From Cercozoa sp. M6MM (Eukaryota > Protista > Endomyxa: Ascetosporea), in assembly GCA_040357565.1 (NCBI GenBank), contig JBDODJ010000023.1: a stretch of DNA of 64,000 nucleotides; one strand, written 5' to 3'. Position numbers and translations under genes: made by a program. Of this stretch, positions 1 through 64,000 are shown one piece after another. Position 1 is the stretch's first letter, and each line of letters opens with the position of its first letter. The notes under the pieces were generated by a model, which made no database searches, was not told where the DNA came from, and saw only the letters and a list, made by a program, of their open reading frames with translations.

Positions 1-70
<70 letters not shown>
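1..70. repeat. (GT)n microsatellite, probably intronic
   Basis: Perfect GT run at the window start, upstream of an AG acceptor at 113-114. Confidence 0.95.
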
Positions 71-71
<1 letters not shown>

Positions 72-114
72 CAAACAACCTTTATCCAGTGGAAAAAGCT
101 TTTTTGTGTTTCAG

Positions 115-615
115 GGAACGAATGCTTCGTTTGCCGAAATGCGGATGCGGACTCGCGAGTATCTGCTTGAGTATCTTGCTTTTCTCGCGTGTTACTCGCA
201 TTCTTGTTCATATGTGATTGGCATTCCAGACACGAGGAGGAGTTTCTGCCATTTTTGGACCTCACTGGAACCTACCGACAGTACTGCGATGCCATTGTCG
301 ACTTTGACCGACCGGTCTGGGGTGGTACGTTTTCATCTTTGCCGTGTGACCCCAGTTTAGACCTTTCGTGATCCCCTCATGTTTTGCGACCCAGGCGAAC
401 CCGAGATTGCGGCGCTCTCCGCATTGCTGGAGCGTTGCATTCATGTGTACAGCGCCGGTGCGCCTCTTCGTGTCGTTGGCGAGGAGCACATGGACAAAAG
501 CGAGCCACTGCGCCTGTCGTTCCACCTGCACGAGATCGGTCTCGGAAATCACTACAACTCCGTCGTTCCGGCTACTTCGCTTCTGAGCAACATGGATCGC
601 TTCCTTCAGGATTAG
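115..615 (+). CDS. OTU-family deubiquitinase (OTUD6-like), 3' part
   Basis: Exons 115-170, 230-324 and 395-615 give MRTREYLLEHEEEFLPFL...WGGEPEIAALS...LRLSFHLHEIGLGNHYNSVV. WGG..E and HYNSV are OTU motifs. Confidence 0.85.
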
Positions 616-860
616 TGCGTCGCATTCGTGGTCCAAAAACCGGACACAATGCGATCAGGATTATTTTCTTTAATTTTATTGATGCACGTCCTTAAGAAAA
701 CATGCCGAGTCACAAATGTGCTCTAACCGCTAGAAAACTAGTTCAACGGCGTGTAAACGTTTTGTACACACAGATAGTGGAAACTACGTGAGCTAGGTGG
801 CAGAGAGCTAGGTCATTGCGAGCGGTCGATTTGCGAAGACGGAAAAATCGAAAAACAAAA

Positions 861-1803
861 ATGCTGCGACGCGCCGTGTCTCGCAGCCTATCAGTCACGC
901 TTACGTCCGCGCGGGTGAAGTCAGCGTGTTTCTTCACTCTGCCGTCCGCGCGGATGCAGATGTTGGCGGCCCAGCGGTCAGTACGGCCGTCCACGCGGAT
1001 GCTCACATCGGGATTGCGTGAGAAAATGAAGAAAATGAAGAACCTCGAGGGTACCTTTTGATCGTTGTTGTTGTTACTTTTTTAATTTGTTGTTTTTGTG
1101 CAGGTTTCATGCCGGCGCTGATTTTCGCGAGTTTCGCGCAGGCAGCGGCGCTGGTGGCGGGTAAGGAGAGTAGGGTAAAGGGGGGGTAAAGAGGGGGGTA
1201 AAGGGGGGTATATCTGCTGATGTACGCAGTGGTGTACGCGTCGCTGGAGGATGTGGCCGAGTGGACAGTGTCGAAACTGAGGAGTCGAGAGAGTCAGACA
1301 CTGCACAAGCTGGCGCAGCGACTGCAGGACAAGGTGGCACATGCCAAGGAGTCTGCAGAGTTGCGATTCATCGCCTCGGTGGCTGTGGCCTCGGCGATCA
1401 AGCTGTTGTTCAAGCCGGTCTTCTTGGCCATTCCTTTGGTACCTCCTATCCTCTGACTCATCCTCTGATTCATCCTCTTGACCCATCCTCTGACTCATCC
1501 TCTGATTTATCTTTTTGACAGGGCGCTGCCATGCTACTGAGACGTGTCTGGCCCTTCCCGATGCTGTACGCTTTTTATGTAGCCATCTGCGTTGTTTTAC
1601 CGCCTGATCTCGCAGGCACCGAAGGTTCGTCACGTCGGCCAAGACGGCCGGACAGAAGGCTAAAACGGCTGGCCAAAAGGTCGGCCAGAGGGTACAGCTT
1701 TTACTTTTACGCAGTTGCAAGCTGCTCGCCTGACTCATCTGCTGTTGCGTAGATCAAGGAGAAGAAGGACTCCATGTCGTTCCCGCCCATGCGTCCTGAG
1801 TGA
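861..1803 (+). CDS. Probable mitochondrial membrane protein (weak FAM210/DUF1279-like resemblance)
   Basis: Arg/Ser-rich presequence MLRRAVSRSLS, then hydrophobic exons (FIASVAVASAIKLLFKPVFLAIPL). GT-AG introns join in frame to TGA 1801-1803. The family assignment is weak. Confidence 0.5.
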
Positions 1804-2111
1804 GTCGGTTACTCTGAGTTACTCGTGTCGGTCCATGCACTACCGCACGTCGCGTCGATCGCACGTCGCGTCGATCGCAATCGCATCGATCTTTTATGTA
1901 ATAAACTGAAATTAACTTAACCACGGCAAGCTTAGGTCTTCCGCGAAGTGGCTTGAGGAAACCCTCAATTCGTATAACGTCAGTCTACCGTCGCGTACGC
2001 TATTTTTTTGGTCTCTTGGTACTGTATTTGAAAAACGGGGCTCACAGCTAGCCCGACAAAAACTGTGTATGATGTATGATACTTCGAGGTAACCCAGTCA
2101 TAAACAACCAA

Positions 2112-3538
2112 CTAATTCGACGAGGAGTACGGCATGAGCAGCAGGATGACCTCGCGGAGTTTCTCGACGGCAGTGTGAGTGTCCGAGAAACGCATGGCGG
2201 CCATGGCGTGCTTTGTAAGCTTCTCCGCCTCCATGATGTGTCTCACCCTACAAACAACGGTTTTGTAACACTTTACTGTAATTGACAGAGAGGCAAGCCT
2301 ACTTGTCCTCTTCAGAGTAACTGCCCAACGGTGTCGGAACACCCGGCGCAGGGTGCGGTTTCTTTGCGGGATCGTTGCCTACGAATTCCATCAATCAAAC
2401 AGTGTCAGGGGGGAGGAGGGTGGTAGGTTACCGATGGGGTAGGCGCCACCAGAGGCAGCGGTTGCATTTCGCACATGTGCAGGGGCTTCGTAATGATACT
2501 GAGCAACAAAGACACATGCCACATCAAACCGTGGGTTCAATAAAGAGAGACAAACCTGGTCGGAAGAAGCCTGAATGAAGTTGACTTGCGAAGGAGGCGT
2601 GCTGTGAGAGGAACGCGGATTCTGCATGAAAGCTTCTTGCGGAAACGTATCGCCTCCAACAGGCGACGGCACATGCGTCGGCTCGGCCGGAGCAACTGCA
2701 TCACTCTCTTGCGACAACTGACTGCTGAGACTGGTCTGCACAAGAGTTATGTCACTTTTGCACATGACAATATCCACATGACGGCACTCAAAAGCACCTC
2801 TTCAAACTGCTGCTCATTTGAGGTGTCAAATGGGTTGCCAGGCGTCGGCTTGCGACCCTCGCGAATGGCATCGGTGATGTCCTTCGCTTTGAACAGACAG
2901 TACTTCGCCTTCTCTTCGATGTCGGAATCGCGCTCGCCAAAATTCTTCAGTGTCTACAAAAAAGGAAGTTAAAAAAATAAAGCATTCACTTCGCAATTAA
3001 AAAACTGTACCTCAAAAAAGACCCAGGCCGTCATAAAGGCCGTAACTGTGCGCTTACTGGCACGTCCTTCCGAGTCTTCCTGCGAGAGGAAGAGTTTATT
3101 TCATAAAGAAAGCAGGCCCTTTGTACCTTGTGCGCATTAGAAAAGATGCTCATGGCGAAATCCGTCACATCAGCTTCGGCTTCAACTTCCGGCTTGCTTC
3201 GCACCTCCAGCGGCGTCTCCTGTTGCGTTTGATTTAATCATAGAGTAGGTTCGCCAAGTAAAGGCCCGGAAAGAGAAAGACGTAAACGTACCTCGAGTGC
3301 ACCGAGAAGTGTACGAAGGAAGGCTTGCGACTCGGGTGTTTTGTCGCCTTGCATCAGCTGCTTTGCAACGTACAGACGCGCTTGGTAGCCAGCCACTGGC
3401 CGGATCTAAGCAGACACACTTAGCAGCCACACAAATCACAACAGAGGTTATCTGTACCTTGTCTGCTTGCACAGCATTGAGGAGAAACTTGCGAAATCGC
3501 TTAAGCGACGGGGGAAGCTCTTGCGCCAGTTGTGACAT
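2112..3538 (-). CDS. VTA1: VTA1/LIP5, ESCRT cofactor of Vps4
   Basis: N-terminal LPPSLKRFRKFL; MIT segment AFMTAWVFFE-TLKNFGERDSDIEEKAKYCLFKAKDITDAIREGRKPTPG; C-terminal VSL motif EAEKLTKHAMAAMRFSDTHTAVEKL. Confidence 0.85.
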
Positions 3539-3842
3539 TTTCGTTTTGGCCTGTTGCCACGTTTCTCAACACACAGCAAAACCGCGCTTATGCTCCTTTC
3601 CACAAAGACTTTTCTTGCTCTCTGGCAATTCAAGACAGTTTGCTATCGTTTCTAAAGCTTAAATTGCTGCCTAGGCCCGGCTTGCGTGCTCAAAAACGAT
3701 GATCGTTTCATCGGCTCGCATTGATACAACGCAGAGCCGAGAATTTAAAACAGCTGTTGCTCAGTTATCGCAATTCAGTCGACTGCGAGCGTGTGCTAAG
3801 TTATATGGCTCTTGTGTTGCTAGACTTTTATCTTATTTAAAC

Positions 3843-5005
3843 ATGGAATGCGCGATCTGCACGGATGTGATCGGCCACCCCGACACTGCGACTGTAATCG
3901 AGAACTTCCTTTTTGTCTTGCAGAAGGCATAGGGGGGATACGTTTTGAGGCTTGTAGACCGCGTGTGGTCATCAGTTTCACCGCTGTTGTCTTCTTCAAT
4001 GGACAAAGTCACCCAACGTACAATACAATACTAGTCTCCGACAACAAACCAGATGTGGCTGGTGAGAGAGATGAAGTGTATGATAGAAGAAGGCGACGTG
4101 TCCGATGTGCCGCCGCACGGTGCGCATAGTCTGGTGCGTGACCGGCGAAGTGATCTGTTTGCATGAGAACGGGCGAGTTAGAGTGTCGCAAACACTGAGC
4201 GCACTCGAGGACGAACTCGTCAGTGTGATGCGCCGCATGCCCCTGCCCGAACTCCAGTTGACCCGGTCGCAAGTGCTGCATGTTGTCAAGTCACTAGAAG
4301 AGACTCCGTACGTACTTGTGCCTCGCTCTGATGGTACAGTGCTTAAAAACTTGAGTCAGGATCACGTCAGTTCTTTGTCTTGGCACAGTGGAGAACGTGA
4401 TCCAACAAGGCACGAGACGAAGTTTGCCGTCGGTGCGAAAGGCACTCGACGACGTACTGGCGTCGTTCAAGTCAACAAATTCGAACGATCGAGACGAAAG
4501 CTACTCTGGAGTCGAAGTTTTTGTTCGTGGCACTTCGCAGTACCTTACTCTCTGCTGCCCTTTCAGTTCCAATTTACTCTCTACTGCAAGTAGGTACCTT
4601 CGGCGAGTATGTGACGTCGCGCAAATCATTGTCGACATTTTTGATCAACTTCGGGGTGATGGTACTGTAAATTTACTGGTTACAGTCTCAATACGTATAT
4701 TATGGATTAAACTTATATTATACTGCTACACATCTGTTGTACTTGCTCACGGCTTGCGATTGGTGTCTTTTTGCATGCGCATTCGCTGCTCAGCCACGCA
4801 TGTGGAATGGCGGCTTGTGTGCGAGCGCGTGCTACCAGTGGTTAGAAGTGACTGCACGATCGCACACTTGGAGCAAGCGGTCATTCGCGCGCCATCGCTG
4901 TACCTCGTCTCTGCAAGTGCCGCACCGGCAAGTAATGGTACAAGTATGACGACTGGGAGGTGGCTTTCGACTGTGCCTTGTCCTCCTCCGCCTTCAAGTT
5001 CGTAG
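3843..5005 (+). CDS. RING-H2 zinc-finger protein, putative E3 ligase
   Basis: Spliced MECAIC...TACGHQFHRCCLLQW...TCPMCRR. The 3' end is approximate. Confidence 0.7.
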
Positions 5006-5262
5006 CATTAATTGGATATCGTGCTAGTCGTCGCTATGAACTGACGTCCGGTGTTTCCAGTCCAATACAGTACCGTGTCCCCAAGCGGGCGGTGGATTAC
5101 GGCCAATGCGCTTGTGACCCTCCCACGCCAGGACTGGCACAGGGAAACAACATCGGCATAGTTAATTTACTTCTCGTATGCATGCGCATGGTAGCCGCCA
5201 CCATCATCGTATCCCGACGCAATAAACATCCTCTGTCACGATAATTTCACTTTCTTGCAATG

Positions 5263-7588
5263 CTAAACATTCGAGCGCCGCGTTCGCGGACCCCGCTGCG
5301 CCAACTTGTTGGCAGACTGCCCTCGGTGATGCAGATAGTCACCAAAGCAAAGATATACAGGAGCACAGAGCAACGGAGTGTGTACGTGGGCCGGATGTCG
5401 AGCGCACCAGGTCACCATTTGCTTCATGTCTGTCAGGAGCAGCTTCATGGCTCGCGTCCATTCGATCTCGTCTCTGTAGAGTGCGTGAATGCCGCCTATT
5501 GTCTTTTCTCTGCGGACAACAGTGGTGGATACACACATACACAACGACAGGATGCAGGTGCAAAGAAGCACACCTCAGATCGATCGGTGCTGCCAATGTG
5601 AGACCATCAAAGTGCTCACTTAACTCAGCCACAGACACGAGGAGCGCGAACAGTGCCTCGTTGAACGCGCGCGTCCTACCCGCAAACAAGTATTCTACAC
5701 CCTTACTCCCTGATAGTGAATGACACACCAAAACACACGACTCAGACTGAAATCAGTCGACACGTTTAACTCCAACAGTCCTACAAGAAAAACCAAACTC
5801 ACGAAAGAAAGGTGTGCAATTTGCAAGTGTACGGTTGTTGCCCTGCATGCGCATTTTTGAGAAACTTCCCAGCGGAACCGGGTCGTACTTTGTGAATCTT
5901 AAGTCTGCGAACACACAGATGCATACTAATACAAAAAGTAACCCAAGGAATCCCGTACCTCGACTCCGTGCGAGAATGTCGAGCAGCAGCACAGTCTGTA
6001 TCAAGGAAAAAACAATAACAGGCATGTGGAAAAGTGTTCCCAAAAGTGTGACACCTCGCCCAAAGCAGCGTTAATTTCGCTCCAATCCACTGGCTGTGCC
6101 GGTAGTCGTCTGTGCAGACAAAAACTTTACACAAAGGTTTAAACCGCAAAGAGAGCCGAGGCTACCCAAGTCGGTAATTGTTGATCATGCCAAAGTGCGC
6201 ATCGTGATCAATGTGCAGAAGGTCGTCCAGGGCCTACTCAGAAAAGCAAACATAGAACAGGTGGTACCTTATGGACAAACAAGAAAAGCTACATCTGTTC
6301 GACGCAGCAAGCGCAGTTGTCTTTCGGCGGCTTTCACTCCATGGTCTGCTGCTGAAGCCTGGGGGACAAGAGATATAACGAGGTAAACAGATAGAAAAGT
6401 AGAAAAAAGTGCTACTTGATGCCGCAACGTGGTGGCTTCGGCATCGCACATGTTGGCATCTCGTACCAACTGTTCAGACCACGATTACAATGTTAAAACA
6501 GCCAGAAAAAGTAAAAAGGGCAGAATACCTCGTTTTCCACAGCAGCAACTTCTGCGTCGATTTTGTCCAACTAAAAATGAAAGCGATCGCACCGCACAGT
6601 ACAAACACAACGAACACTTACTCGAAGCGACTCATTTTGAAGTGCTTCACGTTCCTGCAAAAGCTCCTGTAACTCTTGAGTCAACTCGCGCTCTTCGCGA
6701 CAAAGCGCTTCGAATTCCGCTATAGTGCAAAACTCGAGTTGCAACACAAAACAATCCAGACAATTAGTTACCTTGCTCTGCAGGCGTGTCACGGTGTTGC
6801 TGCAGTCGCTGCGCCGCTTTACGGAACTCGCGCGCAGTTTCTTTCAACTCCTAAGTTTCCGCGCGGATACACATAAATATAAAAACAAACAAAATTGCAA
6901 AAATAAATAACACACACGCTCGCGAGCTTGCATAATGTTGAGCGCTCGTTGTGCGCAGCCTTGGCACAGCGGGAAGTTGATTCTGCGCCAAAGAAGTTGA
7001 TAAAACGTGAGGTCGTATGATCGGTCTGGTGACTCAAAGCAGTACTGTGAGACATCGGCAGCCACTTGTTGCAATGTGTCTAGCGCCTGCAGTTCTTGAA
7101 ATATCAGTTTTAAACAAAGCTTTAAGCTTCCGGCACCTTGATCTGCGTGGACCAGTCGGCGGTTTTATCGTCAGCTTCTGTCTCGTCTGGCACAGCAGAT
7201 GAGAGATAAGTCAGCACACCCAAAAGCATATGTGTACCCTCCTTTTCTGCGTGATTGCTAACAGTGTCAAGACTTTGCGCATTCAGCATCGACTGAAGGA
7301 CAATGTAGCTCTGCTCCAAAGCCGAGTTATCCCCTCTGCACACGCACGCAGAAAGGACAACATATAAGCAACAGAAGGAACAGATTCCGGTCTACCCAGC
7401 AGAGCGAACAACGGCGGCGATTTCGTCGACGGCATTTCGTACACGGCGCACGTCATCTACATTGACAGGCTTGCAAAACCAGAACAACCACGAAATATCC
7501 ACAAGTTTTTACCCTCAGCCGGACTCGCCTCCAGCATCACGCCAATATGCGCCTTGCATCGATTGCAGCAGCATACTGCCTCAGCCAT
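5263..7588 (-). CDS. ATG6: Beclin-1/ATG6 (Vps30)
   Basis: N-terminal CNRC; INFPLCQGCA; coiled coil; HFGMINNYRLG; VDWSEINAALG; C-terminal WTRAMKLLLTDMK. Confidence 0.9.
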
Positions 7589-7798
7589 TTCTCGTGCTCC
7601 TCCCACGCCTTGGCGCACGCTGTATAACCCGAGCGGCAATGACAGCAACAATCTGGGACTTGTCACCTTAATAATAATGTATTTTTTCGTCCAGTGGACG
7701 ACGTATCGCGCGTGATCACCCACGTCGCGCTTGCTGAGTGTGTGCACAAGCGTGTGTGACCGAAATCGTAGTGCTTAAGCACGACACGGACGGAGGCA

Positions 7799-10700
7799 AT
7801 GCAGAGTATTCTCACTCCACGCAGGGCTACACTGCTGGCCCTGGCCGTGGTTGTGGGCGGTGCTATGCTGCGTCAGCGCCTTCAAGCCGCAGGTCGACCC
7901 ACAGAGCTTCATGTGGATAAGTCTGACACTAAGGTGCAATGAAATCCAGATCACTTGAAAAACGCCAGTTTGGGCATTTTATCTTTGCAGAAGAAACCAA
8001 AGAAGTCGAGTGGCAAGAAAAGCAAGCGTGCAGCCGTCGATGGCGTGTTTTTGCGTCGCCTGCTGCGCTTGCGTACCGAATTCTTTCTCAGAACTGCATC
8101 GCGTTTCTTTTGTAAATTTGGGTTTGTGCAGGGAAGGTGTTGTTCCGCCGAAAGGAGACGGTCCTGCTCATTCTACACACTCTCGCCTTGGTAACATCTT
8201 CTCTGTTGGTTTGGAAGGCAGTTCTGACGCATTCTGCAGGTAACGCGCACCTTCCTGTCGATCTACGTGAGCACCCTGGACGGCCACATCACTCGACACA
8301 TTGTTGAACGCGTACTATTCAGATACAGACGGTGACTATAAGCTGCCTAAATATGTGCTTGTGCAGGATGTTAAAGCTTTCGTTTGGCGCATGGTCCGCT
8401 GGATCTCTGTGGTACGTTGTGCAAGAGTTGATAAACTCGTTTGGTTTGAATATTTGTATGTGTCTTTGGGTTAGGCCATTCCTGCCACGGGCTGCAATGC
8501 GCTGATTCGCTTCTTGGAGGCTCGTCTTGCTCTCGCTTTGCGCACTCGTTTGGTACTTGTGTTTGAACTGATCTTGAAGCTTTGTATTGCTTGTATGGCA
8601 GGTGCACCATGCCTACAAAAAGTACATGGGTCAAGGTACCTTTCTGCTTTCTATCCCCTGTTACCTCGGTATAACTTGTGTATCAATGGCAGATGTGGCC
8701 AAGTCAAACACAGACAGTCTGGCGCCAGTGTACTACGCCGTGTCGAACCTCGACTCGCGCCTGCAGAACCCGGTACTAGTGTGCTTGTTGCTGTACAAGT
8801 TTAGTTGTAATAAATCACCCTTGCCGCAGGATCAATGTTTGACTAGTGATGTCGAGACTTTCTGCACTCGATTGGCCGGTACCGTTGCATGCTTTGCCCC
8901 TTCTATACCTTCTTTTTACCCCTTTACACCCAGGAATCTACTCGGCCCTGTCAAAGCCGCTGCTCGACCTGGTGCTGATGAGTGCGCAGCTGGCGCGTCT
9001 CAATACGCATCCCAACGTTTCTACTGGTAGCCTACCTCATCTTACCTATTTACTATCTTAACACCCTCGGTGGCAGGCGTCGACACACGTCCCTTCTGGC
9101 AGCGCAACGTGGTTTGTACCTCTTTACCCCCCCCCCCCATTTACCCCTTTACCTTCTTGAATTTAGGGCATCACGGTGGGCTCCTCAACCATGGTGATCA
9201 CGTCGGTGCTACTTCGTCTGATCACGCCGCCGTTCGGTCGCATCGTTGCCGAGCAAGTAAGCACGTGTTATCACTTGTGTGGTCACTGGTGTGGTCACTG
9301 GTACACATGTGGTCACGTGTACAGGCCGCACGTGACGGTGAATTGCGAGGCACGCACGCCCGCGTCATTGCGCATGCCGAAGAAAGTACCCCCCCCCCCC
9401 CCACTCCCATCCTTTACCCCTTTACCCCCTGCCTCCAGTTGCCTTCTACGGCGGTGGTCAGATCGAACACGGCGTTCTTACAAGTACTCCAGCTATTACC
9501 CCCCCCCCTGCCCCTCTACCCTAATCTGTGCAGAGGCCTTCTCACGTGTGTCACAGCAGCTGCGTCGATTGTTCAATGTAGTTTTAACCCTTTACCTTTT
9601 CTTCCTCCCACCCCATCTTTACACCTTGCTCCCGTTTGTAGGTCCGTCTGCCCTACGTGATGATGGAGCAGTTCTTGATGAAGTACGTCTGGTCGGCGGC
9701 TGGTCTGGTAGCTTTTGCTTTGACTGAGTGACTCAGTAGCTTCCTGAGTGACTGACTGAGTGATCACGTGACTGACTGGATGATCACGTGTGTGCAGGTG
9801 ATCATCGCAGTGCCGCAATTCGGCAACACGAACTCGTCGGCGCAGCGCACGCAGCACATGGTCACCGCACGCGGTACCACCTGTCACTGTCACTTGTTCG
9901 TTTGTTCGGTACATTTGTACCGCACGTGTACAGGCTTCCTGGGCGGTGTGGCCGATGCGGTGGAGCGCATTCTGTCCGCGTGGAAGGACGTTGCGGAACT
10001 CAGTGGCTACACGGAGCGTGTCTCCACGATGCTGGTGTGTTATCCCCAGCTTACACCCATCTTACCCCCCCCCCCCCCTTACCCTCTGGCTTGGTGAAGG
10101 ATGTGTTCGACGATGTGGCGGCTGGGAACTTCACGCGCGCCAACAAGGCGACGGAGCAGGGCCGTCTCGAGTACACGGAGCAGTCGGTGTCACTGCGCGA
10201 CGTGCCGATCTGCACGCCGTCGGGCGATCAGTTGGTACACACGGACTGTATCAATGGACTGTACCAATGGACCGTACAGGGCGAATAGACTGACAAATGG
10301 ACCGTACAAATGTGGACTGTACAAATGGACAGGTGGAGTCGCTCAGTCTCGATGTGTCGCGCGGCGAGCACGTGCTCATCACGGGCGCCAACGGCGTCGG
10401 CAAGTCGTCGATCTTCAAGATCCTCGCCGGTCTCTGGCCGCTCCGTGGCGGTACAAATCTCCACATGTCCTGTCCTGTGTCCAATATCCTGACTGTACAC
10501 TGGACGGTCCAAATGGACCCAGTGAGATCTTGAAACATATCCTATCTTGCAGGTGTTATTCAACGGCCGCGCAGCGACTTTTTCGTCGTGCCGCAAAAGC
10601 CGTATTTTACCAAAGGGTACCTCTACAGTCTTGTTGTTTGTGTGTGCTTCCGCGCGGACGTCTGTTTCGTGTAGCTCATTGCGCGATCAGATCACGTATC

Positions 10701-11707
10701 CGGACACCAAGTCGCGTCTGTCGGACGAGGAACTCACGTCGCTTATGGTATGGAGAGGATAAAGGGGAGGGGATAAACGGGGCAGGGGTAGAAGGGTGAT
10801 ATGCTGTCTGCAGGAGGACGTGTACCTCAAGTACGTGATCGAGCGTGAGGGTGGTTTGGACGTGGTGCGACCCAACTGGCAGGACGTTCTCAGCGGCGGC
10901 GAGAAGCAGCGACTCAACATGGCGCGTCTCTTCTACCACAGGGTAGGACTCGCCTCTTTAACCACACTTTGCGCCCCCTTAATTCAACAAGTGTAGCCCA
11001 CGTTTGCGCTGCTGGACGAGTGCACCTCTGCTGTCAGCAACGACGTCGAGCGCGCTATCTACTCGCGTGCCAAGTCGCTCGGTATGACCATGCTCACGGT
11101 ACGACGCTCCCTTAAATGTATCCAATTCTGTTCGGTCCATGTGGGCGGTATGGTTTTATGATTGTCCCAAAAAACGCAGGTGACGCTGCGACCGGCGTCG
11201 CTGTTGCAGCTGCACGATAAATTGCTCACACTCGATGGCGAGGGTATGCTTTATTTCTGATCGGGTCACATTCAATGCATCCATCCGCGCGGATGTTTGC
11301 TCAGGCGGCTACACGCTCAAATCGCTCGACGGAGGTGCCGATATGGGTTCAATCGATGAATCGCTGCATGATGAGGTGTGTGGACCCACGAAAGTTTGCA
11401 ATTTTGCAATCTTGCTTTCTCATGTGAAAAACGTGCTTTTTGTGTTTTTTGCAGAAGCAGCGACTCGAAGCGCAGATCCGCGACGCGTTGCGCATCGAAG
11501 AGGAGCTTGAGGAAGTGTGTGAAGCCCTTGGTACTTCTCTTACATACTTTGCGTTCATAATTTTGACTCTTGACTCAACTCTTGATTTTGACTCGGTGTG
11601 CAGGTGAGGACAGCATGTTGCTGCAGCAGTCGCGTAAAGCTCGTCAGCAGTACGTGGCCACGCACCCGCCACAAGTCGAAACTGCGACCACCGAAACTCC
11701 GCTGTAG
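7799..11707 (+). CDS. ABCD: Peroxisomal ABC half-transporter, subfamily D
   Basis: [13 protein letters not shown]; Walker [10 protein letters not shown]; PQKPYF; signature LSGGEKQRL; [10 protein letters not shown]; C-terminal [17 protein letters not shown]; stop TAG 11705-11707. Confidence 0.93.
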
Positions 11708-11708
11708 G

Positions 11709-11712
<4 letters not shown>

Positions 11713-11758
<46 letters not shown>

Positions 11759-11768
11759 NNNNNNNNNN

Positions 11769-11814
<46 letters not shown>
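11713..11814. repeat. (CA)n microsatellite containing a 10-N assembly gap
   Basis: Directly visible; Ns at 11759-11768. Confidence 0.95.
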
Positions 11815-11820
<6 letters not shown>

Positions 11821-12102
11821 TACGTGCGTACGTGCGTACGTGCATACGTGATACGTGTATTCTCTTTGTCTCTCAACGCAAGATACGTGCCTACCCTGCA
11901 GGGATGCCGCGCCTGCGTCGGCGTCGTCAGAGTCGCCATAGCTTCTAATTTTGCCACTCCGCTCGGCTCGGCTCGGTAATCAGACGAAACGCACGTGCGT
12001 GCCGGTGGGAGAGTCTGTTTGTCACACGCCCACGCACGACATACTTCGCTCCGCTCCATGTCACAGCGTCGATTTTTTATTCGTCTGTTCATAGATACTA
12101 TT

Positions 12103-12402
12103 TGTTACGGCATAGCGTTTCTCAACCAGTCAAGTTGTCATCTGACTCGACTAAGTTTACACGTCAGCGCGGACGATTAAATCTAAGCCAGTATGGTTAA
12201 TAGTGAAGGATTTGTTTTGCTAGACCTGACTTCTTAGCTTGGGTCAAGCTTTCTACTTTGACTGCACTCTTCCCAACTCATGTCCCTTTGCACTTGATAC
12301 GTTCTGCCGTGATAGTGCCTGGGCTTTTTTTCAATTGCCATCAACAAGTTTCCTTTATTTAGTCGTCTTCAATACCTTAGTTACTGGTTCAATACCGCAA
12401 CA
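12103..12402. mobile_element. Solo-LTR-like element, copy 1 (300 bp)
   Basis: TGTTACGGCATA...AATACCGCAACA, i.e. TG..CA ends with an imperfect terminal inverted repeat. Flanked by a 4-bp direct repeat TATT (12099-12102 and 12403-12406). Homologous to 61072-61320. Confidence 0.75.
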
Positions 12403-12633
12403 TATTCGTTTGCCGTTCAATTTCAGTGTATACGATCCCCCATCGATCGTGCACGGTCACGGCCATCATGATAGTTAGTTAGTTCAGTCTACTACGAAAC
12501 CAACTGTCGTATGTAGAGTGTCCCTGTACCAGTTTGGGGGGAAGGGGTGTCATACTATCGCATGGCCGTAATTCAACTCCCCTTTTCAACTTCCAGGACG
12601 TCTTCTTTCAGGTCGCGGAGATCAAGATATAAA

Positions 12634-13843
12634 TTAAAGGACGTCGCCCTGTCGACGCAATTCAGCGAGAGGGTCGCGCTGATCCTGCTCTTGTCGGAAT
12701 CCCTCCATCATTCGCGCCTGCTCCAGCAATGCACAATAAATAAAAACATAGCAAACACACAAAAAGCAGCAAACAACACCTGTCTCTGATGCGCTTCAAT
12801 CGTGAGTTCCATGGCGCCTTGGATTTCGTCATCATCCATGAACTCCATCAGATACTCGAGCATCTCCTCGCGCGGCAACTCACCTGCACATCGCGACACA
12901 TGCCGAGTATGTCAAAAAACAACATTGGGACGCACCTGTTGTTTCATAGTGATTCTTCATGCGCAAAAGTCGCTCGTCACCTGTAAAATGGGGCAACTAT
13001 AGCAATTTTGGAGAACGGCTTTCACCGCTCAAAACACGAAATTAGAGCGAGGAAAAACTCAAACTACCATCGAGCATATCGATCTTGCCTGAGGGGTTCA
13101 CAACACTCGTTTCGTCTGGGTTCTCCATAAAGTGTTGTCGTCGCACCTGCAGTTTCGGGGGCTTCTCTCAAAAACCAGTCAAAAAAAAAAAGAGAACGCT
13201 TTACGAGGTACTCGTGTTTCTTGAGCTGCTCCGGGTCCACGTCGGCTCGCTGGTTCCTCGTGTGCGACAGGTGCGCCTTGAAGCCCTCGTTGCCCAGCGT
13301 GAAATGGTCATCTGTAGCCATCGCCAGGAGTGCTTCCTCCTTCGTCTTCAACTCGCCGTCGTACGACTGAAACGATGTCGTGCCTGAGATTATAGCAACA
13401 TCAAATTAAACAGTAACAAAAGTTACAACACAAAATCACCTCGCTTGGCTTCCTCTTCCAGCTGGCGAAATTCGCTCTCCAGCACCGAAGCAGATGCCGT
13501 TGACTTTTCGAGAAAAACTCGGCGCTTTTCGGCACGATCAAACAATTCATCCACGGCAAACACATCCACTGGAAAATACGCAAAGCGATCACACAGTCCA
13601 ACACAGGAGAAACGGAAATATTAAGTACGGTCATGCGCGTGCGCGGCTAAAGCAGCATCAAACTCGGCACGAATCAACTCTCTGCAGTCATCAAAACCAT
13701 AAGAGACACACGAAGCACGGAGACAGCGTCCAATGCGAGTCGTACTGGTGCTTTTGGCGCTGTGCATGCGAGTCGAATCGGCGCACAGCGCGCAGAAGGC
13801 CGCGATAAGCTTTCAAAGTACGTTTAGCGAGACTATCTGACAT
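12634..13843 (-). CDS. LYR-motif-like protein with C-terminal extension (probably mitochondrial)
   Basis: MSDSLAKRTLKAYRGLLRAVRRF...ELIRAEF fits the LYR pattern. Later exons join to TAA at 12634. Confidence 0.5.
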
Positions 13844-14235
13844 CTAACACACCTGTGCGTACACTAGATAATCAATACAGTTTGTACAGCCCTTGAGCGC
13901 GCGGCCCTTTGAAAAAATAATACACTAACTGAAGCCGATGATACAATAGAAAAAGACATAGCTGCTAGTGGACATTTCAAGCGATTTTAATCAATAATTT
14001 AGCGCGATGATGGAAGGCATCCTCAGGCGCGCGCATCCATCCGGTAGGGCGGATTCGATCATGACGTTGTCAGCAAACGCCCCGATGGTCGCACGGTGCG
14101 CGCCATGGAGGACACAATATAATAGTTACAGTGAGCAGAGGCCGATCGGACGGACGGACGGACGGCGGACTCACACGACGACGTGACGTGACGTATCGAC
14201 AGGAAGGAAGGCAGGTCAGCCAACCGACCTGGGGG

Positions 14236-16496
14236 CTATCTGTTGCCCGAGTTGCTGTTCGGCGGCGTGACTTTGCCTGCAACACCCATCAATCAATCCA
14301 ACTTAGCAACCCCCCCCCCCCGTTAGCAGAAGGAGTAAGAGTGCCGTACCCTGTAACGACTGCAGCAAGGCCGTGCACACCTCCGATTTTCGGAAGCGCG
14401 GGAACAGGTCGTGCTGCATGATCTGCACCACCTCTGAGAAGGCCGGCTCGAACGCATTGTCGTGCATCAGTCGCGCCGTCAGCGCACTATTTCGCCGCGA
14501 TCGAATCGGCGACACCGAAGGACTGTACACAGATACCAGTGTGTTACGTTACGTTACATACACCTAAAACTCATAGAGGCATATGCAAGCATGATACCTG
14601 GCCACCATGTCCGTGCTACTGAATGTGAAGGAGCCCTCCGATTCCGGTGTCGAACTGTGCATATCAGTCCCATATCACATATATACATATACACAGAAAG
14701 AACAATATACACAGGCGACGGGCTGTCCTGGAAGCGTCGGATCAGCACCTCGCGCGACGCGTGCGAGATATTGATCGGCCTGTCCACCCAAACCATTAGC
14801 ATCCTGCAAGGAGGCCAAAACATACGAGCGCGCGTCGTGCGGAATGTAGTCATCAAAGATGCGCCACGCCTCTTCGACACGACGTCGCACCTCCTGTTGT
14901 CCCATCACACCATATCCCTCTCTATCTGGACAGTACTGCTTTCCCAGCTACGAGCACTACCTTCACTGCACTCCAGCGTGTCACGTCGCGGTAGAACATG
15001 AGATTCTCCGATGCCAGTTCACGTGCCATGAACTGTGCCACCCCGAAAAGTTATAACTCAAGCACCTCCTTTCTACTCCAATGACACAAAACTGCCAACA
15101 CACCAACTGGAAGTACGACAGGCAGCGTGCGTCTTGCAGGAAGTCGAAGAAGTGGTCGTCGCGCAGCAAATTCTCTGTCTCCGACGGCGGCACTTCGCTG
15201 TCCATCTGCAAGCACCGGCACCAGTAGTTACACGCATAACAGAGACCTCTACGATAAGAAACACGATAAGAAAGGTCAGGCTACCGACAGACTCGACAGC
15301 GTCGACGCGAGCGACACGCGGCGCGTCGACAACGACGACGGTCCTTCCTGCAGGCATATATACACCGATACACCGATAGTAGGACCACTCACAAAACCCT
15401 CGCCTACCGAGGCCGGGTCGTCCGACGTGTGCAGCGACACACTCAGCGCGCCCGAGCTCTTGCGCGACCGCGATCGGTACGACAACTCCGTGCTTGCCGA
15501 GTGTCGCAGCGCTCTCGTTTTGGTCGAAGGCGACACGTTTCGTCTGCGTACGAGATACGCACCACAGTCACCCGAGATAGATAGTAAGCTACAAACAAAG
15601 GACGGTAGAACAAGCTCTACGCTTTTCTGCGAAGCAGTCGGCGGCGGAATTTCTTTTCGTGCTTCATTTGCTCCTCGGCCATCAAGCAACCGCAAATGTT
15701 AAGCACTTCCTTCCTGCAGGCACATTATACACAATGTTATTTGCAGATATCATATTGGTGGTACATTTAGACACAGATATCGTACAGTGAGAAGGCGATA
15801 CGCGGCGTGAACTGATGCGGCACCGTCACTTTGAGTGCATCGCACAGCGCCTGCACAAAAAGACACCAGTACACACAACCCCAACACAAGAGGCACAGAT
15901 ATAAGAGCCCACATCGGTGAGGTGCGCGTAGGCAGCCACAGGCAGGTCAATGTTGGCGTGCAGGCGACCGACCTCCTTGACACGTGCGTCCAGGTGCTCC
16001 AGATCAGCGAGATTCTGCACGAACGACGACAGCATGTGAATTAGTCGACTCTGTGCAGTACAAGACACACATAACTTACACAGCCTACTTTCTAAAAGAA
16101 CGAAAGAATGAAACGTGCGAAAAGCCTACCATCTGCGCTTCAGCGCGCTGGCGGTTCGAGCTGCCGTCGGTGCCAAACACCGACAGATACTCGGGGTGCG
16201 CCGAGAACAGTCCATTGTACAACTCGAGCGCGATTTCCTGTCCGCATAGATACAATCCACGGCCACGCACACAAGAGCACGAGGAAACACAGGGTACCGA
16301 GCGTTTCTCCTCGACCACGTCAAACCAAAAGGTCTGAACGACCTGTACGATCGTATACTTGTCGCCCTAACAGCAGAACCGGCTTGGCCCGTTTACAACA
16401 ACAGCCCAAATCTAAAAGGATACAAAATACCTCATCAGTTATCACATGCGTGCCCGCAAGCTTATCCGCAAGCCCGGTGCTCTGCTTATTGCCCAT
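14236..16496 (-). CDS. Predicted N-myristoylated globin-RGS fusion protein
   Basis: Starts MGNKQS. Globin: VQTFW, ELYNGLFSAHPEYLSVF, AEAQMSRL, VKEVGRLH, FTPRIAFSLKEVL. RGS: YFQLFMARELASENLMFY, AWRIFDDYI, PINISHASR, AFEPAFSEVVQIMQHDLFPRFRKS. Joined through GT-AG introns. Confidence 0.85.
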
Positions 16497-17325
16497 GTTG
16501 CCTGGGACAAATAAATTACTTGTATTTCAACCAAAAATCCCAATGAGTCACCAAAAAAACAACAACCACGCAAACCACGAACATGCATCTAAACTATCAT
16601 TGGGACACACAATCACTACGCAAACAATGCACTCACGCCATGCCACACGCGCACGGCTCTGTTCTAGTCGCTGAAACTCACCGAGGCGCAAAGGATCCAC
16701 GCTATTTCGCGTCGAATTTCCCGGACAAGCCTTGTCTGTAGTCCTATTAATACGTTGTGGTAAGTCTTGAATCGCTGTAAAGTCGTTCCACAACAACGCG
16801 CTGACCTGCCCGTTCAGATCGCACAACAGCCGGGCACTGGAGATGAGATCTCAATCAGTGGTCAGCTCGTCTCCCAGCACGGAGGCGTTTAACCCATGCA
16901 TCCCTATCCTTGGAAGTCAGGCAAGCGTTTTACACTGCCCAAAGTCTCGTCAGGTGCCAAGTTCACATCAGCCTACTAGTGGTCCACCGCACACCGTTTT
17001 GTTTGGAGCCTGCCTCCGTTGGTGGTTTGGCGCCGTGATCTCACACAACGACGAACAGTTCTGGAGACCGAGGAGTGTCGAGAGCATAAAACTCCCTGCG
17101 TTAGAAATGCTTCTCCCGTCCCGCGACGTTTAACCCGTAGCTGGTACCCATTAGCTGGTACCCATTAACAGTGACACTCCGAATGGAGTACATTGAGCGA
17201 GCCAGGCCCACTGTAGGTCCAGCTGCACTATTTGCAGCAACCACACGCTTCGAGTGATTGTAACAGGGTAGGAATTTGGTGGTAACTACTCAAATCAGTT
17301 TTTCGGGGTTGGGAGTTCACGTCAA

Positions 17326-19788
17326 TTAGATGATGCCAGCCAACATGAGGATCTCAAGTTTCTTGGCCATGGCAGGCTGCCGCATGGCGCGCATCATGGC
17401 CGACTGGTCCTGACTCTGGAGCACCTCGCGCACCGCCGGGTCCGTCAGTAGCATGCGCACCGGGGGGGGGGGGGGTAAAGAGTAATGGGGCTAGGGCTAG
17501 GAACAGGTATAGGTACCTTAGGATGCTGAGCAGCAGCCTCACGCTCCTGGTCGGTGATCTTGCCTTCGGCACGTCGCTGCTGCGCCGTCATGAGCGTCTT
17601 GCTTCGGTCCTCGAGCAGCTCACGGTTCTGCGGCTCGACTTGGAGGCCCTGAGAGTACATGCAGTAGGCGAGGAAGACAAAAGCCGGGGATGGGGGGGGG
17701 GGGGTATACCTTGTCGTAGCACTCGACCGCATCAATGAGCATGTTGAGGAAGTGGAGGATGCGACCCTTGCGAATGTAGGCCTTGACCCAGGTCGGCTCA
17801 AGCTTGATGGCCTCGTCGCAATCGTCCATGGCCTTGCCCCAGTCCATCACCTTGGAGTAGGCCGCCGCACGGTTCGTGTACCTAGGTACACAAAAATACC
17901 AGACACGTGTTTATAAAAGAGATAAATAGGAGAGGTACAGCTTGTGGTTCTTGGGGTCGCGCTTGATGGCCTCCGAGTACCTATGGTATAGAATACAGTA
18001 CAAGTTAAGGGTAGGGTAGGAAGGGGTATGAGGCATGATAGTACTGCTCAATTGCGGCCGGGTACTTGCCATCCAACATGAGTTTGTTGCCCTGCTTCTT
18101 GTGTTCCTCTGCCTTGGCAGGATCCAGGTAGGCCTCGGCCTGCTTCTGTCGCAGCTGACGCTTCAGTTTGAGCGTCTGTCGCGTCAGTTTCTCGTCCTTG
18201 TGCTCCAGGTAGCTGCGCTCGTACAACTCCAGGGCACCTTCAAAGTCGCCGCGCAACTCAGCGATCTTGGCACGCCGGGCCTGCGGGGTAAGGGGTAAAG
18301 ATATAGATGCAGGGGGTAAAGGGATAGGTGCAGGTAAGGGGTACAAGAGCACGGCCAAGGTCCTTGGGTTCCACAGCAACACCAGCTTCACGCAGCTTCT
18401 CAATCACGTCGAGGCAGGCCTCGTCGGCCTCGTCGAGACGACCCATCTGCACCAGCACTGCGGCACGGTTGTTGATGTACACGGCGTTCTGCGGCTCCAG
18501 CTCATGTGCCTACACGTTTACGTACCTCCCAGTTTACCCCCCCCCCCCTTCTACCCACTTCCCCGTACCAGCGTGTACTGCTTGAGCGCCTCGTCGAAGC
18601 GACGCTTGCGGTAGTACTCGGTGCCCTTCAACTTGGCCTGCTCGGCTTCGCTCGGCTCAGCTTCTGGCTCCGGCTCAGCTTGCTTGGGCTCAGCAGCCGG
18701 CTTCTCCGGCTCAGTAGCCGTGGTTTCTGCCGGCTGCGGCTGCTGCTGCTGGAAGTTGTGCAACTGCGCCTGCAGTACGGCACCGAAGAGTTCCTGCATG
18801 TCGGGATCGTTGCCGACCTGGCTCGGACTAGGGGAAATGGGGGGTAAGGGTAAGATGCAAGGGATAGAGGGGGGGAAAAAAGAGAGGTCAGAATACAGCT
18901 GGCTAGGCGACTGCACGAGCGCGTCGATTTTGTTCTTGTACTCGGCATCGCTGCTGTAACGCGATGCCATCACCGGGTTCGACATGACGGCACCCATGAT
19001 GGCCTCCGGCGTCATGAACTGCGCCAGTGGGTCCTTACCTACCACAATGAGATAAGGGGGGTAAACGGGGGGAGGGGTAAAGCTCATACCAGCCTGGCCG
19101 AAAACATTGCGCATTTCGCGCTCGCAAGCAGCCAGACCTTCCGTCAGTGCCTACACACAGTCAGGGGGTAGAGTCAGGGGTAAAGAGCGGGGCAAAGGGA
19201 GGGCTCAACTCACGCGATCGCCGGGAGCGACCTGGAGACCGGCCTCGTAGACATCGGCAGCAGCACCGAAATCGCCCTTGCGGAAGAGAGCGAGACCCTA
19301 AGTCAATATCACAAAAGTCAAGGGTGCTTCAGACTGTTTAACGTAAGGCAAAGGGGCAAACAAAGTTGGTTTAGGGGCCGAAGGAGAAACGGTACCTTGC
19401 GCGAGTAGCCCTTGGCCCAGTCCTGCTTGAGCTCGATGCACTTGTCAGCATCGGCAATCGCCTCATCGAGCTTGCTGTGAAGGTATTAAGGAAGTAAACG
19501 GGAGCGCGGGGGGGGGGGTAAAAGGCCGCAACAAAGGGAAATATGGTAGGTCAAAAGAAGGGAAAGCAAAAGCACCCCATCTCAGTAAGACAGGCGCATC
19601 GGTTCGAATAGAACGCGTGGTTCGTCGGCTCGAGTTTGATGGCTTCGCCGAACGCTTTCACAGCGGCCTCCCAGTCCCTGTTCAAGTTTCACAAGTCTGC
19701 TCCAACCCAACACGAACAAAACAAAGGATGCAGCTCACTTCTGCTTGAAGGCGGCGACGCCGGCAGCCTTGAATTCCGCAGCAGACAT
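17326..19788 (-). CDS. STI1: Hsp70/Hsp90 organising protein (TPR1-DP1-TPR2A-TPR2B-DP2)
   Basis: MSAAEFKAAG...AFYSNR; WAKGYSR; AYLDPAKAEEHKKQGN; C-terminal KKLEILMLAGII. Confidence 0.95.
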
Positions 19789-19995
19789 GTTCGTTTTTCG
19801 ATTTTGCACTTGCAAGTCGGATGCCCGAAAACTAAGCGCGAGTGTCTGGCACAAAACCTGACACGTGCTTAAACTACAAGAGCACACTCAGTACACTTAA
19901 GCTCGTCTTGGCTTTTCGGAATCATTTCGAAAATTCTCAAGCTCGCTGATCGAACCTTTCAAGGTTCGTAAGGCACTTGATCGGACTTGAGATAT

Positions 19996-20848
19996 GCCGC
20001 GGGTGCTTTTACAGGCCACACTCGTTGCTTTTGTATGTTGATGCTTTTGGGAATATTGTGGAGTGCATTTGTGCTGTTGTTTAGAATGATGAAGACCTGA
20101 TCTCGCGGTTTGCAGCTTATGTAACGAATGTGCCGGTACTTGGGAACAGCTGTTCTCACCAACAAAGATGTTACAGATGTGAGGCAGTATCTACTGGCTG
20201 CTGGCCTGCTGGGTGCAGTTTTAGCGACTCGGAGCAAACACGGTTTGTTGGAGTACAATTGTACAGTTGTTCACACGATACTGTGTTGTTTCAACAGGAA
20301 TGGCCATGGGCATTGTGCTGCTGTTCAATTCGGTTGTCAGCGCCACGCTGAAGCGCGTTTTGCACGGCGAAATCACGCGCCGTCCGGATGACAGTTTTCT
20401 GGATGGTACTTTTTAAATATCATGAATTTACGGACTTTTTTGGAACCTGACCGTCCAGGCAAAGGCATGCCGTCGCACCATGCAATGTTCGTACTGTGTT
20501 TCTCGGTTTTATTGTTCCGAGTGTATCGAAATTGGCTCGCGCGATTGCTGTCGTTGGCGGTGTCGTTTCTGGTCTGCTGGTCGCGCGTATACCTTGGTAC
20601 GAGTTCCCTTCATCTGACATGAGTTTTTATGTGTTGTCGATACAGGAGTGCACACGACCCCGCAAGTGGCTGCAGGTATGCTGTTGGGTGCCTTCGTGGG
20701 TGCCGTGTTCCCTTTGGATCGGCTGCCCCTGTGCCAACTCCATGCACTTGCCGAGCGGCTGTTGCAACAATCACCGTCGAATTCGGCGAGTGAATCGGAT
20801 GAACAGAAAGTTCGGATGACTAACACATTCCACACCAAGTCGCTTTAG
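19996..20848 (+). CDS. PAP2-family lipid phosphatase (dolichyl-diphosphatase-like); 5' end uncertain
   Basis: Motifs LKR...RP, GMPSHH and SRVYLG-VHTTPQV, plus transmembrane segments. I could not identify the start codon. Confidence 0.8.
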
Positions 20849-20995
20849 CTTTAGCGCTGTTTTTTGAAGAAACAAAGTTACTGTTCAAAATAACGTGCTG
20901 TTGATAAATATTCCCTGCAGCCGATGGGCTCAAGTTCCCACCCAAGTCGACTTTAGACCGCCAGCCTGCTCCGTTGTCATCTGTTTAGAGCCTGG

Positions 20996-21659
20996 ATGCT
21001 GTTGCGAAGTTTCCGGCAGAGTAGGTTTGGTCTACGGTGCGCGGCTCGAGTGATCGTTGAGGGCGGTGTCAAACTCGATGAGACGGCCGTGTCAACACGT
21101 GCGATGCGGAGCAGTGGTCCTGGCGGACAACACGTAAACACCACAAACAGTAAAGTCGAAGCGCGTTTCAACTTGTACGCGGCGTGGTGGCTGCCAGAGA
21201 AACTTCGCGAACGGTTTCTGGCAATCCATTCGAACCGGTGTGCTCAACTTGACTTGACTCTTGTATATCCCGCACGGTTTTAGTTGTTGACACAGTGCTT
21301 TATTTTCTTGTCTGTTATGTGGGCTTCGCTGCGTAACAGCCTTAAGTTTTTGTTGTTGACAGAATCACAAGCGAAGGCGACGTAATCGTGCGATGCCAAG
21401 ACTCGCGGTCGCAGGAGCAGAACCGCAAACTCGCGCTCAAGCGTCTGCAGCAGCTCCTTGACGAAGCCAACGAACTTCCGCCTGAGCGAATCGAAACCGC
21501 GCCGCCTGCCTACGCCAAGTATGTTTTTCGCTTTGTGTGTAGCGTTTTGTATCTCTATGATTGTCTGTTTTTACCAGAGAAAGGCGACTCAAGGACAAGC
21601 GGAAACGAAGTGATGTAAAATCGGCGCGGAAGGGCAAAGGAGGACGACTCATGCTTTAA
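20996..21659 (+). CDS. ICT1: Mitochondrial peptidyl-tRNA hydrolase, ICT1/ArfB-like
   Basis: Presequence, RSSGPGGQHVN, DSRSQEQNR and a basic tail RRLKDKRKRSDVK. Confidence 0.9.
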
Positions 21660-21730
21660 CGTAGCGTACCCGTACAGTAATTAAATTGAATTCAAACTAA
21701 CCGGGCGATGTCCAGTTCACGGCAGTTCAG

Positions 21731-23013
21731 TTAGTTCATGCACCAGCCGTGCGAAACCACAAAGCTCTGCATATGAACAGTACTTATCACATGTCACAAA
21801 ACCCAAGGCAGTCAGTAAATAAATAGCTTCGGATGCTACCTGTCCAGTGAGAGAGTTGTTGGGGTGCGAAGCAACAAAGAGACAGGTCTCGGCAATGTCT
21901 TCCGGCGTCGTAAACTCGCCATCCTGTACAAGCATTAGCAGCAGATAAAGTTGGATCAGATATGAAAATGTACCACCGTGTCACGAAGCATGACATTCTT
22001 GACGACTTCCTCCTGCGCAAAAGAGATCAAGAAGAAGCAAGTCAAACCACAGTAGAGGCACCTCGGAAATGCCAAGACGCTCGGCCTGCTCGGGAATCTG
22101 CTTGAGCACCAGTTCGGTCTTGACAAAGCCGGGGCACACCAGGTTGGCACTGATGCCGTGCGGGCCGAGCTCCTTCGACAAAGCGCGCACACTGTTTCAA
22201 ACACATGCTTTCGAGACTGTGAACCATGCAAGCAGTTCAAAGCACGACTTACAGACCGAGCTGTCCGTGCTTGGCCGTGACGTAAGGCGCCTTGAGCACC
22301 GACGCAAGCTTTGAGTGCACACTACCCATCACGAGAAGCTTGCCTTGCCTCTCTTTGGCCAACATGTCCTTGGTGCACTCTCGAGCGAACAGAAAGGCGC
22401 CGTCGAGGTGCACGTTCATCATTCGTCGCCAGTCCTTCAGTTCCAGGTCCACAAACGGACTGATGTGCTGAATGCCAGCTGTTTTACAGGCGTGAACGTG
22501 AAAACAAAGTCACAGGGTTTTTATAGAATACGCACCGTTTGCGACCAGAACATCAACGCCATCGAACTCTTCAGACACCTTGCGCACCGTCTCAGTCACC
22601 TACAAGTCAAAAAAAAAACGGACGAATCACACATTATTCTTAGCGAACTAATATCTCACCTGCTGCTCGTCGGACACGTCACACTGCAGCGCAATGCCGT
22701 TGATCTCATGTGCAACCTTCTGTGCAGCCTCCAAGTTCATATCGATCACCGCCACTTTGCCTGTCACGTATTTCGGTATTTTAACTCTCACTCTGTCCAC
22801 GCGGAGAAAGAGAAACTCACCTCCCTCTTGAGCAAAGCGACGCGCGACGGCTTCGCCGATTCCGGCGCCCGCGCCAGTCACGATGCATGTCTTGTCCTGC
22901 CGGCATCGCATTTATTCTGTCCGATGATATCATCCACAGCAAATCGGAGACATTACCTGCAGACGCAGCGAAAAGAAACGCCTGCCAGACAGTGATGCCA
23001 AACGATGCAACAT
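21731..23013 (-). CDS. D-3-hydroxybutyrate dehydrogenase (bacterial-type SDR) with mitochondrial presequence
   Basis: MLHRLASLSGRRFF; TGAGAGIG; GSVHSKLASVLKAPYVTAKHG; CPGFVKTELVLKQIPEQA; TGQSFVVSHGW. Confidence 0.85.
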
Positions 23014-23189
23014 ATTTCTGTGAACACGTGAACTATCTTTGTCTGTTCACAGCAAACAAAGTTAAACAATAAATTCAAAAATTAAAAGAACATCGGCTGG
23101 ACCGTACAAACCGACTGCCGAGCACCCAGAGCATTCAATCCGCTGAAAGTCAATCTGCCGATCGCGAACGGGGAGTGTTCTGTACAGCA

Positions 23190-36118: not shown

Positions 36119-37599
36119 ATGAGCAGCAAGCCGCTGTACAAGTTTGTGGAGCACGTCAAGGCGTTCGGCCGCGGCGTCGACCGCGTCGGTCAGGTACTGA
36201 TAGCGTGTGTGTTGCTTGCCTGTTTGCTGCTCACCCCTGACCTGCCACCCAGACGGCCCTGCGCGTGGCCCCGGTCGACAAGCTTGTGGGCGCGGGGCGG
36301 CACACGTCGGCGCTGAACATGTTCAAGATGGACAACCATGAGCCGTGGGAGGGCGGCCTGATCTCGTGGGGCCCTCTCAAGATCGTCGAGCGCATCTACC
36401 GCTCGCCGATCGGCAGACTGCTGCCGCGCACCAAGGGTGGCTGGCCGGTGGCTGGTCTGACGAACCCGCTGCCCTACCGTATGCACTACCTCGACTCGCG
36501 TGTCGACGATGAGGTATACTAATTCTACTAAATACTGTATATGCAGTATATGCCGAATGCGTGTGTGCCTAGGACGGTCTGTACAGCGACCACGTGGCGC
36601 GGCCGCTGCGCGAGCTGGTGGAGGTGCTGTGGGACAGCGACGTCGACGAGATCCGCAACTACGCGCGTCTGGTGCTGCCGATGATCAACGCCGACGTCGA
36701 TGAGACCACGATCGCTGCCTACACGGACGAGCTGCTGTCGATCAAGACGGAGCTGCAGCAGGAGCGCGACGAGCTCGTCGAGCTCAGTGACTGGACCAAC
36801 GCGATGATCCACATGTCGCCCGAGTCGCGTGAGCGTGCCACGTGGCGACTCGCACGACTCTTCCAGGAACTCGTGAGCAAGAACAAGGTGCAGTCCGACT
36901 TCATGATCAATCAGCACGACCTCGAGCAGCGCATGGACGATTTCAACAAGAAGGTAGCTGCTGCTGTGACCCGTCCCTCTCACCCTTCCCTTTATTCGCC
37001 CCTACCTTTCAGCGCATCATGATGGCCGATTTGGACCAAGAGCATCCGGGTCCTGTCCGCGCTAGGTACATCTGTAGTTACTAACACATGTTGCCCCCTA
37101 CCCGCCCCCCGTAGACACCTGAACGTGCGTCGCTGGATGACGCGTCAGTCGACGACGCTCAAGTCGCAGCAGTCGCTCGGTCTGCCCGTGCGTGCTGGCG
37201 GCGGTCATGCCATGCGCGCCGTCAACAAGGTCGACCTGGCGGCGCCGCAGCTCGCCGAAGAGATCGAAATCGGCATGCTCGAGGACGAGGTATACTCTAT
37301 CTGAAAGGCACACGTGCAAAGCTAAAATATCGTCTGCACAGGCGGCGTCGATCGCCGACCTGCATCCGCTGTCGGGCACGGCGCAGGACGTGTGGCACGT
37401 CGGTGGCAAGCGCGAGACAGCGCAGCGCGACGAGGCCGCCATGCAGCAGCGCCAGCAGACTCTCTACGAGATGTACCAGCGCGGCGAGATCGACACGCCG
37501 TACCCCAAGCCGCTGCACCTGCGCGAGCAGGAGATCAAGGAACGTCAGCTGCTTTCGCTCGAGCAGCTTGTGCACTCCAAGCAGCAACCCACGGCCTAA
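36119..37599 (+). CDS. Hypothetical protein with strong codon bias
   Basis: Clear high-GC3 exons separated by GT-AG introns; stop TAA 37597-37599. No family recognised and the start is uncertain. Confidence 0.7.
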
Positions 37600-37716
37600 G
37601 TTGAACTTCGCTTGCTTTCAGAGCAACTCCGTCTTTGTTTCCGTTTAATCCACCCAAATTTTCTGTTGTTTCCGTTTAGTTATTTAAGCGAACCGTGCCA
37701 CGAGAAAACGATGCGA

Positions 37717-39320
37717 TCACAACGTGGAAAGAACATCGTCATCGTCGTAAAGCATGAGTTCGCTCAGGTAGGAGGGCACACCGACGTTGTCCGCACTGCC
37801 ATCGGTCGAACTGGAGGTAACAGCAGCGGTGGGGTGCTGCTGCAGCGTCATGTCGGCGGCCTCGTCGACAAAGTCAGCGAAACGTGTGAGTTCTTGCCAC
37901 GACGAGAAGTGCTCGGACAGCACGGCCGGCACTTGCTTCAGCAGCGACAGTACTGCAGGGGAGAATCAGGGGGGGGCGCCCCCCCCCCCTAGCAAAAGGG
38001 TTAACAAAGAGAAACTTACATTCACGCCAGCGCAGTCGCAGGTATCGCGCAAAGTTGGAAGCCTTCCACTGTGAAGGAATCGGTTCCGCATCGACACCAG
38101 TGCCCAACATGATGGCATGTCCCTTCACGGCCTGTCGGAAGTCCTGGAAGAAGGCTATGCTGTCGCGCAACTCCGCTAGCAGTTCCTACTCCGGGAGGGG
38201 GGGGGGGGGAAAGGGACGGGGTAAGAGGAGGGATAAAGCACCTCGGGCACGTCGCGGCCCTCGCGTCGCAGCTCGTCGAAAGCAGCGCGTGCGTGGTGAA
38301 ACGAATGCACGTGCAGGAAGATCTCGGCGGCATGGTACGGCATGGCACCCTGGTCCTCGTCGTCGTCCATGGTGGGATCGTAGTCGTCGTCATCGTCGCC
38401 ACTGGCAGGCGGTCCGCCCATGGTCTTGTGCGGGTCGAACGGACCCAGGATCGGGAACCACTTGGGCAGCCGCACGCGCATCGCCTTGACCAGCGGGTCG
38501 CCCAGGAAGTCCTGCACGTTGAACACGCTCTTGAAGGCGAAGCGCAGCAGCGACGAGAAGGCATTGGCGCACACCTCGCCGAACGGCAGCGCCGCCTGAG
38601 ACAGCGCGCGCTCCAGCTGCTCGGCCACCACACGCGCGCACCGCTCGTCCGCCACCCGTTTCTCCCGGCGTTTCTCCAGCCCCTCCTGCCGTTTCTCCGG
38701 CCCCTCCTGCCGTTTCTCCGGCCGCAACAGGCACTCGTGCAGCGCGCGCACCGCACGCAGCGACGGCGCCGACTCGGACGCGCGCGACAGCGCCGTAAAA
38801 AAGTAGCCGCGCTCCATCGCTTTCGACCTGCATCGGGGGTAGGGGTAAAGGGGCAAATGGGGGGAGGGGTAAAGCTAGGGCTAGAGGATACAGACGACGC
38901 GCGAATTCAGTCGTATGACGTGTCGAGTCCAGCAGGCCGTAGACAGGTGGTTCCACCGACGAGAGATCGTATGTACAGAATGAGACCGACTTCTTTTTGT
39001 TGTTGTTGTTGGTGGTGGTTGGAGTAGTTGACTGCATGCTGACCTTGTAGTCACGATTGATACGCCGCAGTGCAGGCGACAAACGACGCCTGGTGGTAAC
39101 ACTGTGCGACTGCGAAACAGACAGAGCCGTCGACAGCGACACGTGCTGCCGCTGCCGCTGCGACTGCAGACACAACTCGGCGTCGGCGACGGCAGCGAAA
39201 AAGTGTGCCAGCTGCAGCCGCCAGCGCTGTCTCAACTCTTCATCTGAGGGTCAAGGGATCAAGGGTAAAGGATCAAGGGTAAAGGATCAAGGGTAAGGAT
39301 CAAGAGCGATTCAAAAGGAG

Positions 39321-39353
<33 letters not shown>

Positions 39354-40629
39354 AGGGGGGTAAAGCTACCACAGTCGAGCAAGCGCACGAACTGCTGACT
39401 CGCGAGGGCAGCGTGAACCACGCGCGCGATCGCCGAGTCCGAGCGACGCCGGAGATTCTCCATGGCGTGCTGCACACTGTCCTCTCTTTCAACAGAGGGA
39501 ACAGAGGGACCCAAGCAAGCAGAGGAAGCAGCACTGGCGACACGGACAGGTGCCGCTGGCAGCACTGGCAGCTTCGGCATACTGCCCAGCAGGTCGAGCG
39601 CCATCCGGCCGCGTCGTCCGCTGGTGGAAGATACGATCCTCGGCGGTCGACGTGGCACACTCGACGTCGGGGGTCCAGCACGCGATCGCTTTGCCTAAAG
39701 GCAAAGAGGTAAAGATTAGGGAGGTGGGGGGGGGGGGGGTAAAGCTACGCCAGCTCTCACGGCTTTCGGCCTGCCCGTCAAAGGAACGTTGGCCGAGCGG
39801 AAGGACGAGACCGACGGACGCGCGAACAGAGGCGGCATCATCGACGTCGACACCGTCGTTGTCGTTGTCGAAGTGTTCGACACGCGGCGGCGCTTCGCTT
39901 TCGGCGCCGGCGACTTGGCCGTCGAGCGCAGACGGTGCGCAAAACTCCTGCTTGACTGGTCCTTCCGCGCGGAAGCCGGCGCCTCACTTTCTTCCTCGTC
40001 TTTCGTTTCTCCTGTCGCTTGTGCTTTCGTTTGTTGAACTGTTGTTTCTTGTTCGACCGCTCCAGTCAGTCTGTTATTCAGTCCTCCCGTCGGTCCATCA
40101 GTCAGTCCTCCCGTCGGTTCTTCAATTGAGCATTCGAGCTCGTGATCATCGGTGTCGCCGGTCGTATCCAGAGCACAATTCAGCAACGGCGCCGACCGGC
40201 TCGACAGTGACACGCGGCGTTTCTTGCGTCGACCGGTTCCAGGGGTCGTCGGAGCTTCCGTCTTAACCTTGGGCGTGGCCGGAGTCGGCGACTGCGACGC
40301 CTCGGCTAGTGGCAGCTCTTGTCTCTGCTGCTGACCGACTTTGCTCGCAGCTTTCGCTATATTGGCTTCCTTTGCCGCTCCTCGAAACAATGGCGGCGCC
40401 AGTCGAGTGCTCTGAGACATCAGCGTTTTATGAAGGTTGAACGTCCATCTCCTTGATCCAATAATAATACCTGTGAGATCATACGTGATCGACGCGACTT
40501 TGCTGCGCTGCGAGGTTTTCGAGGCTTTTGCTTCTCTGGCGGGCTGTGAAAGTCGAACAGAGAAACACTCGATCCCTCCGTCGACGGCTTTGGCAGCAAG
40601 CGGCGCCGCTGTCGCTGTGCACTCGACAT
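37717..40629 (-). CDS. Hypothetical protein with a long low-complexity basic N-terminus (probably nuclear)
   Basis: Long exons (39745-40420, 38240-38828) with NLS-like KKRR/KRRR motifs. Boundaries are approximate. Confidence 0.55.
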
Positions 40630-40929
40630 GATGCCGGGAGCTGCACCAGAAACCAGAAAGGAAAGAACCGTCAGCCGCCGAGCTGCAGCTTCACCGCTAC
40701 GCGCTGCGTGACACCTGCAGCTCACAGAGCACTGACTGCAACACAGCGACGAAAAACACAGTCGGCAATCCCGCCAAAAATCGCAGTGGTACCACGGGCG
40801 TCCAGTTGTACTGATCACGGGAAGTTTCTTTAATAAATCTCCATGGTCACCGCCCAGCAATCACCTCAAGATCGCAATTCGTGGCGGAGCTAAACTCGAA
40901 GCTAGTGGTGTTCACGGCGTGTGTGCACA

Positions 40930-43039
40930 ATGGAGGCGTTGACACCACTGCGCAGCTCAAGCGTTAGGCTGTGCGTGTATGGTTGCGATTCACGCCTGGT
41001 ACCGTTTTTGCGGACACTCATCTAGTTTTTCAAAACCCTCGAGTTTTCCCACTTTTTCGTTCCTCGTATTTAACTTCGGGGAGTTTCCTTTTGTCTTCTT
41101 CGTTTCCGGGCACCCCAAGCGCCAGATCGGCGTGTCGGAGGTTTTCAGGATTGAACATTCCGAACAAGTCCGCAAATTCCCGCAACTGTCACTTTGTGTC
41201 GCTTTTGATGTCGTGGCAGCTTTGTGTCATCTTTCATCGTTCTGCTTGTTCAACAGGTGCAACATTTGGCGCGTGCGGAGGAGTGCTCATCCCTGCCACC
41301 ATGCGTGCGAGCGAACTGGCAGGAGCGTGACGTGGAAATCTTTGATTTGGCGCGCCTGCGACGTGACGCACTTGATGTCTTGCTTGATGATTCGCTAGAG
41401 CCACGCGTGCACTCATTGCTGCTCGTGTGTGCCCCGCCCTGGCTCGATGAGGTATTTTCGCATTTTCCCTGTCCCAACTGAGCCTTGAGTGAGCTGTGTG
41501 ACCCGTGACCTGTGTGTGACCTATGTGTGACGTGCCCAGGGCAAGAGTGTGCGCAAAGCACTGAAAGTCGTGCAAAAGTTGCAAAAGCAGCACAACCTGG
41601 TGCTGCCGATTGTGCTGGCTGTGTCGCACGTCGAGCGCCTTGCAAATGAGAATTCTTCGGTGGACGAGACGTGCCAGTACTTGCAGTCGACGCTGTTCAA
41701 CAGCGAGGATCCGTGCATGCAGCTGCTGTCGAAACTCGCATTGGTCGCCGAGCGCACTGTGTTCTGCTCGGCCGTCACTGGACACCACCTGCAGCAAGTC
41801 GAGAGTGCCGTGCTGGCCAGCGCGACCTTTCCGGTGTCGCCACTGTTCAATCGCACGCGAAGAAAACGCGGCACCGGCGTTCAGTACCGGATATCCGCGC
41901 GATTCGCGGCCGCTTTGCGAAGAATATTCACTCGTACTCTTTCTTGCATGTCGTTGCTTTGTTTCACCTGTGCTGATGTTGGACACTGTGGCAGTGCACG
42001 CCGAGAGAGACGGTGGCGATGCGGACACGTGGTCGCCGCGTCAGCTGCAGCAGTTCCACGAGCAGTACTTTCGACAACCGATGGACGAGGCACTGGCTGC
42101 TTCGCTGATCTGCGTGGCCAACAAGCAGTGCGGCGACGAGGACAACACGACGCACATGACTGTACTACCCTGCCTCTGTCTGTGTGTTGCTTTCCCATTT
42201 CGTCACTCTGTATTGTTGTCGCAGTGGCGCTCCTTCGCCACGCTAAACTTAATGACCTTCGTTCGGCAACGCAGCACGTGTGTTCTCCTGTGTTTATTGG
42301 GTCATTTTTTTAATTCTATTCTTGTGTATGTGTGTGTGTGTGTCTGTAGTGCGTCCGCGTGGAGCATGCTGCTCCAGTTCGGCTACAATTCGCGCGTTGA
42401 ATTCGATGCCGAAGTGATTCGATCGCTCGTTCCCGATGGTACCAAGTGGCAGTGTTGCTGTCTTTTTACTGTGCACACACCAACACTCCTGTCGCTTGAG
42501 CAGGTCCACTGAAGTTGCGCGAAGCGGCACTGCGCATGCTGTCGCAGACGTACGCGCGGTTGGACCGCAGGAAAGACGGGCAGGTGTCACTGCAGACAGT
42601 GCAGCAGGCCATGCACTCGTTCGGCGAGTTCGAGCACACGCAACAAGCGGTGGAGGCACTGCTGCCGGCGGCGTGTCGCACTCACGGCACTGTGAGCGAG
42701 AGCGACTTTGTGACCCTGTTCGCATCGATGCTAGAGTGCGATGCCGAGCGAACTGTGGAGTACTTGCTTCACCTCGGCTGGCCGAGTCACGTGTCGCCGC
42801 TTGTGTCCGCCTTTGCATCGTCGGCCAGCGCGTCCGCTTCTTCAGCGACGAGTCTCGCTGCCACCTACGCCGGCGTCGCTGTCGTCACTGCCTGCGCCGG
42901 TGTCGCCATCGCCAAACACCTCTACGCTGGTACCTCCAGTGGCAACAACCAGCACCCGCCCGTGCCTCACAGTCCTGCCGCAGGTTCGAGCCATACCCAC
43001 ATGCACAGTCACGGAGTAGTCGCGAAAACGCCCTCCTGA
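40930..43039 (+). CDS. Divergent Miro (mitochondrial Rho GTPase)-like protein
   Basis: FCSAVTG...ATFPVSPLFN; AALRRIF; QLQQFHEQYFRQPM; AWSMLLQFGY; LDRRKDGQVS; DAERTVEYLLHLG; C-terminal TM anchor. Confidence 0.75.
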
Positions 43040-43147
43040 CCTGCGACGCGATGTTCGAATTCTACAACGTCGGAACTGATTTTAAAAGCTTGTAACGTAT
43101 CTACGTTAAGTGTACCGTACTTCAATACAAACGAAAAAGATCGGAAC

Positions 43148-44641
43148 TTAATCTTGCGCCTTGGCACTCTCCGTCTCGCTTTCGACAACAGCAGCGGCAG
43201 CAGCGGGCTTGTCCGAGTCCATGCTGGCTACAAACTGATCGTAGGAGGCCTCGAGATTGTCGAAGTCGAGCTTGAGTGACGAGACGAAAGGCGGCTCGCC
43301 CTTGGCGACTTTGCGTAGGAATATGCCGTTCTTGAAGTGGACCTTCCACTCGAGTAGCTGCAAATACATAATTGAAATTGAGGTAGAACATGATGGGAAG
43401 TACAGTACCTGTTTGGTGTTAAAAGGACCGTGCACAGCCTTGTCGTCCTGTTTCCACTTGTAGTGGAAACGTGCCATAGCCACAGGTCGTGCACGTTTCT
43501 TGTCGCTCTCTTCTTGTGCACCCTCACGCTGGTGTCGCTTCTGCCCGGCCTGCACTCGCTCGGCCTCGTTTCGCTTTCGCTGCTCTTCCTGCTGCTTTTG
43601 CTTGCGTTCGTGTGCTTCGGCCGTGGCCAGTATTCTGCGTGAAATCTCGGTGCGCGTGGCGTCGTAGATGTCGCTCATGGCGTAGTGATTCGCGAGTTCC
43701 GCCGTCGCGCGCGAGAAGTCGTCAAAGTCCACTGACGGCACTTGCTGCGCTTGCTTTCGCTTCTCGCGCTCAGCTTCCGCTTCAGAATCCGACGAGTCCG
43801 ATGCGTCGGAGTCCTCCCCTACAAAACCTCAAAGCAACATTAACAAAAACGAAAGCATAAAGCGAAAGCGTACACGCCATTCGGCGTCGATTCGACTTTG
43901 CTTTCTTTTTCGACTGCTGCTGCTTCCTTGATCCGCCCGACAGTCGAATGATGGCCTCCTTGACTGCTTCGTTGGGAAGCAGAGCACCCTGCACGAAGCG
44001 AAGCTGTTGCATTAGAGTGCGACCGCCCACGGTGGCGTGTTCTTCGGCTTGCTGCTTCGTTTCGCCGCTAGTTTCGTCAGATGCGCTGTTTTGCTTTTTC
44101 TGCTCGGCCACGCTCTTGTGCAGATCGGTCTTCTCGATCACTTCGCGTGCCTCAGTACGCCGCGCGGCCGCAGTGATTGCATCCTCGGCTGCCGCATCAA
44201 GTTGACGCACGAACTCGTCGTCTTCTTTGTCTTCGTGAAAATTTCCCTGCAACGCAATTTTCTTTCTTTCGTTCAAGCCAAAAGTAAAGCAGAGTAGCAA
44301 CTCACGGCATCGTCAAAGTAGCCGGTGGCCATCTCATCGTCCATCGTCATTGCTGCAACTCCAGACTGCTCTTCTTCGCCTTCCTCGTGCAAGTAGCGAG
44401 CTTCCATGTTCTGGGAACAACAATGTCAAGTCGTCAAAGCAACACAACATCAAACAAAGCAAAGCAAAAAGCAAAAGCGAGTACAATGTAAAGCAAAGAC
44501 ACAAACCTGCTTTGACAAACGCAGCTTGCGCAAACGCTTCGACTCTTCTTCGTCAAGTTCATCGTCAGAGTCGTGCAGCACATGGCCAAACGCAATTTCG
44601 AGACCTTTCGCTTTTTCGTCCTGGCTCGCCTTCTTGGACAT
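43148..44641 (-). CDS. CD2BP2: CD2BP2/Lin1 (U5-52K) GYF-domain protein
   Basis: MDDEMATGYFDDA-GNF; LLPNEAVKEAIIRL; DIYDATR; HYKWKQDDKAVHGPFNTKQLLEW. Confidence 0.8.
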
Positions 44642-44910
44642 TCCTTTGATAGTGCAAACTGTCGCTGACTGGCACCCTGAAAGCTCAGACTACGATTAAA
44701 CTACGCAAGCCCACACCAACTCACATCAATGAGATCTCTAACCTTGTGGAGACGCTTATATAATCGGAGCGCTGGGACTCGAATGAAAAAGAGGTCGCAG
44801 CTGCTCTCTGCCCTGTAAGCATCCAAGCCTGCGGAGAGCGCATGTTATTGCGTAGGTTGCGTCCTATTGTGTCAGCTTTTCAAAAAGGACCGCGATTTGG
44901 TGCCATTTCC

Positions 44911-46773
44911 ATGGGCAAGGTAGCAAACGTGTTCAAGTGGAAAGGGTGCTGCTAGCCTACCTGTCTGGGATTGCCCCAGGAGAACGAAATGCCAGAGCCA
45001 GACAAGTCTTGGACGGTGGTCCAGCTGAAGAAGGAGCTGGCGCGGCGCAAGCTGAGTGTTACCGGAAGAAAAGCTGTACCCATCACGATATCGACAGAAA
45101 TGCCCCTTTAGTTTGATACCTTTTTTTTTTGCAGCAACTGCTTGCGCGCCTTCAAGGTAAAGAGGAAGAGGCCCCGCTTGTGAAGAAACGATCGCGTCGT
45201 CGTGTTTCCGCCGAGTACACTTGCTGTCTCTGCATCCTCCTATAATCAGTGATGTCTGACCGCCTCGATTGACTGCACAGTGAGAAAGAACCGCCAAAAA
45301 AAGTGTCTCGCTCTGCCAGTGCCGCTGATGTCTCCGGTAAGAAACAGAGCATTTTAATACAGGCTGTTTGAGAAAAAGTACTCACAGAAGCCAAGGTGGA
45401 AGACGAAAGCACGCGCGTGAAAATGCCTGTAAGCGACAGTGCTGGCGATGACCTGCGAATCATGTGCTACAACGTCAATGGACTGAACTCTACGCTCAAT
45501 AAAGGCTTTGTCGAGTACTTGCAGGTTCCTTGTTTAACCTTTCTTCGTTCGTGATGTGCACCTTGTTTGATAAAACAATTGCAGAAAAAGAAGGACGCTG
45601 GCACTCTGCCGCAAATTCTGTGTCTCAGCGAGATCAAGATGAGCGCGGAAAAGTTCGACAAACTGGTGTGTAGAACTTGCACCACCAAAGAGAAATGTTA
45701 TTGAAAGTTTGTGCTCAGTGGATGGAGGATGAAGAGGCACAGGCGTTGGGTTACGAGCATGTGGAAGTGCACTCGGCCAAGGATAAGAAGGGCGGCATTC
45801 ACGGCACTGCCGTCTTGTCGTGTGTGCTTGCTTTTGAAGATACGTGTTCTCTTTCCACCTTTGTTTGTGACAGCGATCGAGCCGCTTTCTGTGACCCGTG
45901 GTATCAACAACTCGTCGGATGACGATGGACGCGCGCTCACCTTTGAGTTCGACACGTTCTATCTCGTGCACACCTACGTTCCCAATGCGGGCGAGGGTCT
46001 CAAGTTTATGAAGCGTCGTGAGGTTTGTTTCTGTCATACTTCTTTCCTTTTGTGCCTGTTCTTTACTTGCTTGCGTGTAGACGTGGAACAAGAAAATGAC
46101 GGAACACGTAAACAAGCTGCGCAAGACGAAGCCGGTGATGTGGACCGGCGATCTTAACGTCGCTGTTCTCGATTTTGACGTGCGCTTTCTTTTCTTTTTC
46201 AGCCAATTGTACACTGAAAGGATGTGTTAACACAGGTCTATGACGGCGAAACCAACAGAGCACGCGCCAAGTCGGCAGGTTTCACTCCACAAGAGCGCTC
46301 GCACCTGAAGACTATGCTCAACGAGCACGGGTGGTATCAACACATCCCTCGAAACTTGCCCTTTGGTTCTCTTGACATCGTTTCCATTCCAGGGTCGATG
46401 CTTTCCGCAAACTGTACCCAAAGAAACGAGGCACTGACTGTTTCACCTTCTATTCGGTAGTATTTTTCTCAGTTTGCGGTCCGCGCGGGTTGCTTTGACT
46501 GGTGTGTTTGTTTGGTAATAGATCCGTGGACGCGGCCGGCCCAAGGGACGTGGTTGGCGCCTTGATTACTTTCTTTGCTCGGACAATGAGCTCGCTGACT
46601 TGATTTCGTACTGCTGACTGTCATTGTTTTTAACTGAGCTGGGCGATTGGACTCTTTGATGTCAAAACAGTGATGTCGTGATCCATTCGGACGATGGTGG
46701 CATGAGCGATCACTTGCCGCTTGAGTGCATTATGGCCACTCCGCCTGCGCGCGCGGCTGCCCAGCCGGAATAG
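44911..46773 (+). CDS. AP endonuclease (ExoIII/APE1 family) with N-terminal SAP domain
   Basis: SAP WTVVQLKKELARRKLSVTGRKAQLLARL; YNVNG; LCLSEIK; TYVPN; GDLNVA; GWRLDYF; SDH. Confidence 0.92.
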
Positions 46774-47320
46774 CCCCCCCCCCCCCCCCCGCGCATTCAC
46801 TTGATCATACCCCGAGAACCAGGGTCGCGTAATTATGCAGTGGTTTTGACTTCATTCGGCCACTCTAGTTGCTTTGATGGTGCCCTGTGTACGTACCCCG
46901 TCCGCCATACTCAGCGATTGCCTTTCCTAAACAATCACTGACGGACTTCACGATGATGTCCTATCTCGAAGTTGCATCATTTGCCGCCGTGGCCGGTCCA
47001 TCGGCGCACCTCAGGAGCAGCTGCGGAGTTACAGTACAAGTGTTACGGTACAGCACGGGCACAGGAGGTACCAGGCACTGCAGTGTTCAGTGATGGCCCC
47101 ACGCGCCCTCCGTGTAAAGTGTGACCATCTTCTCCTCAGCATCACTCAGTGACCAACAACTTGGCTGTGGTTTATTACTGATTGGATCATCCTTTTTGCT
47201 TTTTGAACTTGTACTGGTGCAAGTAGAGCCCGTGCTATCTTGGGCAGGGTGCACCAAGTGCATGTCTTACAAGGTGGATCTCGGCATCGCGGACAAGGAA
47301 TTATTGACCAGATGCCGATC

Positions 47321-50300
47321 ATGACGCCTCTGGTGTTCTTGCTTTTGGCGCTCTCAACTTTTGCATGTAGCGCCACGGTGGTAATTTTCTGCACATCACT
47401 TGATACAAGATAAAGCTTTACGAGGAGTGTGTGTTGACTTTCGAAGCTGCTCTCTGGAGACCCTGGAGACCAGTCACAAGAGCTGCTGATTCTGGACTCG
47501 CGTGTGCTCCCTCCCGAGAATGCTATTGTTCCGGGAAAGGACCATTACCGCGTATACGTAATTTAGCTTCTCACTCAATTTATCTATGTGACCCCTTCCT
47601 TAGTCGTGCTGATACTACTGCATACTCTAGGTCTTGTTCACGATGCATCAAGTCGACCAAGAAGCTTACGCCGGCTTTTCGGTGCGTGTTCAGTTCGGTG
47701 AGTGCACCTTGTCGCCGCAGCCGCCGAATGTTCCGGTGTGTTAGAAAGCATTCTCTTGCTGTGTGTTGACGGTTCACTTTGCTGGAAGTGTCTTGCTTTG
47801 AGTTTCAGGTACCGTTGACGCTTTGCGCTGGATACCAGCCCATCTTGACTGAGATCCATGAAGTCGACTTCCCGGCTGTTTCGAACGAAACCGCTGTTTT
47901 AGTCGGCGCGCTGTTCAATTTGACATCAGTCGTTTCGCGTATACTGCGTTCAATCGTTTCTTTTTGCAGCTTTGGTGTTTGACGAGTTTTAGCATTTTAA
48001 CTTGTTGGCCTGGAACAGCAAAAACTCTTGGAATGGAATTCACTCTGTTCAACACGAACGAGGTCTCTTTCATCACGTTAAAGCCAGTCGATTTGGTTCA
48101 AAGTTTTGGTTCCTTTGCACAGACGATCGGAGGCCCGTTTTTTCAACCGCCGCCGGTGGTGTCCCAGTTCAACGAACTCAACGTGTCGCACTCGCAGCTC
48201 ATGAGTGGTCAGGTCGAATTCAGCGCCGTTGTGAGTGCCAAGGAGGCAACGAGGAATTCGGTAGAGAGCGTTCTCACTTAGAAACACTCCGAGATACTTG
48301 TGTGTTGAGTAGTTGATGTTCTCTGCTGTGGGTCATACTGCCCTGGGCTTTGGTGAGATTGTTGCTTTCTTTTGCTTTGTTTTCTTTTATCTAACTTATG
48401 TAAATTCAACAGACACCACATACACTGACAATGACGGAAGTACAACTGTGCTGACTGCTCGAACAGCTGGTCTGCCGTGCTGCACCACCGACGTCAGTGT
48501 GGAACTGGCGTATCTTTGTCTGGTTGGACCGGCCTGGCCCTTGCAGCTAGGTATAACTTTAGCTACAGAATCAAGCAGTGTCCACTTGTCACATTTCACA
48601 GAAACGGCAAACAGGCTGAACGTGTCGTCGACTTTCTTTGCCAAAACCACAATTTATAGCGGTCTGGTACTTTCTGCTTTTTCTTGCTTAAAATTTAGTG
48701 TGCACACTTAATGTCTGTTGACTGATGTCTGACTTGAATGTACTGACAGGAGGCGAGTAGCTTCACAGTGCTGCCAGAGGCACGTGGGTGGGCCTTTCAT
48801 CTGAACCATCAGTTCATACCTGACCCGTCATTCACTGTAGTCTTTACTTTGTGTGTGCACTGTGCTTGAATCAATGATGTTTGTGCTGTGCAGAACTGCA
48901 GCTCGATCTTTCAGTCTCTGAAGTACCGAGACGTAAGTGAGCTTTTGTATTTAAACCCTCTTGACACTTGTCGCGCCAGATCTTTCTCAACGAGAGTCAC
49001 AACGAGTGTGCCTATGGAGTCAAAACTGACTCCACTGCCTGGTCGCACGGGAGTGCTGGTTGTACTACTTTGTTTGACCAGACGTACATTTAGTGTTGTC
49101 CTATCGTTTACCGTCTCTTATTTCACAGCATGGGACGTTGTGACGGGACAGTCACTCCCTGCCGACACGATCATTGTGGAGATGCCCTACCTGCTCAACG
49201 CTTTCTACTTGACCCATCCCAACGGTAGCCTTATCCATCCTGTCGCACTGTTGCACAGTCACAACGTGTCTCCTTGGACAGTGACCTTTGGCATGGGCCA
49301 TTCGAGCATGTACTTCAGTCAGCCGCACTTTGAACTCGCCGACACTAAAGGTACCTCAGTTATAATCGCACCTACCGTTTCAGCTCATTTTTGAGTGTAG
49401 CCTTGGGAGCATTCGAAAAAGCGAATTATACCATGGAGGTGAACACGAAGTCACTGGCACCAAACTGCGTCGACGAGATCAGCGCTAATGTCACTGACTT
49501 TGCGAAGTACATCTTGCTTTTCTATATATATATTTTTTCTTTGTTAGATAATTTTATATCTACATAATATATACATGGAATAGACTGTGTAATATATGCT
49601 ATACGATATACTAGCATAGTATCTACTACATATATATCTCTCCATCAGATACATAGGTATCCTTTGTATTCTTTTGTTGTTATCTTTGCCATCCCAGTCT
49701 GTTTGGCAAGCCGCTGGAGTCGCACAACTTCAGCGTGGACTGCTTCAACATCGGCGACGCCAAGAACAGAGACAAATTCGTGCAGTGGCTACGAAACGGT
49801 ATCGGTGCCGACAACAAAACACTGCGACGTTCCGTGGAAACGCTGCCGCCGGATGTCTACTGGCAGGACGGTTTCTGCCAGCTGCGTTTCTCTGCTCTCA
49901 ACTGGATCTACCGTGATGTACCTCTGTCATACTTGTATCCCTGTATGCTTGTACCTCTGTATACTTTCAGCCCTGTATACCTGTACCCCTGTATCCTTGT
50001 ACCCCTGTATCCTTGTACCCCTGTATCCTTGTACCCTTGCAGTGGCAAGAGCACGGAAGTGTGCCAGCGAACGAAGCGTTGGAGATCTCGCAGCAGCTGC
50101 GAGTGTACGAAAGCGAACTGAGTGACCTCGTCGTTGATGTACAGGCACCGTCGCAGCACCGTCGTCGCAATGACCTGCTGATCCAGGCGACGGTCCTGGA
50201 GTACCTATGTGGCCGCGTGGAAGGCACAGCTGCACCTGCTGGCAAGTACAACATCTCGTACACACTGACGTCGGCTGTTGGCAGTCATCGCTGGCACGGT

Positions 50301-52544
50301 GCGCAAGCAGTGATACCGCACGACTATCTGCCCAAGCGTAGTGGAGTTTTTTCCATTCGCATCGACGTCAGTCGGCCCGACTTTTACCTGCCGTCTGTGC
50401 TGGTGGAAGTCGAGCTGCTTCTGGATGCTGTACTTTCTACTACATATTCTACCCCCCCCCCTACTCCCTCGCTCAGGTGGTGGCAGCAGTGGCAGGCGGC
50501 GAGTTGCGTGTTTTGCCTGTACTTTCGACTTGTGTCTTTCTTGCCTACCCTCGTGTATACCCAGTGTGGACAGAACCCGCAAGTGGAGTTGCAGGCAGAT
50601 TTCGCTGCCTTCTCGTACGATCCCAACGGTACACGTGTGCCCATGGTTTGGATCACTGACTGAGTGACTGGGTGACTGGGTGACTCACCGTTTGATAGGC
50701 ATCTACGATCAGTCGGAACTGCAGTTCAAACTCTCTGATTGTCGCACACAAAATGGCAGCGACTGCACCACTTTCTTCCTTTCGGCGGTGGCTTTGGCTC
50801 TGCCATGTTGCTTTTTTAAATACGTATATAATATAAGTTTATATATATATGTGTATACCACAGGTGAACACAACGCTGTTGGAGCACACAGGCCTGCTGC
50901 ACGTCCCGGCGGACGCACTGGCACCGTCGGAGCAGTACGACCTCACCGTCAATGTGAGTGTTCCGGATGTGCCAACGCACGTGGACTCTGCCACGGTGCC
51001 GCTGTCGATTCGAGTGGATGACTCGTTGCCCGACAATCTGATCTCGGTAGCTTGGTCACTCTGTGGTCACTATATATGATCATGTGGTCACTGTGGTCAC
51101 TGTGTGTGTGTATGTGTGTAGGTGTCGGTGCAGCTGCAGAGTGTGCTGCCGCCGCTCGTGTCACAACAGGACGTGCTGCGCATCGTACCTCTCTCTCTTT
51201 CTTTGGTCACCCTGTGTGGTCATTCTGTGTGGTCACGCTGTGTGGTCACTCTGATCAGGAAGGCACAGTGGTCACCGAGAAGAGCGACGCCGTCATTCGG
51301 TACCAATGGTACGAAGTCGACGCTCGGTTGGACGACGTGTCGCCGGCGCAGCTGCTGACACCGCTGGACGGTCGCAACCTCGCCATCGACGCCTTTGCAC
51401 TGGTACATTGTGGCGCTACACTTTGGGTGTCCATTTGTACCAGTAGATTTGGACTGGTATCAATGTGTAGCCACCTGGCGAGTATCGCTTCCGACTCAAT
51501 GCGAGCGACACTACCTATGGCGCTTTCTCGGTGTGCCCCCTCTCCCGTTTACCCACCTCTGTTTACCCCCCCCCCCAATGCAGATGGGTGAAGCGCGGGT
51601 GGTCGTAGTCGATGCACCTGTGATCTCGCAGACACTGGCGAATCAGACCAGTAGCGACACTGTCAATCTCTCGGTCGTGGTACTATACCTATACAACCCT
51701 TACCCCCTTGATGTACTATGAATGAGGCAGGCCACAGTACTTCCGAGTGCGGCACCAATGCAAGTGCGTTGGTGGGTCGACCTGTCCAACGAGGGTTCCG
51801 AGACCTCGCTCACGGACTGGTCGACTCGGATGATGTCGACGGTGTCTCTGCCGACTGGCGATCACACCGTGCATGGTGCCTTTACCCATCTACTTAGTTA
51901 TGTGTGTGCTTATATGTACGTATGGATATATAAATTTATATATGTATATATTTATGTATACATATATGTGCAGTGCAAGTCCGCGACAGCGTGGGCGGTG
52001 TGGCTACAGCATCGACCACTGTCGCGGTCGTTTCCTCTGCAGGTAGACTTGACTAATTGAGAGAGAAAGAGTACTAGTATGTCCTATTTGTACCCTTGCT
52101 ACAGACCAGTGCGAGGTGTCGCTGAACAAACTGGCCGAGACACGTGCGTCTGGCCGCGTGTCGGACGCCTTACTGGCCGTGATCCAGGTGACTGGTAGCC
52201 ACCTGTACCGACCGAGCACGTGCCCAGGACTGTCGCAGCAGGTGCTGCTGTCGCTCGCCTTGTTCCGACAGGTGCATGTGTACAGTGCCACTGAGTGTGC
52301 GCACCCTGAAGCACACCTCCTGGCTGAGGTATCCTCCTTTCGTGAATATATGTCGATATATATATATATACGTTTATATATTTTTATAAACATATGTATA
52401 TTTGTGTTATAGGTGTGCATGTATTTATATGTTATAAACGTGGGTGCACAACAGGCCATGCGACTGAGCACGCAACTCTTCCTCCAGTTGGGAGTGAGTC
52501 TGCATGCTAGCGATTTCGACCTGCTCGTTGGAGGTATGTATTTC

Positions 52545-52577
<33 letters not shown>

Positions 52578-55386
52578 GTGTGTGTGTCTGTGTGTGTGTG
52601 TGTATTCTTGATAAATACGCATTTGTAGAACAAGGCATGACGCACGATCTGCTGTGTGCTGTCGACAATGACTTCGTACACGACACTGTGCGCATACTGG
52701 TACGCCGTACCCCGAGATTTGAATTTATCTCAAGGTGGTCAACTATGGCTTGTATTTGCAGGCACAAACTGGCGCCACATTGAGCAACACACTTGCTCTC
52801 GCGACAGCTTCTCTTGTACTTGCCCTTTTAAATTACTTTTTGTCTTACCCCCCCCCCCCCCCGTAGAACGGAGCGCCGCTGTGTTATGTCACACACCAAA
52901 TCACTGAGTTCACAACTGAGGTACAGTCACGTTTCTCTCGTTGAGGCGTTGAGGGTGCGCATTTGCCCTCTGTCTCTATCCGTAGCTCTTGATTGCCAAA
53001 CTGGCACCTGCACTCGCTGGCGAACATCCAGAGTAAATTCACCTCGTGTTTTCTTCTCAACAGTTTATTCGTCCAAACGGCCTTTAAAAAACGCACTGTG
53101 TCTTAGGTACGCCGAGTTCGACAATGTATTCGGTGCTGGTGCGAAGTTTGACGCAGGCACACGAGTCACTTTGTCTGGTGAGTTACTGTACATTGCAAGA
53201 TTCTGAGCAGTTTTGTTGTTTCGCTTTTTTGTCAGTTTTTGCAACTGTCTCGCTCAGGTGAAGTGCAAGTCGAGGTGCCAGAAAACGCGTTTGAGAACCC
53301 AGGCGAAGTGGTACTGAGCTTTGGTTTTTTGTGTTTGCTGCCTTTTGTTTTGATGTTCAGTCATTTCTGCTAGTGTTTTCGCAGAGTGTGACAGTTTCGG
53401 CACTCGATTCGTCGCTCAGCAGTAAATTACTTCTCCAAAATGTTGTTCTGTTGCAGTTAACACACAAACGTGTGCACATGGTAGCTTGCTTTGCTGCCGA
53501 AAACTCAGCTTCGCCCGATGGTTTGTTTCGCTGCTCTTGACTCTAGTTGTTGAAAAAACTGAATGAAATGGGTTGGCTACAGACACGTGCTCGGTGACGG
53601 ATATCAATGCTCAGAACGGCGCACTTCGGTACCGCTTCCATTCTTTTTATTTTGGTAGCAACTGGATGACTTGATAACCTAATGCGATGTGTAACTGCGG
53701 CAGTGACATCACGTTCGCGCTGACCTGCAGCGATCAGCACCAGTACCGTGTGGACGGTACCGATAGTGCTCTACCTCTGACTGGGTCACTGTGCTTTTTG
53801 TTCCGACACAGAATGCGAAAGACCTCATGCCACGTGTCGTTGGTTCGACTCGGGCACTCATGTAGCACCGTCTTTACCCGTACCATTATTGTATTGATCC
53901 TTTTGCTTGTACTCACCCCAGAGTTGGCGGCAAGACGGTTGCAGGACGGTGTCGGTGACTCCGTCGGCAGACGGTGTGCACACGGTATACCAGTGCCGAT
54001 GCGAGCATCTGACGACTTTCGCCATGGTGAAGGAGATGACGCACTGCCGCAGCAGCGAGAGCGGTGTCTATGTGCCGTTTGCTGGCACCTTCGGCTTTGT
54101 TGCACTGCTGGCCGTTGGGCAATCTGTACGGTAGGTCCAGTTGTACCCGTCGAGGTTATTTCAAGGTGCCTATGTGCAGGTATGTGGCTGCCACACGGGC
54201 GCACAAGCGCAGCAAGGGTCTCGTACTGCAACACGCCGGCGTCGTTGTCGTCGCCTTGGCTCGTGTGGCCGCCTGTATCTACCTGGTACTGTTGGGAGGT
54301 CCTGTAGTACCCAGTCCAGTCCAGTCCATCTGTGCCTATACTGTATGGCCATATGTGGCAGGAGTCCAAGGAGGACCCATCGGTGACAGTGACGGTCGTG
54401 TTGTTGAGTGTGCCCATGTGCCTGGTGTACTGGGCCTTCACCTACGTCGTCGTGCAGTGGGCTGGCATCATTCACTTTGCAATGAGTCACCCCGGCGACC
54501 CGACGGCCAAGCTGCGCCGTGTCTTCTTCCCTGTCAACTTGGCTTTAGCGTAACTTTGTCGTCTCTCTAGCCTTGTGTTCTTTTGTGTGTAGATGTAAAC
54601 CTTGTAGTGCCATCCTGGTGGTAACGATTGCCGTGGCTTCGACAGGCAACGATGCCGCCGCCGATGCTGGCTCCGTCATTGTCGCCTCAGTTTCACTGCT
54701 GACTGCTGTCGGTTTCATCGTGTACCATGCCCTTCAACAAGCGTGTTGTGTACTTGTTTTTGTACTCGTGTTGTACTTGGATTGTGCTGCACAGGTACGG
54801 CACACTGCTGCTGCGTCAGATGTCTCGCTCGCAGCAAATGGGCTCCACTAGCGATGAGAAAACGCGAGTCATGCGTCAGGCTGCTCGTAGACTGTACGTA
54901 CACTTTTTTATTGAGGGAGAGATAGGCCTCTGTACTGCTATCTGTCAATGTAGGTTCTTGGTGACACTGTTGACGTCGCTGGCTTTCATCGTGCAGAGTG
55001 TCGTCGTGTTGTGGAGTGTGTCAGACACGACAGCTTTTTCCGACAACAGCAATGCCTTCCAGGCGGTCTACTGGTCGGCCGAGGCACTCACGCTGCTGCT
55101 GCTGCTGTTTCTGTACCTCTCGCTTGTGCGACGCTCCGTCGAGGAGAAAAGGTACCTTCTTCACACTGTCAGTGTTGTTGGATTCAATACTTTCCTCTAG
55201 GACACGCACGTCTGTCGCGAGCAAGAGCACCGCGGGCGAGGCGCTTCGTGGCACCACCCGTACCCAAGCTTGATAAGCATGACACCTACTGGACTACCTC
55301 CTATGTGTCCTCTCTCGCGCTGTGCAGAAAGTCCCCGCAGCATCGCTGGTGACACCGTGTCGAGAACTGATGTCGAATTGACATGA
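47321..55386 (+). CDS. Large receptor: signal peptide, long ectodomain (REJ/PKD-like), GPS motif, multi-pass (about 7TM) domain
   Basis: MTPLVFLLLALSTFACSA; RYQWY...NLAIDAFAL-PPGEYRFRL; GPS CRWFD...WRQDGC...CRCEHLTTFAMV; about seven hydrophobic helices. Many exon boundaries are approximate. Confidence 0.75.
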
Positions 55387-55599
55387 TCGCTGTAACTAAA
55401 AGGCAGTTAAGTCCTCCGCGCCGTTACTGTCCTTCTCGTCTTTTGGTTGTCGTGTTCGCGTCTGCTGTCTCATTCTGTCATTGAGTTGGTTACCGCCCGG
55501 GCCAAATCTGGCGTACTACATCGTCGAATTAGTTTAGTATCGTCCTCCTTCTGTTGATACAGGCTGCAGCGCAGGGAGTGAATTATTGTTGTCCCTTCA

Positions 55600-57160
55600 T
55601 CACATGCGATTGGGTGGCTTGGCGAGCGAAATTCACTGCAGGTGAAACCCCGTCTGATAGTCCGAGCGCGAGATTGCTACACATAATGTGAGAAGGTTTA
55701 GGGCACTCTCACCACCGCAGTTGACTTGCAGTCACTCACACGGAAGTCAATGCAGAACGACAACTGGCAGCTGTTTACTCAGGTAAAATCGCTGTCGATG
55801 CGGAACATTGACAAAGCTCAGTTCAATGCGTCCTAATCGTTTCTAGTACGATGTCGAAGCCTATGCATCGTACGCAATTGCGCACATGTGCTACTGGTCA
55901 CTGGGATTGGCAACGCTCAGACTCGACTTGAGACACCTCGCGCTGAAAAAGTTCGCTATAGATGCTACTTTCTGTTTCTGAAACATCTTCCTTGAAATGT
56001 GTGTGCGCAGTCGAATGCAGCCGACTCAACATCCATTGTACTGATCATATATTGTTGAAACAGAGGCTCCGCTTAGCACATTGTTGCAACAGGACGAAAG
56101 TAGAAAACAAGCACATTCACCCGAACGTTGAGAAAATCCGCCACTTGCTTCGAGTGGTTTCATACCCTTGTACCCTTGCGTTTCCCGCACATGTTGACGA
56201 ACACTTGTTGTAGGTGTGCTTCAACTGGGTGGTGACGATCCCGGCTTCTTTCTACTTCACGCGCACGTTGCTGCATCATTTGGGTGCTCCTGGAATCGAT
56301 ACCTCGTGGCCTCTTCCGTCGATGCTGCGGTACGCTGTATTCATTTGAGAGTGTTGTGTCAGTTGTTTTGCGCAGGTTACTCAAGGAGTTGCTCATCAGT
56401 CTCGCAGGCGAAGCTGTCTTGTTTTACTACGTTCATCGTCTCTTTCATGTAAGTGAGAACACGCACACACACTGCCTTGTAGGTAAAATACACATGTATG
56501 GTATAAATACAGTGGAAAGGACTATACAAGTACCACAAGTTGCACCACGACTTCAAAGCACCCACCGCGCTTGCAATGATTTACGCGCACCCGCTCGAAG
56601 TATTCCTTGCCAACTTCGTTCCTTTCTACGTTCCGGTACAGTTTCGCTCAAAAAGTGCAAAACAGCACCAAAAACACTCCCGCACAATAGAAAATTGTTA
56701 CCCACTCCACAGGCCGCCGTATTTGGGTCTCACATCATCACGTTTTGGCTCTGGCTCTGCATTGGTGTGCTTGGCTCGGGCTTTCACCATGCGGGATATG
56801 CGTGGAAATGGAACCCCATCACGAACGAGACTTTGGTACCGCACCTGTAATTACCCTGACCAAACAATTAATGTAACTGTGGTGATGCAGGTGCGATTCC
56901 ACGACGATCACCATCTGTACTATAATGTTAACTTTGGCACCTACGGTCCGCTCGACTGGCTGCACAACACGCTGGGTGACGAGAAAGGCGACACGAGCTT
57001 CCATGGCTACGAGAGCGCTATCACTCTGTGGGAAAACAGCTCACGCATGCGGCAGCTGCATCCACGCCTGTACGGCGCAGTTGCTTGGGCGCTCCGCAAA
57101 CTTGATTGGCGACTGCGCACTGTACATACTATGAAAAATGCGCACTCAAAACCGGACTGA
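55600..57160 (+). CDS. Fatty-acid hydroxylase/sterol desaturase family protein; 5' end uncertain
   Basis: His boxes FYYVHRLFH, YHKLHH..APTALAMIYAHPLE, FHHAGY and FHDDHH..YNVNFG. Confidence 0.85.
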
Positions 57161-57382
57161 AACTCCGCGGATGTTGACACTGAACACTTGCGATAATTTG
57201 GTGTGCGTCGATGCATGGACTAGCATAATTACTGTATCTTCGTCGTATATCTGACGTGGAACTGACGTAATAAGTTACTTGCTAGCTACAGCGCAGCAGT
57301 ACCGCATGTATAGCTGACGTTACGTACGGTAAGAAACCGGTCAATCTTGAAAAGGAATCGAATTCTTTCCGTTCATTATTGT

Positions 57383-59330
57383 TTATTCCGGCTGCTCAGC
57401 CTCTTCAGTTTCGGCTTGCAATCTCAGCTGCTCACGTGCTTCCTGCGAGACATCAACACAACATGCTAGTCTGATAGCAGATTCAGACCGGCGTACCTGC
57501 TGGCGCAGCAAGTCAAGCATCTCGCGCGCGAAAGGAGCGTACGTGTGCGCAAGCTCGCCGACTTCCTGTTCAGACAGTGTGTAGCTAATCACCTGACGTA
57601 CAAACATCGCTACCTGATGCAAATGTCGCAACAAGCCGAGTTCGGTACTTTCGAGCAGCGCAGTGTCCTCAAAGGGATCTACTTGTACGTAGAACACATG
57701 TGTAGCACACCCAGCAAACAGACAAAGCAAGTGGTACCTCGGGAAACCTTGAGAGCGACGTAACGCATCTCCCAGGCGATAAAGACCACGAGACCGGCCA
57801 CGATGCCGTTGATGTGCCACTGGCGCAGCCACTTGCGGTTCTACAAACAATCAACAACTAACTCAACAAGCAGATCATTGAATGGGAAAACCGAGGTACC
57901 TTGTTCTTGTTGGATCTCGTCTGCATGCGCAGCACGTCATTGTGCAACTGTTCCATTGCGCCCATCTTGGCGGATCTCTTGTGCGCAGCTCAACGCTCTC
58001 TCACTACTGTAAATGCCTTTGTACAAGCACACACCCTGGCGCACCGGCTCTGCTCTAAGTTTAGTCGCCGATTCACACTGTTTTTATATTATTTTTGAGT
58101 TGCCGACTCAGGACTCGGATTAGTAGAATACGATAGAAAGAACGTAGATGCGACTACTGTCCATGTAGCACGAAACTCAGTCTGAACGAAACGAAATTCA
58201 CCATCCACGCGGATGCAACCGAACAAATCTACGCTAGGCAGCTCCAAGCAGCTTGGCAAGGGTGTGAGCCGAGACACCCGAATCGGCGTACTCGTCCTCG
58301 TCCTCCGAATCCTCATCACTGTCGGCAAAGGCACGGCCACCGCGTCTCTTCCAAGCCGTAATGTCCTGGGCTGTGGCGTAGTCTTCCTCGTCGCTGCCAG
58401 CCGCTCGGGCAAGACTGGCTAGTTCTTCCGCGCGGATGTGTCCGGGAAGTGTGTCAGCCAAAAATCGCACAGCATCCGCATTGGCAGGCTGCCGGCCCCA
58501 GAAGCGTCGTTGCTCGCGTGCAGATCTCCTGGTAGTCACCGTTGCATTGTCACTGAAAGCAAAAATAAAAAGCTGAATCGATCCAAGAAACGCTAGAGCA
58601 AAAAAGTGATTTTTTAACAGAACAAGGTACAGCAAAACAGATCGACTGGCCAGAGGTTGCACAACGGGTAGCTCTTGCTCCAATTCATCGTGCTCTGAGG
58701 CTTCTTCGTCGCCATCGGCGTCCATCGGCTCGGAAGCTTGTTGCGCTTCACGCACCTGACGCAGCAGATCAGCACTGTGCAAACGGAAAATCATAACGCG
58801 ATTTATTAAGCTTTTAAAGTGAAACTCAAGCTTTTGTTCTTCTGAAAACCATGTACCTCAGCTGGGCTCGCTCATGGAATTGACGGCGCTTGGCTTTCTG
58901 CTCTTCTCGCTTCTTTTGCTCCTCGCGTTGCCGCTCTTCCTCCTGCAGCAGCGATGTATGCTTGCTTCCCAGGGACAAGACATCAAACTAGCGTACATGT
59001 TTCCGTCTCTCTTCCTGCTGTTTGACGGCCACTGCGGTGCTCTGCTCCTCGACGGCATCCGAGTCGGAGTCGCCCTGCAAAAAACAAAATGATAGGACAT
59101 TGGATCACACCAATCGACCTGAACAAAACGCACCGCGAAGGACAGCCAGTTCGCGTCCTCAGGTTTGCTCGCCATGTGCACTGGCCTGTTTCGTTCAACA
59201 AGTACGAGCAGCTTCAAAATTGACGCTACACACCTTCCGGCTCTTCAGCTTCATGCTGAGTCGATACGAAGCAGGAGGTACCTTGTGCTGGGTTTTAAAG
59301 AGATCTAATGCTACACCACTGTATTGACAA
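57383..59330 (-). CDS. Hypothetical acidic protein
   Basis: Series of minus-strand exons with GT-AG introns (e.g. DSDEDSEDEDEYADSG), ending at TAA 57383. Start uncertain. Confidence 0.45.
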
Positions 59331-59500
59331 ATAGTTTCCATCACATCGAGTGCACATTATTCTATATTGCCCAGCGAAGAAGGGTGTGAATAAGAAGCTG
59401 TAGCCAGTGGAAAAGAAGGCAATTGTGCGCCAAGTTGTGTCTGTGTCAGTGCCTTGGGCATGAAGTAACAGAGTGCAGCAACACCACAAAGCACCCTGGA

Positions 59501-60984
59501 ATGGAGTTTGAGAGCATTGCGGCTCTTGAGTTGGGCGATGTTTACGTAATAAATCAAAAATCACGATAGGGAGGTGAACGTTGATTGATTCATGAGTTTT
59601 TGCAGAGTGAGTCCGGTGGGCAATTGTGGACGCTGGACTGGCATCCGCGCGGAGAGCTCATCGCGTGTGCCGGTGCATCGCGGAAGATTGACCTGATCGC
59701 GCGACGACCAGTGTTCAACGACGCTCCCGAACGATGGTACTTTGTTTTAAACCCCTTGCACCGTTGTCCCTTACCCCCTTTTACACCTGCAACTCAGGAC
59801 AAAGGTGGCTACACTGGACGGTGTGCATGATGGCACGATTCGCACGGTCGCGTGGAGTCCGTGTGGCAGGTTTTACCCCCTTTACCCACCTTACCCCCTC
59901 CCCCTTATTCTTCCTTCTTTTTACCCCCTCCCCCCTGATATTTTAGGTACCTCGCGTCCTGCAGTTTCGACGGCACGACAGCGGTAGCGTTTCTCCTGAG
60001 CGTTTCTCATAGGGGGCGTTTCTCCTGGGTGGGGGGTGTTTGCTTCTTCAGGTGCATTGTTGTTTTGGGGACAGATCTGGCAGCACGTGGACGCGTGCGA
60101 GGAGGGAGATTACGGCGGCGTGTTCCGCGCGGACGAGTTTGAGTGCGTGGCGCAGCTGGAGGGTCACAAGAGCGAGGTCAAGTGCGTCGCGTGGTCGCCG
60201 TGTGGCACGCTGCTGGCCACGTGCTCGCGCGATCATACCATCCTGCTGTGGGAAGGTACCCGCCTTTACCCCCATCCCACCCACTTACCTCTACTCCTAC
60301 CCTACGGTCTTACCCCCCCCCCCCCCAGTGGAGGACGATGAGGTGGACTGCCTGGCCGTACTGGAAGGTCACTCGCAGGATGTCAAGTCAGTACTCTTCC
60401 TGTCGACAGGCATGCTTCTCAGCACGTCGTACGACGGCAGTTTCCGCGTCTGGCGCTGCGCCGACGAGGACAGTGCGCGCGACGAGTGGTACCAGCACCA
60501 GACGCTCCAGGTGCCCGAGTCTGAGTAACACCTGCTTTAACCCTCCCTCCACTTTACCCCCCTTTACCCCCTACCCCCTCCCCACAGTAAAGCGACAGTG
60601 TGGAGTGCGGCCAAGTCGCGCGACGACGCCGAGTCGGTGGCCGTGTGTGATGCCAAGGGCCGCGTGGCCGTGTGCACGTGGCAGCTCAGTCCCAGCACAG
60701 GCGATCGGCACCTCAAGGTGACCACCTCACTGCCTGTAAGTCAGCGCGAACTCTTCTCTCTCGACTTCAATGGCCAAGGTGCTTTGCTGTGTTCCGGCGC
60801 CGACGACGCGCTGCGTGTGCTGCGACCGCTCGACTCAGACAACGCACTGCTTGCCGAACAAGCTTGTGCACACGCGCAGGACATCAACTGCGCGCGTTTC
60901 TCGCCTGTCAGCGACGATGTCGTTGCCTCGTGCGGCGACGACGGCTTCCTGCGCATCTGGCGACTCCAACCTCACCAACAGTGA
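59501..60984 (+). CDS. CIA1: WD40 cytosolic Fe-S assembly protein CIA1/CIAO1
   Basis: [14 protein letters not shown]; ASCSFDGT; [20 protein letters not shown]; ATCSRD; GHSQDVK; AHAQDINC; ASCGDDG. Confidence 0.9.
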
Positions 60985-61071
60985 TGTTTTCTTGCGTTAT
61001 TTATCAACTTACGTTAAAACCCCAGCTAAATTTGACGCAAACCAGCCACGCTAGTTAAACGAAAACTAGCC

Positions 61072-61320
61072 TGTTACTGCATAGCGTTTCTCAATCACAT
61101 CTGTGACGATCAAATCTGAACCAGTCTGGCTAATTTTTATGGATTTTGTTTTGTTAGACCTGACTTCCTAGCCTGAGTTAAGCTTTCTACAGCTCACGCA
61201 CTTTTGACTGCAGTGCTTGGGCTGATTTAACTGCGCTTTCGACGACTTTTCGACGTCCTACGCTAACTGACGTTCACACTTCTCCGATACCTTAGTTACC
61301 GGTTTATTTATACCGTAACA
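61072..61320. mobile_element. Solo-LTR-like element, copy 2 (249 bp)
   Basis: TGTTACTGCATAGCGTTTCTCAA...TATACCGTAACA. Shares internal blocks (TAGACCTGACTTC, AAGCTTTCTAC, ATACCTTAGTTAC) with copy 1. Flanks AGCC/AGCA match at 3 of 4 bases. Confidence 0.7.
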
Positions 61321-61339
61321 AGCAAAACAGCCCAAAGTA

Positions 61340-62273
61340 TCACCAGTTCGCCAGATCAAAGACGTCCGACAGCGTGGAGCACTTGCGAGCAGCTTTGCCT
61401 TCGACGGCACTGGCAGTATCGACAGAGACGGCACTCGCCTGCATGGCAACGACGCGACGAACGTGCGGACAAACGCTCTCAACGACGTCTCGGTCGCTGC
61501 TCACGGTATCGTCGGTCACTGCACGCAACAGCGTAATGAGCTAAACAATTTGTTTTTTCGACCGGCTGGAACTTACGAAAGAGCTCCGGCTGCAACTGTC
61601 GCACAGCGGCGCTGAAACCAATCGTGCTTCGACTCACGAGAATTCGCTGTGCTCAAATCAACAAAAAACGACAAAAGAACAGTGACATGAAACAACGCAC
61701 GTGCGGCGAGATTTCGTCTTTCGTGAAGCCAAGATCGGCGATGTGCTGACGCGTTTCCTCCAGATCCGAAGAGGTTTGCTTCTTCACATCAGTGCTTCCA
61801 GCGGGAACCAATGGAAGACGTCGAATCTGCAAGAAGCAACTTAACTCTTAGCATCCAAGTCAAGTCAAGCCAACTCAAGTCAAGTCAAGCCAACTCAAAG
61901 AGCAAAAGGCGTACCACGACAACTCGGTGCAGTTTGCAGAGTTGTTTCATCAGATTGAGTGTGTCACTGTTAATCGTGTGCATCAACGCATCGTACGTGA
62001 GCACAATGGAGCGCTTGATTCGCCCGGAGAGAAACACATCGCGCAGTGTCTGCATCGACTTTGACTCGGATGACTCAGCTTGCTCCACCGCAGGCGAGGT
62101 CGGCTCTGAACCCGGCCGTTGCGGCCTTCGTCGTCGCTGTTATAATGACAGCAGCGATGACAACTACAAACAAGTCGAAAGCAGAAGCGTACATCTTTTC
62201 CTGAGACGAAAAAGTAAATTGCGACAACGACAACAACACCCAACAGAAGCGAGCGCTTCACGTTGGGAGGCAT
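61340..62273 (-). CDS. PEX22-like peroxin (plant-type)
   Basis: N-terminal TM (LLLGVVVVVAIYFFV). RILVSRSTIGFSAAVRQLQPE resembles the plant PEX22 motif KVLFCST..GR.SFVRQLEP as I recall it. Confidence 0.55.
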
Positions 62274-62777
62274 CCCTGCACAGATCCAAACGTACTTTCG
62301 ACATAATTCATTTTCATACTAGCGTAATTTCGCACGGTAAGGCACCTCGGAGCGCCCAATCGCGCAACGTGCTGCGGATCACGTCAACAACGCTCCCCAT
62401 CCAAAACGATATTTTGCAAAGAGGACCAATCGCTAACTGCGCCAGACAAACAGTTGGAAAGTATTGCGTTCCGTCTGCTCCCAAACCGTGGGCGCAGATT
62501 AAACAGCACAGCAGCAGAAACGAGGGTTTCTTCGTGTAGAAAATGGCTACAGCTCAGATCATATCTGCTCGTTTATCTGCGACGCTGCACTGCTCAGGCG
62601 TGTGCTTGTTACTGCAGGTGTTTTTGGATGCAGCGACAGCCACTTTTGAGCCATGTCAGAATCGAATTTTGTACCATCAGCCAATATTTATTCCACTGTT
62701 GGGAGGGTGGTTTTATGTTGTCTCAGGAGTACGGGCCTACGCAGCGGTCCACGCTATCGATCGATCTGGCGTCAGAG

Positions 62778-64000
62778 ATGGCGGTAGATGGCGAGCGGCA
62801 ACATCTAGGGAGTAAAAGCTCGTCTGGCGACGATAACTCGAGCGATACGAACGTGCGACTCGACCGCATTCTCAACGCGGTAGAATCGTTGGCACTGACG
62901 GTTTCAGACTTGGTGTGATCACTTTCTGAATGTTTGAGGGTGTGTATTGATAAGAAGTGGATGCTTTGACAGCGAGCCTCAGTGTCGGACCTGTCGACGC
63001 GACTGACGGCTTTGGAGATGTCACTCAGCGACAATGACGCGCGCGCTCTGACGCTTTCGTCGCTGCCTGCTTTCGCTGAACCGTTCGTTTACCCTCATCT
63101 ACTTTACTCCCATCCCACCCCTTTATCTCCCATTAAAATCGCTTCTATTTAATTCCAACTTACCCTCCTTATACCCCTTCCCATTAATTCCCTACTCTGA
63201 TGTACTTTTCCAGACTGCTGGAGCGTCGAAATTCGTTCGATGACGACGCCGACGATGAGGACGTCAAGAACAAACTGCAGTCGAACCGACGAGCGAAACG
63301 TCGCGAAAGAAGGCGACGCAGACAATTCAATGTGCACCACAGTCAACACCATCACATTCCACAGGTGCCTTCAGAGGTTTAGGGGGGGGTAAAGAGGGGT
63401 GAAGCACTTATTGTAGCCACAACCGGCGCCGTCGGTCGTCGCTGCTCCCGGCAGCAGCATTCACGAACCGGCCATGTCTGTACCGAGTTGTTTTTCGGGG
63501 ATAAACTGACAAATGTTTACGTGTGGTGTAGGTCCTGTCCGTCGCTCCGTCTGTCGCAGTTTCTGCCACCGCTATTCGCATTCGGTAGGGTTCCTTTTAT
63601 TCACTGCTTCCCTTGATTTGTTCTACTCACATTGTTTAGTGACGAGAGAATGTTGCGAACGGCAGCGAGCGAAGGCAACTTGCGACGCGTGAAAGCTTTG
63701 CTGACCGAAGGCGTCGCCGTCGATGCCAGCGAATGGAACGGCGAAACGGTAGTCTTCTTTTATCTATCTTACCCTTTTATCTTTACTTAGCCCTTTCACC
63801 TCTTTAACCAATCCCTTTGACCTCTTTAACCAACCTCTTTGACCTCTTTAACCAACCCCTTTGACCCTCTTCACCCCCATAATTATGCAGGCACTGATGC
63901 GAGCTGCGAATTTCGGACGCGTCCAAATGTGCCGTTTGCTGCTGGATCGGGGTGCCGATGTCAACGTAAAGCTTCGTTCGTCTTTTTACGTCTCTAGCTA
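62778..64000 (+). CDS. Ankyrin-repeat protein, partial (runs off the window; start uncertain)
   Basis: LRTAASEGNLRRVKALLTEGVAVD..NGET-ALMRAANFGRVQMCRLLLDRGADVN. Confidence 0.8.

Follow-up and report, generated by a model that had tools for sequence, protein, structure and literature searches.

Does a single protist gene join a haem-binding globin to the machinery that switches heterotrimeric G proteins off? The question is raised by a minus-strand gene at 16496-14236 of the window (the whole 64,000-nucleotide stretch of DNA analysed here), from an organism deposited as Cercozoa sp. M6MM and now named Lemnamoeba sinaloensis (Rhizaria; a marine amoeba). A first-pass annotation, made from the sequence alone, had read the gene as a predicted membrane-anchored globin-RGS fusion, a candidate haem O2/NO sensor controlling G-protein shut-off. 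The globin-RGS gene is confirmed as an observation, and the overall interpretation is partly supported. Until now the only links between haem gas sensing and heterotrimeric G-protein signalling have been indirect, or have come from neuroglobin, whose binding to Gi-alpha is debated. By coupling a haem pocket directly to an RGS domain, the fusion is a natural experiment. Its prediction is that active G-alpha would last for a time set by O2, NO or redox state, with no receptor involved, and the protein, being small and soluble, lends itself to tests by spectroscopy and GTPase assay. It also widens both the list of output domains found on globins and the list of input domains found on RGS proteins.

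Gene structure and isoforms

The locus is a single gene of 15 exons encoding 439 amino acids, from the ATG at 16496 to the TAG at 14238-14236, and all of its introns are GT-AG and 46-79 nt long (Table 1). With the end of exon 12 corrected to 14711 (donor GTATAT), the frame is open through exons 13-15, and all 15 exon pieces are residue-for-residue identical to P0003 (439 aa; MES1908599.1, "hypothetical protein", Cercozoa sp. M6MM), a public isoform of gene MHM6MM_001505. The globin exons proposed by the first-pass annotation, the last given as 15713 onward, proved exact; its reading of globin, linker and RGS as one gene is borne out by the single frame, the 15 GT-AG exons and the identity to P0003; and the motifs it listed are all present, from the N-terminus through the globin (MGNKQS, Trp36, Tyr52, HPE, Phe66, Gln80, and His112 in GRLH) and in the RGS domain (ASENLMFY, PINIS, DLFPRF). 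We searched the spliced model exon by exon and used the database records P0003 and P0001, the latter the model of a paralogue, for full-length searches. Flanking open reading frames within the window gave faint, uninformative TPR matches only.

The public annotation was built from transcriptome reads with funannotate 'update', and globin, linker and RGS are spanned by each of the four annotated isoforms. The MGNKQS Met is the start of P0003 and P0005, while P0002 carries nine extra N-terminal residues, which would bury Gly2; in both P0002 and the paralogue model P0001, unrelated upstream residues are added via a 5' intron. P0002 and P0005 retain intron 11, which causes a frameshift that cuts the RGS domain short. 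The linker exons 7 and 8 contain no Met and are conserved in frame in the paralogue, where they are merged into one exon; they therefore argue for a real fusion, and we regard the globin-RGS protein as almost certainly genuine.

Table 1. Coordinates of the globin-RGS gene and its features within the window
Feature	Position	Strand	Remarks
Whole coding region	14236..16496	-	439 codons + stop; splice sites and phases consistent
Exons 1-5	16496-16431, 16366-16298, 16237-16130, 16050-15913, 15850-15786	-	
Exons 6-10	15713-15621, 15543-15408, 15347-15285, 15205-15104, 15032-14961	-	
Exons 11-15	14893-14826, 14779-14711, 14654-14598, 14522-14350, 14276-14236	-	
Start codon + MGNKQS	16479..16496	-	N-myristoylation consensus (Gly2, Ser6)
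3/3 globin domain, residues 23-165	15665..16366	-	exons 2-6, introns included
Tyr52 (B10)	16217..16219	-	aligned to E. coli Hmp Tyr29 and Cerebratulus neural Hb Tyr; invariant in paralogue
Gln80 (E7)	16133..16135	-	4 residues before Leu84; invariant in paralogue
Leu84 (E11)	16044-16042	-	aligned to Hmp Leu57 (BLASTP)
His112 (proximal His F8)	15958..15960	-	aligned to Hmp His85; invariant in paralogue and decayed third copy
Tyr122 (G5)	15930-15928	-	10 residues past His112, like Hmp Tyr95; invariant in paralogue and decayed third copy
Linker, residues 166-255	15179..15664	-	
RGS domain, residues 256-427	14350..15178	-	exons 9-14, introns included
Glu289-Asn290 in ASENLMFY	15003..15008	-	E-N of R4-family SEENxxFW; aligned to 'seenlefw' of RGS5/16
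Intron 11	14780..14825	-	46 nt; retained in isoforms P0002, P0005
Asn330 in PINIS	14770..14772	-	aligned to N of 'kevnidh' in RGS5/16; invariant in paralogue
Ser/Pro-rich insertion of ~45 aa inside RGS, residues 345-390	14459..14727	-	between halves matching known RGS structures
Asp407-Arg411 (DLFPR), last RGS helix D-x-x-x-R	14396..14410	-	aligned to 'dslprf'/'dsyprf' of RGS5/16/2; invariant in paralogue

Putative membrane signal, globin, linker and RGS domain

In both paralogues the N-terminal MGNKQST fits the N-myristoylation consensus G-{EDRKHPFYW}-x-x-[STAGCN]-{P}. The window ATG is preceded, 11 codons upstream, by an in-frame stop with no other ATG in the interval, and in the paralogue a stop codon immediately precedes the ATG of MGNKQST. 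Conservation between the copies starts exactly at Met1, and the N-terminal exon has a pN of 0.10 against a pS of 0.65 (window copy versus paralogue). Myristate alone is a weak membrane anchor, and we found neither a transmembrane helix in the protein (maximum hydropathy 1.04) nor a nearby Cys for palmitate. The term 'membrane-anchored' is overstated on both of these counts, although the myristoylation consensus on which it drew is present and kept in the paralogue. The polybasic patch of charge +9 that follows the globin may help membrane association.

The first-pass annotation had suggested profile searches of the spliced protein, and P0003 lies above the Pfam cut-off for both Globin and RGS. 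The globin profile (PF00042) matches residues 50-152 at 42.2 bits (cut-off 22; E 1.3e-10) and the paralogue at 44.5 bits. Exon 4 by itself matches weakly (E 0.016), and against the PDB it has no significant match either as a single sequence or as a 3-row profile; a six-frame scan of the whole genome with Pfam Globin gave no match because the exons are short. Among PDB sequences the globin matches flavohaemoprotein 1cqx (E 2.8e-5) and neuroglobin (E about 1e-5). In an AF2 model of the paralogue, built from a two-row alignment, the globin has a pLDDT of 60-85 and superposes on Vitreoscilla Hb with a TM of 0.84 and an rmsd of 2.2 A; the modelled fold is a 3-on-3 helical sandwich that takes in helices A to H, for which Foldseek gives TM 0.79-0.85 across 132-146 aligned columns to Vitreoscilla Hb, Hell's Gate globin and neuroglobin, and its structural neighbours in the Atlas are flavohaemoprotein and NO-dioxygenase clusters (TM 0.78-0.81).

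The residues expected to line the haem pocket point the same way (Table 1). We take their roles to be those of their Hmp counterparts, with TyrB10, GlnE7 and LeuE11 as the distal set and TyrG5 as the proximal partner. Gln80 corresponds to Hmp Gln53 by helix register, at a place where BLAST sets a 4-residue gap; Phe66 (CD1) aligns to Hmp Phe43 and is unchanged in the paralogue. A further pocket feature is a Glu near H23. The claim of a complete globin with a TyrB10/GlnE7 pocket is thus upheld by the Pfam match and the Hmp alignment. Judged by its sequence and structural matches, the domain belongs to the F family and is flavohaemoglobin-like; the Protoglobin profile (PF11563) scores P0003 at 16.6 bits, below its cut-off of 25. 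True PF11563 globins are present elsewhere in the genome, at protoglobin loci on C547 (3797-4484) and C2 (289003-289314). We predict that the globin binds haem, and consider this very probable.

The linker begins with the polybasic stretch (residues 166-182) and continues as a Ser/Thr-rich (32%) segment. It holds the conserved motifs RALRxS, RKxSG and RRVSLAST, whose Ser sites appear to be conserved sites of basophilic-kinase type. Between the window copy and the paralogue its pN is 0.31 against a pS of 0.55, and with a pLDDT below 40 in the paralogue model it is predicted to be disordered.

The RGS profile (PF00615) matches residues 267-417 at 54.4 bits (cut-off 23.9; E 2e-14), covering profile positions 4-113 of 117, and the paralogue at 56.4 bits; exon 14 by itself matches weakly (E 0.0016). 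In the PDB the best match is RGS5 (E 3.5e-9), with RGS16, RGS2, RGS8 and RGS4 also found (RGS5, 16 and 2 from 1e-9 to 1e-7). The Atlas model of the paralogue reaches TM 0.83 to an RGS2 cluster, while in the two-row AF2 model the RGS part is of low confidence (pLDDT <50). We take the Glu-Asn pair to be G-alpha contacts, after the RGS4-Gi-alpha1 structure, and the RGS4 equivalents of the conserved positions are Glu87/Asn88, Asn128 (catalytically important), Asp163 and Arg167. Both PDB and Pfam alignments are split, at paralogue residues of about 295-380 and 428-458; the insertion between the two halves is 35% Ser+Thr, and exon 13 shares just 44% identity with the paralogue. That the RGS domain is complete, as the first reading had it, is borne out by the profile coverage and by the retained G-alpha contact residues. 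Its matches mark it as R4-like and closest to RGS2/5/16, and it is probably an active GAP.

Paralogue and occurrence

The paralogue, on contig 4, has the MGNKQS start, globin, linker and RGS domain all in the same order. Between the two copies pN is 0.10 against a pS of 0.72 in the globin and 0.09 against 0.62 in the RGS domain. Silent sites are saturated and both domains are strongly conserved; the duplication is ancient, and the shared layout is under purifying selection. The genome also contains a decayed third copy. Candidate substrates are available: there are 63 G-alpha exon matches, at no fewer than 18 loci in the genome. Eight other RGS loci were examined, and none has a globin within its 1.5-kb flanks. 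One weak HisKA match lies at C385.

Searches beyond this genome recovered the same pair of proteins. An HMMER search of 1.84 billion representatives with the exon-4 profile, whose 46 aa limit its reach, returned the two M6MM proteins only, as did word-index searches with the whole protein, the globin part and the RGS part, which have limited reach for divergent sequences. Among JGI metagenome contigs none of 569 pattern matches was confirmed, and an Atlas feature search with the whole protein gave no usable match. We have therefore found no relatives outside this genome; their absence elsewhere is not proven, and the evidence for conservation comes from the two paralogues. The literature and protein searches likewise yielded no described globin-RGS architecture, in agreement with the first-pass annotation, and this may be the first natural globin-RGS protein.

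Proposed function and known systems

Once N-myristoylated, the protein would sit reversibly at the inner membrane face beside acylated G-alpha subunits, where its RGS domain would accelerate GTP hydrolysis by at least one of them. Depending on the state of the haem (O2-bound ferrous, NO-oxidised ferric or unliganded), the access of the RGS domain to G-alpha, or its action there, would change, and the outcome would be a receptor-independent gas or redox input to G-protein shut-off. That a globin can act on G-alpha has precedent in ferric human neuroglobin, a GDI for Gi/o (PMC4842972; PMC3820574). We put the probability that the state of the globin controls RGS output at roughly 45%. The fuller proposal is more tentative and, taken whole, rather unlikely: that this first natural globin-RGS protein is a membrane haem sensor of O2, NO or redox state that gates G-alpha deactivation without a receptor, perhaps combining a GAP with a neuroglobin-like ferric GDI, and perhaps as one of a wider lineage-specific set of globin-signalling proteins.

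Because the globin is F-type, the kind best known for NO-dioxygenase enzymes, and not the S-type of classical sensors, a role as a tethered NO dioxygenase is a serious rival. The globin would then remove NO or reactive species locally, and the RGS domain and lipid anchor would position it at G-protein complexes, or the RGS domain would be constitutive and haem-independent. NO dioxygenation is a globin function of wide occurrence (PMC3820574), the pocket carries the flavohaemoglobin set (TyrB10, GlnE7, LeuE11, HisF8, TyrG5 and the Glu near H23), and among both experimental and predicted structures its nearest neighbours are flavohaemoproteins and globins of the NO-dioxygenase family. However, the protein has no reductase domain, and a globin covalently joined to a signalling domain usually points to regulation. 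The fusion has also survived in both copies since they diverged, long enough ago for silent sites to be saturated. We judge this role unlikely.

The globin might instead serve as a second off-switch, a redox-dependent GDI that holds G-alpha-GDP while the RGS domain acts as a GAP, in functional analogy to RGS12/14. In its ferric form neuroglobin associates with GDP-bound Gi/o and inhibits the release of GDP (PMC4842972), and in sequence and fold it ranks with the nearest solved relatives of this globin; but identity to it is only 17-20%, and the neuroglobin activity occurs only in certain mammals and requires a small number of surface Glu residues (PMC4842972). We consider the arrangement improbable here. 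We give similarly poor odds to a globin fold that senses no gas and regulates the RGS domain by sensing haem availability, by dimerising or binding lipid, or as a haem-free scaffold. Haem binding is here a prediction from sequence and model, and some globins are reported to respond to lipids (PMC11203436); yet all the residues that hold or face the haem are in place and identical in the two paralogues, and constraint within the protein is strongest in the globin (pN 0.10). Finally, it is very improbable that gene prediction has joined a globin gene, ending at a TAG that overlaps the exon-6 donor, to a separate RGS gene: unspliced intron 6 does give an immediate stop in both paralogues and exon 9 of the window copy opens with ATG, but exon 9 of the paralogue has no Met, the Met-free exons 7-8 are conserved as protein in the frame set by globin splicing, the intron-sized gaps between exons are too small for a promoter, and the four transcript-informed isoforms all cross the junction.

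With flavohaemoglobins and single-domain F globins (E. coli Hmp, Vitreoscilla Hb, R. eutropha FHP) the globin shares its fold and TyrB10, PheCD1, GlnE7, LeuE11, HisF8 and TyrG5, at an identity of about 18-22%; in place of their FAD/NAD reductase it is accompanied by a lipidation signal, a disordered linker and an RGS domain. The RGS domain finds its best sequence and structure matches in the R4 family (RGS2, 4, 5, 8, 16 and 18) and keeps the Glu-Asn, Asn and Asp/Arg positions, whereas R4 proteins are small with a short amphipathic N-terminus and this one has a 45-aa insertion and a globin in front. Metazoan Globin X is also an N-terminally acylated membrane globin (PMC7475203), but it carries Gly2 myristate and Cys3 palmitate and no output domain, where the present protein lacks Cys3 and has an RGS domain. 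In HGbRL of Methylacidiphilum infernorum an F-type globin is fused to a Roadblock/LC7 domain, of a family implicated in GTPase regulation (PMC4476040); HGbRL is bacterial and its partner domain is different. It is also among the PDB sequence matches of our globin (3wfw, E 5e-4).

In layout, there is a parallel with the bacterial and archaeal globin-coupled sensors (HemAT, DosC/YddV, AfGcHK), which likewise place an N-terminal globin before a C-terminal signalling domain in one chain (here residues 23-165 and 256-427). The ligand state of their haem controls output, as is predicted here; those proteins, however, are prokaryotic, their globins are of the S family (protoglobin-like) and not of the F family, and the output is an MCP, GGDEF, kinase or cyclase domain and is not known to be an RGS domain. 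Eukaryotic globins are fused to signalling hardware in the 7TM receptor-globin GLB-33 of C. elegans and in the globin-adenylate cyclase HemAC-Lm of Leishmania; the partner domains differ, and neither is known to act as a GAP. RGS12 and RGS14 carry two G-alpha-acting modules in one polypeptide, an RGS domain and a GoLoco peptide with no haem protein, a likeness that is functional only and holds only if the globin is a GDI. Human neuroglobin acts on heterotrimeric G-alpha in only one haem redox state (PMC4842972). Its link to G-alpha is non-covalent, it is a GDI and not a GAP, and the effect is disputed and differs between species, whereas in the present protein gene fusion builds in the connection to G-protein control.

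Gene structure and evidence for a single protein

The gene comprises 15 exons, and all of its introns are GT-AG introns of 46-79 nt. Reading the minus strand and locating the splice sites reproduced the exon coordinates of the first-pass annotation exactly; the one adjustment concerns the exon 12 donor, which lies at 14711 rather than 14713 and thereby keeps the frame open across the Ser-rich stretch. A profile search of the protein database with exon 4 recovered P0002 and P0001, the latter encoded by a paralogue on another contig, and the 90% cluster of P0002 contains four annotated isoforms of gene MHM6MM_001505. One of these, P0003 (439 aa, MES1908599.1, "hypothetical protein"), is identical to all 15 exon pieces; full-length analyses used the database records P0003 and P0001, and the spliced model itself was searched exon by exon. 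Intron 11 stays unspliced in annotated isoforms P0002 and P0005, and the resulting frameshift costs them the second half of the RGS domain; isoform P0004 starts at Met81, without globin helices A to D.

The proposal that a single gene encodes both globin and RGS domains is upheld by its linker, its paralogue and its isoforms. Linker exons 7 and 8 contain zero Met, and their frame is set by splicing from the globin. The paralogue, 73% identical to the window copy, has all exons in the same order, with exons 7 and 8 merged into one, exon 9 free of Met and one additional intron inside exon 14; both copies start with MGNKQST and carry the conserved motifs RALRxS, RKxSG and RRVSLAST in the linker. 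The globin-RGS junction is spanned in 4/4 public isoforms, and in the funannotate pipeline several isoforms per gene derive from transcript assemblies. According to the genome paper, annotation used transcriptome reads with funannotate train and update.

Between the two copies, pS is 0.65 over all aligned codons; by region, pS and pN are 0.72 and 0.10 in the globin, 0.62 and 0.09 in the RGS domain, 0.65 and 0.10 in the N-terminal exon, and 0.55 and 0.31 in the linker. Because silent sites are saturated, the duplication is old, and this comparison of two paralogues from one species indicates that selection has maintained globin, RGS domain and layout ever since. A decayed fragment of the paralogue on contig C133 carries indels and a TGA stop, has no RGS part nearby, and is probably a pseudogene remnant.

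Coordinates of the gene, its paralogue and other features in the M6MM assembly (L015, locus of the paralogue; L016, locus on C133)
Feature	Contig or window position	Locus position	Detail
Window gene	ATG 16496 to TAG 14238-14236 (-)		439 codons
Intron 11	window 14780-14825 (-)		46 nt
Acceptor-like site, window gene	window 16503-16588 (-)		5 nt upstream of ATG
Acceptor-like site, paralogue		L015 4768-5199	0 nt upstream of ATG
Paralogue (P0001)	G000:C4:5200-7440 (+)	L015 5200-7440
Additional intron in paralogue exon 14		L015 7216-7261
Long (TG)n runs in paralogue introns		L015 6064-6110 and 6750-6857
Decayed fragment of paralogue	C133:7471-7665 (-)	L016 about 5470-5800	exon 3 end to exon 5
Protoglobin (PF11563, sensor-type) strong matches	C547:3797-4484 (+), C2:289003-289314 (+)		69.7, 50.1, 59 bits
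HisKA-like match, sole one in genome	C385:8694-8807 (-)		23 bits, below cut-off

The globin and RGS domains

Single exons gave weak Pfam scores; on full-length P0003 the Globin profile scores 42.2 bits (cut-off 22) over residues 50-152. The full globin first claimed is borne out. Among solved structures, the N-terminal half matches R. eutropha flavohaemoprotein (E 2.8e-5), neuroglobin, a bacterial NO synthase globin domain, Hell's Gate globins and Vitreoscilla haemoglobin. An AF2 model of the paralogue, confident over the globin only (pLDDT 60-85), superposes on Vitreoscilla haemoglobin with a TM-score of 0.84 (rmsd 2.2 A) and on neuroglobin at 0.79-0.84, and the ESM Atlas neighbours of the globin are flavohaemoproteins or NO dioxygenases (TM 0.78-0.81).

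Residue anchors come from a BLASTP alignment with E. coli Hmp, taken from NC_000913. Tyr52 corresponds to Hmp Tyr29 (B10), Phe66 to Phe43 (CD1), Leu84 to Leu57 (E11) and His112 to His85 (F8), and the helix register from these anchors places Gln80 at E7 and Tyr122 at G5, so that the four pocket residues first named (Tyr B10, Phe CD1, Gln E7, His F8) all find their places; the exon 3 Tyr also aligns with the B10 Tyr of Cerebratulus neural haemoglobin. We assume for B10, CD1, E7, E11, F8 and G5 the roles familiar from flavohaemoglobins, and Glu162, 50 residues past His112, matches in spacing what we take to be the place of the Hmp H23 Glu. The Protoglobin profile stays below cut-off on P0003, and by sequence the pocket is of the F family, not the S family.

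The RGS domain proves complete, as first described: Pfam RGS scores 54.4 bits (cut-off 23.9) on P0003 at residues 267-417, spanning profile positions 4-113 of 117. Solved structures matched by the C-terminal half are RGS5, RGS16, RGS2, RGS8 and RGS4 (E 3.5e-9 and weaker), and its ESM Atlas neighbour is an RGS2 cluster (TM 0.83). At Glu289-Asn290, Asn330, Asp407 and Arg411 the domain aligns with the residues through which R4 RGS proteins contact G-alpha. The domain is split by a Ser- and Pro-rich insertion of ~45 aa (residues 345-390), as a result of which one annotated isoform set misreads this region.

Possible membrane association and the proposed mechanism

The first claim of membrane anchoring goes too far: MGNKQS fits the N-myristoylation consensus, but P0003 has no transmembrane helix (maximum hydropathy 1.04) and no Cys for palmitate near its N-terminus. 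Similarity between the copies starts exactly at Met1, with an in-frame stop 11 codons upstream and no intervening ATG in the window copy, and a stop codon immediately before the ATG in the paralogue. Unrelated upstream residues in isoform P0002 (9 aa) and model P0001 (49 aa) enter via a predicted 5' intron with its acceptor directly beside the ATG; this site more likely marks a conserved 5'-UTR intron than a coding exon junction. Because these two models carry such residues, Met1 is only the probable translation start. A polybasic stretch (+9, residues 166-182) directly follows the globin, and the predicted myristate and basic patch beside Ser-rich kinase-type sites suggest reversible, perhaps phosphorylation-controlled, membrane association.

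Architecture, key residues and selection are the observed parts of the mechanism that we propose. The lipidated protein would encounter acylated G-alpha at the membrane, where its RGS domain would speed GTP hydrolysis, an output that haem state would tune. Since pockets of the F type hold O2 tightly and turn ferric on oxidation by NO, one version would be an NO/redox switch that toggles the haem from oxy-ferrous to ferric and back, relayed via the H-helix and the polybasic linker. We put the probability of real coupling between haem state and RGS output at roughly 0.45. It is unlikely that the protein is instead a tethered NO dioxygenase whose RGS domain works constitutively. We give still less credence to a double switch of GAP and neuroglobin-like GDI, which has a precedent in neuroglobin (PMC4842972), and as little to a globin fold without gas sensing. 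An artefactual globin-RGS join is highly improbable given the Met-free linker exons in the globin-set frame, the matching paralogue and the four isoforms that cross the junction.

Genome setting and comparison with known systems

The window belongs to contig C23 of a 23.6-Mb eukaryotic assembly of 2,235 contigs, and the ORFs flanking the gene are uninformative. Cercozoa sp. M6MM, formally named Lemnamoeba sinaloensis in 2026, is an amphizoic marine amoeba from fish gills (Apofilosa, Rhizaria), and neither paper on it mentions globins or RGS proteins (PMC11069148, PMC13746701). Across the whole genome, 63 exon matches to G-alpha fall at 18 or more loci, and RGS gives 33 matches at about 20 loci, so heterotrimeric G-protein signalling looks expanded and substrates are present. 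The Protoglobin matches imply that, apart from the F-type globin encoded here, the genome also holds globins of the S family.

Protein and metagenome searches, of limited sensitivity, detected no relatives outside the M6MM genome, and full-text searches of the literature on chimeric globins, globin-coupled sensors and G-protein regulators yielded no description of a globin-RGS fusion; RGS and G proteins also go unmentioned in a 2020 review of globin diversity. The first-pass annotation, which knew of no such architecture, is matched by the literature and protein searches, and we regard globin plus RGS as a new combination of known domains. By all features tested, P0003 falls within the F-type globin and R4-like RGS families. 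Globin-coupled sensors would be alike in working mode, but they are defined by an S-type globin, and the one here is F-type. In concept, the fusion stands closest to neuroglobin-Gi, Globin X, the globin-Roadblock/LC7 protein HGbRL (PMC4476040) and RGS12/14.
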